A stretch of 64,000 nucleotides of DNA from positions 3,757 to 67,756 of the forward strand of contig CAVTEP010000003.1 of NCBI GenBank assembly GCA_963733915.1, written 5' to 3'. The notes beneath the pieces are model-generated. The model saw only the letters and a list, made by a program, of their open reading frames with translations. It made no database searches and was not told the DNA's origin. The position numbers were made by a program, and so were the translations under genes. This document shows, in pieces, positions 1 through 64,000 of the stretch (position 1 is the stretch's first letter; each line of letters opens with the position of its first letter). This stretch comes from Candidatus Sulfomarinibacteraceae bacterium. GTDB taxonomy: Bacteria; Acidobacteriota; Thermoanaerobaculia; Thermoanaerobaculales; Sulfomarinibacteraceae.

Positions 1-66
1 GCCGTTCGCCAACCACTGCAGGAGCTCCGCGAGGTTCATGGTCTCGAGGTTGCCGGTGATCCCCAT
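1..66 (-). CDS. 5' end of a gene running off the left edge; N-terminus MGITGNLETMNLAELLQWLANG resembles the start of a DUF4388 (PatA-N type) domain
   Basis: own reverse-strand translation from ATG at 66-64; only 22 codons visible; not in ORF track. Confidence 0.35.
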   Translation of the reverse strand, partial: MGITGNLETMNLAELLQWLANG

Positions 67-312
67 GAGGCGCCTCGGACCTATCGAGGAAGACGCCGGG
101 GAAAACCGGCGGCTCCAAAGAGAATACGCGTCAGCGGCAAGAATGCCACGCGATAATAAACTCTGAGGCTCAGGCAGGGGGGCGGATTACGCCGCGGACA
201 ATCACTCATCTAGCTTCGAAAATATCCCAGTCCGCGGCCACTGTCCACGGGCGTGCCCCGGCGGACGGCGGAAATGACAGAGTGACATCGGGGGCCCGGG
301 ACTCGGCCGCCG

Positions 313-2073
313 TCAACCTGCCTCCGGCAGGTCGACAAAAAACGTCGTCCCCACCCCGACTTCCGTCTCGAAGAAGATCGTCCCTCCGAGCTCCTCCATG
401 ATGGCCTTCGAGATGCTCATACCGAGCCCGATCCCACTGCGGTGCCGCCAGTCGGCGTTGTCGCCGCGCGCGAATTTCTCGAAAACCTGGTCGCGAAAGT
501 CATCGGCGATACCGGGTCCCAGATCACGTATTGCAACTCTCAGGCGTTCTTGGTGACGTTTCGCCGTTACCGTCACCACTGCGCCGGCCGGCGAATACTT
601 GGTGGCGTTGGAAAGCACGTTGGCAAAGACCTGGATCAAGCGATCAGAATCGACCCGCGCCTTCGCACCGGGAATCGATTCCTCGAGCTCGATTCGTACC
701 TGGAACCTGGAGGCGTAGGCGGACGCGCTCTCGATCGCCTGTTCGAGGAGAGGCATCAGCTCGACCAACTCGAGGTGGAACTGCATCCGCCCGGCGTCAA
801 GCTTTCGGGAAGCCAGGAGGTCGTTGACAAGCCGTTCCATCCGCTCGCTGTTGCGCATGGCGATTTCCACCAGCTCGCGTCCGCGATCAGAGAGGTCACC
901 CGCAACGCCTCCATCGAGGAGGCCGATCGCGCCCCGTACGGCAGTCAGCGGGGCACGCACTTCGTGGTGGACCATCGTGACGAACTCGTCCTTCTGGCGC
1001 TCCACCTTCAGCCTCTCCGAGATGTCGGCGGCAACCACCACGTATCCCGTTCTGCCGTGGCCCGGCGGCGCGTTCATCGCGGCAACCGACACCATCACAG
1101 GAACGACCTCGCCGCCCGTGGCGAGGAGCTCGGTCTCGAGACCGTGCACCGACCCTTCCGGGCCCACGGCGTCGAGCAGCGAAGTGTAACCTTCGGGCGC
1201 CCGAAACACATCCCGGCAGTTCCGGCCCAGGAGTTCGTTCTCCGCCACTCCCGTCAGATTGCAGGCCGCGTGATTTACCCGGTTGATGGCGCCTTCCGGA
1301 CCGGTCACCAACAGGCACTCGCCCATGGTGTCGACGACGCGGTCGAGAAAGTCTCGCGACACTGTCGTGTCGCGGAGCTTTTTCGTCATTTCGTTGAAGG
1401 CTTCTGCAAGCTGGCCCACCTCGTCGCCCGTCCGCACCGGCACGCGGAGCGCGAGTTCGCCTTCGGACACTGCCCGAGTCGCCTGAATTATTTCCTTCAG
1501 GGGACGCGTCACCGCCTCCGTGAGCAAGGCGGCTGCGAGGATTCCGAGGAGAGCGAACACCGCCCCGGCAAGGGCAGTCCGGCGCGAAAGCGCCGCCTGG
1601 TCCTCGGCGAGCCCGGCGAGCGAGTACTGAAGCTGCACGCCACCCAGGAGACTTCCGCCCAGACGGACAGGCTTGGTGACCGTCATGAGGTCACCGTTGA
1701 ATTCGACAAGCAAAGCTTCCGAGCCCTCGACATGCCGACGGGCGGCCTCGCCGATGAGCCCGTGACGGCGGGGGTTGTCGATCGTACCGTCGGTCAGGAC
1801 CCGGCCCTGTTCGTCAAAGACCACCGCTCCCAGGACGTTTTCCTGAATGAGCGCTTCGGCAATCATCCCCCTCAGGTCCCGCACCTCCAGCAGCGCCAAC
1901 GAGTTGGTGGCGTTGGCCGCGGTGACGGAGGCCATGAGTTTCCCCCGCTCCTCGAGCTCGTGACGCAGCCGATCGTTTTGTACCCGCACCGCGAGCGCCG
2001 TCAGCACAACGCCAAGCGCAATCACGATCGCCGACACGAAGGCGACGAAACGAGTCCTCAGACCCAGACGCAC
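313..2073 (-). CDS. membrane sensor histidine kinase (TM, extracytoplasmic region, HAMP, PAS, HisKA, HATPase_c)
   Basis: ORF 313..2220; H-box HHEVRAPLTAVRGAIGLL, N and G boxes NVLSNATKYSP, RDLGPGI, GIGLGMSISK; start trimmed to GTG at 2073 to avoid overlap with upstream gene (2220 is the alternative). Confidence 0.9.
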   Translation of the reverse strand: MRLGLRTRFVAFVSAIVIALGVVLTALAVRVQNDRLRHELEERGKLMASVTAANATNSLALLEVRDLRGMIAEALIQENVLGAVVFDEQGRVLTDGTIDNPRRHGLIGEAARRHVEGSEALLVEFNGDLMTVTKPVRLGGSLLGGVQLQYSLAGLAEDQAALSRRTALAGAVFALLGILAAALLTEAVTRPLKEIIQATRAVSEGELALRVPVRTGDEVGQLAEAFNEMTKKLRDTTVSRDFLDRVVDTMGECLLVTGPEGAINRVNHAACNLTGVAENELLGRNCRDVFRAPEGYTSLLDAVGPEGSVHGLETELLATGGEVVPVMVSVAAMNAPPGHGRTGYVVVAADISERLKVERQKDEFVTMVHHEVRAPLTAVRGAIGLLDGGVAGDLSDRGRELVEIAMRNSERMERLVNDLLASRKLDAGRMQFHLELVELMPLLEQAIESASAYASRFQVRIELEESIPGAKARVDSDRLIQVFANVLSNATKYSPAGAVVTVTAKRHQERLRVAIRDLGPGIADDFRDQVFEKFARGDNADWRHRSGIGLGMSISKAIMEELGGTIFFETEVGVGTTFFVDLPEAG

Positions 2074-2110
2074 CCGGCCACCCTTCGTCGACCCAGGGGA
2101 AAATCGGTGA

Positions 2111-3061
2111 TCACTGTCCGAGATCTTCCTCGACGTATGGCAGGAACTCCATGATGCCCGCGAGATCCTGCTCGGCGCCGTTCGGGAAACGGTCGAACTT
2201 GGTGGTGCCTTCGAAATCATCGAGAATCATGCGACCCTCGTCGGTGAGGTGCATTTCGAGCAATACGCGTTCGATGGCTCGAATCACCTCCGGGCCGAGG
2301 CTCGATCGGACGCAAACCACGTTCCGCGGCACCGCTTCGGTTGTGGAGAGCACCCGTAGCTCGTCGACCCGGCTCCCGGCCAGAGGCTCGAAGTAATCCG
2401 CATTGAGGGCGCCGGCGACGACCTTCCCCTTGAGGACCCAGAACATCGTGTTCTCGGCGTCGTTGGAGAATATATACCCGACGCGGTTGGCCGGAATGGA
2501 TGCAGCCGGGTCTTCGTAATTGACCAATCTCAAACCCGAAGACGCCAGCGTCGCCTTGGGCATCAGGAACCCGGAGGTCGAGAACGGCTCTCCAAAGGCG
2601 ACGGTGTGCCCCAACAGCCCATCAAGGGTCGTAATGCCGCTGTCTTTGCGGGTGAAGACGACGCTGCGATAAGAGTCCGAGCCCCATTTCCAGCGTCGCA
2701 GTGGAATCTGGACATCGGCATGATTACGAACAAAGGCTATCGGAAATGGACTGTCAAAGTAGATGTCCACCCGCCCGGCCTCGAGCGCCTCGACCATTTG
2801 GCTGAGCGAGTTGACCACCACGACGCGGCCCCTTCCGATCCCGACCGCTCCGAGCTTTGAGGCGACGTAGCCTGCAAACGGCCGGAAAAGACCATACTCC
2901 TGGGCGGGGTTGAGGGACACCGATCCAAAGCTGAGCACGCCGGCGGCATCGGCTGCGCCGCCCGGTGGTTTCACCGGACCAGGATCAGGCGCCGGACCGC
3001 AACCGGCGGCGGTCAATAACACGCCGGACACGGCCAGTGCCAGCAACCCCCTCGGCGCCAC
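2111..3061 (-). CDS. PhnD-like (phosphonate-type) periplasmic substrate-binding lipoprotein, probably a sensor partner
   Basis: ORF 2111..3061; lipobox LLTAAGC; overall similarity in my reading to PhnD/SsuA-type binding proteins; sits between GGDEF regulator and kinase. Confidence 0.75.
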   Translation of the reverse strand: MAPRGLLALAVSGVLLTAAGCGPAPDPGPVKPPGGAADAAGVLSFGSVSLNPAQEYGLFRPFAGYVASKLGAVGIGRGRVVVVNSLSQMVEALEAGRVDIYFDSPFPIAFVRNHADVQIPLRRWKWGSDSYRSVVFTRKDSGITTLDGLLGHTVAFGEPFSTSGFLMPKATLASSGLRLVNYEDPAASIPANRVGYIFSNDAENTMFWVLKGKVVAGALNADYFEPLAGSRVDELRVLSTTEAVPRNVVCVRSSLGPEVIRAIERVLLEMHLTDEGRMILDDFEGTTKFDRFPNGAEQDLAGIMEFLPYVEEDLGQ

Positions 3062-3064
3062 GCC

Positions 3065-4741
3065 TCATTCCTCCTCGCCGGACAGCACGACCCGATTTCG
3101 ACCTGCCCGCTTTGCGCGGTACAAAGCTTCGTCTGCGGCCGCAATCAGTTCGTGGCTCGTCAGAGCCGCCGGATGTTCGGCCACACCGCAGCTGAGGGTC
3201 ACCGCAAACGAGCCGTGACCGGTTTCGTGCTCGACGGCGGCAAAATTACGACGTATGTCATTCATCTTGGCGACCGCGGACTCACCGTCAGTGTCGGGCA
3301 GCAGGACGACATACTCGTCGCCACCAAAACGACCCAGCACGTCGCTCATCCGTAGCCGCTGCCGCAACAGATAGGACAGCGCCTTCAGTACCTGGTCGCC
3401 GGCCAGGTGTCCGTAGCTGTCGTTGATATCCTTGAAACCGTCGATGTCCAACATCGCCACCGCCAGCTTGCCGTCGTGGCGATCTGCCCTGCGCACCGCG
3501 ACCTCGAGCTGCTCGATGATGCGGCTGTGACGGAACAGCCCGGTCAACCCGTCGCGTTCCATGAACATCCGCAAGGTGCGACCACGCTGAGCGCGAGCCG
3601 CGACCGCCGGGACAAGCTGTTCGGGAGCCACGGGCTTGGTGAAGAAGTCATCGCCTCCTTCGCCGAGCGCGGCGATTTGTTTCATGCGGTCAGTCTCGCG
3701 TGACAGGAAGACGATCGGCACGCCGACAAAGGCCTCCTCCTGACGGATGACCGCTGCCAGCTCGATTCCGGAGCAAGCCGGCATGTACACGTCCATCAGG
3801 ATCACGTCGGGTTGAAACTCGACGAGCTGAGACATGACATCGAGTGGATCGACCACGGTAACGGTCTCGAGTCCTGCGGCCTCCAGACCGGCGGCGTGCC
3901 ACTCCGCAGTTTCGGTCTCGTCCTCGACGATCAATATTCGGTACGGCTCCGGTTCGCTCCGAGTGAGACGATCTAGGGTCTCGAGCACGTCCGAGTAGTT
4001 GACCGGTTTGACGAAATAACCGCTGCATCCCGCCCGCACCGCGTCCAACCGCGCCTCGATGTCCGAACGATTGGAAACGAAGACCATCGGCACGTCGCCA
4101 AACACGTCGCGCACGGTGTTCGCGGCCTCGACCGCCAACAGCTCCCCGGTCGGCGAGGACAGGTCCATGATCACTGCCGCCGGCTTGCGGTTGATGCCGC
4201 CCGACAAGACTTCATCCACCCGTTGAAACATCTGCAGCTCGAACCCGAAATGACCAAGCTGGAGGGCCAGCTCGCGCGCAAACGGACCCTCCTGCTCGAC
4301 CACCACGATGAGGTTCCTCGGTGCGAACAGGGGCTGGTTTTTGCCCGCCACCGAGTCGAGCGCCGCCGTGTCGAACGGTCGTTCCGGATCGTCGTTGACG
4401 GCGTTTCCGATTCTTTCAAACCACTCGATGACCTCTGCGCCCATTTCGGAACTCGGTGGCCGCGAACCTTCGAGGAGTGCTACCAGAAGGCGCTCGAGGC
4501 GGCGGGCGATTTTGGCCATTTTTGCAAACCCGAGGCTGCCCGCCGTTCCTATCAGACCGTGGACCGAACGGTGGAGCGCCCGCGCGCCGTCCTGGCTCCA
4601 GCCGTCCCCCTGGATGGCGTTCCACTCGTCGACCAGCGCCTGTTGCCGCGCCGGGAACTTCTCCTTGAAATTCGAGCGAAGCCGCTGGAGCTCCTTCTCG
4701 AGCTGATCTGACGGCGCACGCGTCGGACGCTCACTGTCCAT
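3065..4741 (-). CDS. Hpt - REC - REC - GGDEF diguanylate cyclase response regulator
   Basis: ORF 3065..4741; Hpt-like HGLIGTAGSLGF, two receiver domains (IMDLSSP, ILMDVYMPACSG), GGDEF motif RFGGDEYVVLL. Confidence 0.9.
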   Translation of the reverse strand: MDSERPTRAPSDQLEKELQRLRSNFKEKFPARQQALVDEWNAIQGDGWSQDGARALHRSVHGLIGTAGSLGFAKMAKIARRLERLLVALLEGSRPPSSEMGAEVIEWFERIGNAVNDDPERPFDTAALDSVAGKNQPLFAPRNLIVVVEQEGPFARELALQLGHFGFELQMFQRVDEVLSGGINRKPAAVIMDLSSPTGELLAVEAANTVRDVFGDVPMVFVSNRSDIEARLDAVRAGCSGYFVKPVNYSDVLETLDRLTRSEPEPYRILIVEDETETAEWHAAGLEAAGLETVTVVDPLDVMSQLVEFQPDVILMDVYMPACSGIELAAVIRQEEAFVGVPIVFLSRETDRMKQIAALGEGGDDFFTKPVAPEQLVPAVAARAQRGRTLRMFMERDGLTGLFRHSRIIEQLEVAVRRADRHDGKLAVAMLDIDGFKDINDSYGHLAGDQVLKALSYLLRQRLRMSDVLGRFGGDEYVVLLPDTDGESAVAKMNDIRRNFAAVEHETGHGSFAVTLSCGVAEHPAALTSHELIAAADEALYRAKRAGRNRVVLSGEEE

Positions 4742-5126
4742 CGACTGACCTCCAGATGCCGACCACGCGTTCGGCCAGGGTCATGGGGTCGAACGGCTTG
4801 AGAATCACGTCTGCGACGCCCGTCTCAAGCAGCGCCTTGATGTCGTGCTCCGAGATCACTCCGGTCAGGTAAATCACGGGAATCGAGTCAAAGCCCGGCT
4901 TTCGCTGCAATTCCTCAAACACCTCGGGCCCGCTCATGCCCGGCATCAAAACGTCGACGATGATCAGGTCCGGCTTGAACCCGGGGAGGAGATCGAGGAG
5001 CTCACGACCCGAGCCGCAGACCGCGACTTCATAACCGCCGACGGTCTCGAGCGCGATCCTCGAAATTTCGAGAATATCCGGCTCGTCGTCGGCGAGCAGG
5101 ATTCGCTGCAAGGAAATTATCCCCAT
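4731..5126 (-). CDS. single-domain CheY-like response regulator
   Basis: ORF 4731..5126; LLADDEPDIL, DLIIVDVLMPGMSG, ILKPFDP. Confidence 0.9.
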   Translation of the reverse strand: MGIISLQRILLADDEPDILEISRIALETVGGYEVAVCGSGRELLDLLPGFKPDLIIVDVLMPGMSGPEVFEELQRKPGFDSIPVIYLTGVISEHDIKALLETGVADVILKPFDPMTLAERVVGIWRSVDGQ

Positions 5127-5191
5127 GACAGGCCATCATACACGGGTCGAAAACAGCCGCCCGCCGCCGATCACTTCGCCACCTTCGGGGC

Positions 5192-5680
5192 TCAACCGCC
5201 AGACTCGACCCGGGTCCACTCCGAGGTCCGCCCGAGCATCGATATCCCGATGAAACCGCGCACCTTGAGAACCTTGTCGCCATCACCGAACCGGACCTTG
5301 CTCTTGTACGTCTTGCCGTTGTCCGGATCGTAAATCGTGCCCTTGATCCATGTGCCCTTGCCGTCGTACACGAAGCCCTGCATGATGACGAGCCCGATAA
5401 TCGGTCGCGAGCGCAGGGCCGGGTCGGGGTTGTTGTGGTCCTCCTTGGGTACCCCGGGCTCTTCGCCCTCGTCGTCCTCGGTGTAGAGAGGCTCTTCGAG
5501 CCACACGATCTTGCCGTCGTAACGATCGCCGTTGGCATAGACCTCGATATGGGCCTGGCCGCCCCCGCCCTCGGGATCGGTGGCCCACACGCCGACAATG
5601 GCATCCCCGTCGCCGGCCATCGCCGGCAGCACCCAGAAGATGACGGCCACGACGAACACAACAGGAAGATATCGCTTCAT
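5192..5680 (-). CDS. secreted DUF2147-family protein
   Basis: ORF 5192..5926 trimmed to MKRYLPVVFVVAVIFWVLPAMA signal peptide (ATG 5680); GVWATDP...GKTYKSKVRF...LKVRGFIGISMLGRTSEWTRV. Confidence 0.75.
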   Translation of the reverse strand: MKRYLPVVFVVAVIFWVLPAMAGDGDAIVGVWATDPEGGGGQAHIEVYANGDRYDGKIVWLEEPLYTEDDEGEEPGVPKEDHNNPDPALRSRPIIGLVIMQGFVYDGKGTWIKGTIYDPDNGKTYKSKVRFGDGDKVLKVRGFIGISMLGRTSEWTRVESGG

Positions 5681-5798
5681 GATCGGACGCCTCCCTCGCG
5701 GTTTCGTTGGCCGATCATACCTTTCGCCTGCAGCTTTCACCAGCTCGACGAGCGACCCGTAGTACATTTGAATCGTGGCGATACGGCGCTCGAAATCC

Positions 5799-6297
5799 AT
5801 GGTGTCCGCCGTCCCCCGGTTTCTGATCGTGGTTTTGACTGCGACGCTGGGATGCGACGGCGTTCCCCGGCCGCCCAATTGGCCGACCTTTGATCGGGTG
5901 GCCGTGAGCGAGCACAGCATCGGCATCCCCTACGGTTCGGTCGTGGTCTTCAGGACCGCCGGACAACTGGTGGCCCTGCGGGTCGTCGACGCCTCGCGGT
6001 GGGGTTACAAGATCGAGTACGAGTGGCAGGCCACGGCCCCCGGCACCGAGGTCTTTGACGGAACAAAGCGTGAATCCGCGACAACCGAAGAGAACCCAGA
6101 GAACAACAGGTGTCGGGTCGATTCGCGCCGGACCACTTTTCCTCCAATGGTCACGCGGTTCAGAGGAGATGGGCTGGTTGTACTGGCCGGACAAGGAGGG
6201 CGAGATCAGCGTCTGCGCTGTCACCTGGGGCAGTATCGACAGCATCGATCTCCAGAACCCCGAGGTCTTTTGGTACACACGCGATATGTTTGACTAG
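5799..6297 (+). pseudogene. hypothetical lipoprotein with apparent +1 frameshift near 6171-6173 (or assembly error)
   Basis: MVSAVPRFLIVVLTATLGC lipobox in frame of ORF 5775..6293; third-codon-position GC (GC3) and protein-like sequence switch to frame of ORF 6055..6297 (WLYWPDKEGEISVCAVTWGSIDSIDLQNPEVFWYTRDMFD); removing one G of GGG 6171-6173 joins ...RFRGDG to WLYWPD. Confidence 0.5.
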
Positions 6298-6311
6298 CCC
6301 GGTATACTCCG

Positions 6312-6476
6312 GAGTTCTTGAGTTTTGAGTTTTGAGCTTTGAGTTTTGAGTTCCCGACCATCCTCCCCTACCGAAATCAGAGGGAGGGCGGGGGAATTCC
6401 GAATTCCAAATTCCGAATTCCAAATTCCTAATTCCTAATTCCTACATTCCTAATTTCTCATTCCTAGTTCGAATTG
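6312..6476. repeat. tandem-unit element E1: (GAGTTTT)x5-6, C/G-box core, (AATTCCN)x9-10
   Basis: 6312-6352 gagttcttgagttttgagttttgagctttgagttttgagtt; core 6353-6394 cctcccct..agggagggcggggg; 6395-6476 aattccgaattccaaattccgaattccaaattcctaattcctaattcct...; the two arms are not complementary to each other. Confidence 0.85.
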
Positions 6477-6489
6477 CCTGCTATCCTGC

Positions 6490-8418
6490 GTGGCCATGAT
6501 CGCGATTACCGACCTCAGCAAGGCCTACGGCGCCCAGACCCTCTTTGACGAGGTCAACCTCCAGCTCAACCCAGGCTGTCGCTATGGGCTGGTCGGCGCC
6601 AACGGCTCCGGCAAGAGCACCATCTTGAGGATCATCGCCGGCACCGAGGAGCCGAGCGGCGGCGCCGTCTCACTCCCAAAGCGCCTCCGCGTCGGCGTCC
6701 TCGAGCAGGATCATTTCCGCCTCGAGGACACTCCGATCCTCGATGTGACGATGATGGGCCACCAAGAGTTGTGGCGAGCGCTGGCGGAAAAGGACCGCAT
6801 CCTCGAGGCCTCGGCGGAGCACTTTGACGGCGAGCGCTACGCCGAGGTCGAGGACCTCGTTGTCAGTCTCGACGGTTACAGCTTCGAGGCTCGCGCCGGT
6901 GAGATCCTCGAGGGACTCGGCATCCCGAGCGAACACCACCGACGGCCGCTGGCGACCCTCTCCGGCGGTTTCAAGCTGCGCGTTCTCCTCGCCCAGGTGC
7001 TGGCCGCGGACCCCGGCTGCCTGCTCCTCGACGAACCCACCAACCACCTCGACATTCTGTCCATCAGGTGGCTCGAGAAGTTTCTCGCAACCTATCGCGG
7101 TTGCGCTCTCGTCGTCTCCCACGACCACCGATTCCTCGACAACGTCTGCACCCACATCCTCGATATCGACTACGAGACGGTCACGCCCTACACCGGCAAC
7201 TACACGGACTTCACCGCCGCCAAGGTGGCGAATCGTGAACGCAAGGAGGGCGAGATCGCGCGCCAGGAAAAGAAAATCGCCGAACATCGGGCGTTTGCCG
7301 ACCGCTTTCGCGCCAAGGCGACCAAAGCGCGCCAGGCGCAGAGCAAGCTCAAGCAGATCGACCGCATCGTCATCGAGAACCTTCCCAGATCGTCACGCCG
7401 CTACCCGGTATTCCGATTCCGCCAGCGCCGCCCGAGCGGCAAGGAAGCGCTGCGCTTGAAGGGCATCAGCAAGTCATTCGGCGACAACAAGGTGCTCTCC
7501 GACGTCGGGCTTCGGGTCCGGCGCGGCGACCGTCTCGCCATCATCGGACCCAACGGGATCGGCAAGTCGACCCTGCTCAAAATCGCGGTCGGAGACCTGC
7601 CGCCCGACGCCGGCGAGGTTCGTTGGGGCCATGAGGTCCGCGCCGGTTACTTCGCCCAGGACCACCGGCAGGCGTTCAAGGGAAGCGACGCCACCGTCGA
7701 GAGCTGGCTCGGGGCGGCCTGCGGAGGCGAAAGCATTGGCGCGGTCCGCAATCGACTCGCTCAGGTGCTGTTTTCAGGCGACGAAGTCGAGAAGCGGCTC
7801 TCCAGCCTGTCCGGCGGCGAAGCGGCGCGGCTGATATTCGCAAAGCTCGCGGTCGACCAGCCAAACGTCCTGGTCCTTGACGAGCCGACCAACCATCTCG
7901 ATCTCGAGGCCATCGAGGCCCTGGTTGCCGCCATCGACGCGTTTGACGGAACGCTGATATTCGTCTCCCATGACCGGTGGTTCGTTTCCAAGCTCGCGAC
8001 TCGCGTGCTCGAAATCACCAAAGACGGGATCAACGACTACCCGGGAACATACGACGACTACCTGGCGAGCTGCGGCGACGACCACCTCGACGCCGACGCC
8101 GTGCTGCTGCGGGTCAAACGGGAGCGCAAGGCCAAGGCGTCCACCCGGCCAACCACTGAGAGTGCCCCCGACCGCGCCGAAATCAGGCGTCGCAAGGAGC
8201 TTTCGCTGCGGCGGGATGTGGTGACCGCCGCCGTCGAAAGCGCCGAGACGAGGATCGAGGAGATCGACCAGGCGTTCTGCGCGCCCGGTTTCTTCGACGA
8301 GACCGCGGAGTCAAAGATCCGCTCGATGCAGCAGGAGCGGGACAAGCTCGCCATCGACCTCGAAAAACTCATCGCCGAGTGGGAGCAGATCGAGGCAACC
8401 CTTGAATTCGAGTGTTGA
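6490..8418 (+). CDS. ABC-F family ATPase (two ABC domains plus C-terminal coiled coil; YheS/Uup-like)
   Basis: ORF 6490..8418; GANGSGKST, LSGGFKLR, LLLDEPTNHLD, GPNGIGKST, LSGGEAAR, LVLDEPTNHLD; start GTG 6490 or ATG 6496. Confidence 0.9.
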   Translation: MAMIAITDLSKAYGAQTLFDEVNLQLNPGCRYGLVGANGSGKSTILRIIAGTEEPSGGAVSLPKRLRVGVLEQDHFRLEDTPILDVTMMGHQELWRALAEKDRILEASAEHFDGERYAEVEDLVVSLDGYSFEARAGEILEGLGIPSEHHRRPLATLSGGFKLRVLLAQVLAADPGCLLLDEPTNHLDILSIRWLEKFLATYRGCALVVSHDHRFLDNVCTHILDIDYETVTPYTGNYTDFTAAKVANRERKEGEIARQEKKIAEHRAFADRFRAKATKARQAQSKLKQIDRIVIENLPRSSRRYPVFRFRQRRPSGKEALRLKGISKSFGDNKVLSDVGLRVRRGDRLAIIGPNGIGKSTLLKIAVGDLPPDAGEVRWGHEVRAGYFAQDHRQAFKGSDATVESWLGAACGGESIGAVRNRLAQVLFSGDEVEKRLSSLSGGEAARLIFAKLAVDQPNVLVLDEPTNHLDLEAIEALVAAIDAFDGTLIFVSHDRWFVSKLATRVLEITKDGINDYPGTYDDYLASCGDDHLDADAVLLRVKRERKAKASTRPTTESAPDRAEIRRRKELSLRRDVVTAAVESAETRIEEIDQAFCAPGFFDETAESKIRSMQQERDKLAIDLEKLIAEWEQIEATLEFEC

Positions 8419-8546
8419 GTTTTGAGTGTTGAGTTTTGAGTGTTGAGTTCTGAGTTGTCCCCACCCACCCTGATCGTCCCGAGAACGGCGGAAACCCCCG
8501 AAAAACCTCCGCAACTCAAAACTGAAAACTCAAAACTCAAAACTGA
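8410..8546. repeat. tandem-unit hairpin element E2: (GAGTKTT)x7, C-rich core, (AACTSAA)x5
   Basis: 8410-8458 gagtgttgagttttgagtgttgagttttgagtgttgagttctgagttgt overlaps the ABC-F stop codon (8416-8418); core starts ccccacccaccc; 8513-8546 aactcaaaactgaaaactcaaaactcaaaactga is the reverse complement family. Confidence 0.85.
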
Positions 8547-8555
8547 CGCCGATTC

Positions 8556-9818
8556 CTATCGGCGTCTCACCGCGTGCATGGTGAAGCCGTCACCATCGAG
8601 GTGGGGCAGGATTCGGACCCCTCCGGCAGACGTCGGGATCCACGGCACGCCTGCGGGCAGGGCCGGCTCCAGGCTTTCGATCCGGAAACCCGGTGGGAGC
8701 TCGGACACGACGCCCTCGTTCTCCTCGGGCTCCACCGAGCAGGTCGCGTAGAGGAGCGCTCCGGCCGGCGCAAGGAGGTCGAGACCGCTTCCGAGCAGCC
8801 GCCGCTGCAGCTTCGCCATCTCGCTCACTGACTCCGAACGCAGCCGCCACTTGATCTCCGGGTGGCGCCGGAGAGTCCCGGTTCCGGTGCACGGCGCGTC
8901 AATCATGACGAGGTCCCACGCGCCTGAGGGAAATGGTGGGGCCGTCGCGTCGGCAGCTACGACCTCACACCCGCCCGCTCTTGCGAGCGTCCGGCGCATG
9001 AGACACACCCTGCCGAGGCTCAGGTCAGACGCCACCACCCGCTCCCAGGCGCCGAGTCTCGCCATCAGCGCCGATTTTCCACCCGGAGCGGCGCACAGAT
9101 CGACCAGCCTGGCGCTCGGAGCGGCGATTTTCCGCGCCACCTGCGCGGCCAGCTGCGAGCTCGGGTCCTGGGCGTAGGCGGCACCGGACTTGACCGATCG
9201 AATGAGGCGTGGAGTATCCGCCGGCGCCGACCAGGCCCCGGGACACCATGGGTGAGCCTGCAAGTCGACGCCGTCGTCGACCAACTCGGACCGCGCGCTC
9301 TCGTCGAAAAACCACACCCAGGTACCGGCGGGTTCCTGGGCCGCCGACATCGCCGACTCAGCGCCTTCGGCGCCGAAGTGGTCGGCCCAGCGGCGATACA
9401 GCCACTCGGGATGAGCGAGCCGAACATCAATCGTGGAATCGGTGAGCGCCTCGCGCCAGCCTCCGGTCGCCTTGCGAAGCACCGCGTTGACCATCCCTGA
9501 CGCCGACGATCGACCCAAACGCCGTACGGTGCGGACTGCCGTGTCCGTCGCCAGGGCCGGCGGCAATCCCAGCCGCATCGTTTCGACAAGCCCGAGCCGC
9601 AGCGCCGCCCGCACCTCGGCGTCCAGTCCCTCGAGTTCTCGTCGGCACAGCGGCTCCAGCACGGCATCCAAGGCCCGCAGCCAGCGCAGAGTTTCGAGGA
9701 CGCGCACGCGAGCCGCCGGCGCCCCACCTCCGGACAACAGCCTCGACGCGAAGGCGCCGTCCTCGACGCGCATGAGCATGCGCGCCGCGGTGATCCGATC
9801 AGCCGAAAGCCTCGCCAC
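8556..9818 (-). CDS. rsmB: 16S rRNA (cytosine967-C5)-methyltransferase
   Basis: ORF 8556..9818; NusB-like N-domain, DLCAAPGGKS, IDAPCTGTGTLRRHPE, YATCSVEPEENE; downstream of fmt as usual. Confidence 0.85.
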   Translation of the reverse strand: MARLSADRITAARMLMRVEDGAFASRLLSGGGAPAARVRVLETLRWLRALDAVLEPLCRRELEGLDAEVRAALRLGLVETMRLGLPPALATDTAVRTVRRLGRSSASGMVNAVLRKATGGWREALTDSTIDVRLAHPEWLYRRWADHFGAEGAESAMSAAQEPAGTWVWFFDESARSELVDDGVDLQAHPWCPGAWSAPADTPRLIRSVKSGAAYAQDPSSQLAAQVARKIAAPSARLVDLCAAPGGKSALMARLGAWERVVASDLSLGRVCLMRRTLARAGGCEVVAADATAPPFPSGAWDLVMIDAPCTGTGTLRRHPEIKWRLRSESVSEMAKLQRRLLGSGLDLLAPAGALLYATCSVEPEENEGVVSELPPGFRIESLEPALPAGVPWIPTSAGGVRILPHLDGDGFTMHAVRRR

Positions 9819-10737
9819 GGGTCACCCGTTCGCCGATCAGAAAGGCGTCGATGGGCATCCGCTGCCGGCCCTCTCGCTGCACCTCGGTGATCCTGGCTGC
9901 GGTTTTCTTGCCGCAGCGCACCACGATTCCATCCGGCGCGGCCGAAAGCACCGTCCCGGGCGCCTCATTGCCACGCGGCGAAGATCTGACCTCATCGAGG
10001 CCGAAGATCTTCAACCGGCCGCCCCGGAATTTGGTGTAGAGGCCCGGCCACGGAGTGAATCCCCGCAGCCGGTTGACCAGCTGACGGGCCGGCATCGACC
10101 AGTCCATCTTGCCGAAATTGCGCCGCAGCATCGGGGTAGTGTTGGCACCGTCGATGGGTTGCGGTCGTGGCGTCAGCGTGCCGGCCTCGAGCTCGTCCAG
10201 GGTGCGCACGATCAGATCGGCCCCGATACCGGCCAGGCGCGGCCCCAGCTGCTCCGCGGTTTCGCCCGGCTCGATGTCGACCCGTCGCTGTAGCAGGAGG
10301 GGACCGGTGTCCATACCTTCGTCGAGCTGCATCGTGGTCACGCCGGTGGCGCGATCGCCGCAGACCAGAGCCCACTGGATCGGCGACGGCCCGCGATGGC
10401 GCGGCAGCAGGCTCGGATGCAGGTTGACAAACCCGAGGCGCGGAATCGCGAGCAGTTCCTCGGGGATCAGCTTGCCGTAGGCCACAACCACCGCAGCTTC
10501 AACGTCGCTCTCAGCCAGGGTCGAGGCAAGCTCTTCGGACTTGAGGTTCTTGGGCTGCAGGCACTCGATGCCGTTCGCGGCCGCCAGCGCGGCTACCGGG
10601 GGCGTCGAAAGAACCTGATGCCGTCCCATCGGCCGATCCGGACGCGACACCACGAGCACAACCTCGTGGCTGCTGGCTATCAGCCGCTCGAGGGTCGGCA
10701 CGGCAAAGTCCGGGGTTCCGAAAAACGCGACCTTCAT
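9799..10737 (-). CDS. fmt: methionyl-tRNA formyltransferase
   Basis: ORF 9799..10752 trimmed to MKVAFFGTPDFAVPTL; NLHPSLLPRHRGPSPIQWAL. Confidence 0.9.
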   Translation of the reverse strand: MKVAFFGTPDFAVPTLERLIASSHEVVLVVSRPDRPMGRHQVLSTPPVAALAAANGIECLQPKNLKSEELASTLAESDVEAAVVVAYGKLIPEELLAIPRLGFVNLHPSLLPRHRGPSPIQWALVCGDRATGVTTMQLDEGMDTGPLLLQRRVDIEPGETAEQLGPRLAGIGADLIVRTLDELEAGTLTPRPQPIDGANTTPMLRRNFGKMDWSMPARQLVNRLRGFTPWPGLYTKFRGGRLKIFGLDEVRSSPRGNEAPGTVLSAAPDGIVVRCGKKTAARITEVQREGRQRMPIDAFLIGERVTRGEAFG

Positions 10738-10763
10738 CCGCGCAGTGTACAACAGGTCTCGGT

Positions 10764-10804
10764 CTCATTCCGGCCCACCGGCTGCGCCGGTGGGCCGGAA
10801 TGAG
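10764..10804. repeat. perfect 18-bp-stem palindrome in the fmt / radical-SAM divergent region
   Basis: ctcattccggcccaccgg ctgcg ccggtgggccggaatgag; contains the same CCCACC/GGTGGG core as the tandem-unit elements. Confidence 0.7.
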
Positions 10805-10862
10805 AGGTGGAAATATCTGAGAACTCGTATACATTGACTCATCTGATCGGCCGATTCGGAGC

Positions 10863-13487
10863 GTGCTCATGAAACAACTTCCGCCGCACGAGATCCGCGC
10901 GGCGCTCGACGAGATCCTGCCGGGGGTCCAGAAACCGACCCGATACCTCGGCCTCGAACGGAATCTGGTGCGCAAGCCCTGGGAAACGGTGGGGGTGCGG
11001 GTAGCCCTCGCCTTTCCGGACGCTTACGAGATCGGAATGTCGCACCAGGGGACGCGGATCCTCTACCACCTCGTCAACCGGCGGGCCGACGCCCTCGCCG
11101 AGCGAGCCTTCGCGCCCATGCCGGACATGGCGGCCGCCTTGCGCGCCGCGCGCGTGCCTCTCTTCACCCTCGAGTCCTACCGCGCGGTGGCCGAGTTCGA
11201 GATCGTCGGCATCTCGCTGCAATCGGAGCTCAACTACATCAATATCCCCTACCTGCTCGACCTCGCCGGAATTACCCGCAGGGCTGAAGAGCGGCGTCAG
11301 GAGGAGCCCTTCGTCATCGGCGGAGGCCCATGTACCGCCAACCCCGAACCGGTCGCCGACTTCTTCGACGCCATCCTGATCGGTGACGGCGAGGCGGCGC
11401 TCGACCCGATCCTCGACGTCGTTCGCGACGGTCGCGCGGCCGGCAGGGACCGTACCGAGATTCTGCGCACCCTGGCCACCGTCCGTGGTGTCTACGTGCC
11501 TCGGTTTTATCACTGGCACGAGCCCAACGGCGAGCTTCAAGGTCGGTGGGAGACTGTCGCCGCCGACGCTCCGTTCCCCGTCGCCCGCGTGTGGGTTGAC
11601 CGCCTCGATCCCGCCGACCAACCCGAGTCGGTGATCGTCCCATACGCCGATGTCATCCAAGACCGTCTCGGCATGGAGATCATGAGGGGTTGCACGCAGG
11701 GATGCCGATTCTGTCAGGCGGGCTACTGGTACCGGCCGGTCCGCGAACACGACCCCGAGGTCGTGCTCGATCGCATGGAGCGCCAGGTTGCGGCTACCGG
11801 TTTCGAGGAAGTCGGCCTTCTCAGCCTGTCCACCGCAGACTATTCACAGGTCGAGCCGCTGGTCTACCACCTTGCCGAGCGCCTCCAGGACCGCAGGGTC
11901 TCCATCTCGCTGCCCTCTTTGCGCGCCGATGCGTTTTCGGTGGGTCTCGCGGAGGCCGTATCGCGGGTTCGCAAATCCGGATTCACCTTTGCCCCCGAGA
12001 CCGGGTCGGACCGTCTGCGCCGGGTCATCAACAAGACCTTTACTAACGCCGACATGGTGCGCGCCGCCGAGGCCGCATTTGCCAAGGGCTGGACCCTGAT
12101 CAAGGTCTACGCCATGATCGGGCTTCCGACCGAGACTGACGACGACCTCGAGGAGCTCGCACGGCTTGCCGAGGACATCCTCGCCGCCGGCCGCCGCGCC
12201 GGCGGCGGCCGCAAGGTCGAGGTCAAGGTGTCGGTGGGGTGCTTCATTCCCAAGGCCTGGACGCCCTTCCAATGGCAGCCCTTTGCCGGGGTCGCAGAGC
12301 TCCACTGCCGGATCGACCTTCTCAAGCGCCGCTTTCGCCGCATCCGCGGCGCCCGTCTCACCTGGTCTGACCCGGAGGAATCGGCTCTCGAGTCGTTGCT
12401 GTCTCGCGGCGGACGCGGTTTTTCGGCGGCGATCGAGCGCGCCCACGACCTCGGTGCGGTTTTCGACGGGTGGAGCGACCACATCAATCTCGACGCCTGG
12501 CATCGGGCGATCCACGAAGCGGGTATCGACGTCAAACGTGAGCTCGGCGAACGTCGACTCGGAGATTCGTTGCCGTGGGACCTCATCGACGCAGGGGTCC
12601 GCAAGGGCTACCTCAAGGCCGAGTGGCGGCGCGCCCTGCGCGAAACCGAGACCGAGGATTGCAAGTGGGGTCACTGTTACCGATGCGGCATCCCCGGTGA
12701 CGGCGATGACACTGACCTCGCGGCGACAACCCTGCCAGTGCTCGGTGAGCTCCTCCAGAAATCGGATCGGCCCAAGGCGGCCGCCTACCGGTTGCGCCCG
12801 GAGCCCCGTTTCCCGCCGGCGGCCGACGACCGCGAGCAATCGCCCGTGTACCGCCGCTATCGGTTCAGCTTTACCAAGACCGGCGACGCGCGTTGGTTGT
12901 CCCACCGTCAGTTGATGGACGCGCTGGAGAGAATGGTACGGGCGTCCGGCCTCCCGGTGCGGTATACAGAGGGTTTCAACCCCCACATCCGGCTGTCGAT
13001 GGGCCCCGCCCTTGCGACCGGTTTCGAGGGCATCTCCGAGATCTTCGATGTCGATTGCACGGCTCCGGTCAGGCCCCAGCAGCTGGCGTCCGCAAACGCC
13101 CTGCTGCCTGAGGGCGTCGAGATCCTCGATGCGCGGCCGCTGCTTCCGGGCGCGACCTCACTCGGCAAGACGGTCGCCGCCGCGCGCTACCGGATAGCTC
13201 GGTCGCGGTTTATCGAGCGATGGCCGGAGTCGGCGGACGGTCTCGCGGACGAGATTCTCGCCGGTATCCGGCGCTGGCAGCCGCTCGACGACGGCAGCCT
13301 CAGGGTCGAGCTCAACGCGCGTCAGGAGAACGGCCCCCTCGTGTCGATCAAGAAGCTCCTGGTGGCACTCGGGCTCGACGAGAACCAGATCGCCAGGATC
13401 CCGGTGACTCGGGAGATGCTGGTGCTCGAGGCCCGACAGAAGAATCGGGAGAACGCCGCCGAAACCACAAAGGCTGTGGCGCCGTGA
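10863..13487 (+). CDS. B12-binding-domain radical SAM protein (TIGR03960-like) fused to a DUF2344 (TIGR03936-like) C-terminal domain
   Basis: ORF 10863..13487; radical SAM cluster motif MRGCTQGCRFCQAGYWYRP; C-terminal RYRFSFTKTGDARWLSHRQLMDALERMVRASGLPVRYTEGFNPHIRLS. Confidence 0.85.
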   Translation: MLMKQLPPHEIRAALDEILPGVQKPTRYLGLERNLVRKPWETVGVRVALAFPDAYEIGMSHQGTRILYHLVNRRADALAERAFAPMPDMAAALRAARVPLFTLESYRAVAEFEIVGISLQSELNYINIPYLLDLAGITRRAEERRQEEPFVIGGGPCTANPEPVADFFDAILIGDGEAALDPILDVVRDGRAAGRDRTEILRTLATVRGVYVPRFYHWHEPNGELQGRWETVAADAPFPVARVWVDRLDPADQPESVIVPYADVIQDRLGMEIMRGCTQGCRFCQAGYWYRPVREHDPEVVLDRMERQVAATGFEEVGLLSLSTADYSQVEPLVYHLAERLQDRRVSISLPSLRADAFSVGLAEAVSRVRKSGFTFAPETGSDRLRRVINKTFTNADMVRAAEAAFAKGWTLIKVYAMIGLPTETDDDLEELARLAEDILAAGRRAGGGRKVEVKVSVGCFIPKAWTPFQWQPFAGVAELHCRIDLLKRRFRRIRGARLTWSDPEESALESLLSRGGRGFSAAIERAHDLGAVFDGWSDHINLDAWHRAIHEAGIDVKRELGERRLGDSLPWDLIDAGVRKGYLKAEWRRALRETETEDCKWGHCYRCGIPGDGDDTDLAATTLPVLGELLQKSDRPKAAAYRLRPEPRFPPAADDREQSPVYRRYRFSFTKTGDARWLSHRQLMDALERMVRASGLPVRYTEGFNPHIRLSMGPALATGFEGISEIFDVDCTAPVRPQQLASANALLPEGVEILDARPLLPGATSLGKTVAAARYRIARSRFIERWPESADGLADEILAGIRRWQPLDDGSLRVELNARQENGPLVSIKKLLVALGLDENQIARIPVTREMLVLEARQKNRENAAETTKAVAP

Positions 13488-13864
13488 GCCGATGGATCGT
13501 CCATTCGCACGCAGGCTTCAACGCGCGCCACGCCCTGGCCCGCTACCGCGGCCAGCCCGAGACCGCTCACGACCACCGGTGGCGGGTGGCCGTGCGGGTC
13601 GGCGCCGACGCCCTGACCGACGAAGGCTACGCCCTCGACTTCCACCAGGTCCACGAGATTCTGACCGGCGCGGTGGCCGTCCTCGACGGCGGCGACCTCA
13701 GCCACCATCCCGAGATCGGCCGGCCCTCGCCGACCGCCGAACGCGTGGCCGAGGTCCTCGCTGAACAGCTCGCGCCGCGTTTCGCAGATCTTGGCGGTCG
13801 GCTGCTGTCGGTCAGTGTGTGGGAGGGCGAGGACAATCGGGTCGATTTGATTCTCGATCGATGA
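13484..13864 (+). CDS. 6-pyruvoyl-tetrahydropterin synthase / QueD-like protein without any cysteine
   Basis: in frame of ORF 13220..13864; GTG at 13484 overlaps the upstream TGA (GTGA); FNARHAL, AHDHRWRV (HxH zinc motif), DFHQV, PTAERVA; no Cys in 126 aa. Confidence 0.65.
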   Translation: MSRWIVHSHAGFNARHALARYRGQPETAHDHRWRVAVRVGADALTDEGYALDFHQVHEILTGAVAVLDGGDLSHHPEIGRPSPTAERVAEVLAEQLAPRFADLGGRLLSVSVWEGEDNRVDLILDR

Positions 13865-13865
13865 A

Positions 13866-14370
13866 GGCTATGGGGCTATGTGGCTGTGGGGCTATGGGGC
13901 TATGGAATTGACAAGCGGCTTGGCGCCTAGGGTGAGAACGAATCGCGTTTCTGTATGAACGCGGCAAGGGCGGCGGCAGTGCGCCCGTGCAATTCACCGA
14001 GAACCGAAGAAGTCTCGTCGCTCAGGTATCCCAATCTGGACGAAAGCGCAATCAAATACCCCTACTCTCGGAGAGAGCCAAATGCGATATCCAAAAACCG
14101 ATTGAATTCAGTTTCCGTGCGGCGGCCGCATCCCTCCACGAAATTGGGCGCCACAGAAACGGCACTTCGTCGTGCCTGGCTCACCAAGCCGTAAAGTCCC
14201 TCTTTCGGGAAATTGTTCGTCGATTGATAGACCTCAATCACAAGATCATCCGCCAACTGGAAGATCTCGAGTTTCCGGTGGTCCCTCACGATTCTCCCGC
14301 TTTACCTGTTGCGCACACGGATCGGGTCCTTCATAGCCCCATAGCCCCATAGCCTCATAGCCACTTGGCC
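13866..14370. repeat. tandem-unit element E3: (GGCTATGG)x5 and (CCATAGCC)x5 inverted arms enclosing a four-helix-bundle gene
   Basis: 13866-13905 ggctatggggctatgtggctgtggggctatggggctatgg; 14331-14370 tcatagccccatagccccatagcctcatagccacttggcc; fills the gap between the stop codons of two convergent genes (13864 and 14372). Confidence 0.9.
13927..14289 (-). pseudogene. four-helix-bundle protein (23S rRNA intervening-sequence protein family, PF05635/TIGR02436-like) interrupted by one in-frame TAG
   Basis: ORF 14062..14289 MRDHRKLEIFQLADDLVIEVY...SAVSVAPNFVEGCGRRTETEFNRFLDIAFGSLRE ends at TAG 14064-14062; same frame continues GYLIALSSRLGYLSDETSSVLGELHGRTAAALAAFIQKRDSFSP to TAG 13929-13927, total about 120 codons as normal for the family. 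Confidence 0.8.
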
Positions 14371-14371
14371 G

Positions 14372-16387
14372 TCAACCCTCGAGCGACTTGGCGACCAACT
14401 CGATGACGTCATAGGTCGCGACGCCCTCGCGGCCGAGCTCGTTCTGGGCGTCCGACAGCATGGAAAAACAGTAGGGGCAGGCCACCGCCACATTCGAAGT
14501 GCCGCTGTCTTCGAGCTGCGCAAATCGGGTCTGGTTGATGCGTTCGCCGATCTTCTCTTCGAGCCACATCCTGCCGCCCCCCGCGCCGCAGCACATCGAG
14601 GTCTCGCGGTGGAGCTCCGCCTCGCGGACCTTGATCCCGGGAATTGCCTTGAGCAGGAACCGCGGGGCGTCGTACTCGCCGTTGGTGCGGCCGAGATAGC
14701 ACGGGTCGTGATAGGCGAGGTCGACGTTGACGCTGCCCATGAGCTTGACCCTGCCCTTGCGTACCAGCTGGGCCACCAGTTGGGTCCCGTGCACCACCTC
14801 GTAGTCACCGCCGAAATCAGGGTACTCGTGGGCGAGGGTGTTGAAGGCGTGCGGACAGTTGGTGACGATCTTCTTGACGCCGTACCGGTTCATGGTTTCG
14901 ACGTTTTGTTGCGCCAGCATCTGGAAGAGATACTCGTTGCCGAGCCGGCGCGCCGCATCGCCGGTCGAGACTTCCTCCGACCCGAGGATGGCGATCTTGA
15001 TGCCGGCCTCCGTGAGGATCTTGACCAACGCCCGTGAAACTTTCTTGCCGTGGTCGTCATAGCTGCCGGGCGAGCCGACAAAGAACAGGTACTCGAAGTC
15101 GCCGCCGGCCTCGGCGGCCAGCGGCACCCCGAGATCGGACGCCCAGTTGCCGCGCTCCTCGGCCGGCATCTGCCAGGGGTTGCCGTTGACCTCGTAACCG
15201 CGGAAGGCGCTCTGCGCCTCCTCGGGAAACTCGGCCTTTTCGAGCACCAGGTTGCGCCGCATCTCGACCAATTTGTCGACGTAGGAGATGTCGAGGGGAC
15301 AGGCGCGCTCACACCAACGACAGGTCGTGCAGGCCCAGATCACATCGGGATCGACGACCAGCGGTACCAATTGGTGCTGCGACGCACGTCCGCCGTCACC
15401 CGGCGAACCGAGGATCTCGGACTGCTCTCGGTAGAGCTGGTCGCGGACGGTTTTCAAATAGAGCACCGGCTGCAGCGGTTTGTGAGTGATGGTGGTCGGG
15501 CAAAACTCGCGGCAGCGACCGCACTCGGTGCAGGTGTACATGTCGAGCATCTGTTTCCACGTGAAGTCGGTGATGGTAGCGATGCCGAAGGTGCTGTCCT
15601 CGTCGATGTTCTCGAGGTCCATGCCCGGCAGCTTGCCGGGGGCGTCGAGCTTGGCGAAGAAGACGTTGAAGATCGAGGTGTAGACGTGGAAGTGCTTGGA
15701 GTACGGCAGCTCGTTGGCGAAGGCGAAGAGGGTGATCAGGTGGATCCACCAGCTGGCGCTGTAGACGATCTGCAGGGTCGCCGTACCAAAGCCGGCGAAT
15801 GCGCGCGCCGCCAGGCTCGAAATCGGCAGGTAGGCGCCGTTGATATCACCGGCGGCGATCCGGGCGCCCTCGGCGGCGAGGTCGGTCACCATCAGGATCG
15901 CGATCAACCCGATCACCAGCCAGGCGCCCCAGCTTTGGATCACGCGCTCCTTTTTCTGGATGCCGCGTCGCCAGACGGCGAAACAAAGACCCACCAGCAC
16001 CAGCAACTCGAAAATGTCCTTGGAGAACAGATAGGCGTGACCCAAGGGCGAGTCGAGGAGCGGCAGCTCCCAACCCGCCAAGAGGCCCTCGAGGACCATC
16101 GTCACCGTGCGGACGCTGACCACCAGGAAGCCGTAGAAGATCAACAGGTGATACAACCCGGCAACCGGGTCATCAAACATCTTCTTCTGCCCGAAGGCGT
16201 AGATCATCATGTGCTTGAAACGCTCGCCGAGACGGTCGAGTCGGTTGTCGGGGCGGCCCGCCCTGAGGACCTGGAAACGCCGGCTCAGCGACAGAACGAC
16301 CGCGCCGACACCGATTATCGTGAGAACCCAGAACCAAACGACCCCGGAGATCCCCAGAAACGTCCCAGCCGTGGCGTGATGCAGCAT
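14372..16387 (-). CDS. membrane-anchored iron-sulfur oxidoreductase (DsrM/NarI-like TM domain fused to DsrK/HdrD-like 4Fe-4S and CCG domains)
   Basis: ORF 14372..16432 trimmed to ATG 16387 behind GGAGGAG; CTECGRCREFCP, CTTCRWCERACP, HDPCYLGR, MCCGAGGG. Confidence 0.8.
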   Translation of the reverse strand: MLHHATAGTFLGISGVVWFWVLTIIGVGAVVLSLSRRFQVLRAGRPDNRLDRLGERFKHMMIYAFGQKKMFDDPVAGLYHLLIFYGFLVVSVRTVTMVLEGLLAGWELPLLDSPLGHAYLFSKDIFELLVLVGLCFAVWRRGIQKKERVIQSWGAWLVIGLIAILMVTDLAAEGARIAAGDINGAYLPISSLAARAFAGFGTATLQIVYSASWWIHLITLFAFANELPYSKHFHVYTSIFNVFFAKLDAPGKLPGMDLENIDEDSTFGIATITDFTWKQMLDMYTCTECGRCREFCPTTITHKPLQPVLYLKTVRDQLYREQSEILGSPGDGGRASQHQLVPLVVDPDVIWACTTCRWCERACPLDISYVDKLVEMRRNLVLEKAEFPEEAQSAFRGYEVNGNPWQMPAEERGNWASDLGVPLAAEAGGDFEYLFFVGSPGSYDDHGKKVSRALVKILTEAGIKIAILGSEEVSTGDAARRLGNEYLFQMLAQQNVETMNRYGVKKIVTNCPHAFNTLAHEYPDFGGDYEVVHGTQLVAQLVRKGRVKLMGSVNVDLAYHDPCYLGRTNGEYDAPRFLLKAIPGIKVREAELHRETSMCCGAGGGRMWLEEKIGERINQTRFAQLEDSGTSNVAVACPYCFSMLSDAQNELGREGVATYDVIELVAKSLEG

Positions 16388-16501
16388 GGCTCCTCCTTCG
16401 AGCTGGGATTGCCAAGCGACGCAGTGCGGCAATCCATCCCGGGGAGTATAGCCAGGAAATTCTGATATTCGGACGACGGCGGAACAGAGTATTTCGGCGG
16501 A

Positions 16502-17533
16502 TCAACCAAAAAGAGCATCGACGAGTTTGGCGAGCAACGACGAAGTCGGGACGCCGGGTTCCCGGGGGTCGACCCACCGCCACGTATCCGATGGTGGATC
16601 GAATCCCCGGACCTCGAAACAGCAGGGAATGACGTCGATTCTGCGGTGGGTGATGTTGTGGCGGACCGCAGACCCGGTCGAGGATGCCGTGCCCGGGCCC
16701 AGCCGTGCGACCCTTGCCGCCACCTCGATCGGGTCGGCGTCGTCCTCGAGCACCGCGATCGGCGGCAGCCACAGACCGCGGAGGATCGGGCCGTCATCCA
16801 CTCGTCGGACCAGCCAGCGGTCTGCGTCGCCGACGATGCACGCGGCGACCCAGCGCAGTGACACTGTCGCCCGCCGCCGGCGAGGCGGTGGGAAGTCCTG
16901 TTGCCGCCCCGATGTATTCGCCGCGCAGACGGAACTGAGGGGGCATTTCGTGCACTCCGGTTCGCCCGGGCCACACACCGTGGCGCCAAGCTCCATCAGC
17001 GCCTCGTTGACCTCGCCGGGAGCCTGGTTCTCCATCAAGCCGCGGATCCAGCCTTCAAGCCGTCGACGCCCCTCAGCAGAACGGGGGTCGTGTTCGAGGG
17101 CCAACACGCGCGCCCCTACCCGCATGGTATTGCCGTCGAGCACCGGCACCCCCTCACCCCACGACAGTGAGGCCACCGCCGCCGCGGTGTATGGCCCGAT
17201 GCCCGGCAGTCGTTCGAGACCGGCCGCCGAGGCCGGGAGATCACCGCCGCCGTCGGCCACCGCCGTCGCCAGCCGGTGCAGCATCCGCGCCCGGCGGTAG
17301 TAGCCGAGCCCGGACCATTCCTGGACCACCTCATCCTCCAGTGCTGCCGCCAAAGACTCAAAGGATGGAAACCTGCGAACAAAGGACTCGAATCGCGGCA
17401 CCACCCGATCCACCTGGGTCTGCTGGAGCATGAACTCGCTGACCACGACGTGGTATGGATCACGGGTTCCGCTCCGCCAGGGCAGCGCCCGGGCGTGTTC
17501 TCGATACCACTTCACGAGGGACTCGGCGGTCAC
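16502..17533 (-). CDS. mutY: A/G-specific adenine DNA glycosylase
   Basis: ORF 16502..17533; HhH LPGIGPYTAAAV, Fe-S cluster CGPGEPECTKCPLSSVC, NUDIX-like C-terminal domain. Confidence 0.9.
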   Translation of the reverse strand: MTAESLVKWYREHARALPWRSGTRDPYHVVVSEFMLQQTQVDRVVPRFESFVRRFPSFESLAAALEDEVVQEWSGLGYYRRARMLHRLATAVADGGGDLPASAAGLERLPGIGPYTAAAVASLSWGEGVPVLDGNTMRVGARVLALEHDPRSAEGRRRLEGWIRGLMENQAPGEVNEALMELGATVCGPGEPECTKCPLSSVCAANTSGRQQDFPPPRRRRATVSLRWVAACIVGDADRWLVRRVDDGPILRGLWLPPIAVLEDDADPIEVAARVARLGPGTASSTGSAVRHNITHRRIDVIPCCFEVRGFDPPSDTWRWVDPREPGVPTSSLLAKLVDALFG

Positions 17534-17623
17534 GCCATCATCCTATCTTCATCGTGGCTTCGCTATAATGCCCGCGGCTCTCGACGCACAGAGTAACAAT
17601 TGCAGGGCGAAGGGCAAAAACCC

Positions 17624-18190
17624 ATGATGGCGGTCGATCGTCAGGCCGAGGAAGAGCGTCTGATCGCTCTCATGACCGGCTACCAGAAAGGGAGCATGGA
17701 TGACTTCGAAGGGTTGTACACCGCCCTCAAACAACCACTTCTTCGCTACCTCTGGACCTTTGTCCGCAACGCGACAGCGGCTGAGGACCTCCTCCAGGAA
17801 ACGTTCTTGCAGATCCACCGCGCCCGCCAGACCTACACGCCGCCGCGGCCCGTCAGACCGTGGATCTACGCCATCACCCGGCACGTGGCGTTGATGCACC
17901 TGCGTTCGGGCCGCCGCCGCAAGGAGGTGCTCGCGGATGAACAGCTGCCCGAGGTGCCGGTGCCGCCCGAAATGGAGAAGCTGGCCGATCGCGCGACGCT
18001 GCACCAGTTCCTCTCCGACCTCCCCCGGCAGGCGCAGGAGGTCTTGATGCTGCACCACCTGCTCGGAATGAGCTTCCAGGAGATCGGTCAGATTCTCGGA
18101 GTGGCGACAGGTACTGCCAAGGTCCGATCGCATCGCGCGCTCAAGAGCCTCCGTCAACGACTCGCGGAGCACGAGGGAGGCAACGCATGA
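17624..18190 (+). CDS. ECF-type RNA polymerase sigma-70 factor
   Basis: ORF 17600..18190; region 2 DLLQETFLQIHRARQTY, region 4 MSFQEIGQILGVATGTAKVRSHRALKSLR; ATG at 17624. Confidence 0.85.
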   Translation: MMAVDRQAEEERLIALMTGYQKGSMDDFEGLYTALKQPLLRYLWTFVRNATAAEDLLQETFLQIHRARQTYTPPRPVRPWIYAITRHVALMHLRSGRRRKEVLADEQLPEVPVPPEMEKLADRATLHQFLSDLPRQAQEVLMLHHLLGMSFQEIGQILGVATGTAKVRSHRALKSLRQRLAEHEGGNA

Positions 18191-18858
18191 GCACCAACTC
18201 GATCCCGGAGAGTCTCCGCGAGGTCATCAGCGAGGACCTCCAGCCGGTCCGCCCGCTGCCGCCGGTGTGGATGCGAACGCTGACCGCCGTCGCCGTGGCC
18301 GCAGCGGGTCTTGCGGTGATGGTGGTGGCCTTCAAGCTGAGGCTGCGACCAGATATGGACCAGATCCCCATGTGGTTGAGCTGGGGCTGCACGGGCCTCC
18401 AGCTGATCGTCGGCGTCGTGCTGATCGGCATGGCGCTGCGAGAGGCTGTGCCCGGCCGCGGTGTACCGTATGGCGCGGTAAAGCTGGCCGTCGGCACCGG
18501 CGTCCTGATGCAGGTCCTGGTCGGGATCGCCACCTGGATGCACAGCTCCGGAATGCCATTCCCAAACGGGCTCGGACTGAAAGTGGGGATGACCTGCGCC
18601 ACACACGACACCGCTCTCGCCCTCCCGGCCCTGCTCGTGACCCTGTGGCTGGTCTTCCGCGCACTTCCGCTGCGGCCTTCGGTGGCGGGGCTCCTCGGCG
18701 GTACCGGCGCCGCCATCGGGGCCGATGCGATTAACCACGTGTTGTGCCCGATGTCCGACCTGCGACACGTGTTGGTATGGCATACCGGCGTCATCTTCGG
18801 GCTCATGCTGATCGGTTGGTTGACTGGGAGGGTGTGGGAGTGGAGGCGGTTCGGATAG
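18187..18858 (+). CDS. polytopic membrane anti-sigma factor (DUF1109 / NrsF-like)
   Basis: ORF 18187..18858; ATGA overlap with sigma gene; N-terminal ISEDLQPVRPLPP followed by about six TM segments. Confidence 0.6.
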   Translation: MSTNSIPESLREVISEDLQPVRPLPPVWMRTLTAVAVAAAGLAVMVVAFKLRLRPDMDQIPMWLSWGCTGLQLIVGVVLIGMALREAVPGRGVPYGAVKLAVGTGVLMQVLVGIATWMHSSGMPFPNGLGLKVGMTCATHDTALALPALLVTLWLVFRALPLRPSVAGLLGGTGAAIGADAINHVLCPMSDLRHVLVWHTGVIFGLMLIGWLTGRVWEWRRFG

Positions 18859-18892
18859 GGTCGCAATGGATCACAGACAGATGTCAGGCATT

Positions 18893-19023
18893 GAAACGTT
18901 AGAACGTTAAAACGTTCAACGTTCCCGCCCACCCCCGAGAGTTGGGTTGCTCATTCTTGTCTCGATATCACGGAACCTTCAAGAGTGGAACGTTCTGACC
19001 TTCAACGTTCTAAGGTTCTAACG
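18893..19023. repeat. tandem-unit element E4: (NAACGTTN) arms with CCCGCCCACCCCC core
   Basis: 18893-18923 gaaacgttagaacgttaaaacgttcaacgtt; C-box 18924-18936; right arm 18972-19023 ggaaccttcaagagtggaacgttctgaccttcaacgttctaaggttctaacg. Confidence 0.8.
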
Positions 19024-19091
19024 ACGTCCTCGATATCGATCGGGGCGAGTACAATGGAGCGGCTCGGGCACGACAGCCCTCAGGAGGAACC

Positions 19092-19613
19092 GTGAGCAGT
19101 GACATCGACTTCAACTCGCTTTCGCTCCGAGACACGCTCGATCTCGCCATCTCCGTCGAGGAAGAGGCCAAGGAACGATACGACGATTTCGCAGCACAGA
19201 TGGACGCCCATCGTACTGCCGATGCGGCGAAGTTCTTTCGCTTCATGGCCGCAAATGAGATCAAACACGCCGAAAAGCTGGCCGCCCGCCGCATGATCCT
19301 ATTCGGTGACGAGCCGACGACCGCTGACACCTCGATTCTGTATGACATCGAGGCGCCCGAATTCGATGCGGCGCGCGCCTTCATGTCGATTCGCGCGGCC
19401 CTCGACGTCGCCATGGAGTCCGAGGTCAAGGCCTACGACTTTTACAACGACGCGTTGGGTGGGATCACCGACTCCGAGGTCAAGGCGCTCTTCGTCGAGC
19501 TCCGAGAGGAAGAGGCGCACCACCAGGAGCTGATCAGGGAAACGATGGCCAAGGTGCCGGCCGGCGACGGCTTCGATCCCGATGATTTCGTTGACGAACC
19601 AGCCGCGCAGTAG
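19092..19613 (+). CDS. rubrerythrin / ferritin-like diiron-domain protein
   Basis: ORF 19092..19613; two EEEAxxxY / ExxH-type helices (VEEEAKERYDDF, ANEIKHAEKL, MESEVKAYDFY, EEEAHHQELI). Confidence 0.7.
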   Translation: MSSDIDFNSLSLRDTLDLAISVEEEAKERYDDFAAQMDAHRTADAAKFFRFMAANEIKHAEKLAARRMILFGDEPTTADTSILYDIEAPEFDAARAFMSIRAALDVAMESEVKAYDFYNDALGGITDSEVKALFVELREEEAHHQELIRETMAKVPAGDGFDPDDFVDEPAAQ

Positions 19614-19620
19614 AAAAGCA

Positions 19621-19694
19621 GAGGGGAAAAGGGGAAGAGGGGAAAAGGGGACCCACCAACCCCTCTTCTCCTTTTCTCCTTTTCTCCTTTTCCC
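19621..19694. repeat. tandem-unit hairpin element E5: (GGGGAARA)x3-4, CCCACCAA, (CTCCTTTT)x4
   Basis: gaggggaaaaggggaagaggggaaaagggga cccaccaa cccctcttctccttttctccttttctccttttccc; begins 7 nt after the stop codon. Confidence 0.85.
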
Positions 19695-19726
19695 TACTCC
19701 ACTGATCACGGTTTACACTGGGACTG

Positions 19727-20749
19727 ATGCGTTTCTCTCCTGAACCGCCCGCAGTCGCCGACCCGCCATCCGCGGGCATCCTGCTTGCCAACCTCGGTTC
19801 GCCGTCAGCCGCGACTGCGGGAGCGGTACGGGCGTTTCTCCGTGAATTCCTCAGGGACCCTCGAGTCGTCGAACTACCGCGTTTCAGGTGGTGGTTGATT
19901 CGCAATTTTTTCATCCTGCCCTTTCGACCGTTTCGAACTGCCCGCGCCTACCGTCGGATCTGGACCGACGACGGCTCGCCGCTCGTGGTCATCAGCCGCC
20001 AGCAGGCGGCCGACCTCGAGTGGGAGATCGGCAGACGAGTTGACCGCCCGCTGCCAGTGTTCGCCGGCATGCGCTACGGCAAACCAACTATCGAGGCCGC
20101 GCTCGGAGTGTTGCGGCGACGCGGCTGTCGCCGGATCCTCGTCCTGCCGACCTTCCCCCAGTACTCTGCGACGACGACCGCTCCGGTCTTCGACGAGGTA
20201 GCGCGAGAGTTGTCGACCTGGCGACGGGTGCCCGAACTGAGAACAATCACCGAATACCACGACCACCCCAGCTACATCGGCGCCCTCGCCTCCAGTCTTC
20301 TCGACCAGTGGCGTGCCGGCGGCAAACCGCGAAAACTGCTGATCAGCTTCCACGGACTGCCCGTTCGCTATGCAGAGGCCGGCGACCCCTACCCCGATCA
20401 CTGTCGAAGAACTGTGACCGCCCTCGCCGGCAGGCTCGATCTCGAGTCCAAAAACATCGTCATCGGCTTCCAATCCAGATTTGGCCGTGAGCCGTGGGTC
20501 GGGCCGGACACCGCGGACCTGCTCCGGAAATGGGGTCGCGAGCACCTCGACAAGCTGGACGTGATCTGCCCGGGCTTTGCAGCCGACTGTCTCGAAACCC
20601 TCGAGGAAATCGATATTGCGGGCCGTAAGATCTTCAGCAAGGCCGGTGGCGGGAAATTCCGTTACGTTCCGGCACTCAACCGACGACCGGACCACATCGC
20701 AGCTCTCGCCGAGATCGCGATCGAGCACCTCGGCGGGTGGATTGTTTAG
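19727..20749 (+). CDS. hemH: ferrochelatase
   Basis: ORF 19727..20749; GILLANLGSP, FLREFLRDPRVVELP, LPTFPQYSATTT, SFHGLP, FQSRFG. Confidence 0.9.
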   Translation: MRFSPEPPAVADPPSAGILLANLGSPSAATAGAVRAFLREFLRDPRVVELPRFRWWLIRNFFILPFRPFRTARAYRRIWTDDGSPLVVISRQQAADLEWEIGRRVDRPLPVFAGMRYGKPTIEAALGVLRRRGCRRILVLPTFPQYSATTTAPVFDEVARELSTWRRVPELRTITEYHDHPSYIGALASSLLDQWRAGGKPRKLLISFHGLPVRYAEAGDPYPDHCRRTVTALAGRLDLESKNIVIGFQSRFGREPWVGPDTADLLRKWGREHLDKLDVICPGFAADCLETLEEIDIAGRKIFSKAGGGKFRYVPALNRRPDHIAALAEIAIEHLGGWIV

Positions 20750-20763
20750 CCCGGCCGGACTTT

Positions 20764-20808
20764 GAGGCTATGAGCTATGGGCCATGAGCTATGGGTGATG
20801 AAGCTACG
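20764..20808. repeat. single tandem-unit arm E6 (CTATGRG heptamers), no partner arm seen
   Basis: gaggctatgagctatgggccatgagctatgggtgatgaagctacg, 15 nt after hemH stop; same unit family as E3 and E11. Confidence 0.7.
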
Positions 20809-20859
20809 ACGGCACGCATTTGGAAGGATTGACATCGACTGATTGTTACTCGTGACATC

Positions 20860-21753
20860 ATGAGAATCATCCTCTCAGGAGCCAGTGGTCTCGTCGGGTC
20901 CGCGTTACTGCCTTCCCTCGAGGCCGACGGTCACGAGGTTGTCCGGCTACTTCGTCCGCCTCGACATCCGGTCGCGGGCGAGGCGGTCTGGGACCCGGCC
21001 GCCGGCGTGCTCGACCCGGCGATCGTCAGCGGCGCCGACGCCGTCATCAACCTCGGCGGCAGGAGCATTTCACACGGTCGCTGGAACACGAAGATCAAGC
21101 AGGACCTGCGCCGAAGCCGGCTCGACTCGACCCGTACCATCGTTGAGGCAATCGGCGCCGCTGAAAAGCCGCCAGCACTTCTGATCAACGCCTCAGCCGT
21201 GGGTTACTACGGAGATCGCGGGGATGAGGTACTCGACGAAAGCTCCGGCCCAGGTTGTGGTTTCCTACCCGACCTTTGCCGCGATTGGGAGAACGCGGCC
21301 GCGTCTGGCGGCTCCGGTCGAACCCGAGTCGTGCTGACTCGCCTCGGCATGGTGGTGGCCGATGGCGGGGCTCTCGAGCGCATGCTCCCACCCTTCAGGC
21401 TGGGTCTCGGGGGACCGATCGGTTCGGGCCGGCAGTTCTGGGCGTGGACCGCGATCACGGACGTGGTCGGCGCAGTCCGGTTCATTCTCGATCACGAAGA
21501 GATCGAGGGCCCCGTCAATCTGGTGTCGCCCGAGGAGACCCGATGCGCCGATTTCACAAGCACCCTCGGCCGGGTCCTGCGGCGGCCGGCAGTGTTACCA
21601 GCTCCGGCCTTTGCGATCCGCGCCGCCCTCGGCGAGATGGCGGACGGATTGTTGCTGGCATCCGCCCGCGTCCAGCCGCGCGTCCTCGAGCGGGCCGGAT
21701 ACGGATTCCGCGCCGCATCTCTGGAAGCTGCAATCCGAGCCGCGCTCGAATAA
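20860..21753 (+). CDS. TIGR01777-type NAD-dependent epimerase/dehydratase family protein with DUF1731 C-terminus (YfcH-like)
   Basis: ORF 20860..21753; MRIILSGASGLVGSAL Rossmann motif, C-terminal LLASARVQPRVLERAGYGF. Confidence 0.8.
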   Translation: MRIILSGASGLVGSALLPSLEADGHEVVRLLRPPRHPVAGEAVWDPAAGVLDPAIVSGADAVINLGGRSISHGRWNTKIKQDLRRSRLDSTRTIVEAIGAAEKPPALLINASAVGYYGDRGDEVLDESSGPGCGFLPDLCRDWENAAASGGSGRTRVVLTRLGMVVADGGALERMLPPFRLGLGGPIGSGRQFWAWTAITDVVGAVRFILDHEEIEGPVNLVSPEETRCADFTSTLGRVLRRPAVLPAPAFAIRAALGEMADGLLLASARVQPRVLERAGYGFRAASLEAAIRAALE

Positions 21754-21807
21754 ATTTTCAACGCTGGTGGCCCGCTACTGCGAATCAAGATCATGTAGGA
21801 TCACGCG

Positions 21808-22740
21808 ATGAAAACCGTCGAGTCCGTTCTGGATCTCATCGGGGAAACTCCCCTGTTGCGTCTGAAAGAGCTCGAGGATGAGGGCGGCGGCGAGGTCTGG
21901 GCCAAGCTCGAGAGCCTCAATCCCGGGTTCTCGGTCAAGGACCGTGTCGGACTCGCGTTGATCCGGAGGGCCGAGGCCGACGGATCGCTGTCAGGTGGAG
22001 GGACGGTGGTGGAGGCCACCGCCGGCAACACCGGGCTCGCGCTGGCGTTGGTCGGCCGGCATCTCGGTTACCAGGTCATCTTATTGATCCCGGAGAACTT
22101 CTCGCTCGAAAAGCAACGGTTGATGCGCGCCCTCGGCGGCGAGGTCGTGGTCACGCCCGCCGAGGAGGGCATGGAGGGGGCGCGGCGCCGGGCGCGCGAG
22201 ATCGCCGGTGCAACACCCGGCGCGGTCTATGTGGACCAGTTTGCCAACCCCGCCAACCCGGAGGCCCACTTCTTGACAACCGGTCCGGAGATCTACCACC
22301 AAATGGGGGGCCATATCGATGCCCTCGTCGCCGGCTGCGGTTCGGGCGGCACCTTTTCGGGCGTCGCCCGCTACCTCAAAAAGGAGATCCCGCACCTGCT
22401 CGCGGTGGCGGTGGAACCAAAGGGCTCGATCCTCGCCGGCGGCGACCCCGGCGCCTACGAGGTCGAGGGCATCGGCATGAGCACTCTCCACCCGACCATG
22501 GACCTCGATCTCGCCGACGAAATCATCAGCGTTCCCGACGCCAACTCCTTCCGCTATGTGCGCCGTCTGGCGGCGGAATGCGGGATCCTCGCAGGCTCGT
22601 CTGCGGGCGCCGCGGTGTGGGCCGCGGTTCAGGTCGCCAGACGTCTCGGCGCCGGCAAGCGGGTCGCGACCGTCATTCCGGATTCTTCCGAGCGCTATCT
22701 TTCGAAGGACATCTACGAAAAGTACATGGAGGGCTCATGA
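21808..22740 (+). CDS. cysteine synthase / PLP-dependent beta-replacement enzyme (CysK/CBS family)
   Basis: ORF 21808..22740; LESLNPGFSVKDRVGLALI (PLP lysine), ATAGNTGLALA, GCGSGGTFSGV. Confidence 0.85.
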   Translation: MKTVESVLDLIGETPLLRLKELEDEGGGEVWAKLESLNPGFSVKDRVGLALIRRAEADGSLSGGGTVVEATAGNTGLALALVGRHLGYQVILLIPENFSLEKQRLMRALGGEVVVTPAEEGMEGARRRAREIAGATPGAVYVDQFANPANPEAHFLTTGPEIYHQMGGHIDALVAGCGSGGTFSGVARYLKKEIPHLLAVAVEPKGSILAGGDPGAYEVEGIGMSTLHPTMDLDLADEIISVPDANSFRYVRRLAAECGILAGSSAGAAVWAAVQVARRLGAGKRVATVIPDSSERYLSKDIYEKYMEGS

Positions 22741-23885
22741 AGATCGCCACCTCCTGCGTTCATGCCGGCCATGGCGCCGACGAACTCACTGGAGCCGTCA
22801 ACGTTCCGATCTATGCCTCCTCTACGTATGCGTATCGCCGTTTCGGAGAGCATCGCGGCTGGGAGTATTCGCGTACCGGGAACCCGACGCGATCCGCCCT
22901 CGAGCGCGCGATGGCTGAGATCGAGGGCGGAGCCGACGGGATCGCCTTTGCCTCCGGTCTGGCCGCGATAGATGCCCTCACCGATCTTTTCGAGGCCGGG
23001 GACAATGTAGTCGCCGCCGACACTCTCTATGGCGGCACCTGGCGCCTGTTTTCGACCATCACCAAACGCCACGGACTCGAGCTGCGCTTTGCCGCCGCCA
23101 CCGATCCGGAGTCCTTTGCCGCAGCAGCCGACGAACGCACGCGGATGATCTTTGTCGAGTCCCCGACCAATCCGCTCATGCAGCTGGTCGACCTGTCCGC
23201 GGTCACTTCCGTCGCCGGAGCGCACGGTGCCCTGCTGGTGGTCGACAACACTTTTCTGACGCCGGTCCTGCAGCGCCCCCTCGAGCTCGGCGCTGACGTC
23301 GTCGTGCACTCCACGACCAAGTACCTCAACGGCCACTCGGACGGCGTCGGCGGCGTGATCGTCACCCGCGACGCCGCGCTCGGCCAACAACTGCACACCA
23401 TTCAGAACAACGTCGGCGCCATTCTCGGGCCCTTCGACGCCTACCTGGTCATCAGGGGCTTGAAAACCCTGGCCGTCCGCATGGCGGTGCACGAAGCCAA
23501 CGGCCGGAGTCTCGCCGGCTTTCTGGCGGCCCACAAGGATGTTGCCGCCGTGTATTACCCCGGGCTTGCCAGCCACCCGCAACACCGGCTGGCGCGGAGC
23601 CAACAATCCGGTTTCGGGGGCATGATCTCGTTTGATCTCGGATCGGTTGAGAAGGCGCGTGCCTTCTGCGACGGAGTCGAGATCTTCACCCTCGCCGAGT
23701 CGCTCGGCGGAGTTGAATCGCTGGTCTGCCACCCGGCCACCATGACCCACGCAGCGATACCCGCCGATGTGCGGGAGCGCCTCGGCATCGGCCAGGGATT
23801 GATCCGGCTCTCGGTCGGCATCGAGGACGCGTCCGACCTCGAGGCCGACATCACCAAGGGCCTCGACGCCGCATCAGACGTTTGA
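22737..23885 (+). CDS. cystathionine gamma-lyase/gamma-synthase family PLP enzyme
   Basis: frame of ORF 22578..23885 trimmed to MKIATSCVHAG (ATGA overlap with upstream stop); HSTTKYLNGHSD PLP-lysine motif. Confidence 0.85.
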   Translation: MKIATSCVHAGHGADELTGAVNVPIYASSTYAYRRFGEHRGWEYSRTGNPTRSALERAMAEIEGGADGIAFASGLAAIDALTDLFEAGDNVVAADTLYGGTWRLFSTITKRHGLELRFAAATDPESFAAAADERTRMIFVESPTNPLMQLVDLSAVTSVAGAHGALLVVDNTFLTPVLQRPLELGADVVVHSTTKYLNGHSDGVGGVIVTRDAALGQQLHTIQNNVGAILGPFDAYLVIRGLKTLAVRMAVHEANGRSLAGFLAAHKDVAAVYYPGLASHPQHRLARSQQSGFGGMISFDLGSVEKARAFCDGVEIFTLAESLGGVESLVCHPATMTHAAIPADVRERLGIGQGLIRLSVGIEDASDLEADITKGLDAASDV

Positions 23886-24008
23886 ACGATTCAACGTTAA
23901 TACGTTAAAACGTTCCCACCCCTCCTCCCCCGAGATCCTCGGCCATCGACAGGGTTGGGCGGGCGAAACGTTCTAACGTTAAACGTTCCAACATTCTAAC
24001 GATTCAAA
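23884..24008. repeat. tandem-unit hairpin element E7: AACGTT-type arms, C-box, G-box; bounded by 10-nt direct repeat
   Basis: 23884-23914 gaacgattcaacgttaatacgttaaaacgtt; C-box 23915-23931 cccacccctcctccccc; G-box 23952-23965 gggttgggcgggcg; right arm 23966-24008; aacgattcaa at 23885-23894 and 23998-24007; left end overlaps TGA 23883-23885. Confidence 0.85.
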
Positions 24009-24113
24009 GGTGTCAATCCCCCGCCTGGCTTCGACCGGAGACTGCCGGTCGTGGTAGGTTTTCGTTGACAATAATAGAGGTCATCTCGAGAGGATGACCG
24101 GATCCGGGGTTCC

Positions 24114-26492
24114 ATGCGCACAGCACGCCATTTCACCGCCATCGCGACAACCATCGCCCTCGTCGTGCTCGGCGCGCCGTCAGCCCTTCACTCGGCAGAC
24201 GACGCACCAACCGGTGTCGCGTTGATTCGGGTCAATCTGGTCGGCCCGCCACGCGATCTTGGGCTGCCAGTTCACGCCTTGCTCCGGGACTCACGCGGCA
24301 TCGACTATGCTTTGGTGCTTGCGCCGGTATCTGCCGCCAACGCGCTTGGAGCTGAGATCCTCGACCCGCAGCTGTCCGGCAGCTCCTACCTGGTTGCCCT
24401 TGAACGGCGACCAAACGCCCGCACCGATGCCCGCATGATGATGCCGGTCCTCCACGACGACGGTCGCCACATCGTCGTCCGGAACGCGCCGGGAAGGGCC
24501 GACGCGCTTGCGGAGCTCGGTTTCGACCTCGCCCTGTTCTCCACCGAAGCCTGGAAATTTGAAGCGCCGTTCGCGCCAGAAAGCGCGCCGGAAATCAGCT
24601 GGGACTCTCGAGTTGCAGACATTATCGCGGCCGTGACCGAGCCTTCAGTGTTTACTTACAGCGGCCAAATCAGCGGCGAAAGCCCTGTCATCGTCGCAGG
24701 GGATACCTACACGATCGTAACCCGCCACACGAGCTCTGGAACCCCGATCCAGAAGGCGACCCAGTTCGTCTACGAGTTCATGAGTCAGCTCGCTCTCGAT
24801 GTCTCGTTTCACCAGTGGAGCTCGGGCCGCAACGTGATCGGCGAAAAGCTGGGGGCCACGGACCCCGAGGAGATCGTGCTCATCACAGCTCACCTCGACG
24901 ACATGCCATCGGGCGGGGTCGCGCCCGGTGCCGACGACAACGGCAGCGGGTCGGTGGCGGTGATGATGGCGGCCGAGCTCTTCGACCCGTACTGGTTCGA
25001 AAAGACCGTCCGTTTCGTATTCTTCACCGGCGAGGAGCAAGGATTGCTCGGTGCCCAGGCCTATGCCGCCAAGGTCCAGGCGGACGGCGATAACATCGTT
25101 GCGGTCTACAACATGGACATGATCGGCTGGGACGCGGTGGACGGACCGACCCTTCGCATCCACACCCGACCCGGGAACAGCCTCGACCTCGCAATCGCCA
25201 ACACATTCACCGATGTGGTCTCCACCTACGGTCTTTCGGGCGTGCTGACCCCGATCATCGATCCTGACGGAATCTCCGCCAGCGATCATGCGGCTTTCTG
25301 GGCTCGGGGTTATCCAGGCGTGCTCGCCATCGAGGATGACCAGAGCGACTTCAACGCCTACTACCACACCGTCAACGACAAACGGGAGCACCTCAACATG
25401 GGGTATTTCACGAACTACGTGAAGGCCTCGCTCGGCACCGCCGCTCATCTCGCCATACCGACTATCGCGCCATGCCAACAGGCGATGGTCACGAGGTCTC
25501 TCGAGGTCGACAGCCATGCATCGGCTTCAACCTCGTCGAACCTGAACGGCATCCTCGAAAAAGGCGAACGCGCGATGATCACACCGGGATGGCGTTTCCC
25601 GGCGGGTTGCGCACCGTCGTTTGTCACGGGCCAGATAACGAATTTCGCGACACCGGCCGGGCTCATGGGATCGGTACCTGACGACGGGGCATCGTACGGC
25701 TTGATGTTCCCGGGAGAGGAGACCGACTGTTTCAGCGAAGGTGAAAATTGCTACGAGCTGTGGCTCAGTCCGATCGGCACCCGCCCCAGCGGCCACATCG
25801 ATCTCGTCGCAACCGAAGCCCTCAGCGTCAATCGGTCGGAGGATTGGCTGATTCACCTCGGCGGTAGCTTCTCCGATGTTCCGACCGATTACTGGGCCTA
25901 CGGTTTCGTGGAAAAGATCCTGCACCATGGAGTCACGGCGGGCTGCGCCACGTCGGCGTTCTGTCCGGGCCAACCGATATCGCGCTGGCAGATGGCGGTG
26001 TTCATTAGCAAATCGATGCTCACTGGCGTCGAGGCGCCGATCACAGGGACCGTACCCGGCAAGGGTGGTTACGATTGCTCCGAGGGCGGTATTTCGGTCT
26101 TTGACGACATCTCACCCGTCGACCCCGGATGCCGTTTTGTTCATTTCATCGCCGCCGAAGGGATTTCGGTGGGCTGTGCGTCGACGCTTTTCTGTCCGTA
26201 CGTGTCCGTCGACCGCTGGCAGATGGCGGTCTTTCTCGCCAAGGCCATGGTGGGCGACGGAACGATACCGAACAGCGGCACTGTTCCCGGAATGGGAGCC
26301 TACGATTGCCGGACCGGAGGGGTCAGCCTCTTCGGAGACATTCAACCCACGGATCCGGTCTGTCCGCACGTCCATTTCCTGGCCGCGGCCGAGGTGACCG
26401 CTGGATGTGGCGGCGGAAACTACTGTCCTGACGCATTGGTGACGCGGGCGCAGATGTCCGTGTTCCTGGTGAAGTCCTTCAGCCTGCCGTGA
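24114..26492 (+). CDS. secreted M28-family aminopeptidase with three C-terminal Cys-containing SLH-like repeats
   Basis: ORF 24114..26492; signal peptide; ITAHLDDMPSGGVAPGADDNGSGS, FFTGEEQGLLGAQAY; repeats FSDVPTDYWAYGFVEKILHHGVTAGC.., FDDISPVDPGCRFVHFIAAEGISVGC.., FGDIQPTDPVCPHVHFLAAAEVTAGC.. Confidence 0.8.
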   Translation: MRTARHFTAIATTIALVVLGAPSALHSADDAPTGVALIRVNLVGPPRDLGLPVHALLRDSRGIDYALVLAPVSAANALGAEILDPQLSGSSYLVALERRPNARTDARMMMPVLHDDGRHIVVRNAPGRADALAELGFDLALFSTEAWKFEAPFAPESAPEISWDSRVADIIAAVTEPSVFTYSGQISGESPVIVAGDTYTIVTRHTSSGTPIQKATQFVYEFMSQLALDVSFHQWSSGRNVIGEKLGATDPEEIVLITAHLDDMPSGGVAPGADDNGSGSVAVMMAAELFDPYWFEKTVRFVFFTGEEQGLLGAQAYAAKVQADGDNIVAVYNMDMIGWDAVDGPTLRIHTRPGNSLDLAIANTFTDVVSTYGLSGVLTPIIDPDGISASDHAAFWARGYPGVLAIEDDQSDFNAYYHTVNDKREHLNMGYFTNYVKASLGTAAHLAIPTIAPCQQAMVTRSLEVDSHASASTSSNLNGILEKGERAMITPGWRFPAGCAPSFVTGQITNFATPAGLMGSVPDDGASYGLMFPGEETDCFSEGENCYELWLSPIGTRPSGHIDLVATEALSVNRSEDWLIHLGGSFSDVPTDYWAYGFVEKILHHGVTAGCATSAFCPGQPISRWQMAVFISKSMLTGVEAPITGTVPGKGGYDCSEGGISVFDDISPVDPGCRFVHFIAAEGISVGCASTLFCPYVSVDRWQMAVFLAKAMVGDGTIPNSGTVPGMGAYDCRTGGVSLFGDIQPTDPVCPHVHFLAAAEVTAGCGGGNYCPDALVTRAQMSVFLVKSFSLP

Positions 26493-26533
26493 CCACTGTC
26501 AGATCGAGGACGCATCCAATCTCGCCGCCGCGT

Positions 26534-26669
26534 CAACCGTTTGAACGTTGCAACATTAGAACGTTAGAACGTTAGAACGTTCCTAATCTCCCCCAGGGTG
26601 TACATCGAGAATTGACTGGGGTGGATGGACGAAACGTTTTAACGTTGAACGTTCCAACGTGTAACGTCG
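26534..26669. repeat. tandem-unit hairpin element E8: AACGTT-type arms around ctcccccag...ctggggtgg core
   Basis: 26534-26583 caaccgtttgaacgttgcaacattagaacgttagaacgttagaacgttcc; right arm 26631-26669 gaaacgttttaacgttgaacgttccaacgtgtaacgtcg; ends 5 nt before the stop of the convergent gene. Confidence 0.85.
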
Positions 26670-26673
26670 TGTG

Positions 26674-27903
26674 TCATCCCGCGAGCGCTTCGACCGGCGT
26701 CAAGCGGGCGGCGCGGAGCGACGGGTAGAGGCCCGCGACCAGTCCGACGCTGACGGCGAAGACAATCGCGAGAATGACGGCGAAACCGGAGATCGGGAGA
26801 CCGGCCTCGAAGAACTGGCCGGCAAACGCGCACAGCACCACCGCAACCCCAAAGCCGATAACCGCGCCGATGATCGACAGAAACACCGCCTCGATCAGGA
26901 ACTGCACCAGGATGTCGCGATCTTCGGCACCGATGGCCTTGCGGAGCCCGATCTCGTAGAGGCGCTCGGCGAGCGAGATCTGCAATACCGAGAAGATGCC
27001 GACACCGCCGACCACGAGCGAGATCGCGGAAATCGCAAACAGGACGATAGTCCAGCCGCGGAGCTGCTCGTCGATCTGCTGCTCCGCTTCGACGATCTCC
27101 TGGGCGACGTTTTCGATCTCGAAATCCTCGACCCGGTTGTGCTGTCGCCAAAGCCGGTTTTTGAGGTGGGCGAACAACTGCGAGAGGTTGTCGGTGTTGG
27201 TGGCCTTGACCATCAACAACGGAACCCGCTCACCGCCACCGAAAAGACCCTGCATGGTGGTCAGGGGAATGGTGGCGCCCTCCATCTCGCGTTCGCTCCA
27301 CCCGTCGTTGATCATGTCGTTGCCGACCCGCTCGCCGATTCCGATGACCTCGAAGCGGTGGTCGCCGATGCGCACCCACTGCCCGACGGCGTCGTTGCCA
27401 CCGAAAAGGTCCTCGGCGAGGAAGTGGCCGATGACGACAACCCGGTTTCTCCGTGCAACGTCGAGATCGGAGATTTCGCGGCCTTTGGCAACTCGACGAT
27501 CGAAGACGGCTGCGTACTGAGTGGTGGTGCCGGTGATCCGCACCGACTGGCTGGAGTCGCCCCACGCCAGGACCTGTTGCGAGTACGAAACCGGAGCCGC
27601 GGATGAAATCTGTTCGCTCGACGCGACCAGCCCGGCCGCATCTTCGCGACGCAGTCCTTCCGACAAATGGGCTCGCTTGACGTCGAGGTTCGAGGTGGGT
27701 CTCTCGGTGCTCACGAAAAGCACGCCGCGCAGACCGAGCGAATCGATGCCGTTCCAGATCTCCACCTTGACCGCCTCGATGAGGCTGACCATGGTCACCA
27801 CCGCCATCGTCCCGAGGACAACGCCAAAGAGGGTCAACAACGAACGCATTTTGTGCGCCCAGATCTCGGTGACCGTCGTCCGCAGGGATTCGCCGATGAC
27901 CAT
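26674..27903 (-). CDS. ABC exporter permease (MacB-type periplasmic domain plus FtsX domain)
   Basis: ORF 26674..27903; N-terminal TM, large periplasmic domain, C-terminal FtsX TM bundle with LRKAIGA motif. Confidence 0.85.
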   Translation of the reverse strand: MVIGESLRTTVTEIWAHKMRSLLTLFGVVLGTMAVVTMVSLIEAVKVEIWNGIDSLGLRGVLFVSTERPTSNLDVKRAHLSEGLRREDAAGLVASSEQISSAAPVSYSQQVLAWGDSSQSVRITGTTTQYAAVFDRRVAKGREISDLDVARRNRVVVIGHFLAEDLFGGNDAVGQWVRIGDHRFEVIGIGERVGNDMINDGWSEREMEGATIPLTTMQGLFGGGERVPLLMVKATNTDNLSQLFAHLKNRLWRQHNRVEDFEIENVAQEIVEAEQQIDEQLRGWTIVLFAISAISLVVGGVGIFSVLQISLAERLYEIGLRKAIGAEDRDILVQFLIEAVFLSIIGAVIGFGVAVVLCAFAGQFFEAGLPISGFAVILAIVFAVSVGLVAGLYPSLRAARLTPVEALAG

Positions 27904-27909
27904 GAAACC

Positions 27910-29142
27910 TCACTCGTAGCGCAGCGCGACCACCGGGTCCAGGCGCGAGGCCCGGACCGCCGGATACATCCCGAAGAAGAAACCGACCACTGTGGCTGAC
28001 GCCACCGAGACGACGATCATCGAAGCCGTGATCGTCATCGGCATCTGCATGACGGTCATGATGCCGAAGGTGAAAACGATGCCGACCGCCAGCCCCGCGG
28101 CCCCGCCGAAGACGGTGACCACGATGGCCTCGATCAGGAACTGGACGAAGACCTGCCACCCGGTCGCACCGAGCGCCTTGCGGACACCGACCTCGCGCAT
28201 CCGCTCGGTAAACGAGGCAAGCATGATGTTGGTGATGACGATCCCGCCCACCAGCAGCGAGATCACGCCGCAGGCGAGAAAGGTGATGTTGTAGATCATG
28301 CCTTCACGATTCCCCTGCTCGATGCGTTCCTGGCGATCCCAGACCCCGAAATCCTCGATGCCGTGCCGCGACCGCAATAGCTGTTCGAGGGCATCTCGCG
28401 ATTCCTTGTGGACGTCGGGCGATCGGAGCCTGAGATTGAGCTCGTCGATTCGCTTCGCGCCCGGTTCCTGGTGTCGCTTCATGTAGGAGGTGATGGGCAC
28501 CACGATCAGCCGGTTGAGCCACTCGTGGGCGTTGTAGGTGTCCGACTCCTGCCAGTAGAACACCTTTTCCGCGGTCACGCCGACCACCGTGTAGGCCTTG
28601 CCGTCGATGTTCACCGCCTTGCCCACCGGATCGGCGGTGCCAAAGAGCTCGCGCGCGCGGGTCGAACCGAGCACCGCAACCGCCGCTGCGGTCTCCATGT
28701 CGTGGTCGGTGAGGTAGCGGCCCGAGCCCATCTCGAGCTCCCGCATCTCGAGGAACTCGGGCTCGATTGCGGTGACCTGGAATCGTTCCTCGGTAGCGCC
28801 GGCACGAACGGGGAGGGTGCCGGAGATCTCGGCCACCACGAGGTCGAAGCCGTCGATCGTGTCGCGGATTGCTTCCGCGTCGGCAAGCTTGAGACCGGTC
28901 CGCGCGCGCTGCCGGGCCGACATCTCGAGCTGGGCGGGCGGCTGGTTGTAGACCCCCATCAACCGGGTGCCGCCCGATTCGCGGAAGTACTGGTCCCGGC
29001 GTGCGTCCATGCTCGCGGTCATGCCGAGGGTGGCCACCACCGAGGCGACGCCCAGGATGACGCCGAGCGTCTGCAGCAGCGTGCGGCCGAGATGCTCGCG
29101 GATCTCGACGAAGCCCTCGCGGACGAACTGGATCGGATTCAT
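27910..29142 (-). CDS. ABC exporter permease (MacB/FtsX type), second copy
   Basis: ORF 27910..29142; same architecture, VRKALGA motif. Confidence 0.85.
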   Translation of the reverse strand: MNPIQFVREGFVEIREHLGRTLLQTLGVILGVASVVATLGMTASMDARRDQYFRESGGTRLMGVYNQPPAQLEMSARQRARTGLKLADAEAIRDTIDGFDLVVAEISGTLPVRAGATEERFQVTAIEPEFLEMRELEMGSGRYLTDHDMETAAAVAVLGSTRARELFGTADPVGKAVNIDGKAYTVVGVTAEKVFYWQESDTYNAHEWLNRLIVVPITSYMKRHQEPGAKRIDELNLRLRSPDVHKESRDALEQLLRSRHGIEDFGVWDRQERIEQGNREGMIYNITFLACGVISLLVGGIVITNIMLASFTERMREVGVRKALGATGWQVFVQFLIEAIVVTVFGGAAGLAVGIVFTFGIMTVMQMPMTITASMIVVSVASATVVGFFFGMYPAVRASRLDPVVALRYE

Positions 29143-29832
29143 GCCGCGGCCTGTTGTCCGTTCGGCAATATCAGGCCGTCGACGATCCGGATGGTCTCTC
29201 TGGCACGCGCCGCGATCGAGGGATCGTGGGTGACCATGATCAAGGTCTGGCCGCCGGCCCGCAGCTCGTCAAAGAGCTCGAGGATCTCGCCCCCGGTCTG
29301 CTGGTCGAGGTTGCCGGTCGGCTCGTCGGCCATGATCACCGAGGGGCGGCCGACGATGGCCCGGGCGATGGCGCCGCGCTGCCGCTGTCCGCCGGAGAGC
29401 TCGTTGGGACGGTGGCGGGCGCGGTCGGCAAGACCGACCTTGCCGAGCGCTTCGAGTGCCAGCTGGCGGCGCTCCACCCGGCCGACTCCGGCGTAGAGCA
29501 GCGGCAGCTCCACGTTGCGGAGCAGGCTGGCCCTGGGCAAGAGGTTGAAGTTCTGAAAGATGAACCCGATCTTCTGGTTGCGAAGACGGGCGAGCTTGCG
29601 CCGTGAGAAACCCGCCACCTCCTCGCCGTCGAGCAGGTACGAGCCCGAGGTCGGGGTGTCGAGCAAGCCCGAGGATGTGCATCAAGGTGGACTTGCCGGA
29701 CCCGGACGGGCCCATCACCGCCAGGTAGTCGCCGACGCCGACCTCGAGGTCGACGCCCCTGAGCGCCTCGACCGACAGATCGCCCTCACCGTAGACCTTT
29801 GTGATCCCCCGCAGGTGCATCAGTGTCTGCAT
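29139..29832 (-). pseudogene. MacB/LolD-type ABC ATPase with +1 frameshift right after Walker A (or assembly error)
   Basis: N-terminal part MQTLMHLRGITKVYG...GPSGSGKSTLMHILGL in frame of ORF 29269..29970, remainder LDTPTSGSYLLDG...LSGGQRQR...IMADEPTGNLD in ORF 29139..29666; one extra G in coding-strand run (plus strand ccc 29668-29670). Confidence 0.8.
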
Positions 29833-31067
29833 CAGGACCTCTCGTCCTGCGGTCGCGAAGGATCGGCGAGCGCCACCTTTTCGCCCTCTTCGATGCCTTC
29901 TACGATTTCGACCTCGGTCGTCGATGCGATGCCGGTCGCGACCCTGCGTTCCTCGAACCACCGCCGCCACTCCTGGCGTGGGTCATCGCGCCATTTCTCG
30001 GCCGAATCGGCCACGCCCTCGCCCTCCGCGCCCTCTCCTTCCTTTTCTGCGGACTTCTTGGGCAACGGGGTGTCACGGAGCACGTACACCATCTCTTCCT
30101 CACCGCGGATGAAAACCGACTCCACCGGGACCGAAAGAACCTGGGCGCGGATTTCACCCCGGATTTCGATGTTGGCGGTCATGCCGGTGCGCAGCTCGTG
30201 GCCGAGCTCGTCGAGGTCGATCTCGACGTCAAAGACCTTGACCTGGTCGTCGAGCCTGGCGGCCGGTGCGATACGACCGATGGTGCCGGCAAAGAGCACT
30301 CGTGGAAAGGCGTCGAGCGTGACGCGCGTCGCCTGGCCGAGGTGGATCTTGCCGATGTCGACCTCGTTGATGCCGGCCTTGACCAGCATGGTGCCGAGGT
30401 CGGCAACCGTTGCGATCACGGTTCCGGCGTTGAACGAGCCCGAACCGGTGACGGTCTCACCGAGCTCGACCGGCCGCTCGATGATCACCCCGCCCATCGG
30501 CGAGACGATGTTGACCACCTGGCGCGGGTTGTCGCCGACCGGGATCCCGGACGCCTCGACGAGACCGATATTGCCCCGTGCCTCGTCGAGCGCCTGCTGC
30601 GCCTGCCGATAGCGGGTCTCCGCCTCGCGATTGACTTCGACCGAGATCAGACCGCTCTCGAAGAGCTTGCGCTTGGCCTCGTAGTCCTGCCTGGCGTCCT
30701 CGAGATCGATCGCCGCCGACTGGCCCTGGTTGCGCACAGCGAGCAGGTCCTGAGCCTGGTTGACGTCCGGTTCGATGCGGGCGATGAGCTGGCCCTTCGT
30801 GACCACATCGCCGGCGCGAACCGGTAGGTCGACCACCCGTCCCGAGAGGTTGGACTTGATCTCCACCTTGACCTCGGGCTCGACCGTACCCACCTCGCGC
30901 ACGACCACCTGGACATCGTCGATGCTCGCCGCCAGGGTCGGGATCTCGGGGCCCTTCTCATCCTCGCCGTTGCCGTTGCCCCTGGTTTTTGCCGCAAAGG
31001 CCACGGCGGCGGCTGCAATCACAACCACCGCGACGATCACAAACCATTTTTTCCTGCTCCGGGCCAT
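29832..31067 (-). CDS. HlyD/MacA-type periplasmic adaptor (membrane fusion protein)
   Basis: ORF 29832..31067; N-terminal TM, coiled-coil hairpin, beta-barrel; TGATG overlap with the ATPase gene. Confidence 0.85.
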   Translation of the reverse strand: MARSRKKWFVIVAVVVIAAAAVAFAAKTRGNGNGEDEKGPEIPTLAASIDDVQVVVREVGTVEPEVKVEIKSNLSGRVVDLPVRAGDVVTKGQLIARIEPDVNQAQDLLAVRNQGQSAAIDLEDARQDYEAKRKLFESGLISVEVNREAETRYRQAQQALDEARGNIGLVEASGIPVGDNPRQVVNIVSPMGGVIIERPVELGETVTGSGSFNAGTVIATVADLGTMLVKAGINEVDIGKIHLGQATRVTLDAFPRVLFAGTIGRIAPAARLDDQVKVFDVEIDLDELGHELRTGMTANIEIRGEIRAQVLSVPVESVFIRGEEEMVYVLRDTPLPKKSAEKEGEGAEGEGVADSAEKWRDDPRQEWRRWFEERRVATGIASTTEVEIVEGIEEGEKVALADPSRPQDERS

Positions 31068-31143
31068 GGACCCTCCCCTCGAAACTTCAACGACTCGTCT
31101 CGCTCTGGATTACGCATTTGCGGCGAAAAATGTTCGCTCTGGT

Positions 31144-31189
31144 CAAATTTCGGCCGGGCTGAGGCGGCCGACAGCCCGGCCGAAATTTG
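31144..31189. repeat. perfect 18-nt inverted repeat with 10-nt spacer in divergent promoter region
   Basis: caaatttcggccgggctg aggcggccga cagcccggccgaaatttg between the exporter operon and the acyl-CoA dehydrogenase gene. Confidence 0.7.
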
Positions 31190-31236
31190 AAGCGGGGGGA
31201 ATGTAGAATACGGTCCGGAGAAACCGAGGAGGTGTC

Positions 31237-32463
31237 ATGCACGAGTTGCTGAACAAGGAGAACATCGATTATTTGGAGCGGGCGCGCGAGGTGGCCGAGA
31301 AATACGTGCGGCCCCGCGCGGCCGAGCTTGACCGTACCGGCGAGTACGGCTGGGACATCCTCGAAGCCCTCAAGTCCTACGGCCTCACCGGCGTCTGGAT
31401 TCCGAAGGAGTACGGCGGCCAGGATGCCGGCGTGCTCAATCTGTGTCTGATCGTCGAACAACTGTCGCGCGCCTGTGGTGGGGTCGGCGTCGCCTTCGCC
31501 GTCAACGCCCTCGGCTCCTTTCCCATCATTCTCGGCGGGACCGAGGAGCAGAAGCGAAAGTACCTGCCGGGAATCGCCTCCGGCGACAGCCTGATCGCCT
31601 TCGGTTTGTCGGAAAAGGCATCCGGCTCGGACGCGGGCAGCCTCCGCACCACCGCAATCCGCGACGGTGACGAGTTCGTGCTCAACGGTCACAAGAAGTG
31701 GAACACCAACGGCGGCGTAGCCTCGGTATTTACCGTTTACGCCCTCACCGAGCCCGACAAAGGGATGCGCGGGATCTCCCCCTTCATCCTCGAGCGCGAC
31801 ACCCCCGGGTTCACCATCGGCAAGCGCGAGGACACCATGGGCATCCGCACGGTGCCGGTGGTCGAGCTCGATTTCGAAAACTGCAGGGTGCCGGCCTCAC
31901 AGCTGCTCGGCGACCGCGAGGGCTCCGGCTTCAAAAACGCCATGATGACCCTCGACCGAGCCCGGCCCGGGGTCGCAGCGCAGGCGCTCGGCCTCGCCCA
32001 GGGCGCATTCGAGTGGGCGTTGCGCTATACCTCCGAGCGGCGCCAGTTCGGCCAGACGGTGATGTCACACCAGGCGGTGCAGTTCATGCTCGCCGACATG
32101 GCGACCCAGATCGAAGCCGCCCGCCAGCTCGTCTACGCCGGGGCCAGGATCATCGACTCCGGTGCCAAGAACGTCAACAAGATCGCCGCCATGGGCAAGG
32201 TCTTCGCCACCGACACCGCGATGAAGGTCACGACCGACGCGGTCCAGCTCTTCGGCGGCTACGGCTACTGCAGCGACTACCCGATCGAGAAGTACATGCG
32301 GGACGCCAAGATTACCCAGATCTACGAGGGCACGAACCAGGTTCAGCGGCTGGTCATCGGCCGCGCGCTGACCCGTGAGCTCAAGGAGCTGACCGGCCAC
32401 CTCGACGTCACCGTCGAGCACTTCCCGGATTACGATCCGAACGACGTGAGAAGTTCGGATTAG
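31237..32463 (+). CDS. acyl-CoA dehydrogenase
   Basis: ORF 31237..32463; FGLSEKASGSDA, IYEGTNQVQRLVIGRAL. Confidence 0.9.
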   Translation: MHELLNKENIDYLERAREVAEKYVRPRAAELDRTGEYGWDILEALKSYGLTGVWIPKEYGGQDAGVLNLCLIVEQLSRACGGVGVAFAVNALGSFPIILGGTEEQKRKYLPGIASGDSLIAFGLSEKASGSDAGSLRTTAIRDGDEFVLNGHKKWNTNGGVASVFTVYALTEPDKGMRGISPFILERDTPGFTIGKREDTMGIRTVPVVELDFENCRVPASQLLGDREGSGFKNAMMTLDRARPGVAAQALGLAQGAFEWALRYTSERRQFGQTVMSHQAVQFMLADMATQIEAARQLVYAGARIIDSGAKNVNKIAAMGKVFATDTAMKVTTDAVQLFGGYGYCSDYPIEKYMRDAKITQIYEGTNQVQRLVIGRALTRELKELTGHLDVTVEHFPDYDPNDVRSSD

Positions 32464-32646
32464 AATAGGAATTAGGAATGCCCCACCCGTTAGAAGGCGT
32501 GAGGGGAGCGTAATTCTCAATCCCGATTCACCGCCCTTCCTCCGTTGGGAGGGCGGGTGGAAAAATCCAAAATTGAAATTGAGAACTGAGAATTCGATGC
32601 AATGGGTGGGCGGGATTCCTAATTCCTAATTCCTAATGCGAATTCG
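32463..32646. repeat. nested tandem-unit element E9 (outer GGAATTAGG/CCTAATTCC arms, inner AATTCTCA-type arms, two C-box/G-box pairs)
   Basis: outer arm 32463-32480, C-box ccccaccc 32481-32488, inner C-box 32530-32543, loop gtt, inner G-box gggagggcgggtgg 32547-32560, outer G-box gggtgggcggg 32604-32614, outer arm attcctaattcctaattcctaatgc 32615-32639; starts in the TAG stop 32461-32463. Confidence 0.85.
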
Positions 32647-32649
32647 ATG

Positions 32650-33291
32650 TCAGCCTTCGTCGAGCGACCGGTGGTACTCCCGTTCCCAGGTGTTCCACCA
32701 CTCCTTTTCGATGCCGCCGCAGGTTTCGGCAAAGGCCGAACAGGCGATGCAACCGTCGCCGCGCACCATGTCGGGATCATCTCTGGGGGGAAACCTCTGC
32801 GTGAGCCGCTCACCGAGGTCGCGGGCCGCCTCCTCGTCGGCGGTCGGCGGCCGGCTCTCGAGCTGCGAGATGCCGCCCCGGACCAGACGCTGCTCCGCCT
32901 CGGGCAGGAGCACGCTGTCCTCCTTGTCGACGTGCTCCCAGAGATGGCGGGCCAGACGCCGCGCCGTCGCAGCGGAGTCCTCCGGCGACCCGGCGGCCAG
33001 CTCGAGCTCGCCGACCATGGCCGCAGCCTCGACGTGTTCCGCCGCAATCACTATCAGCGGACCGCGATCCGCGGGCACCTCGGCGTGCTCGACGAGGGCC
33101 GGGAAGAGAACCTGCTCCTCTCGCTCGTGGTGAAAGCCGCCGACATATACCCGCAGAAAACGAACAAAATCTGCGGCGTCGGCTTCCGTGGTTCCACCAC
33201 CCAGCGCCACTTCGGCAAAGCGGATCAACGATCCGGCCACCCGGTCGACGAGTCGGTGTTCTCGACCAAGATCATCGATGAGCCGCATCAA
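32650..33291 (-). CDS. hemerythrin (HHE cation-binding) domain protein with Cys-rich C-terminus
   Basis: ORF 32650..33291; GGFHHEREEQVLFPAL, WEHVDKEDSVLLP, C-terminal GDGCIACSAFAETCGG. Confidence 0.7.
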   Translation of the reverse strand: MMRLIDDLGREHRLVDRVAGSLIRFAEVALGGGTTEADAADFVRFLRVYVGGFHHEREEQVLFPALVEHAEVPADRGPLIVIAAEHVEAAAMVGELELAAGSPEDSAATARRLARHLWEHVDKEDSVLLPEAEQRLVRGGISQLESRPPTADEEAARDLGERLTQRFPPRDDPDMVRGDGCIACSAFAETCGGIEKEWWNTWEREYHRSLDEG

Positions 33292-35004
33292 TCGACAGCC
33301 GGCCGCACGACCCCGGCAGCGCCCGGACCGCGCGGGTCCTGCGCCGCCTGCACCTCACCACCGACCTGACCCCTCACCGAGTCGACCTCGCCAAGCTGAC
33401 GCACGACCTCGAGCTCGTGGCCGCGCCGCTCGAGCGCCATGGCGGTTTCGGGCGAAAGCGCGTACGGCTCGGCGTACAGCCGGTCGGGCATCCACTGGTG
33501 ATGAATCCTGGCGCGATCGACCGCCGCCTGCAGCTCGTCACCATCGACGATGAGATTCAACAGCACCTGCGCGGTGGAGGTCGGGATGCGCGATCCACCG
33601 GGCGATCCGACCACGATCACCTGGGTGCCGCGCCAGGCCACGGTCGGCGTCATCGAGGACAGCATGCGCTTGCCCGGACCGACCTCGTTGGCCTCGCCCT
33701 GGATCAGGCCGTAGTAGTTGGGTAGCCCGGGTGCGACCGCGAAGTCGTCCATCTCGTTGTTGAGGAGGAACCCGGCGCCGGGGACCAACAACCCGCAGCC
33801 AAAGCTGCCGTTGAGGGTGGTCGTGAGCGCGACCGCGTTGCCCTGGCCGTCGATGACCGACAGGTGGGTCGTGTCGTGCGGTTCCTTGAGTTGATCTCGC
33901 GACCACGGCCGCACCTGCTCCGAGTCGGCTGCCTTGCCAAGGCGGATCTCGGCCGCGCGAAGGTCGAGCCAGCTTCCGTCAAGCAGCTGGAGCGCGCTCG
34001 CCTCGCTGGAGCGCGGATCGCCGAGCAGCACCCGATCGGCGTACGCGCGGCGCCACACCTCCGCCAGCAGATGGTATCGGTCAGCGCCGAAACGGGGGTA
34101 TCCGGGCCAGTCGAGGCGCTCGAGCAGGCCGCAGGTCTCGCCGAGGATGATCCCTCCCGACAGACGGCAGCGGCATCGACGCCACCTGCCAGCCAAAGGC
34201 CTCGAACCGCACCGGTTGCCGCCACACCACGCGATAGGCGGAAAGGTCGGCGGCCCGAAGCACACCACCATTGAGCCGGGCGGCCATCTCGACGGCCGCG
34301 GCTACCGGCCCTTCGGATATCGCCGCCACACCTCTCGCGGCATAGGCTTCGAGGGTCGCCGCCAGCACGGGCAATTTCAACACAGTGCCCGCCGCGGGCG
34401 GACGGCCGCCGGGCAGCCATACGGCTGCGGTCTCCGGAAACCGGTCGAGCAGACCCGCGTTTTCGGCCAGGCTCGACTCCAGCCGTCGGGTGACCACGAA
34501 TCCGTCACGCGCGAGGCGGATGGCAGGGGCCACCACCTCGGGCCAGGGCAGGCGCCCGTGGGCGCGGTGGAGCTCGAACAGGCCGGCGGGCGAACCCGGA
34601 ACGCCGGCTGCCAGCGGACCGACAAGCGACGCCAGCGGTCGGATTTCGCCGCGCTCGTCGAGAAACATGTCGCGGGTCGCCGCCGCGGGCGCCGTCTCGC
34701 GGAAATCCAGGGCGAAGATCTCGTCGCCAAAGCGCCCGACCGCGAAGCCGCCGCCGCCCAGGTTCCCGGCCTGCGGGTGAACCACGGCGAGGGCGAGCGC
34801 GGTCGCCACCGCCGCATCGGCTGCGTTGCCGCCAGCGCGCAACACCTCGAGGCCGGCCTCGGTGGCAGCGGGGGCGGCGCTGGATACCGCTCCCCCCGTG
34901 CCCCGCACGGCGGCCGGATCGGCCGCACCGGCCGGCGCCTCTGGGAACAGGGTCGCCAGCGCGACCAACATGAGAAGCACGAGAGCCTTCCGAATAGCCA
35001 TCAT
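33288..35004 (-). pseudogene. ggt: gamma-glutamyltransferase with +1 frameshift at the PPSSGG-equivalent motif (or assembly error)
   Basis: N-terminal half in ORF 34081..35004 (signal peptide, AGNLGGGGF), C-terminal half in ORF 33288..34271 (SGGIILGETCGLLE, DTTHLSVIDGQGNAVALTTTLN, LLNNEMDDF); frames join if one G is removed around 34156-34161. Confidence 0.85.
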
Positions 35005-35077
35005 CGAAAGAGTCTACCCGAGATACCCGGGAACTCCTCAGCCGGATATGCGTACTGATCTGGCAGGAGGTACGACG

Positions 35078-35530
35078 ATGACCACCGCTTCACACCCGAC
35101 CACCACGTCTTCCGACGCGCTCGCAGGCGGAATTCGCAGCGCTCTCAGCCGCCTTGAGGCCCTCGACAACGAGACGGCAGGCTACCTCAAGACCCTTGCC
35201 TTCATCCTGAACCGCGTGGCCGGAGCCGACAGCCACACTTGCGCGGAGGAGGTCGAGAGAATGGAGCAAATCCTAGTCGACCACGCCTCCTTGTCGCTTC
35301 CCGAGGCGGTGCTGGCCGTCGAGATCGCCCGCCATTGCGGCCGCGTGGCCGACTGCGGATGCGCTTACGAGGCGAGCCGCAGCCTTCGCTCGCGTCTGAA
35401 TGACAACGAAAAGCACCGTGTCCGCAGTTTCCTCGAGTCCATCGCAGAGGCCGATGGCAGGGTGCGGCCGTCGGAGGTAGCTGAGATTCGGCAAATCGCG
35501 GCCGAGATCGGGTTTCCCTCTCATCGTTGA
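35078..35530 (+). CDS. TerB-like (tellurite-resistance TerB / DjlA-N type) domain protein
   Basis: frame of ORF 34826..35530, ATG 35078 behind AGGAGG; two helical halves ending in AEADGRVRPSEVAEIRQIAAEIG. Confidence 0.5.
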   Translation: MTTASHPTTTSSDALAGGIRSALSRLEALDNETAGYLKTLAFILNRVAGADSHTCAEEVERMEQILVDHASLSLPEAVLAVEIARHCGRVADCGCAYEASRSLRSRLNDNEKHRVRSFLESIAEADGRVRPSEVAEIRQIAAEIGFPSHR

Positions 35531-35617
35531 GATATGAGTTCTTGCCCCCCGCCCCGCAGGATTTCAGGTTCGTGCTCGGGTGGGCGGGGGAGGAACTCAA
35601 AACCAAGAACTCAAACC
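35529..35617. repeat. tandem-unit hairpin element E10 (GAGTTCTTG / CAAGAACTC arms, C-box, G-box)
   Basis: 35529-35544 gagatatgagttcttg (overlaps TGA 35528-35530); ccccccgccccg 35545-35556; gggtgggcggggg 35578-35590; aggaactcaaaaccaagaactcaaacc 35591-35617. Confidence 0.8.
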
Positions 35618-35687
35618 TACGCGATGCCAGTGACCAGGATCAGCTATCATTCTCCGTGCGCCGCGTCTCGTGGTGCGCGGAGGATCG

Positions 35688-36648
35688 ATGACCTGGAACT
35701 ACTCGAAAAAAACCACCGATCTCTTCATGGATGCGGTGCAGGGCAGGCCCGGCACCCACCTGGGAGAGATCGAGGACGCCGACGGATTCGGCGAGCACGG
35801 GTCGATCGCGTGCGGCGACGCCCTCCGTTTCACCTTCAAGGTCGAATCGCCACCCCACGGACCCGAAGCAGGACGCATCACCGAGGCCCGCTACCTCACC
35901 TTCGGCTGCACCTCGGCCATCGCCGCATCCGAGGCCCTGTGCGCGATCATCGAGGAGGGCGACTACACCCCGATCGAGGCCCTGAAGATCACCAACCAGG
36001 ACATCGTCAACTATCTCGAGGGACTGCCGCAGGCAGAAGATCCACTGCTCGGTGATGGGCGCCGAGGCGCTCGAGGCGGCGGTCTTCAACTGGGCCCAGA
36101 AGCGCGGCGTCGACCTCTCCGAGCTCGGCATCGACATCCGCCGCGACGAGCAGGAGGAGGGGCGGCTGGTCTGCACCTGCTTCGGTCTCACCGAGCCCTA
36201 CATCGAGCGCAAGATCAAGGAGCTCGAGCTGACATCGATCGCGGAGATCACCAACGCCATCAAGGCCGGCGGCGCCTGCATGTCCTGCCACCACACGCCC
36301 GGCGGCCTCCAGGACCTGCTCAACGAGGTCTGGGGCAAGCAGCCGACCGCGTTCAAGGAATTGCCGGTGCTGCCGTTGGCCCGCGAACACAAGGTGCAGC
36401 CGCCGCGGGAGATGTCGCCCTTCAAGTTCGCCAAGCAGGTGGAGCACGTCCTCGACGAGCACGCCCGGCCTCACCTCGCCCGCGACGGAGGGAATATCGA
36501 GATCGTCGACATCAAGGACCGTGTGGTCTACGTCCAACTCAAGGGCGCGTGTTCCGACTGCATGGGATCGACCAACACGGTCAAGATGCTGGTGGAGCAG
36601 GCGCTCAAGGACCACGTGGACGAACAGATCCGGGTCATCCAGGTCTAG
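35688..36648 (+). pseudogene. nifU: full-length NifU (IscU-like N domain, BFD-like 2Fe-2S domain, Nfu C domain) with +1 frameshift (or assembly error)
   Basis: N part in ORF 35670..36773 (GSIACGDALRF, FGCTSAIAASEAL, GLPQ), remainder in ORF 36052..36648; own reading of that frame gives QKIHCSVMGAEALEAAV; removing one G at 36032-36033 joins them; CTCFGLTE..GGACMSCH, GACSDCMGS. Confidence 0.85.
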
Positions 36649-36653
36649 TCCTT

Positions 36654-36690
36654 GTTTCCCGCGGTCGCCCGCCGGGCGACCGCGGGAAAC
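36654..36690 (+). promoter_or_regulatory. 37-nt perfect palindrome between nifU and nifS (attenuator or processing hairpin candidate)
   Basis: gtttcccgcggtcgcccg c cgggcgaccgcgggaaac; no U-run after it; AGGAGG and GTG start of nifS follow. Confidence 0.6.
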
Positions 36691-36718
36691 TAGGTGATGA
36701 GGATCAGCAGGAGGCTTC

Positions 36719-37960
36719 GTGCCGGTCATCTACCTCGACAACAACGCGACGACGCAGGTGGCGCCCGAGGTAGTCGAGGCCATGATGCCGTTCTTCACGG
36801 GTGAGTACTTCAACCCGAGCTCGATGTACGAGGCCGCGCGCGGCCCTGCGGATGCGATTGCGAGCGCACGGCGCACGATCGCCCGGCTCCTCGGTCACTC
36901 CCGCCCATCCGAGATCCTCTTCACCTCCTGCGCCACCGAGAGCAACAACACCGCCCTCTTCGGCACCATCGCCGCCAACCCCGACCGGCGGCACCTCATC
37001 ACCACCGCGGTCGAGCACCCGGCCGTCTTCGAGGTCTGCAAGGACCTGAAGCGCCGTGGCTTCGAGGTCGACTTCATCCCCGTCGACACCCAGGGCCGTC
37101 TCGACACGGCCGAGTTCGTGCGCGCGCTGCGGCCCGACACCCTGCTGGTGTCGGTGATGCACGCCAACAACGAGACCGGCGTCATCTTCCCGGTCGAGGA
37201 GCTGTCGCGGATCACCAAGGAGACCGACCCCTCGATCGTCTTCCACACCGACGCCACCCAAACCGTGGGCAAGCTCCCCATCGACCTCCGGGACAGCTTC
37301 AAGCACGTCGACATGCTCTCGTTTTCGGGCCACAAGCTGCACGCCCCCAAGGGCATCGGCGCCCTCTACGTCCGCCGCGGCACGCCCTGCCGGCCGTTTC
37401 TGCTCGGCGGCCACCAGGAGGAGGGGCGCCGCGCCGGGACCGAAAACGTCGCCTTTATCGTCGGCCTCGCGCGCGCCCTCGAGCTGGCCATGGAGCGCCA
37501 TGACGACGACGTGCCGCGAATTACCGCGATGCGCGATCGCCTCCAGCGCGAGCTCGTCGCGCGAATCCCCTACCTCGAGGTCAACGGCGGCGAGGCGCCG
37601 CGGCTCGACAACACCCTCAACATCGCCTGCCATTTCATCGAAGGGGAAGGCATCCTCTACCAACTCTCGGAGCACGGTATCTGCGCCTCCTCGGGCTCGG
37701 CCTGCACCTCGGGCTCGCTCGAGCCGTCGCACGTATTGCGCGCCATGAAAGTCCCCTTCACCGCCGTCCACGGCTCGGTCCGCTTCAGCCTCAGCCGCTA
37801 CACCACCGAAGCCGAGATCGACACCGTCATCGAGGTCTTCCCCGAGATCGTGGCCAGCCTGCGCCGGCTCTCACCCTACTGGGACGCGGCCACCAACGCG
37901 CCCCGCCCCGAGGGCCTCGAGATGCTCGAGCAGACCGAGATGCCGCAAGCGCACGGATAG
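36719..37960 (+). CDS. nifS: cysteine desulfurase
   Basis: ORF 36719..37960 (GTG start); IYLDNNATT, SFSGHKLHAPKGIGALYVR, SSGSACTSG. Confidence 0.9.
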   Translation: MPVIYLDNNATTQVAPEVVEAMMPFFTGEYFNPSSMYEAARGPADAIASARRTIARLLGHSRPSEILFTSCATESNNTALFGTIAANPDRRHLITTAVEHPAVFEVCKDLKRRGFEVDFIPVDTQGRLDTAEFVRALRPDTLLVSVMHANNETGVIFPVEELSRITKETDPSIVFHTDATQTVGKLPIDLRDSFKHVDMLSFSGHKLHAPKGIGALYVRRGTPCRPFLLGGHQEEGRRAGTENVAFIVGLARALELAMERHDDDVPRITAMRDRLQRELVARIPYLEVNGGEAPRLDNTLNIACHFIEGEGILYQLSEHGICASSGSACTSGSLEPSHVLRAMKVPFTAVHGSVRFSLSRYTTEAEIDTVIEVFPEIVASLRRLSPYWDAATNAPRPEGLEMLEQTEMPQAHG

Positions 37961-38063
37961 CCTTCATATCTCACCAACTTTCTGCTGCAGCCGCCGGCGA
38001 CGTCGCCCTGTGATAGTTTGTCGCCGTCGCTCGCCGAAACGATGTCGGGCGTCAGGAGGATCC

Positions 38064-40133
38064 ATGAATTTTTTCTCCGGCTTGCTCCGTCAGCTCCGCG
38101 CTCAGCCCCTCGTCACCGCGATCGCGACCTTCGCGTTCGTGTCCCCATTGGCTGCCGGCGCGACCGGGGATCCGAAGCCGTTTGCTCCTGCCGACCTCGT
38201 GGCGGTGCGCCAGGTGAGCGACCCGCAGGTCTCGCCGGACGGGGCGTGGGTGGCCTTTGTCGTGAAAACAAGCGACCTCGAGGAAGACCGTGCCACCAGT
38301 GATCTCTGGATGGTCGGCTGGGACGGTGCACGTACCTTGCAGCTCACCCACACCGCGAAGGCGAGTGAGAGCCACCCTCGCTGGAGCCCGGGAAATCGCT
38401 TTCTCGCCTTTCTGGCGGGACGGGAATGCGAGGACGCCAAGGACCAGGTGTGGCTGCTCGATCGCGCCGGCGGCGAGGCGCGGCAGCTGACCACGCTTCC
38501 CGGCGAGGTCACCGACTTCGTCTGGAGCCCGGATGGGAAGCGACTGGCGCTGATCGCCAGCGACCCCGACCCCGATGAGCCGGAGCCCTGCGCCGGCGAG
38601 ACGGTCACGAAGAAGACCCCGGCGCCGATCGTCATCGACCGCTACCAGTTCAAGGAAGACGAGACCGGCTATCTCCGGCACTTCCGCGACCACCTCTACC
38701 TCTTCGATCTGGAGACCGCTACGGCCGAGCTCCTGACCCCGGGCGACTACGACGAGTTCTTCCCGGCCTGGTCCCCCGACGGCAGCCGCATCGCCTTCGT
38801 CAGCAAGCGGGACGGCGACCCCGACCGCAACGAGAACTCCGACGTATTCGTCATCGCGGCCCGACCCGGCGCCGCTCCCGAGCAGCTCACCCACTTCGAG
38901 AGCGCCGATGCGGCACCCTACTGGGGCGCCCCGGCTTGGAGCCCCCATGGCACGGCAATCGCCTACCTGCAGGGGGGACCCCGCAAGTACCACGATTACG
39001 ACCCGCCGACCCTGGCGACGATACCGGCAGGCGGCGGCGGACCCCGGCTGATCGCCAGCGGGCTCGACCGGGTCGCCACCGGAGTGACCTGGAGCTCAGA
39101 TGGCCGCTGGCTATTCTTCCTGCTCGAAGACGACCGCAGCCAGCAGCTGGCTCGCGTCCCCGCGGCCGACGGACCGGTGGAACGGCTGACCAAAGCCGGG
39201 GCCGTCGTTCGGGCTTACTCGATGGCCGCCGGGCGCACGGCCGTGCTGATCACCCGGCCCGACCTGCCCGCCGAGGTATTCGCGATGGAGAACGGCGGCG
39301 CGCTCCGCCAACTCACCGAACAGAACCGTGATCTCCTGCAGCGGGTGCACCTCGGAGCCGTCGAGGGGATCTCGGCGACTGCGGTGGACGGTATCGAGGT
39401 GCACGGCCTGTTGGTCAAGCCGCCCGGCTTCGAGGCCGGCAAGCGATACCCGCTCGTCGCCCTCGTTCACGGCGGCCCGGTGGCCCAGGACGGCTTCGAG
39501 TTCGACGCCATGGCTCAGACTCTCGCCGGCGCCGGCTATCTGGTGGTGCAGCCCAATTACCGCGGTTCCTCGGGACGCGGGCGGGAGTACTCGCGCGCGC
39601 TCTGGGGGCGGTGGGGGGCCTTCGAACCCACCGACGTGCAGGCACTGGTCGACCGGCTGATCGCGGACGGCTTGGCCGATCCCGAGCGGCTCGGCATCGC
39701 CGGATGGAGCTACGGCGGCATGACCACCAATTACACCATCGCGAGCACCGACCGCTTCGCCGCCGCGGTCTCCGGGGCGGGGATCTCGAACCAGATCACC
39801 GGCTACGGCACCGATTTGTACGTGCGCCAGTACGAGCTCGAGTTCGGCAAGCCGTGGGAAGGGCTGGACGGCTATCTCGGCGCCTCGTATCCGTTCTTCC
39901 ATGCCGACCGCATCCACACCCCGACCCTTTTTCTCTGCGGCGAAAAGGACTTCAACGTACCGCTGGTCAACTCCGAGCAGATGTATCAGGCGCTCCGCAG
40001 CCTCGGCGTCAAGACCCAACTGGTGATCTACCCCGGTCAGTTCCACGGTCTCAGCAAACCGAGCTACCAGAAGGACCGGATCGAACGCTACATCGCCTGG
40101 TTCGACCGCTTTCTGAAGACGACCGCAGGGTAG
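38064..40133 (+). CDS. S9-family serine peptidase (beta-propeller N domain plus prolyl-oligopeptidase-type catalytic domain)
   Basis: ORF 38010..40133 trimmed to MNFFSGLL signal peptide behind AGGAGGA; catalytic IAGWSYGGMTT. Confidence 0.85.
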   Translation: MNFFSGLLRQLRAQPLVTAIATFAFVSPLAAGATGDPKPFAPADLVAVRQVSDPQVSPDGAWVAFVVKTSDLEEDRATSDLWMVGWDGARTLQLTHTAKASESHPRWSPGNRFLAFLAGRECEDAKDQVWLLDRAGGEARQLTTLPGEVTDFVWSPDGKRLALIASDPDPDEPEPCAGETVTKKTPAPIVIDRYQFKEDETGYLRHFRDHLYLFDLETATAELLTPGDYDEFFPAWSPDGSRIAFVSKRDGDPDRNENSDVFVIAARPGAAPEQLTHFESADAAPYWGAPAWSPHGTAIAYLQGGPRKYHDYDPPTLATIPAGGGGPRLIASGLDRVATGVTWSSDGRWLFFLLEDDRSQQLARVPAADGPVERLTKAGAVVRAYSMAAGRTAVLITRPDLPAEVFAMENGGALRQLTEQNRDLLQRVHLGAVEGISATAVDGIEVHGLLVKPPGFEAGKRYPLVALVHGGPVAQDGFEFDAMAQTLAGAGYLVVQPNYRGSSGRGREYSRALWGRWGAFEPTDVQALVDRLIADGLADPERLGIAGWSYGGMTTNYTIASTDRFAAAVSGAGISNQITGYGTDLYVRQYELEFGKPWEGLDGYLGASYPFFHADRIHTPTLFLCGEKDFNVPLVNSEQMYQALRSLGVKTQLVIYPGQFHGLSKPSYQKDRIERYIAWFDRFLKTTAG

Positions 40134-40337
40134 TTACGGCGGCTACGATCGCAGTCGCTCGCTGCACCACCGACTCCGGAATCGACATCGCCTTCGAGGT
40201 CTTTTCTGTAATCGGTGAGACCTCGGAGGCCGTCACCCTTCTCGAATGCCGCCATCACCGCCCTCTACCCCGAGGTCCTCGATCAGACGGCAACGCCGCA
40301 AGCGCGCGCCGGGCGCGCGCTTACGGGATTCATTGAA

Positions 40338-40796
40338 TCAAAAGAACGCCGAGAAGTGAAAGTTGGCGATCAGCCACTTGCCGTTGAGCTTGACCAGCGT
40401 GACACTTACCCGCCCGCTCTGGGCAATCGCCTGGCCGTCTTTTGTGAAGACCGTGAAATCGAAATAGCCGTTGCCGACGGCGGTGTCGCCGTTGTAAATC
40501 CGAAAGGTCGAGTGGTGCTGCTCGTAATGGGCCATCGCATACGCCAATGTTCCCTCGAAAAACTTTTGCCAGCCCGCCTTCCCGGTGATCACCAGGGGTG
40601 ACTCCACGCCGGTAAAGGCCTCGAAATCATCGGTGAGGTACGTGTAGTAGGTATCAAAATCGCGCGCGTTGAAGGCGTCGATCGTCGTTCTGAGCACATT
40701 TTCGACGCTCTCCATGTCTCCGGCAACCGCGCCCGGGACCATGACCATGAATGTCAGGACAGTTACCACTCCCAGAACCAGGACTCGCTGTTTCAT
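40338..40796 (-). CDS. secreted SnoaL-like / NTF2-fold (DUF4440-like) protein
   Basis: ORF 40338..40979 trimmed to MKQRVLVLGVVTVL signal peptide; ...VTLVKLNGKWLIANFHFS typical NTF2-like C-terminus. Confidence 0.55.
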   Translation of the reverse strand: MKQRVLVLGVVTVLTFMVMVPGAVAGDMESVENVLRTTIDAFNARDFDTYYTYLTDDFEAFTGVESPLVITGKAGWQKFFEGTLAYAMAHYEQHHSTFRIYNGDTAVGNGYFDFTVFTKDGQAIAQSGRVSVTLVKLNGKWLIANFHFSAFF

Positions 40797-41006
40797 TGAA
40801 TACCCCCTTGGTATTTCCTCTGTTCGTCGACAACTCGGAAAACGACGCAATCCTCTCCATGGCTTCAGAGCCGGTCCGTTTGCGGATCCAGCTCGTTGTT
40901 GTCGATGGCTGCTTCGAGCTTGACGTCCCGAACAGCTATCGCGCTTTCCACTCGAATTTGACTCAGACGTCCGACACAACCTGATTCACCGGCGCGCCAT
41001 TCCCTT

Positions 41007-41052
41007 CCGATTCTGCCGGTCGAGCCCTTTTGGGCACGACCGGCAGAATCGG
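41007..41052. repeat. perfect 16-nt inverted repeat 15 nt upstream of the M14 peptidase start
   Basis: ccgattctgccggtcg agcccttttgggca cgaccggcagaatcgg; spacer itself contains gccc tttt gggc. Confidence 0.7.
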
Positions 41053-41066
41053 ATAGAGTATCCGCC

Positions 41067-42869
41067 ATGAAGACGACCGCCCTCGCCGCAATCTCCCTGC
41101 TCCTGACAACTTCCGTTTTCGCCGCCGGCGATATTCCCGAGGACTGGCTGACGGTAGCCGAGCAAACCCAGTTTCGCGCCACCTCGAGCTATGACCAGAC
41201 GATGGTCTACCTCTACCGGCTCGAGGCGGCGGCGCCGGAGCTGATCCGGGTGACCGATTTCGGGCGTACCGCCCAGGGCCGGCCGCTGCCGCTGGTCATC
41301 GTGTCCTCGGACGGCGCATTCACCCCCGAGGCGGCGGCCGCCACCGGCAAGCCGGTTCTGCTGTTGCAGAGCTGCATCCACGCCGGCGAGGTCGACGGCA
41401 AGGACGCCAGTCTGATGGTGCTGCGCGACATCGCGCTCGGCCGCAAGGCGGAGCTGGCGAAGGCCGCGGTCGTGCTCTTCGCGCCGATCTACAACGCCGA
41501 CGGCCACGAGCACGTCTCGCCCTACAACCGCTCCAACCAGAACGGACCGGTCGAGGGGCTGGGGTACCGAGCGACCGCCAACGGCATCAACCTGAATCGC
41601 GATTTCCTGCGTCTGGCAAGCCCCGAGGCGAAGGCGATGGCGCAGCTCGTGACCATTTGGAACCCGCACCTCCACGTCGACAACCACGTCACCAACGGAT
41701 CGGACCACGCCTGGGTCTTGACCTGGCTGGTGGCCGAGGCGCCGCAGCTGGCGCCCGCGGTGGATGCCTGGGTGGAGGCCCACCTGCCGCCGGTGTTGGC
41801 CGCGATCGCGGCGGCCGGCCATCCAAACGGTCCCTATGTCGAGCTCGTCTCGGGCACCGACCCCACCCGGGGCATGGTTTGGGACGTCGCCCAGCCCCGC
41901 TACTCTTCCGGCTACTTCCCGCTCCGCAACCGGGTTTCGATTTTGATCGAGATGCACTCCTACAAGCCCTACCGTGACCGGGTGCTCGCCAACCGGAGCT
42001 TCATGGAGGAGCTGATCCTCGAGGTCGGGCGCTCGGGCAAGGAACTCGTGAGCGCGGTCGAGGCCTCCAAGGCCGCGACCGTGGCCAAAGGACTTCCCGA
42101 CGCGGCGCCGTCTGACGTGGTGGTGCGCTGGGGTGTCGCCGACGAGGGCGAGGTATTGACGTGGCCGGCGTATGACTGGACCGTCGAGGACTCGGTGGTC
42201 TCGGGCGGCGCGCGAATCGTCTACCAGCCCGGCAAGGTGCGAGAGGTGGAGCTCGAGTGGCGGCACCAACCGATCGCCGAGCTGAGGCTGCCGCGACCGC
42301 GCGGTTACCTGGTCCTTGCCGGCTGGCCACAGATCGAGGAGCTGGTGGCCGGCCATGGTCTGCTGGCCTACCAGCTGGTCGAGGACATCGACCTCGAGGT
42401 CGAGACGATACGTCTCTCGGATCCCAAGCTGGCGGATTCAGTTTTCCAAGGCGTCGCGATGGTCGAAGACTTCGAAGTCACCCGGCAACGCGAGCGGAGA
42501 ACGGTGCCCGCGGGCAGCCTGTGGGTCCCGGCCGACCAACCGTCCTTCGAGGTCGCGGTCCAGCTCTTCGAGCCCGAGGCACCCGACTCCATCGTGCGGT
42601 GGGGGGTTGTTTCGACGGTCTTCGAGAGGAAGATCTACATCGGCTCCGACATGCTCGAGAAACTCGCACTCGAGTTGCTGGCCGATGAAGACAAACGCAA
42701 GGAGTGGGAAATCGCGCTCGAGGACCCGGAGTTCGCCGCCGACCGGCGTGCGCGCTACCTGTGGTGGTACCGCCGCACTCCCTACTGGGACGAAACGGTG
42801 GGTCTGCTGCCGGTGATGCGGTTGATGGCGCCGGCGGAGCTCGCGCTCGCGCCGTGGCCGAGACCTTGA
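41067..42869 (+). CDS. secreted M14-family zinc carboxypeptidase-like protein
   Basis: ORF 41067..42869; signal peptide; HAGE zinc motif in SCIHAGEVDGKD; HVDNHVTNGSDH; IEMHS. Confidence 0.7.
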   Translation: MKTTALAAISLLLTTSVFAAGDIPEDWLTVAEQTQFRATSSYDQTMVYLYRLEAAAPELIRVTDFGRTAQGRPLPLVIVSSDGAFTPEAAAATGKPVLLLQSCIHAGEVDGKDASLMVLRDIALGRKAELAKAAVVLFAPIYNADGHEHVSPYNRSNQNGPVEGLGYRATANGINLNRDFLRLASPEAKAMAQLVTIWNPHLHVDNHVTNGSDHAWVLTWLVAEAPQLAPAVDAWVEAHLPPVLAAIAAAGHPNGPYVELVSGTDPTRGMVWDVAQPRYSSGYFPLRNRVSILIEMHSYKPYRDRVLANRSFMEELILEVGRSGKELVSAVEASKAATVAKGLPDAAPSDVVVRWGVADEGEVLTWPAYDWTVEDSVVSGGARIVYQPGKVREVELEWRHQPIAELRLPRPRGYLVLAGWPQIEELVAGHGLLAYQLVEDIDLEVETIRLSDPKLADSVFQGVAMVEDFEVTRQRERRTVPAGSLWVPADQPSFEVAVQLFEPEAPDSIVRWGVVSTVFERKIYIGSDMLEKLALELLADEDKRKEWEIALEDPEFAADRRARYLWWYRRTPYWDETVGLLPVMRLMAPAELALAPWPRP

Positions 42870-43606
42870 CCGGGCCCTCCGGGCAGGCCGCCTGCTGGCA
42901 TCCTCTCGGACGCGCGCTCCTCGATTTCCATCACGGTGCGACCCGGGCGGTTTTCACTGTGCACAGCGATCTCTGGCAGGACGAGCCGACACCGGTCGAG
43001 GACTATTACCGACCCGAGCATCTGCGGCTGCCCGAGATCGAACGCGATGCGCTCACCCGCTGCAGTGGCCGAGTGCTCGACCTCGGCGCCGGCGCCGGCC
43101 GACACGCGCTCGAGCTCCAGCGCCGCGGCCTCACGGTCACCGCCGTCGATGTCGCCCGAGAGGCGGTTGAAATCATGCGCGAGCGCGGCGTCGTGGACGC
43201 GCGATGCGGGGACCTTGCAGCGGTTGCCGGCGAGCGCTTTGACACCATCCTCCTGCTGATGCACGGAATCGGGCTCGTGGGGACCCTCGAAGGGCTCGAC
43301 GAGTTCCTCGCGCAAGCCCATCTCCACTCCGAGGGCGGTGCTCAGATCATCTTCGACTCGGCGGACCTCGGCATCGTCCTGCCGGAAACCTTTGCGGAGG
43401 GGCTCGATGACTGGCGGGCAGGCGGTCCCTATCCGGGCGAAATCGAATTCCGGCTGTCGTACAAGGAGCTGGAGGGAGACCCCTACCGGTGGCTGTTTAT
43501 CGATCCAGGCACCCTCAGCCGGCGCGCCGAAGATGCCGGATTCCGGGCCGAGATCCTGCGGCGAGGCGCCCGCGGCTCCTATCTCGGGCGGCTGGTAAGC
43601 AGCTAA
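42854..43606 (+). CDS. class I SAM-dependent methyltransferase
   Basis: frame of ORF 42704..43606; start GTG 42854 or TTG 42866 overlapping upstream stop; VLDLGAGAGRHAL motif I. Confidence 0.75.
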   Translation: MAETLTGPSGQAACWHPLGRALLDFHHGATRAVFTVHSDLWQDEPTPVEDYYRPEHLRLPEIERDALTRCSGRVLDLGAGAGRHALELQRRGLTVTAVDVAREAVEIMRERGVVDARCGDLAAVAGERFDTILLLMHGIGLVGTLEGLDEFLAQAHLHSEGGAQIIFDSADLGIVLPETFAEGLDDWRAGGPYPGEIEFRLSYKELEGDPYRWLFIDPGTLSRRAEDAGFRAEILRRGARGSYLGRLVSS

Positions 43607-43675
43607 ACGACAATGATATGCTTCGCTTTCGTCAAGCTGGCAGCGAAGCCAGAAGTCAACGCGGAAAGGCTGAAA

Positions 43676-44674
43676 ATGAAGACACATCTCCACATCGCAT
43701 TCGCCGTGGTTGGATGCCTCGGATTGGCGGCGACAGCCGCTGCCCAGGAGCAGACGGGCGCTCTCAATCCGGCGGTGCTCGAGGTTAACGGCGAGAAGGT
43801 TTACGCCGCCGAAATCACCATGACGATGCAGAATATCGTGGCCCAGATCGGGGGCCGGGAAAATGTCAAGGACGAGCAAGAGCTGGTACAAATAGCGACC
43901 CAGCGGGTGGTGGAGCAAAAGCTCCTCGCCCAGGAGGCTCTCCGCAAGGGGATTCAGCCCAACGATCTACGGCTCGCGCAAATGGTGAAAGCAATCGAAA
44001 AACAGGCCGGCGACCGGCAGGCGCTCGAGGCGAATGTGGCGAAGTTCGGCTCCAGTTACGACCAGGTGGTCGGAATGCTCCGCGAGATGGAGCTGGCGAG
44101 ATCCTTGATCGAGAAGGAAATCATCCCGACCATCCAGGTCAGCGATGAGGAGATCGCCGCATTCTACGCTGAGAATCCAAGTCTCTTCGACGCCGAGGAG
44201 CAGGTGCGCGCCCGCCACATCCTCTTCACCACCACGGCCAATGCCTCCGAGGCTACAGTGGCCGAGGCCCGCGCCAAGGCCGAGGATGCGCGGAGGAGGG
44301 TGCTCGCCGGCGAGGATTTCGGCGCGGTCGCGCGCGATGTTTCCCAGGATCCAAGCGCGGCCAATGGCGGCGAGCTCGGCTTCTTCACCCGGGAGTCGAC
44401 GGACCCACAGTTCGCGGCGGCGGCATTTGCGCTCGCGCCCGGCCAGGTCTCAGAGATCGTTCAAACGGAATTCGGATTCCACGTCATCGAGGTCGAGGAG
44501 AGACGGCCGGCGGGGCGATTGTCTCTCGACGAAGTCTCCAGTCAAGTACGCACCAGTCTGGCCCAGCAGAAGACCGGCGAAGCCGTCGGTAAGCTCATCG
44601 AGTCGCTTGCGGATACGGCCACCGTCCAAAACCTGGTCGAAGGGTCCGCGCCCACTCCGGCGCCACCTCAATAG
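43676..44674 (+). CDS. periplasmic parvulin-type peptidyl-prolyl isomerase (SurA/PrsA-like)
   Basis: ORF 43613..44674 trimmed to MKTHLHIAFAVVGCLGLAA; ARHILF, GGELGFFTRE, FGFHVIEVEE. Confidence 0.8.
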   Translation: MKTHLHIAFAVVGCLGLAATAAAQEQTGALNPAVLEVNGEKVYAAEITMTMQNIVAQIGGRENVKDEQELVQIATQRVVEQKLLAQEALRKGIQPNDLRLAQMVKAIEKQAGDRQALEANVAKFGSSYDQVVGMLREMELARSLIEKEIIPTIQVSDEEIAAFYAENPSLFDAEEQVRARHILFTTTANASEATVAEARAKAEDARRRVLAGEDFGAVARDVSQDPSAANGGELGFFTRESTDPQFAAAAFALAPGQVSEIVQTEFGFHVIEVEERRPAGRLSLDEVSSQVRTSLAQQKTGEAVGKLIESLADTATVQNLVEGSAPTPAPPQ

Positions 44675-44675
44675 C

Positions 44676-44854
44676 GCCCACCCTACCACCCAGGCTATGA
44701 GGCTATGAGGCTATGAGGGGCCAGCCACCTATCCATTGGCTGCAAGCGAGAGGTGTGCCCGATAGTCCCATAGCCAGGCCGCGACTCGTCACGTCGAACC
44801 CCCGGGGCGAAAACGGAAGCGGCCGATCATAGCCCTATAGCCCCAAAGCCCCTG
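44676..44854. repeat. tandem-unit element E11 (C-box, (GGCTATGA)x3 ... (YCATAGCC)x3)
   Basis: gcccaccctaccaccc 44676-44691; ggctatgaggctatgaggctatgagggg 44693-44720; about 105-nt centre; tcatagccctatagccccaaagcccctg 44827-44854 abutting the stop of the next ORF. Confidence 0.8.
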
Positions 44855-45025
44855 TCAGCGGGCCAAGGTCGTCGTGATCTCGGCGGGGTTCTTGAGCGTG
44901 CGGCGGACCGGGCAACGGTCGGCAAAGAGCGCATAGGCAATCGGCTCGTCGTCAACCGGCAGATCGAGCAATGCCGGCAAGCGGTGACCCGATTCGTGGT
45001 CAAAGGTTATTTTTCTGGTGTGCAT
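44855..45025 (-). pseudogene. 56-codon remnant resembling the N-terminus of an alpha/beta hydrolase (OsmC-fusion type)
   Basis: ORF 44855..45118 trimmed to MHTRKITFDHESGHRLPALLDLPVDDEPIAYALFADRCPV...; pattern resembles x-F-x-N-x-G-x-L-x-G-x-L-x-P...ALFAHCFTC starts; ends exactly at element E11. Confidence 0.3.
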
Positions 45026-45165
45026 TTGTTCTCCCGTTCCCATCCTCTTTTGGATCGATAGAACGCTTGAAGGATTGGATATCAAAACGCAATAACGCCT
45101 CGGTGTTATGATCCCCATGCTGTCAACCAGCCACGGAGTCCGCGGGTCAGATCTGGAGGAGGGCC

Positions 45166-46020
45166 ATGACTGAGTTCTTGGAGCTCAGGGACGCGATCAA
45201 GAAATACGTCAGACCCGGGTGTTCGATAGCGGCGGAGGGATTCACCCACCTCATCCCGCACGCCGCGGGGCTGGAGATCATCCGCCAGCGCATCCGCCAT
45301 CTCACGCTCATCCGCATGACGCCCGACATCATCTATGACCAGCTCATCGGCATGGGCTGCGCCGACAAACTGGTGTTCTCGTGGGGCGGCAACCCCGGTG
45401 TCGGTTCCCTGTACCGTCTCCGCGACGCCTATGAAAACGGCGTTCCGCACCCGATGGAGTTCGAGGAGCACGCCCACGCCGCCATGGCCAACGCCTACCA
45501 GGCCGGCGCCTCGGGGCTGCCGGTCGCCATTTTCAAGGGCTACCGGGGAACGGATTACCCGGAGATCAACCCGAACATCAAGTTCATCGAGTGTCCATTC
45601 ACGGGCGAGCAACTCACGGCGATTCCGGCGCTCCATCCGGACCTGGCCATCATCCACGCGCAGCGCGCCGATCGCGAAGGCAACATCTGGATGCGGGGGA
45701 TCCTCGGCGTCCAGAAGGAGGCGGTGCTCGCCTCGCGGCACAGCATCGTCACCGTGGAGGAGATCGTCGACAGGGTCGACGAGTCGGGTGGCGGCTCGGT
45801 GATCCCGCGATGGGCGGTGAGCGCCGTCTGCCGGGTTCCGATGGCGGCATTCCCTTCCTACGCCGAGGGCTATTACGATCGCAGCAACGGCTTCTACGTC
45901 CGCTGGGGCGAAGTGAGCAAGAACCTGACCACCTTTCGTGAGTGGATGGAAACCTTCGTGCTGTCGACCGGAGACAACGACGAGTACCTCTGCAGACTGA
46001 AGGAACACGGTTATGTCTGA
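45166..46020 (+). CDS. family I CoA-transferase subunit A (glutaconate / 3-oxoadipate CoA-transferase type)
   Basis: ORF 45166..46020; gene order A-B-thiolase. Confidence 0.8.
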   Translation: MTEFLELRDAIKKYVRPGCSIAAEGFTHLIPHAAGLEIIRQRIRHLTLIRMTPDIIYDQLIGMGCADKLVFSWGGNPGVGSLYRLRDAYENGVPHPMEFEEHAHAAMANAYQAGASGLPVAIFKGYRGTDYPEINPNIKFIECPFTGEQLTAIPALHPDLAIIHAQRADREGNIWMRGILGVQKEAVLASRHSIVTVEEIVDRVDESGGGSVIPRWAVSAVCRVPMAAFPSYAEGYYDRSNGFYVRWGEVSKNLTTFREWMETFVLSTGDNDEYLCRLKEHGYV

Positions 46021-46828
46021 CGCCGGTTATAGCCCCGAAGAGATGATGGTCGTGGCCGCGGCGCGGATGTTGGACCCTGACGATATCGTCTTCATCGGTA
46101 TCGGTCTGCCGAGCAAGGCGGCCAATCTCGCCCGCCAGACTCACGCTCCGAAGATCTCGATGATCTACGAGAGCGGGACTCTCGACACCAAGCCGTCGGT
46201 GCTGCCCCTGTCGATCGGGGACCCCGACCTCAGCCGCACCGCCAAGGCGGTGGTGTCGGTGCCCGAGATGTTCAACTACTGGTTGCAGGGTGGCTGGATC
46301 CGAACCGGATTTCTCGGCGCCGCCCAGATTGATCGCTTCGCCAATCTCAACACGACGGTCATTGGCGACTACCGTGCGCCCAAAGTGCGCCTTCCGGGGG
46401 CCGGTGGAGCGCCAGAGATCGCCTCGTTTTGCTTTCGGACCCTGATCATGCTCCGCCAGAACACGAAGAGCTTTGTCTCGAAGCTGGATTTCCTGACCTC
46501 GGCCGGCTTTCTCGAGGGCGGTGCCAGCCGGGACCGTCTGATGGTACCGGGTCGCGGCCCACAGGCGGTCATCACCGATCTCGGGGTTCTCACGCCCGAC
46601 GCTGAAAGCAAAGAGCTCGTGCTCACGAAGGTTCACCAAGGGGTAGAGGTGGCGAGGGTCGTCGACGCCACCGGGTGGCCGCTCCGGGTCGCGTCGACGG
46701 TCGACGAGACCGATCCCCCGACCGACCACGAGCTCGAAATCCTCAGGGAATTGAAGCCGTCGGAGGGTGCCGGTATCGCCAAGCTGGTCGAGGCGCGGCG
46801 TCGAGCCATCGAGCGGGAGACCGTATGA
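46013..46828 (+). CDS. family I CoA-transferase subunit B
   Basis: ORF 46013..46828; 8-nt overlap with subunit A gene; SMIYESGTLD region typical of beta subunits. Confidence 0.8.
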   Translation: MSDAGYSPEEMMVVAAARMLDPDDIVFIGIGLPSKAANLARQTHAPKISMIYESGTLDTKPSVLPLSIGDPDLSRTAKAVVSVPEMFNYWLQGGWIRTGFLGAAQIDRFANLNTTVIGDYRAPKVRLPGAGGAPEIASFCFRTLIMLRQNTKSFVSKLDFLTSAGFLEGGASRDRLMVPGRGPQAVITDLGVLTPDAESKELVLTKVHQGVEVARVVDATGWPLRVASTVDETDPPTDHELEILRELKPSEGAGIAKLVEARRRAIERETV

Positions 46829-48036
46829 CGAGTCATGAGGCCTTTCTCTGCGACGCCATTCGAACGCCCGTCGGCCGCTACGGTGGCAGTCTGGCGCAGG
46901 TCCGCACCGACGACCTTGCCGCGATTCCGATGCGGGTGCTTCTCGAACGCAACCCCGGAGTGGATCCGACGCTGATCGACGACGTGGTCTATGGCTGCGC
47001 CAACCAGGCCGGCGAGGACAATCGCAACGTGGCGCGGATGGCTCTGCTGCTCGCCGGCTTGCCGCCGGTGGTCACCGGGACCACCATCAACCGCCTCTGC
47101 GGCAGCGGTATGGACGCGATCGGGATCGCTGCCCGGGCCATCAAGTCCGGCGAGCACGAACTGGTCATCGCGGGAGGCGTCGAGTCCATGTCGCGAGCTC
47201 CCTTCGTCATGGCCAAGGCGACCACCGCCTTCAGCCGCCAGGCCGAGGTCTTCGACACCACCATCGGCTGGCGCTTTGTCAACGCGACCATGCAGAAACA
47301 GTACGGCATCGACTCGATGCCGGAGACCGCCGAAAACGTGGCTGAAGAATTCGGGATCTCCCGCGAGGACCAGGATCGTTTTGCGGCTTGGAGCCAGGCC
47401 AAAACGGCAGCGGCCATGGAGAACGGAATCCTTGCCGAAGAGACCACTCCGGTCGAGATTGAACGGCCCAAACAGGAGCCGCTCGTCGTACGTACCGACG
47501 AACACCCAAGACCCGGCACGACCGTCGAGCACCTTGCCAAGCTGAGAGCTCTTTTTCGTGCAAACGGTACCGTTACGGCCGGCAACGCATCGGGCGTCAA
47601 CGACGGCGCGTGCGCGCTGATGGTAGCTTCGGAAGAAGCCGCCGCGAAATGCGGCCTCAGACCGAGAGCGCGGGTGGTCGCGATGGCGGCCGCAGGAGTC
47701 GAGCCTCGAATCATGGGTTTCGCACCTGCTCCGGCGACCAGGAAACTGCTCGCACGGACCGGCCTGCGCCTCGACCAGATGGATGTCATCGAGTTCAACG
47801 AGGCCTTTGCGTCGCAGGCGCTGGCCGTCATACGGGACCTCGGTCTGAGCGACGACGATCCGCGGATCAACCCCAACGGCGGCGCGATCGCGCTTGGTCA
47901 CCCACTCGGAATGAGTGGTGCGCGACTGGTCACGACCGCGCTCTACCAACTCCAGCGCAGCGGCGGCAGGTTCGCGTTGTGCGCGATGTGTATCGGGGTC
48001 GGCCAGGGTATCGCCACCGTCATCGAGCGGGTCTGA
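46825..48036 (+). CDS. acetyl-CoA C-acyltransferase (thiolase, PcaF/PaaJ-like)
   Basis: frame of ORF 46675..48036, ATG 46825 (ATGA overlap); NRLCGSGMDAI, NASGVNDGA, GGAIALGHPLGMSGAR, CIGVGQGIA. Confidence 0.9.
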   Translation: MTSHEAFLCDAIRTPVGRYGGSLAQVRTDDLAAIPMRVLLERNPGVDPTLIDDVVYGCANQAGEDNRNVARMALLLAGLPPVVTGTTINRLCGSGMDAIGIAARAIKSGEHELVIAGGVESMSRAPFVMAKATTAFSRQAEVFDTTIGWRFVNATMQKQYGIDSMPETAENVAEEFGISREDQDRFAAWSQAKTAAAMENGILAEETTPVEIERPKQEPLVVRTDEHPRPGTTVEHLAKLRALFRANGTVTAGNASGVNDGACALMVASEEAAAKCGLRPRARVVAMAAAGVEPRIMGFAPAPATRKLLARTGLRLDQMDVIEFNEAFASQALAVIRDLGLSDDDPRINPNGGAIALGHPLGMSGARLVTTALYQLQRSGGRFALCAMCIGVGQGIATVIERV

Positions 48037-48039
48037 CAT

Positions 48040-48071
48040 CGTTAAACGTTTGAACGTTAAAACCTTAGAAC
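48040..48071. repeat. single AACGTT-type tandem-unit arm E12
   Basis: cgttaaacgtttgaacgttaaaaccttagaac, 4 nt after the thiolase stop; no core or partner arm. Confidence 0.65.
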
Positions 48072-48123
48072 TTTTCGGTGCTATCATCTTCCGACCGGCC
48101 ACAGATTCGGGAGGTGAGTGATC

Positions 48124-49542
48124 ATGACGACACCCATCAGCTTTTTCGAGCAGGTGAACATCAATTTCGAGCGCGCGGCCGCCTTGACCGAGTATTCGCG
48201 CGGTCTTCTCCGCCAGATCAAGGCCGTCAACAGCGTGATTCACTTCACCTTTCCGCTCAAACGCGACGATGGCAGCATCGAGGTCATACAGGCGTGGCGG
48301 GCTGAGCACAGCCACCACAAATTGCCCACCAAGGGCGGTATTCGCTACGCGGCGATGGTCAACGAGGACGAAGTCATGGCCCTCGCCGCCCTCATGACCT
48401 ACAAGTGCGCTATCGTCGACGTCCCGTTCGGGGGGGCCAAGGGCGGGGTGAAGATTTCCGCCCACGAGTACTCGCCCGCCGAGCTCGAGCGCGTCACCCG
48501 TCGCTTCACCTTCGAGCTCTTCACGAAGAACTTCATCGGACCCGGTCTCGATGTACCGGCGCCGGACTTCGGCACCGGATCGCGGGAGATGGCGTGGATA
48601 GCCGACACCTATGCCACTCTCGCCCCGCACGACATCGACGCCCTCGGCTGCGTCACGGCCAAGCCCGTCGCCCACGGCGGGATCGACGGTCGGACGGAGG
48701 CCACCGGACGCGGGATCTTCTATGCGCTGCGCGAAGTCTGCAGCCTGGGTGAGGACATGCGTCCGCTGGATCTCTCGCCCGGTCTCGAGGGCAAACGGGT
48801 GGTTGTCCAGGGCCTTGGAAACGTCGGCTACCACGCCGCAAAGTTCCTCGAGGAAGACGGAGGGGCGAAGATCGTCGGGCTCGTCGAGTATGAAGGGGCG
48901 ATCTCGAAACCCGGCGGCCTCCACATCGAGGATGTCATGGCCTACCGGCGCGAGACCGGTTCGCTGCTGAATTTTCCGGGAGCGGAAAACCTCGAAAACC
49001 GTGATGTCGGGCTCGAACTCGACTGCGACATCTTGATTCCGGCAGCGCTCGAAAACGCGATCACCATGGAGAACGCACCGCGCATCAAAGCGAGAATCAT
49101 CGGTGAAGCGGCCAACGGTCCGGTCACAGCGGACGCGAGCCAGCAACTGGCCGAGCGCGGCGTGATGGTTGTGCCCGACGCATTCATCAACGCGGGCGGG
49201 GTCACCGTCTCCTATTTCGAATGGCTCAAAAACCTCCAACACGTCCGTTTCGGACGGATGGAGAAACGCTTCGAAGAGAATTCAGCCCGCCAGATTCTGA
49301 ACGCCATCGAGCACGCCACCGGCACCTCGTTCAGCGCCAGCGAGATCAGCCTCTTCGCTCACGGCGCCGACGAGATCGACCTGGTCAACTCGGGCCTCGA
49401 GGAAACCATGATCAAGGCCTACCACGAGATCCGGGAGATCAAGAAGAGCCGTGGCAACGGCATCGATCTCCGCACCGCATCGATGGTCAGCGCGATCGAC
49501 AAGATCGCGCTCGCCTATCTGGATCGAGGAATCTTCCCCTAA
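48124..49542 (+). CDS. gdh: Glu/Leu/Phe/Val dehydrogenase family, glutamate dehydrogenase-like
   Basis: ORF 48118..49542; ATG 48124 behind GGAGGTG; KGGIRY, VDVPFGGAKGGV, GLGNVGYHAAKFL. Confidence 0.9.
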   Translation: MTTPISFFEQVNINFERAAALTEYSRGLLRQIKAVNSVIHFTFPLKRDDGSIEVIQAWRAEHSHHKLPTKGGIRYAAMVNEDEVMALAALMTYKCAIVDVPFGGAKGGVKISAHEYSPAELERVTRRFTFELFTKNFIGPGLDVPAPDFGTGSREMAWIADTYATLAPHDIDALGCVTAKPVAHGGIDGRTEATGRGIFYALREVCSLGEDMRPLDLSPGLEGKRVVVQGLGNVGYHAAKFLEEDGGAKIVGLVEYEGAISKPGGLHIEDVMAYRRETGSLLNFPGAENLENRDVGLELDCDILIPAALENAITMENAPRIKARIIGEAANGPVTADASQQLAERGVMVVPDAFINAGGVTVSYFEWLKNLQHVRFGRMEKRFEENSARQILNAIEHATGTSFSASEISLFAHGADEIDLVNSGLEETMIKAYHEIREIKKSRGNGIDLRTASMVSAIDKIALAYLDRGIFP

Positions 49543-49673
49543 CCCACCACCCGTCTGGATAGAGGGCACCGGGCACGGAGTTCAGGTCCCACCCGCCCAG
49601 CATCTCTTGGTCCTGCACCCTCTGTCCTGCGCCCTGTACCCTGCATCCTGTATCCGGGTGTATCGGTGGGCGG
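49543..49673. repeat. tandem-unit hairpin element E13 filling the whole stop-to-stop gap
   Basis: cccaccacccg 49543-49553; left arm ggatagagggcaccgggcacggagttcaggtcc 49557-49589; cacccgccc 49590-49598; right arm ggtcctgcaccctctgtcctgcgccctgtaccctgcatcctgtatcc 49609-49655; cggtgggcgg 49664-49673. Confidence 0.8.
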
Positions 49674-50276
49674 TTATTCCCCGAGGTCGAAGGGGATCCT
49701 GATCTCGCTTTCGGGCTGGTCGATCCCGAGAGTCCACCGTCCGGCCTGAATACCACCCGGAATCTTGAAGAAGAGGCGGCCGAAGCAGGCCCGCTTGTCG
49801 TTGACCGAGACCTCATCAAAGGAGACGCCCTGTCCAGGTGCGACAAAGAACTGAATCGAGCATTCGACTCGGCTCTGCGGGAAGTAATCCAGCGGATCGC
49901 GATCGACGCCCGCCGCCGCGATCATCGGCCGCAGAGCTCCGTACGCTTCGTTGAACTCAGCCTGGGTCGGCAGGTGCACGGTCGCGCCGCTTGGCGAGCG
50001 CACGAATACATCTTTCCGAGTCACCTTAGCGACCTGACCGGCGGGCGAACTCAGACCGATTTCTAGGATCATCCACTCTTCGCCCAGCTTTGAGTTGGTG
50101 AATCGGTAGCCGAGCACGGTCCACAGCTCCGGCCCAGACTGCTGGAGGACGTACTGACCGAGCCTCTCCACGCCCGGAGTGTCAGTCGGGGTGGCGGTGG
50201 AGCACCCGTTGATGGTCACGACGATCAGCAGCAGCGCCGTCATGGTCAGGATCGATTTCAGAATGGTCGGTTTCAT
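49674..50276 (-). CDS. hypothetical lipoprotein
   Basis: ORF 49674..50948 trimmed to MKPTILKSILTMTALLLIVVTINGC lipobox (ATG 50276); upstream part of the long ORF is antisense to ilvE and not protein-like. Confidence 0.6.
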   Translation of the reverse strand: MKPTILKSILTMTALLLIVVTINGCSTATPTDTPGVERLGQYVLQQSGPELWTVLGYRFTNSKLGEEWMILEIGLSSPAGQVAKVTRKDVFVRSPSGATVHLPTQAEFNEAYGALRPMIAAAGVDRDPLDYFPQSRVECSIQFFVAPGQGVSFDEVSVNDKRACFGRLFFKIPGGIQAGRWTLGIDQPESEIRIPFDLGE

Positions 50277-50561
50277 TGTTTCCCCTTTCGCTTGTCCAAT
50301 ACTCTGTAATAAGCAATCTCGGTGCCAGTTTTTCGCGGCGGCGGGCGGCCCGAGCCGAATCCGCGACGTCCACGCACGATGACACTTTCGTGTAACACGG
50401 ACCGTGGGTGGCACATTCTCGCTCAAACCGGGGCCGGCGTCGAGTGGCGCGAACGGCCCGGGACCGGTTATCCTGTGGCGGGTGTCCCGTCTCGGCCTGC
50501 GCCGGCCCGGCACGCTGAGACCAAGGTCACCCGCCAGCCCGCCCGGCGATCGGAGGTACGC

Positions 50562-51614
50562 ATGGAGAAACCGCGCTACTACTTCACGGGAGAGCGTGAC
50601 ACGGTCGAGCTCGGTTTCTCGAGCCTCGGTTTTGACTACCTCGCCTGTCCCTACCGCTTCGAGGCGGTCTTCACTCACGGAGTCTGGCGGGTCCGCGGGA
50701 TCGTCGAAGACAACACAACGTACCTCCCAGAAGGCAGTCAGTGCCTGCACTACGGTCAACAGCTCTTTGAAGGCATGAAGGTTCAGCGGGGCCCAGACGG
50801 CAGGATCTACGCCTTTCGCCCTCTCGAAAACGCTCGCCGGCTCAACGAGGGCACGCGTTGTCTTCATGGTCCGGAGGTTCCGGAGGCGTTGTTCATGCGC
50901 GGCATCGAGGAAGTGGTCGCTGCTAATCATCCCTACGTGCCCCCGCATGCCAGCGGCGCCTCCCTGTATCTGCGCCCGATGTACCTCGGATTTGGAGACA
51001 ATATCGGTGTCAAGCCGGCGACCCGCTACTTATTTCGGATCTTCGTCAGCCCGGTCGGGCCGTACTACAAGGGAGGATTCGGGCCGGATCAGGGGAAGTC
51101 CTTCGTGGTCAGCAAATACGACCGTGCAGCGCCGCACGGAACCGGGCACATCAAGGCCGGCGGCAACTATGCCGCCTCCTTCCACCCGGGCGCCGAGGCC
51201 AAGGCGGCGGGTTTCGTGGATGCCATCTACCTCGACCCTGTCGAGCATCGCTATATCGAGGAAATCGGTGCCGCCAACTTCCTCGCCTTCAAGGGCGACA
51301 CGCTGATCACGCCCAAATCGTCGAGCATTCTCCGCTCGGTCACCCGCGTCTCGTTGCTCGAGATCGCCTCCGGCATCCTCGGCTGGCCGACCGAGGAGCG
51401 AAAGATCGCACTCGACGAGCTTGACGAGGTGTCCGCCGCGGCGTGCTGTGGAACTGCAGCGGTCTTGTGCTGGGTGTCGAAAATCACCGACGGCGATCGT
51501 ATGTGGGAGTTCTCATTCGACGATCGCTGGCGCCAGCTGTACGACGAGCTGATCGGCATTCAAACCGCAACCCGTGACGACCCCTTCAATTGGCGCTACA
51601 GAATCGAAGTATGA
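50562..51614 (+). CDS. ilvE: branched-chain amino acid aminotransferase (class IV)
   Basis: frame of ORF 50322..51614, ATG 50562 behind GGAGG; LFEGMKVQRGPDGRIYAFRP, KAGGNYAAS, EEIGAANF. Confidence 0.85.
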   Translation: MEKPRYYFTGERDTVELGFSSLGFDYLACPYRFEAVFTHGVWRVRGIVEDNTTYLPEGSQCLHYGQQLFEGMKVQRGPDGRIYAFRPLENARRLNEGTRCLHGPEVPEALFMRGIEEVVAANHPYVPPHASGASLYLRPMYLGFGDNIGVKPATRYLFRIFVSPVGPYYKGGFGPDQGKSFVVSKYDRAAPHGTGHIKAGGNYAASFHPGAEAKAAGFVDAIYLDPVEHRYIEEIGAANFLAFKGDTLITPKSSSILRSVTRVSLLEIASGILGWPTEERKIALDELDEVSAAACCGTAAVLCWVSKITDGDRMWEFSFDDRWRQLYDELIGIQTATRDDPFNWRYRIEV

Positions 51615-51623
51615 TCCACGACC

Positions 51624-51971
51624 TCAGGGCGAGGTTTGCAGGGCGGCGATAGCCTCGGTCCGATCCTCGAAAATCAAGAAGATCTCATCCAGTCGCGTGA
51701 GGCGGAGGAGGCTGAGGATGCGTTGGTGCGGACGATACAGGCCCAACCGACGACCCTCCTTCTCGAATCGCTGAAGGTAACCCACGAGCTCACCAAGTCC
51801 GGTAGAGTCCACACTGTCGATCTCCGACATGTCGACCAGTACCGCCGGCACGCCCGCGCTGAGCAGGCTGCCGAGAAACGAAGAGAACTGGCGCGCCGAC
51901 TCGCCGAAATTGATGACTCCACGCACCGCGACCACGGTAACGCCGTTCTCTTCCGACCGTTCGATTTCCAT
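51624..51971 (-). CDS. STAS-domain anti-sigma-factor antagonist
   Basis: ORF 51624..52169 trimmed to MEIERSEENGVTVVAVRG; VLVDMSEIDSVDSTGLGELV; alternative start 51998. Confidence 0.8.
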   Translation of the reverse strand: MEIERSEENGVTVVAVRGVINFGESARQFSSFLGSLLSAGVPAVLVDMSEIDSVDSTGLGELVGYLQRFEKEGRRLGLYRPHQRILSLLRLTRLDEIFLIFEDRTEAIAALQTSP

Positions 51972-52074
51972 CTGAGTCCCCTTGTATCCGGCGCCCATTG
52001 TAGAGGTCGATTCACGATCTAGGCAAGCTGCAACCGGTAATCGATCCACATCAACGAGGCCGAGCCTCAGGTAT

Positions 52075-52548
52075 TCAAAACGGCCACCACCATGGTCCCG
52101 CAGATTTCGGGTCAACCATGTCCGGATCTTTGGATGAAGCCTCCAGTGCGCGCTGCCGCTCGCCGGCATCCCGTTCGATCAGCAGGCAGCCGGAGCGCTC
52201 GACGTCGGCGAGCATCTCGGGGGCCGAGTTGAGGATCACGACGTCCACGTACCGCCCTTCGGGCAAGGCCTGGGCGACCGCCTCGGAGACCAGATCGAGG
52301 GCCGCTCGTAGCGATTTCATCGCCGCCGGCATCAACCACACGAAGAGCACCAGACCCGGCACGTCCCGTCCGCCCTCGATTTCGACCTCTGCGAGATGGG
52401 CAAAGGAGACGTCGGGGCAGACTTGCAGACGCCCGCGAAGCCTCTCGAGGGTTTCCGAGCTAAAGGGACGGCTTGGGCGGGATATTCGAATACCATTTTC
52501 GGCGGGTGCCATCCCGGCATCATATCCTCCGACCAGGCGGGGGTCCAC
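52075..52548 (-). CDS. hypothetical protein (weak resemblance to SseB C-terminal-type domains)
   Basis: ORF 52075..52548; codon bias looks coding; no motif I can name with confidence. Confidence 0.45.
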   Translation of the reverse strand: MDPRLVGGYDAGMAPAENGIRISRPSRPFSSETLERLRGRLQVCPDVSFAHLAEVEIEGGRDVPGLVLFVWLMPAAMKSLRAALDLVSEAVAQALPEGRYVDVVILNSAPEMLADVERSGCLLIERDAGERQRALEASSKDPDMVDPKSAGPWWWPF

Positions 52549-52584
52549 GCAATAGGCGCTGACAATACATCAGAGCAGGCTGTT

Positions 52585-52758
52585 CAAGCCCGAGCCCGTT
52601 ACCGTTGCCGAAGATTGGGGTTCTTCTCAGGGATCGACCACTACGAAATAGAGCGCAATCTGGTACACGTCGAGCTTCTCGAAGTCGAAGAACATGAAAA
52701 TTTCCTTCTCAGGAGGCGTATGGTATCGGTAACGGCAACGGTAACGGGCTCGGGCTTG
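52585..52758. repeat. element E14: perfect 26-nt inverted repeat built of hexamer units, enclosing a four-helix-bundle gene stub
   Basis: caagcccgagcccgttaccgttgccg 52585-52610 and cggcaacggtaacgggctcgggcttg 52733-52758 (exact reverse complements), extra cggtaa unit 52727-52732. Confidence 0.9.
52627..52695 (-). pseudogene. 22-codon N-terminal stub of a four-helix-bundle (PF05635-like) gene
   Basis: GAAGGAAA then ATG at 52695; MFFDFEKLDVYQIALYFVVVDP stop; matches family N-terminal pattern F-x-x-L-x-V-W/Y-Q-x-A; stop lies 16 nt from the left arm. Confidence 0.55.
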
Positions 52759-52888
52759 GGACGGACAAAGAGCGTCAGCTGAGCCTGGCCGCTCTTGCCG
52801 AACGCTCGCCAACGCGCCTATGAGCGCCAACTGCTTCCACGCAGCACTACCGATAGACCTTCGCGCTGATTCCAGATAGGGTTGATTC

Positions 52889-53839
52889 GTGTTCACCCGA
52901 ATCGTGCAATCTGCCTTCTCGATTCTTCTTCTCCTGTCGACTTCCGCGGCGGGCGACGACTTCGAGTCGGCCCTCGAGAGCGCCCGCGAGGCGGCGCGCA
53001 CTCACCGCTACACCGACGTCATCGAGCTCCTGACACCTTTCAATGTTGCCAGCGACCCTGAGATTCAGTACATCACCGCCGCTGAAATCGGCAGGGCCTA
53101 CTTTCACCTCGGGGAGTACCAGCTCGCCCACCGGGCATTCAGGCAAGCCGTCCGGCTCCACCCCGAGCTGGTCGAAACCGCGGTCTACCTCGAGGCAACT
53201 TCGTACCTCATCGGCGACAAGGAACAGTCCTTTGCAATTCTCAACGGACTCCTCCAGGCCGGCGCCCGCGACCTCTACCTTGCTATGACCTTGCCCGGAG
53301 AACGCCGGTTTCTGGGCGAGCCCGAGGTCCAATCGATTCTCGATCGTCACGCCGTACCACTCGAGTTGGAGCTGGAAAGCGGCGCCATTCTCGGCGTAGC
53401 CCTCGGCGACGACCGAGTAACTACTGTGGACACGCTGGCAGCCGGGTCCGCGGACCCCAATGCGCCGGTTCTCACTGCGAGCGCCGGGCCGGCGATGATT
53501 TGGGCGTTCGTGTTCGATACCGACCTGCGGCTCGTGGAGATCATCATCCAGGCCGAGAACCTCGTTCGTTACACACCGTACCGGTTGCAGTTGGGTCCAA
53601 GAATCGACTGGCGAAGCACCCCCGCCTCGGTCATCGCAAGCTGGGGCCAGCCAGCCAGGACCTCCGTAGGCGATGATGGCGGAATCCTGATGACCTGGAC
53701 CTACGGGGACTACGACCTGAGCCTCGATTTTGCCAAGCCCAGAGAGCCCAGACCGCCAGGAATCTCCAACGGCGCGGCAATGCTGCGTTCAGTCCATCTC
53801 GAGAGTCGCGCTGCCCACGCAGCTGATAGTATGAACTGA
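52889..53839 (+). CDS. secreted TPR-repeat protein
   Basis: ORF 52889..53839 (GTG start); signal peptide; TPR-like helices AAEIGRAYFHLGEYQLAHRAFRQAVRLHP. Confidence 0.6.
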   Translation: MFTRIVQSAFSILLLLSTSAAGDDFESALESAREAARTHRYTDVIELLTPFNVASDPEIQYITAAEIGRAYFHLGEYQLAHRAFRQAVRLHPELVETAVYLEATSYLIGDKEQSFAILNGLLQAGARDLYLAMTLPGERRFLGEPEVQSILDRHAVPLELELESGAILGVALGDDRVTTVDTLAAGSADPNAPVLTASAGPAMIWAFVFDTDLRLVEIIIQAENLVRYTPYRLQLGPRIDWRSTPASVIASWGQPARTSVGDDGGILMTWTYGDYDLSLDFAKPREPRPPGISNGAAMLRSVHLESRAAHAADSMN

Positions 53840-54414
53840 TGAACGGCATCACTCCGTCGCTTGCCGGCCACCTCTTGATCGCAATGCCGAATCTCGCCGA
53901 CCCCAACTTCTGGCAGTCGGTGGTGCTTCTCGGTGTCCACTCCGATCAGGAAGGAGCGTTCGGCCTGATCATCAACCGTGTACTCGATATCGATATGCAC
54001 GATGTTTTGAAGGAGCTCGGAGAAAACGACGAGATATCGGAGCTTCCGGAGGTCTTTGCGGGTGGCCCGGTGCAGCCGAGCCACGGATTCGTGCTTTTCG
54101 AGCGCGGTCAACACGAGGTTGCCGACGACGAGATAGCAATTGCAGACTCGATCGTCGTGTCAGGGAGCACCGCCACACTGGCTCGACTCGCCAGCGGTGC
54201 AGACACCAACCGTTTCGTCCTGTTGTTGGGCTACTCGGGTTGGTACCCGGGCCAACTCGAGCGCGAAATCGAAGAGAACTCCTGGGTTGTCGCTCCCCTT
54301 GATACTTCAATTGTCTTCGAGGTGCCTGTCGAGGAACGATGGTCGGCGGCACTGAGATCGATCGGCATCGAGCCCGGGACCCTTGTCGACACCGGTTCCA
54401 TGGAACCGAGCTGA
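53839..54414 (+). CDS. YqgE/AlgH family protein (UPF0301)
   Basis: ORF 53839..54414; LLIAMPNLADPNFWQSVVLL..HSDQEGAFGLIINR, LLGYSGWYPGQLERE. Confidence 0.85.
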   Translation: MNGITPSLAGHLLIAMPNLADPNFWQSVVLLGVHSDQEGAFGLIINRVLDIDMHDVLKELGENDEISELPEVFAGGPVQPSHGFVLFERGQHEVADDEIAIADSIVVSGSTATLARLASGADTNRFVLLLGYSGWYPGQLEREIEENSWVVAPLDTSIVFEVPVEERWSAALRSIGIEPGTLVDTGSMEPS

Positions 54415-54665
54415 GCAATTCTCACCGCGTCGCTGGGTGATACCTGAACACGCGGGCGTTGGAAAACGGCCAGCTCATAACCAGACCCGCAACTCTACTC
54501 AGGGGCCGAAGCGAAGAGTGCGAGACGTCGTGCGATGTGGCGATTTCGCGGTGTGAGCGAGGGAGGCTTACTCGGAGCGTACGTCACACCGAGCGAACAC
54601 AAGAAAGCGCCGCAGCGTGCGGCGTACCGCGCTCTGCAGCCGGCCCCTGAGGAAAGATGCGGGTC

Positions 54666-54693
54666 AAGAAAAGCCCGGCCGGTTGGCCGGGCT
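54666..54693 (-). terminator. intrinsic terminator candidate (minus strand)
   Basis: agcccggcc ggtt ggccgggct with aagaaaa on the plus strand, i.e. stem-loop followed by UUUUCUU on the minus strand. Confidence 0.6.
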
Positions 54694-54756
54694 GATATTC
54701 GAATCGGGAGGGCTGGTTCCGCCAAAACGGTAGGATCAAAACGATGGGATGATCTT

Positions 54757-54784
54757 GGCTGGCCTTAAAAGGTTGGCCTATTTT
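54757..54784 (+). terminator. weak intrinsic terminator candidate (plus strand)
   Basis: ggctggcc ttaaaa ggttggcc tatttt; stem needs three G-U pairs. Confidence 0.35.
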
Positions 54785-54960
54785 GAGGTAGGTCTCAAGG
54801 TGGTCAGCTTCCCCAGGCCCCTCCCTTTCTCAATTGATGGCTCATCGTAGCATGTGCTTGTCTCGTTGTCTAGCGTTAATCTCGACAATACATGGATTTG
54901 TGCCGATGAGTTCAGAAAGGTCACCCGACGTCGCCGAAAGGCCAGGGGCCCAGAACGCGT

Positions 54961-55887
54961 TCATTTCGTCCGGATCGCGGACAATTCGATCGTGACCTCG
55001 CGGGCCTCTCCCGGTTCGAGCTCGACGGTTCGGCTCAGGTTGGCATAACCGTCGGCGCGCACCTCGATCGAGTGGGTTCCCGCCGAGGTTGCAAGAGGGC
55101 CTTCCATCCGGTTCAGCTCTCTACCGGTGGCGACAAACACCCCGTCGAGCAAAACCGAAGCCTGCTCGGGGCTCACCCGAATCCGTAGCGAGGCGCTCCG
55201 CTTCTCAGGAACCGCCACGCTGACTGCGTTGTCCGATCCCAGGTCGGGTCTCAGGCTCGGATTCGGTGCTCCCCGAGCCGGCTTGGCGGGCGGGATCAAT
55301 GCCCCCCCGACGGCAAGTGGGCTGAAGACCCTCTGAAACGGCTTGCCCTTGCCGTAGGCCTCTTGGGTCTGGTTTTCGGCCTTGCCCTTTGCTCGATCGA
55401 GCCTGTGTTTCAGGTCAAAGCGGCAGCCGGCCGCCGCCTCGAGATCGATGGCAATGGATTGATAGCCCTTCAGCCTGAGCTCCAGATTGTAGCTGCCGGG
55501 CTCCAGGTACAGGTAATCGGGCTTGCCATCGAGGTACCTTGCGCGGCCGACAAACCGATCGTCGAGATAGACCTCGGCGTCCTTGGGGCGGACATCGATG
55601 GCAACCACCGCCAAATCGGGTCCTGGCGGCGTCTCCTCGGAAGGCGGCGGACCGGGCCAGTATGTTCCCACTGGAATGCAGGGCAGGAGTACGGTGCTCG
55701 GGTCGGACGCGATGTCAGAGTGGACAGGGTTCGCAGCGCCCGCTGCAGCTGCGGCTTGTTGGCCGGGTGCCACCGTCGGCGCGCCGGTCCCGGGCGACTG
55801 AGCCGCGGCAGCGCCTACCGCTCCCAGGGTCACGCTCAAGGCAAGGGCGACGACGCCTCGTCTCGGGAACCAACGGTTCGTCCCCAT
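54961..55887 (-). CDS. secreted PEGA-domain protein (two PEGA repeats)
   Basis: ORF 54961..55944 trimmed to MGTNRWFPRRGVVALALSV behind GGGAGGTG; DVRPKDAEVYLDDRFVG..YNLELRLKGYQS and RVSPEQASVLLDGVFV..HSIEVRADGYAN. Confidence 0.75.
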   Translation of the reverse strand: MGTNRWFPRRGVVALALSVTLGAVGAAAAQSPGTGAPTVAPGQQAAAAAGAANPVHSDIASDPSTVLLPCIPVGTYWPGPPPSEETPPGPDLAVVAIDVRPKDAEVYLDDRFVGRARYLDGKPDYLYLEPGSYNLELRLKGYQSIAIDLEAAAGCRFDLKHRLDRAKGKAENQTQEAYGKGKPFQRVFSPLAVGGALIPPAKPARGAPNPSLRPDLGSDNAVSVAVPEKRSASLRIRVSPEQASVLLDGVFVATGRELNRMEGPLATSAGTHSIEVRADGYANLSRTVELEPGEAREVTIELSAIRTK

Positions 55888-56813
55888 GATCCACCTCCCG
55901 TTGACCGGGAATGCAATCCCTCTGCCAGGCCCTCCAGATAGCAAGAATCCAGAAAACCCCGGTAAATGCTGGGGGGAATGACACCGTCGACCTTCTCGCC
56001 GAGCTCGACCGCGAGCCCGAGCAGCGCGCGCCGCAAGCGTCGGAGGGGATTTCGCCGGAGGGCACGGCTGACCCCAAGGAAGTTTTCGAGTTGCGGGTGG
56101 ATACCGGCAAAGATCGCGGCCGAGATCCCGGATGTCCTCTGTCGGCTACAGAACGTCCGCGGCCGAATACAGTGACGGTGCAGGGTCCTGGCGCGCGGTT
56201 GGTAACGAAGGGTGAGGCCGTTGGCGGCGGCCCGGTACGAAAATTCGATGTCTTCCCACGCCGCCGCCGGAAAATCCTCACGAAATCCCCCCAATTCGAG
56301 GAGAACACGGCGTGGCACCGACACATTCGATGTGTAGAAAAAATTGAAAGGAACGGCACGTGGGTCGTCGATCAACTGGTAGCCGAACTGTGCGCCTTGC
56401 TCGTTGATGAAGCGCAGGAATGGGCTTCGGCGATCGTTGACAAACGAGGTGTATCCGATCACCGCCAGAAGAGTCGTTCCGCCAAAGAGCCGATGTTCCT
56501 CGAGGTGGCTGGCCAGCCAGCCCGGCTGCGGTTCGGTGTCGTCACCGAGAAACAACACGAGGTCGCCTGAAGCGGCCTCGACTCCCTGATTTCGTGCCCG
56601 CGCCGGTCCGGAGTTGGCCTGGCGAAGCACCGTCAGGCCAGGCGGCCCGGTCTGCGAGCCGAGCCACTCCCAGGTGCCGTCAGACGAACCATCGTCAACC
56701 ACCACCGTCTCGAGTTCGGTTCCATTTGGACACGCTTGAGATCGAACCGCCAACAGCACCCGCTGCAAATCCTGCAGCCGGTTGTAGGTCGGGATGACCA
56801 GGCTCGCCCGCAT
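55836..56813 (-). CDS. family 2 glycosyltransferase
   Basis: ORF 55836..56813; SLVIPTYNR, VVVDDGSSDGT, FLGDD; its 3' end overlaps the PEGA gene start by 52 nt. Confidence 0.85.
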   Translation of the reverse strand: MRASLVIPTYNRLQDLQRVLLAVRSQACPNGTELETVVVDDGSSDGTWEWLGSQTGPPGLTVLRQANSGPARARNQGVEAASGDLVLFLGDDTEPQPGWLASHLEEHRLFGGTTLLAVIGYTSFVNDRRSPFLRFINEQGAQFGYQLIDDPRAVPFNFFYTSNVSVPRRVLLELGGFREDFPAAAWEDIEFSYRAAANGLTLRYQPRARTLHRHCIRPRTFCSRQRTSGISAAIFAGIHPQLENFLGVSRALRRNPLRRLRRALLGLAVELGEKVDGVIPPSIYRGFLDSCYLEGLAEGLHSRSTGGGSWGRTVGSRDEASSPLP

Positions 56814-57970
56814 CAGACCACCAAACGCGGTATCGCTGGCGACAGGCGGGCCAAGAGCTCATAGTTGATCGTGTCACTCAGTGACGCCAGCTCCTCGACC
56901 GAGATGTGTTCATCCCCTTGCCGACCGATCAGAACCGCCTCGTCGCCAATGCTGACATCAGGAATGTCGGTAATATCCGCCATCAGGATATTCATACAAA
57001 CCCGACCCACGACGGGCGCCGAACGACCGTTGATGAGAACCCGCGCCCGGTTACCGAGTACTCGCACATATCCGTCGGCGTATCCGACCGGAATCACCGC
57101 CAATAGACTGTCTCTTCGCGCGGTCCATGTCCTGCCGTATCCGACCGAAGCGTTCCTCTCAACGATCTGCAATTGTCCGACAATCGCCTTCCACGAGAGT
57201 ACCGGTCGAAGCTGCACTCTACCGTCCGAATGCTCAAGAGTCCATGACAATCGAGTTTCCCGAGATGGCCAATGCCCGTACATTGAAATACCGACCCGCA
57301 CGAGCGAGAAATCAGTCTCGCGAAACAGCAAAGCCGAGGCCGAGCATGACGCGTGAATGAACGGCGGTAACTCTCCGAGTTCCCGCCGCGCCACGTCGAC
57401 CGCCTCGCGAAATCGATTCATTTGGAGGCGCGCAAAATCATGCTCGATGGTGTCCTCGATATTGGCATAATGCGAGGCAATTCCGACGACTTCTACCGAA
57501 GCCTTCGAAGCGGCCGTAACGACCTTCGGCAATTCGGCAGTCGATACTCCCTGCCGCTTGGTTCCGATATCCACTTTGATGTGCACCGGAAGCGCAACGC
57601 CGGTCTTTTCCCGATATCTTCTCACCCATTCCAGGGATTCCGCCGCGGACACCATCAGATGAACATCGGAATCGAGGCTATGAAAGCCTGACGGCGGCAC
57701 GTAGCCCATGACGAGAATCGGTCCTTCGAGCCCGATCTCGCGGAGTTGACGCGCTTCATCGGCGCTGTGAACCCCGAGCCATGCCGCATGACGCACTGCT
57801 CGCGTCGCGACCTGCGCCAAGCCGTGCCCGTATGCGTTGGCTTTGACCACCGCCAGAAGAGCCGCGTCGGCGTTGATGATCCTCCGGAATAATCCTAAAT
57901 TATGATCTAAAGCATCGCCCTCAATCTCGATCCATTGTGCCGGGCGCGGGTCCGCCATCTCCATCGCCAA
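56813..57970 (-). CDS. alr: alanine racemase
   Basis: ORF 56813..57970; AVVKANAYGHG PLP-lysine motif; GYGRTW; VGRVCMN. Confidence 0.9.
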   Translation of the reverse strand: MAMEMADPRPAQWIEIEGDALDHNLGLFRRIINADAALLAVVKANAYGHGLAQVATRAVRHAAWLGVHSADEARQLREIGLEGPILVMGYVPPSGFHSLDSDVHLMVSAAESLEWVRRYREKTGVALPVHIKVDIGTKRQGVSTAELPKVVTAASKASVEVVGIASHYANIEDTIEHDFARLQMNRFREAVDVARRELGELPPFIHASCSASALLFRETDFSLVRVGISMYGHWPSRETRLSWTLEHSDGRVQLRPVLSWKAIVGQLQIVERNASVGYGRTWTARRDSLLAVIPVGYADGYVRVLGNRARVLINGRSAPVVGRVCMNILMADITDIPDVSIGDEAVLIGRQGDEHISVEELASLSDTINYELLARLSPAIPRLVV

Positions 57971-58264
57971 AGTCTATCGCGGAAAACGCCTTCCCGTCAT
58001 GATCGTAAGAAACGTTTTGTCTGCCTGAATATTGTGGCGAAGTTTCATCGCGACGCTGGAATTCACGTTTGTTCATCGCAGCACTGCAGCCATGGTTCAC
58101 ACGCTCGCCTCTTATGGTTGCGCATTGCATCATGAATATTGTGGTCAGATTTCGCGCTATTTGCTGACTGTAAATGTTCTTTCCAGTCGCGGCGGCGGAC
58201 CAGACTGCTGCACTTTTTGATAAAATGACATTTGATTTATTTCGAGATTTTGCAGAAATTTCCC

Positions 58265-58293
58265 TTGACTCTCGATATTCTAAATCGTATTCT
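58265..58293 (+). promoter_or_regulatory. sigma70-like promoter candidate TTGACT - 17 nt - TATTCT
   Basis: 58265-58270 ttgact, 58288-58293 tattct, followed by GGAGGTG (58309-58315) and ATG 58320. Confidence 0.45.
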
Positions 58294-58319
58294 GACCTTA
58301 GACTCTTTGGAGGTGACCT

Positions 58320-58706
58320 ATGGCGTTCGAGAAGTTCATTCCGCCGCAAACCTCCGGTGTGCGGCCACGGGCCACCATCCGGCCGAGCGGTTTGATCTCA
58401 TTCGATTCGGCTACGGTAGAGGCGTTTGGTCTGAAATCTGCGTCGTACGCGGTGTTGTATTTCGACAAAACGCGAAAAATCGTTGGCGTGCAGATTTCGA
58501 AGAATGCCAACGAAGATGGTTCGTTGAAGCTGTCGCGTAGACGGCGGTCCGTGAGTCTTAAAGCGCCGCAGTTTTTCGACCTCTACGGGCTCTCATTTGA
58601 TGAAGCACAGCGATTCGACGTCGGGCTGGATCCCGATTCCAAAATGCTGACAATCAGCCTGAAATCGGTCCAGCGCCGCCGCGGGCGGCGTCCCAAGACG
58701 ACCTGA
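58320..58706 (+). CDS. orphan hypothetical protein with basic C-terminal tail (QRRRGRRPKTT)
   Basis: ORF 58320..58706; own promoter and strong RBS; sits in an AT-richer islet; no family recognised. Confidence 0.55.
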   Translation: MAFEKFIPPQTSGVRPRATIRPSGLISFDSATVEAFGLKSASYAVLYFDKTRKIVGVQISKNANEDGSLKLSRRRRSVSLKAPQFFDLYGLSFDEAQRFDVGLDPDSKMLTISLKSVQRRRGRRPKTT

Positions 58707-58734
58707 GGAAATTCGATTCTGCGGCTTGGCCGAG

Positions 58735-59532
58735 TCACGGTTTCGGCCAACCGTCACCGACACCGAAAAGAACCCGAAAGCCGGCCGTGGAGCTCAGAGC
58801 GACCTCCTCGACCGGCTTTTTCCATTCCTCTGCCAGGCGGCGACCGATGAGGGGTACGTACGCCGGTTCGTTCTCTCTGCCCCGATGGGGAACCGGAGCA
58901 AGGTACGGGCTATCCGTTTCCACCAGGACGCTTTCGGGTTCGAGCACCGCCACGATCGCGCGGATATTTTCAGAATTCTTGAATGTCACCATTCCTGAAA
59001 TACCGACCCAAAGGCCCATCTCCACCACCTGTCGGGCTGCCTCCACGCCCTCTGTGAAGGAGTGACAAACTCCTCGCAGGCGGCCCTTGCGTTCTTCCAA
59101 CATCGAAATGAGGTCAGGCCACGATTCCCGATTGTGCAGCACGACCGGCAAGTCCATCGCGATCGCGAGATCGAGCTGCCAGGCAAGCGCGGCCAACTGG
59201 TCCTCACGCGGCGAGTTCAGGTAGTGGTAGTCGAGTCCGATCTCGCCCACTGCAACCACGGTCGCCCGCTCGCACGCCTTTTCGATGAGGCGTTTCATCG
59301 ACGCATCGAGCGAGTCGGCCTCGTGGGGATGAACGCCCGCCGCCGCCACGACCCGATTCGGATGATCTTCCGCAAGGCCGAGGGTGAGGTCGATATCGTC
59401 AGGGCCGGTGGCTGGCGTAAGGATTCCGGCGACTCCGGCACCCGCAGCGCGATCCAGGACGCCGGCAACCTCGTGCTCATCGAACATGCTGAGATGGGCG
59501 TGCGAGTCGATCCAGATCATTGTCTCGGTCAT
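58735..59532 (-). CDS. tatD: TatD-family metal-dependent hydrolase (DNase)
   Basis: ORF 58735..59532; WIDSHAHL, GEIGLDYHY, VLHNRE, HSFTEG, ETDSPYL. Confidence 0.9.
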   Translation of the reverse strand: MTETMIWIDSHAHLSMFDEHEVAGVLDRAAGAGVAGILTPATGPDDIDLTLGLAEDHPNRVVAAAGVHPHEADSLDASMKRLIEKACERATVVAVGEIGLDYHYLNSPREDQLAALAWQLDLAIAMDLPVVLHNRESWPDLISMLEERKGRLRGVCHSFTEGVEAARQVVEMGLWVGISGMVTFKNSENIRAIVAVLEPESVLVETDSPYLAPVPHRGRENEPAYVPLIGRRLAEEWKKPVEEVALSSTAGFRVLFGVGDGWPKP

Positions 59533-59598
59533 GACGGGAGTCTACAGCATCGTTAGAACGTTAAAACGTTGAACGTTAGAACGTTTGGCTTATCCGGG

Positions 59599-59695
59599 AT
59601 GGCGAGAAATCGAGGTTCGGAAGGCCCGGTTGGCCCGCATTATTCATGAGGTCTCGTCGCCCTCGCGACGAAACCCGGTGAGATATGCGGTTTAG
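59599..59695 (+). pseudogene. N-terminal stub of a four-helix-bundle (PF05635-like) gene
   Basis: ATG 59599 followed by one extra G, then frame 59600-59695 reads WREIEVRKARLARIIHEVSSPSRRNPVRYAV stop; resembles family N-terminus (x-D/E-L/I-E-V-W-x-K-A-x-x-L-A-x-x-I-Y); stops where the next repeat block begins. Confidence 0.45.
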
Positions 59696-60037
59696 CCGCT
59701 GCCGCTGTCCCTGCCCGGTCCCTACCCGCCGTTGCAACGGATCGGACCACCGGTATCGGAGACGGGTGGTCCCCTTTTCCCCTTTTCTCCTTTTCTCCTT
59801 TCCCCCCCTTCCTCATCAGGGAGGGCGGGTGAAACGTTCGGTTCATCCGGAATTTGATGGGATCGAGTTTTGGAAGTTCCGATCAGCTAACCCAGCGACA
59901 GGAACAGCGACACACCGCAGGGGCAGTGAACAGCGGCCGAGGCAGCGACCGCGGCAGCGACCGGGGCAGTGAGCAGGGGTCGTGACGACGGCATGTTCAA
60001 GCCGGGTCGTTCAGTGCGAGAGGTAGCCGGTGGGCAC

Positions 60038-60093
60038 CCGATGTCAAGGGCAAGCCGGGCCGAGGGCCCGGTGCGATGCACCCTTGACATCGG
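60038..60093. repeat. 13-nt perfect inverted repeat with inner hairpin, upstream of the intact four-helix-bundle gene
   Basis: ccgatgtcaaggg (60038-60050) ... ccgggcc gag ggcccgg (60055-60071) ... cccttgacatcgg (60081-60093); right half contains TTGACA. Confidence 0.75.
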
Positions 60094-60118
60094 CCGCCTC
60101 ACCGGCTCGAGGAAGGGC

Positions 60119-60493
60119 ATGAACGACCCGGCGTTGAACATGTCCGACGCGCGTACGAACCCCAACCTCGTTGCCCACTCGAAGGCCCTTGACGCGGCTG
60201 GCATTGCGATCAAGCTCGTGATGAGGGTTCCAGCCCCATTGAAATCGATCGCCGATCAGGTGATCCGGTCGGCAAGCTCGGTCCCGGCCAACCTGGCGGA
60301 GGGGCACGGCCGGGCCGGAAGAGACCGGCAACACTTCTGGAGGATCGCCTACGGCTCAGCCAAGGAGGTCGACAGCCACCTTCGCCTCCTGGTTCAGGCT
60401 GGTGCCGTTGATGGACGAAGCGCCACGACCGCACTCGATACCTTCGATCAAGTCCGCGCCATGACCTGGCGCTTGCTCAACCCAAACACCTGA
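60119..60493 (+). CDS. intact four-helix-bundle protein (23S rRNA intervening-sequence protein / Avd family, PF05635/TIGR02436-like)
   Basis: frame of ORF 59969..60493, ATG 60119 (or 60140); ...SIADQVIRSASSVPANLAEGHGRAGRDRQHFWRIAYGSAKEVDSHLRLL... matches the family core Q-x-x-R-A/S-x-x-S-x-x-x-N-x-A-E-G ... A-x-G-S-x-x-E. Confidence 0.8.
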   Translation: MNDPALNMSDARTNPNLVAHSKALDAAGIAIKLVMRVPAPLKSIADQVIRSASSVPANLAEGHGRAGRDRQHFWRIAYGSAKEVDSHLRLLVQAGAVDGRSATTALDTFDQVRAMTWRLLNPNT

Positions 60494-60716
60494 TCGGCGT
60501 TCTCCGCGCCGGTCCGGCCGGGAGTTGTCGCGGTCAACTGTCCCTGACGCGGTCCACGGCCGCTGCCGCCGTCCCTGACCGCCGCCCCTGACCGCCCGTC
60601 CAACGGATGCGACCAACTCCGTCGGGGACGGGTGGGTGGAAAATCCGAATTCCGAAATTGAAGAGTTGACACCCCACGCAATTCCGGAAGACCCAAACGT
60701 TCCAACGTACAAACGT

Positions 60717-61442
60717 TTAACGACTCTCTTGCCGGGCGACCAACATTGCGCCGCCGACCACGGCGGCAGTCTCGGATCGGAGTACGTGATCGCCGAGCCG
60801 AAGCCGCGGCCAACCGTAACGGACGAAGAGCTGTTGCTCCACTGCGGTGAACCCGCCTTCAGGACCAACCGCCAACAGTCGGCCGGCGTCCGCGGGAATG
60901 TCTGCAACTGCTCCACCGTCGTGATCGGCGACAACCCCGCCTCCTAGCGGCGACTCCCGTTCGATCAGCTCCTCCAGAGACGCGATGTCCGCGACCTCCA
61001 TTGCCCATGCACGGTGGCACTGCTTGAGCGCCTGCATCGCGATGCGGCGCCAGTGGTCGACTCGAGTCTCGCGCCCGCGGCGAAGGGCCTGGGCGAGCTC
61101 GGCATCGATCGGCAGCAGGCGCCGCACCCCGATCTCGACCAGTTTTTGAACGGCCCAGTCCATCGGCTGGTTGCCGACCATGGCGAGAGCGACCGCTACG
61201 CCGTCGGCGAGCGGCTTTGGCTCCCGCCGCACCGATAAGATCTCGACCTCGACCTTGCCCCCGCCAACGGCGACCAGCTTTGAATCGGCGACCGCGCCGA
61301 GACCATCAATGAGAACAACCTCGTCACCTCGGCGACGCCGCAGTGGACCTGTGAGATGGTGGGCTTCAGCGGGATCGAGCGTCAAAGTGCGTCCGACTTC
61401 GAGGCTCTGAGCCGGTGCAAGTAGCCACGGTGGAGACTTCAT
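60717..61442 (-). CDS. rsmE: 16S rRNA (uracil1498-N3)-methyltransferase
   Basis: ORF 60717..61478 trimmed to MKSPPWLL; PUA-like N domain, GPEGGFT, LRLGDHVLRSETA; its last codons and stop lie inside the AACGTT arm. Confidence 0.8.
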   Translation of the reverse strand: MKSPPWLLAPAQSLEVGRTLTLDPAEAHHLTGPLRRRRGDEVVLIDGLGAVADSKLVAVGGGKVEVEILSVRREPKPLADGVAVALAMVGNQPMDWAVQKLVEIGVRRLLPIDAELAQALRRGRETRVDHWRRIAMQALKQCHRAWAMEVADIASLEELIERESPLGGGVVADHDGGAVADIPADAGRLLAVGPEGGFTAVEQQLFVRYGWPRLRLGDHVLRSETAAVVGGAMLVARQESR

Positions 61443-62329
61443 GGCGCCCGCTCCCTCATCACTGTCAGGCTCAGCCACTCACCGAGCTGCCGTGTCGAGC
61501 ACACCACCAGACCGGCCGGAGCGAGCTCTCTGGACACGGCTTCGAGTTCGGAGCCGAGGAGCCCAGAAAACACCGCGGTCCCCCCCGGCACCAACAACCG
61601 CCGGATATCACCGACCAGGGGCAGGCTCTTGGCGGCGATCATGTTGCAGAGCACGACGTCGAAGGCGGCGTTTCCGACACAGCCCACTGTCCCCAGCAGA
61701 AATCGCACACGGGGATCCCAATCCTGTTGGCGGGCGCTCTGGCGCGCGACCCAGATCGCTGCCGGGTCGAAATCGAAGGCGACCACCCACCCCGCACCGA
61801 GAATGTCCGCCGCCAGGGCCAGGATTCCGGAGCCGGTACCAACATCGAGGACGCTGCCCCCATTGATTTCGAGCTCTTCGAGGGCCAGAAGAACGCCTTG
61901 TGTGGACTCGTGGCTACCGCTGCCAAATGCCGTCCTGGGTTCCACCGCGAGCCGGCGCCGGTTTTCGGGCGCGGGGGTCGGTCGATCGGGATGGGGATCG
62001 ATCCACCACCGTTTTCCGACTGCAAAGGGCCGTGCGCTTGCCCGGTAGCCCTCAAGCCAGTCCTCGGTCTCCTGCCGTACGACGGTGAGGTCGACTGCGC
62101 CGCTGCCGGCCAGGGCCAGAAGCAGCGAATCCGCAGATTCCGTTTCGTGCCCCTGCAGGTAGATCGAAGCCCACACCGTGTCTCTCGACTGTTCGCAGAT
62201 TTCGACTCCCAGCACCGGCCAGGGCGCAATCAGACCGGGGAGCTCCTCCTCGAGTTCTGTCGGGATTCGGCAGCGGAGATTCAGGTAGGCATCCTTTGGA
62301 GTCGAGCCCGCCATATTTCTTGGTTTCAC
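61439..62329 (-). CDS. prmA: ribosomal protein L11 methyltransferase
   Basis: ORF 61439..62329; AFGSGSHESTQ, VLDVGTGSGILA, NMIA. Confidence 0.9.
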   Translation of the reverse strand: MKPRNMAGSTPKDAYLNLRCRIPTELEEELPGLIAPWPVLGVEICEQSRDTVWASIYLQGHETESADSLLLALAGSGAVDLTVVRQETEDWLEGYRASARPFAVGKRWWIDPHPDRPTPAPENRRRLAVEPRTAFGSGSHESTQGVLLALEELEINGGSVLDVGTGSGILALAADILGAGWVVAFDFDPAAIWVARQSARQQDWDPRVRFLLGTVGCVGNAAFDVVLCNMIAAKSLPLVGDIRRLLVPGGTAVFSGLLGSELEAVSRELAPAGLVVCSTRQLGEWLSLTVMRERAP

Positions 62330-62370
62330 CTCGGTCGACCTGAAGTATCGTAGCCGTTCCGGTCGAACAG

Positions 62371-62460
62371 GTTAAGAGTCAAGAGTTAAGGGTCAAGACG
62401 TGCTGCTATTCAAGAAGAGGACATGGGATGGCTTCACTCTTGACTCTTGACTCTTCACAG
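62371..62460. repeat. tandem-unit hairpin element E16: (YAAGAGT)x4 / (GACTCTT)x3-4
   Basis: gttaagagtcaagagttaagggtcaagacg 62371-62400; 31-nt centre without C/G box; cttcactcttgactcttgactcttcacag 62432-62460. Confidence 0.85.
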
Positions 62461-62532
62461 TTGGGCTGACCGGATGCGGATACGGAGGTGGGAGCAAGCG
62501 AAATCCGAACCCGGCCACTCGCACGGCTCGGT

Positions 62533-63672
62533 TCAATTGCTGCCGACAAACGCCCGCTTCAATCGTTCAAAGAAGCCGCGATCCACTTCTGGATCCAGGC
62601 CTCCGCCGAGCTCGGCGGTTTCCTCGATCAACCTCCGCTGCTCGCTGCTGATCTTCTTCGGCACAACGACCCGCAGGTGGACAAAAAGGTCTCCCCTGCG
62701 GCGGCCGTCGACTCGCGGCATGCCACGTCCCGGCAGGCGGATGACCTCGCCCGGCTGGGCCCCTGCTTCGATATCGACGTCGAGGGCCTCGCCCAAGATC
62801 GACGAGATCCGCACCGCCGCACCGAGCAGCGCCTGGTACACCGAAATCGGCAGCTCGAGATGCAGGTCGACGCCATCGCGTTGGAAGAGGTCGTGCTCTT
62901 CGACGGCCATGACGACGAAGAGGTCGCCCGAAGGTCCTCCCAGAGCGCCGCCCTCGCCCTCTCCTGCAAGACGGAGGCGCATCCCGGTGTCGACGCCTGC
63001 CGGCACGGTGACCTTGAGTGCGGCCTGGCGCTCGACGCGTCCCTTCCCTTCACAGTCGGTACACGGGTTGCGATTCACCCGACCGGCACCACCGCAGCTG
63101 GGACAGGTCTGGGCAACCGACAGGAAGCCACGTCGAAACGCGACCTGACCCGCGCCCTGGCACGTACTGCACGCTTCGGGGGTGGTCCCCGGTTCCGCGC
63201 CGGAGCCCGAGCATCGCTCGCAGGTATCGAGCCGCGGTACCCGGATCGAGCGCTCGACGCCGGTCGCAGCTTCCTCGAGGGTCAGCTTGAGCGTGTATTG
63301 GAGATCGTGGCCGCGCCGCGCGCGGTTCCCACCGTGCTGGCGACGCGAGCCGAAGAGGTCGCCGAAACCGAAGAGATCGCCGAGAATGTCGGCGAAATCG
63401 CCGAAGTGACTCGGATCGAAGCCGGTGAACGCCTCCCCGCCCAGACCCTTGTGGCCGAATCTGTCATAACGGGAGCGCTTGTCGCTGTCGGACAAGACGG
63501 CATAGGCCTCTGAGGCCAGCTTGAATTGTTCTTCGGCTTCGGGATTGTCTGGGTTCTTGTCGGGGTGAAACTTCACCGCCAGCCGTCGATAGGCAGCCTT
63601 GATCTCGGCCGTGGACGCTTCCCGTCCGACGCCGAGAATATCGTAATAATCTCGCCGGGTTCCGGTTGCCAT
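62533..63672 (-). CDS. dnaJ: molecular chaperone DnaJ
   Basis: ORF 62533..63729 trimmed to [15 protein letters not shown] behind GAGGAG; HPDKN, G/F region, four CxxCxGxG zinc-finger repeats. Confidence 0.95.
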
Positions 63673-63679
63673 TCGCTCC

Positions 63680-64000
63680 TCAGGAATCGTATTCGGGCTC
63701 TTCGTCGACCGGGTTAGCGCCGGGCGCATCCGGGTTCATCTTGAGCTCGCCGCCTAGGGCGGCCACCGGATCGAGCATGATGACGTGGGTCAGGATCTGT
63801 GCTGCGTCCTGGACCGCGTATATTGCTTCCTCGAGCACAGAACGCTCTTCGCTCGTCAGCGCCTTTCGTGCCCGATTGAGGGTGGCGCGCACTTCTTCAC
63901 GATCGTCGTTCGATAGACCCGCGCCGAACTCGCGGACAACCCGCTCGTTGGTGTACAGCAGACCCTCGAGACGGTTCTGTAATTCGCGGATCTCACGGCG
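63680..64000 (-). CDS. dnaK: C-terminal part of molecular chaperone DnaK (continues beyond the right edge)
   Basis: frame of ORF 63680..63892 stays open to 64000: [48 protein letters not shown]... (lid domain), acidic tail EEPEYDS; upstream of dnaJ. Confidence 0.85.

Follow-up and report, generated by a model that had tools for sequence, protein, structure and literature searches.

PF05635 'IVS proteins' are, to our knowledge, common in bacteria and of solved structure, and we know of no function for them outside the Avd branch of DGRs. Genes of the S23p/PF05635 family are carried by the intervening sequences (IVSs) of 23S rRNA in Coxiella, Leptospira, Xanthomonas and Brucella. The rRNA IVSs replace the apical loops of rRNA helices, and in that of Coxiella, inverted repeats form a stem, RNase III cuts the sequence out, and an S23p ORF is present with variable heptameric repeats 5' of it (PMC4990558). 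The origin and spread of IVSs have been debated since the 1990s, and mobile elements or leftovers of transposition are among the proposals made (PMC4990558). Other systems that bear on the locus described here are mobile insertion cassettes (MICs) and MITEs, as defined in PMC3129680, and ISL3 elements, which generate 8-bp direct repeats at insertion and prefer AT-rich targets (PMC3469429).

In the window, i.e., the whole 64-kb stretch of DNA that was analysed, a PF05635 gene is found in the spacer between tatD and rsmE. The explanation that we prefer, and that we regard as probable when taken as a whole, is that this spacer is a nest of small mobile repeats, one of which carries the gene.

Layout and history of the tatD–rsmE spacer

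The neighbours of the gene-carrying cassette are alr, tatD, rsmE, prmA and dnaJ, and the rsmE ORF spans 60717-61478 on the minus strand. Read according to the preferred explanation, the spacer consists of the following features.

59549-59586, unstranded: left arm of an older small hairpin element, tandem nAACGTTn units with a 7-8-nt period
59587-59628, plus strand: IR-L1 (GGCTTATCCGGGATGGCGAGAAATCGAGGTTC...), the isolated left terminal inverted repeat of a type-A copy that has decayed and lacks the gene
59654-59695, plus strand: fragment from the right end of an unrelated inverted-repeat element of ~185 bp with the terminal repeat CCCGCWTATCTCACC
59695-59775, plus strand: direct repeat A, an nnnCTG array with a C/G hairpin, the surviving 3' module of the decayed copy
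59776-59831, unstranded: centre of the older small hairpin element, made up of a C/T-rich box, a short loop and a G-box (GGGAGGGCGGGTG)
59832-59839, unstranded: left copy of the 8-bp target-site duplication AAACGTTC, identical to 60695-60702
59840-60694, plus strand: complete gene-carrying, non-autonomous cassette in a type-A shell, 855 bp
59840-59864, plus strand: left terminal inverted repeat IR-L2, GGTTCATCCGGAATTTGATGGGATC
59893-59978, plus strand: 5' CAGnnn tandem array with a 6-7-nt period, GGCAGCGACCG-type
59991-60143, plus strand: leader hairpin
60119-60493, plus strand: gene for a PF05635/TIGR02436 four-helix-bundle protein of 124 aa
60538-60592, plus strand: 3' nnnCTG tandem array, which takes in the start of direct repeat B
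60592-60639, plus strand: C-box/G-box hairpin (CCGCCCGTCC...GGACGGGTGG), the end of direct repeat B
60670-60694, plus strand: right terminal inverted repeat IR-R, reverse complement GGGTCTTCCGGAATTGCGTGGGGTG
60695-60702, unstranded: right copy of the 8-bp target-site duplication AAACGTTC
60703-60722, unstranded: rest of the older element's right AACGTT arm, overlapping the rsmE stop codon (60717-60719)

The AACGTT arms that an initial annotation of this DNA had described are real (59549-59586 and 60695-60722), including the overlap of the right arm with the end of rsmE: the pattern AACGTTNNAACGTT is matched 22 times in the 64-kb window vs. 0.02 matches expected, and arms of the same kind are found at 18895-18923, 23885-23914 and 26536-26581. 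The arm with a C-box and a G-box that had been placed between them is borne out by a hairpin at 59799-59834 with a z of -2.85 relative to shuffled sequences. When the 855-bp unit and one AAACGTTC are deleted in silico, the G-box is followed by AAACGTTC CAACGTAC AAACGTTT, which is the layout of the small elements at 23885-24000 and 26536-26661; at 23957-23973, GGGCGGGCG is directly joined to AAACGTTC, comparable to the G-box and AAACGTTC at 59776-59839. Because this excision in silico restores the layout of the small elements, the initial annotation is upheld in that a gene-carrying element was inserted into an older AACGTT-armed element, and the insertion point is the right arm of the latter.

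The same annotation had placed the insertion in the gene of the older element, with a 36-aa ORF at 59585-59695 taken for a truncated second copy of the four-helix-bundle gene. This ORF has no Pfam or NCBIfam match, even at E<=1, and its DNA is made of two non-coding repeat modules. The first, at 59587-59628, aligns with the family's left terminal inverted repeat, sharing 30 of 42 positions with related locus L007, and also with the ends of an ISL3 IS in related locus L023. The second, 59654-59695, is identical at 35 of 41 positions to related locus L057, where it forms the right end of a ~185-bp inverted-repeat element whose full copies lie at L026 4513-4695 and L057 4523-4702. The absent profile match and these two modules rule out the stub as a gene fragment; since a truncated second gene does not exist, the insertion did not take place in a gene of the older element. 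The direct repeats A and B do stand, with 91% identity between 59695-59717 and 60559-60581 and 74% between 59720-59769 and 60586-60635, and the same module is present 3' of the gene in related loci. Their terminal hairpins are also present but are no more stable than those of shuffled sequence (z of +0.39 and -0.44) and were rejected as significant structures.

In the history that we propose, the starting point was a small hairpin element whose arms of AACGTT arrays enclosed a C-box/G-box centre, as in three further elements of the window. Two insertions into this element would have followed, both by members of a family of non-autonomous cassettes that end in ISL3-type terminal inverted repeats. 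Of these insertions, the older would have decayed to a solo left end and a 3' module, direct repeat A, so that 59587-59775 would represent a decayed, gene-less copy, while the younger, 59840-60694, would be the complete one, with AAACGTTC on both sides. The small AACGTT-armed elements are without ISL3-type ends and therefore belong to a family distinct from the gene cassette. They resemble the REP/BIME-type mosaic repeats targeted by ISs in their mosaic arrangement and in apparently being favoured by IS-type elements as landing sites; they differ in that their arms are 7-8-nt tandem arrays, whereas REP/BIME are single palindromic units. The possibility that the flanking arrays are stacked target duplications is unsupported in its simple form, as the duplication is 8 bp and many arrays have a 7-nt period.

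ISL3-type ends, target duplications and probable mobility

The ends of the window unit align with those of the IS in related locus L023, with GGYTCATCCGGRA..GTGAGGT common to both. The 403-aa ORF of this IS encodes an ISL3 transposase (PF01610, E of 6.7e-69), and the IS adjoins a copy of the gene-containing core in that locus. The window unit is flanked by a perfect 8-bp duplication, AAACGTTC, although this sequence lies in an AACGTT-rich context and the 8/8 match is therefore less improbable than it would be at a random site. Copies of the type-A cassette in Holophagae MAGs measure 835-860 bp, and the flanks of 14 Holophagae copies match at 6-8 of 8 positions vs. a mean of 2.98 in the cross-locus control.

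Within 59840-60694, the PF05635 gene is the only one supported by a profile, and tblastn with the L023 ISL3 transposase found no match in the 64-kb window. As had been supposed initially, the cassette encodes no enzyme and therefore depends on trans factors; the general appeal to host factors gives way to a more specific candidate, an ISL3-family DDE transposase. Most likely, the cassette is non-autonomous and its movement depends on an ISL3 transposase that acts in trans and recognises the cassette ends, as the sequence of those ends suggests. By its sequence features it is classed with the ISL3-derived MICs/MITEs, having IS-like ends, an AT-rich 8-bp duplication and a passenger gene without a transposase; it would be a mobile insertion cassette, i.e., a cargo-carrying MITE. 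Like described MICs and cargo-bearing MITEs, it has terminal inverted repeats similar to those of an IS that encodes a transposase, a target duplication that is AT-rich and 8 bp long, a single passenger gene, no transposase and many copies. Unlike in MICs, the passenger is a PF05635 gene in a conserved and highly structured core rather than an adaptive 'payload' gene, the core is under purifying selection across dozens of paralogous copies, and it is also found in a second shell unrelated to the first. When metagenomes were scanned with RsmE, no relative was recovered, and no empty tatD–rsmE junction was retrieved.

The initial annotation had regarded the locus as a composite of two four-helix-bundle genes, one intact and one truncated, and had seen in it the best candidate for an active master copy of the family. 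This account drew on direct repeats and arms that are real, and the locus contains two left ends and one right end. However, the stub has dissolved into non-coding modules, no transposase or other enzyme is encoded in the locus, and the AACGTT-armed elements belong to a different family. Furthermore, the terminal repeats of the window copy have diverged from those of the intact IS, e.g., GGGTCTTCC in place of GGCTCATCC, and differ more strongly than the ends of other copies do, with the result that this copy may have lost the capacity to be mobilised. We therefore consider an active master copy very unlikely.

The conserved core, its shells and its folding

At least 483 relatives were found in the genome-contig collection, and the best 80 loci were compared in detail; one MAG contributes 34 of these 80 and a second MAG 17, at different loci. 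The MAGs nearest to the source organism hold the homologues P0001-P0007, at 89-93% identity. The gene has dozens of copies per genome in related Acidobacteriota, and those copies whose surroundings were examined lie between genes. A common core is present in all 80 of the related loci compared; it is composed of a CAGnnn array, which stands 5' of the leader, a near-perfect hairpin of ~150 nt, the gene and an nnnCTG array. The GGCAGCGACCG-type arrays noted initially correspond to the CAG array of the window copy. Our literature search found PF05635 genes described neither as passengers of transposons nor as a family with high copy number in Acidobacteriota.

These copies bear on the possibility that the gene is an ordinary small chromosomal gene amid REP/BIME-like repeats and terminator hairpins, with nothing mobile about it. 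Purifying selection on the gene, a GC content similar to that of the host and the repeat-rich flanks in the window would all fit such a gene. Terminal inverted repeats that match an IS, 8-bp duplications and a copy number of dozens per genome, spread over unrelated intergenic sites, would not, and no terminator-like sites were found, which together make a non-mobile gene highly improbable.

The same core occurs in two unrelated terminal-repeat shells, with 8-bp duplications in both. For the second shell (type B, terminal repeat TCACTGCTGTCCAAAACAG), perfect 8-bp duplications are found in 11 of 21 loci vs. 6 of 420 controls. At least once, in related locus L081, the core stands in a context without either shell, and a gene-less derivative is present in related locus L053 (4858-5318). 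No convincing empty type-A shell without a core was found among the loci examined.

The two shells and the L081 copy raise the question of whether mobility or selection resides primarily in the core itself (arrays, leader hairpin and gene) as an IVS-like unit, with the transposon shells as secondary, repeatedly colonised vehicles; the core would then insert into hairpin loops or palindromic repeats by a route based on RNA or on recombination. Its architecture parallels that of the rRNA IVSs, which take the place of apical loops (PMC4990558), and the protein fold is that of Avd, a reverse transcriptase cofactor. Against this, the loci examined contain neither a core with an insertion signature of its own nor empty shells, no reverse transcriptase lies beside the window copy, and capture of a passenger gene by different ISs suffices as an explanation. 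We consider primary mobility of the core unlikely and retain the transposon cassette as the preferred reading.

The leader hairpin at 59991-60143 has a dG of -106.6 kcal/mol and a z of -10.3. Its basal stem is formed by 59991-60015 and 60119-60143, covering both in-frame ATG codons, and its inner stem by 60025-60050 and 60081-60107; the inverted-repeat leader recognised initially is confirmed, but as no more than the inner portion of this much larger hairpin. In the related copies, 30 pairs are changed on both sides and 84.6% of cells are paired vs. 30-45% in slid controls, a level reached by 0 of 500 shuffles. The basal stem of the window copy itself has compensatory changes, GTTCAAGCC/GGCGTTGAAC in place of the consensus GGCCACCTCC/GGAGGTGACC. 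This covariation fits an RNA hairpin and a single-stranded DNA hairpin alike. Rfam covariance models matched the leader and the repeats at chance level only (E of 0.14 and 0.32, far below gathering scores), and a known RNA family was rejected for both.

Minimum-free-energy folds of the whole element have z of -9.8 and -11.8, with the outer arms paired with each other and the 5' array with the 3' array; the duplex of the 3' nnnCTG array with the 5' CAGnnn array has an energy of -96.7 kcal/mol. In the comparison of cognate and non-cognate CAG/CTG array duplexes, the energies are equal (-105.2 kcal/mol). Thus, the outer stem is without copy-specific covariation and its pairing is generic, and copy-specific complementarity of the two arrays was rejected. 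No sigma-70 promoter or intrinsic terminator consensus was found within the element.

In RNA, the two arrays and the terminal repeats may close into one giant stem around the gene, while the leader hairpin would base-pair both candidate start codons. The long duplexes are putative RNase III substrates, through which the cassette might be excised or insulated from the host transcript, and the leader duplex would gate translation of the protein. We infer both RNase III processing and translation control from these folds, with excision modelled on the processing of the PF05635-bearing 23S rRNA IVSs.

The PF05635 protein and the comparison with Avd and rRNA IVSs

The intact 124-aa gene at 60119-60493 was correctly recognised initially: it matches PF05635 (E of 7.8e-16; 58.7 bits, cut-off 33.8) and TIGR02436 (E of 2.2e-16; 60 bits, cut-off 24), its family is found in rRNA IVSs, and its predicted product shares the Avd fold. 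The ORF is intact in 78 of 79 gene copies, and dN/dS is 0.145 overall across the 79 copies and 0.12-0.17 within genomes; the gene is under purifying selection. An AF2 monomer model has four helices and a pLDDT of 89.7. Foldseek with this model retrieved 2GSC (TM of 0.77-0.84, rmsd of 1.7) as well as 2RLD, and phmmer also retrieved 2GSC (E of 1.7e-4). The protein is probably a nucleic-acid-binding four-helix bundle of the Avd fold, as the model suggests. A role as a defence-system or phage protein was rejected, as there was no match in PADLOC or PHROG and no relative was found in viral contigs.

The likeness to Avd of Bordetella phage (bAvd; PDB 4DWL and 8UB7; TM of ~0.7-0.8) would be expected if the locus were a remnant or satellite of a DGR in which the PF05635 protein acts as Avd. 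Sequence identity to bAvd is only 8%, however, and the nearest structures, 2GSC and 2RLD, are non-DGR proteins. The search for DGR parts called for initially found no reverse transcriptase and no template/variable repeat pair near the window copy; the neighbours are the chromosomal genes listed above, there is no phage context, and the missing PADLOC, PHROG and viral-contig relatives argue in the same direction. The cassette is not a DGR, and descent from or dependence on one is improbable in the extreme.

The cassette shares several features with the 23S rRNA IVSs: the protein family, an ORF enclosed by complementary termini that form a long stem, short tandem repeats 5' of the ORF (heptameric in Coxiella) and translation signals entangled in a stem, which in IVSs is a processed one (PMC4990558). 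Its folds have the complementary borders forming a stable stem by which IVSs are recognised, the complementarity here being generic and not copy-specific. It differs from the IVSs in lying in the intergenic tatD–rsmE spacer and not in an rRNA helix, with no rRNA match in the cassette region, in being bounded by transposon ends and target duplications, and in being a high-copy element with an intact and constrained ORF, whereas the IVS ORFs are decaying.

A further and rather doubtful suggestion is that the PF05635 core is a free-living form of the rRNA IVSs, a selfish cassette hitch-hiking on different DNA-transposon shells. If so, the giant stem of CAG/CTG arrays and terminal repeats would let host RNase III cut the cassette from any transcript, and insertions would therefore be harmless even in operons or rRNA. 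The leader hairpin would couple processing to production of an Avd-like nucleic-acid-binding protein, and every copy would be under purifying selection because the cassette needs this protein. The sporadic distribution of IVSs would then be explained, and the function of PF05635 would become experimentally approachable.

That an IVS-like gene lies between genuine transposon ends flanked by target duplications, is present dozens of times per genome and is under purifying selection provides concrete evidence for a DNA-transposon route of spread, and the cassette family thus hints at how the rRNA IVSs spread. It also offers a defined test system, which comprises an ISL3 transposase with its ends, a 150-nt hairpin that sequesters the start codon, and RNase III. 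The spacer as a whole illustrates a repeat landscape of Acidobacteriota that is missed by standard annotation and includes AT-rich 7-8-nt arrays, C/G-box hairpins and several MITE families.

Genomic setting of the element nest

The feature that the initial annotation placed in the spacer from tatD to rsmE is real and is more structured than was described there. A nest of elements fills this 1.18-kb spacer, whose sole profile-supported gene is the ORF 60119-60493; profile search confirmed its proposed identity as a PF05635/TIGR02436 protein. The gene lies on the strand opposite to that of the two host genes:

58735-59532, minus strand: tatD (PF01026, E 6e-70)
60717-61478, minus strand: rsmE (PF04452 and TIGR00046)

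Preceding rsmE on the same strand are prmA and dnaJ. The AACGTT arms are genuine, with 22 matches of the pattern AACGTTNNAACGTT in the window vs 0.02 expected, and the CAG-type array, the C/G boxes and the leader inverted repeat that had been described are each present. The nest directly adjoins both host genes: 16 nt (59533-59548) separate the tatD start codon from the left AACGTT array, and the right one overlaps rsmE (60717-60722) and contains its stop codon. Because the tatD start is so close to the repeats, transcription of tatD would have to cross the element, which is antisense to the rsmE-tatD transcription direction, or begin within it. No promoter consensus was found in the element. 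Between alr and tatD is an AT-rich patch (58000-58706; GC 0.42-0.49 vs 0.64 for the window, more precisely 63.7%) with a plus-strand, 128-aa ORF (58320-58706) that has no Pfam match.

The PF05635 gene and its leader hairpin

A protein search with the window protein returned 4111 homologues, of which the best are 92% identical, several of them from one contig. In a collection sampled at one genome per species, at least 483 relatives were detected. Alignments and conservation analysis used the best 80 of these, all of which come from Acidobacteriota-type MAGs labelled Sulfomarinibacteraceae, Holophagae or Thermoanaerobaculia, except eight loci from one bin labelled Chondromyces. Among the best 80, 34 loci are in one MAG and 17 in another, at different positions. 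At 25 loci with defined ends, long ORFs are found on both sides within 0-300 nt, and the elements are therefore intergenic. The ORF is constrained: it is intact, with 123-125 codons, in 78 of 79 copies, and dN/dS (Nei-Gojobori) is 0.145 for the whole set and 0.12-0.17 when paralogues of the same MAG are compared. Together with median dS values of ~0.3 within a genome and 0.95 between genomes, these ratios indicate that the copies multiplied within lineages and that the protein was constrained throughout. The protein is predicted by AF2 to be a four-helix bundle (pLDDT 89.7), to which the closest structures are Xcc0516 (2GSC, TM 0.77-0.84) and BT_0352 (2RLD). The model also superposes on Avd, the accessory protein of diversity-generating retroelements (DGRs; 4DWL, 8UB7), with TM ~0.7-0.8 at 8% identity.

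In the 80-locus alignments, nucleotide conservation extends far upstream of the ORF and a little beyond its 3' end, and the loci share a core in which a tandem CAGnnn array (period 6-7 nt) is followed by a ~150-nt leader, the gene and a tandem nnnCTG array. The window leader and the first eight codons (59991-60143) are predicted to fold into a single, nearly perfect hairpin (-106.6 kcal/mol vs a shuffle mean of -64.3; z -10.3), for which no matching Rfam family was found. In its basal stem the gene start pairs with an upstream sequence that repeats the first 23-25 nt of the gene in reverse complement, so that both in-frame ATGs (60119 and 60140) are base-paired, and an internal loop holds a purine-rich, Shine-Dalgarno-like stretch. 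The hairpin over the start codons covaries: for a structure derived from one member of the same 80-sequence alignment, 84.6% of the cells are standard pairs vs 30-45% after the partners are shifted by 1-3 columns, 30 of 60 pairs have changes on both sides and none of 500 shuffles attains any of the five observed measures. Relative to the consensus, the window basal stem has compensatory changes, which also alter the N-terminal peptide from MNDPEVTM to MNDPALNM. This agrees with the AF2 model, in which low confidence is confined to residues 1-13.

In the predicted whole-element fold, the terminal repeats pair with each other and the CAG array pairs with the CTG array, enclosing leader and gene (z -9.8 for the window and -11.8 for the related locus L007). 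The CAG/CTG complementarity is generic, as cognate and non-cognate 5' and 3' arrays of the same genome both give -105.2 kcal/mol vs -72 when shuffled. Any transcript that reads through from rsmE to tatD would run antisense to the PF05635 gene and form the same long hairpins.

Terminal repeats, target duplications and classification

The core is held in at least two different shells. In the window, Holophagae and DATIVB loci it is bounded by type-A inverted repeats that read GGYTCATCCGGRA..CGTGAGGT. The same repeats bound a 1.3-kb IS at L023, a related locus, where a 403-aa ORF encodes a transposase of the ISL3 family that matches PF01610 (E 6.7e-69) and also has an ISL3 HTH domain; the element ends are transposon ends related to those of an ISL3 IS. 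Directly outside the type-A repeats are locus-specific 8-mers in direct orientation (e.g., AAAAGTCA, CAACTTTC, TAAAGTTA and ACACGTTA), which agree at 6-8 of 8 positions at 14 loci vs a mean of 2.98 in the cross-locus control. For ISL3 elements, 8-bp direct repeats and a preference for AT-rich targets have been reported (PMC3469429). The window unit (59840-60694, 855 bp; 835-860 bp in Holophagae copies) is flanked on either side by the 8-mer AAACGTTC. In Sulfomarinibacteraceae MAGs the same core is held in type-B elements of 790-940 bp with unrelated terminal repeats, TCACTGCTGTCCAAAACAG...CTGTCTTGGACAAGAGTG, and perfect 8-bp duplications at 11 of 21 loci vs 6 of 420 controls; their target resembles ATSCWGSA. 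A 461-bp, gene-less type-B derivative (L053, 4858-5318) keeps both the CAG and CTG arrays and has a different hairpin in place of the gene and most of the leader.

No transposase was found within the window unit or elsewhere in the 64-kb window, and the unit fits the class of mobile insertion cassettes or cargo-bearing MITEs (ISfinder terminology, PMC3129680). With ISL3-related ends, 8-bp duplications and high copy number, it is best classified as a mobile insertion cassette of ISL3 type that carries, as its passenger, a PF05635 module like that of rRNA intervening sequences (IVSs). Its assignment as a DGR, as an rRNA IVS in the strict sense or as the master copy suggested in the initial annotation was rejected. 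We propose that an ISL3 transposase mobilises the cassette in trans, and that the leader stem, the CAG/CTG stem and the terminal-repeat duplexes may be RNase III substrates. These duplexes could serve to cut the cassette RNA out of read-through transcripts, or to insulate it from them, and could control translation. A precedent for such processing is the Coxiella IVS, in which complementary borders enclose a PF05635 ORF preceded by variable heptameric repeats, and RNase III cleavage in the stem removes the Shine-Dalgarno region (PMC4990558). IVSs have long been proposed to be remnants of transposition, or mobile elements whose ORF aids mobility (recorded in PMC4990558). The cassette and the IVS-like module are each of a known kind, and our literature search found no prior description of a PF05635 module associated with an ISL3-type cassette.

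At L023 (3693-5939), a PF05635 core that has a left end comes first, then a stretch in which AT-rich arrays alternate with G-rich boxes (GGGTGGGTGGGTGG) that might form quadruplexes, and after it the complete ISL3 IS (transposase 4632-5843, minus strand). Through its outermost ends, this whole assembly of core and transposase could be mobile as an autonomous unit. The core of L081 (2640-3600 of a contig from a JGI metagenome, where its neighbours are purL and a peptidase M1 gene) is flanked on the left by an AACGTT array and bears neither type-A nor type-B terminal repeats, which suggests that further shell types or shell-less copies exist. Element ends also lie in locus-specific tandem arrays of 7-8-nt units (e.g., GGATGCA, GCATCCA, GCATCTA and GTCCAAA), with the same unit on either side, at L027, L035, L041, L069, L075 and others (~30 nt around type-B ends) and in the flanks of L007 and L011. 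Simple stacking of target duplications was rejected as an explanation of these arrays, because the 8-bp duplication exceeds their common 7-nt period.

Insertion history and AACGTT hairpins

In silico removal of 59840-60694 and one AAACGTTC leaves G-box|AAACGTTC CAACGTAC AAACGTTT, the right half of a small hairpin with AACGTT arms that resembles the copies at 18895-19017, 23885-24000 and 26536-26661. This reconstruction upholds the proposed insertion into an older AACGTT-armed element; that the insertion was into a gene of that element does not hold. Searches for relatives yielded no empty tatD-rsmE junction. The left AACGTT arm (59549-59586) and the C-box (from 59776) lie 189 bp apart, separated by a solo type-A left end, a fragment of another element of ~185 bp and a CTG array with a C/G hairpin. 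The last is direct repeat A (59695-59775), whose duplication as repeat B (from 60559) was borne out with 91% and 74% identity in the two blocks. These 189 bp are what is left of an earlier type-A copy, so that the locus, like L023, has two left ends and a single right end.

A truncated second copy of the four-helix-bundle gene had been read in this stretch, as a 36-aa ORF (59585-59695). That reading was rejected: the ORF has no profile match even at E<=1, and its DNA resolves into two non-coding repeat modules:

59587-59628: first module, homologous to the family's left terminal repeat (30 of 42 positions identical to L007)
59654-59695: second module, a right-end fragment of a separate inverted-repeat element of ~185 bp

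Complete copies of the ~185-bp element, with terminal repeats CCCGCWTATCTCACC, are found in L026 (4513-4695) and L057 (4523-4702). Members of this family are found beside the right ends of PF05635 cassettes, and the window has the right-end fragment only.

The small AACGTT hairpins, which are without ISL3-type ends, seem to serve as landing sites for elements with such ends. They form an intergenic family in the window (18895-19017, 23885-24000 and 26536-26661, plus a lone array at 48045-48075) with the layout of a 7-8-nt nAACGTTn tandem array, C-box, loop, G-box and second array; the fold of the copy at 23885-24000 has a z of -3.0.
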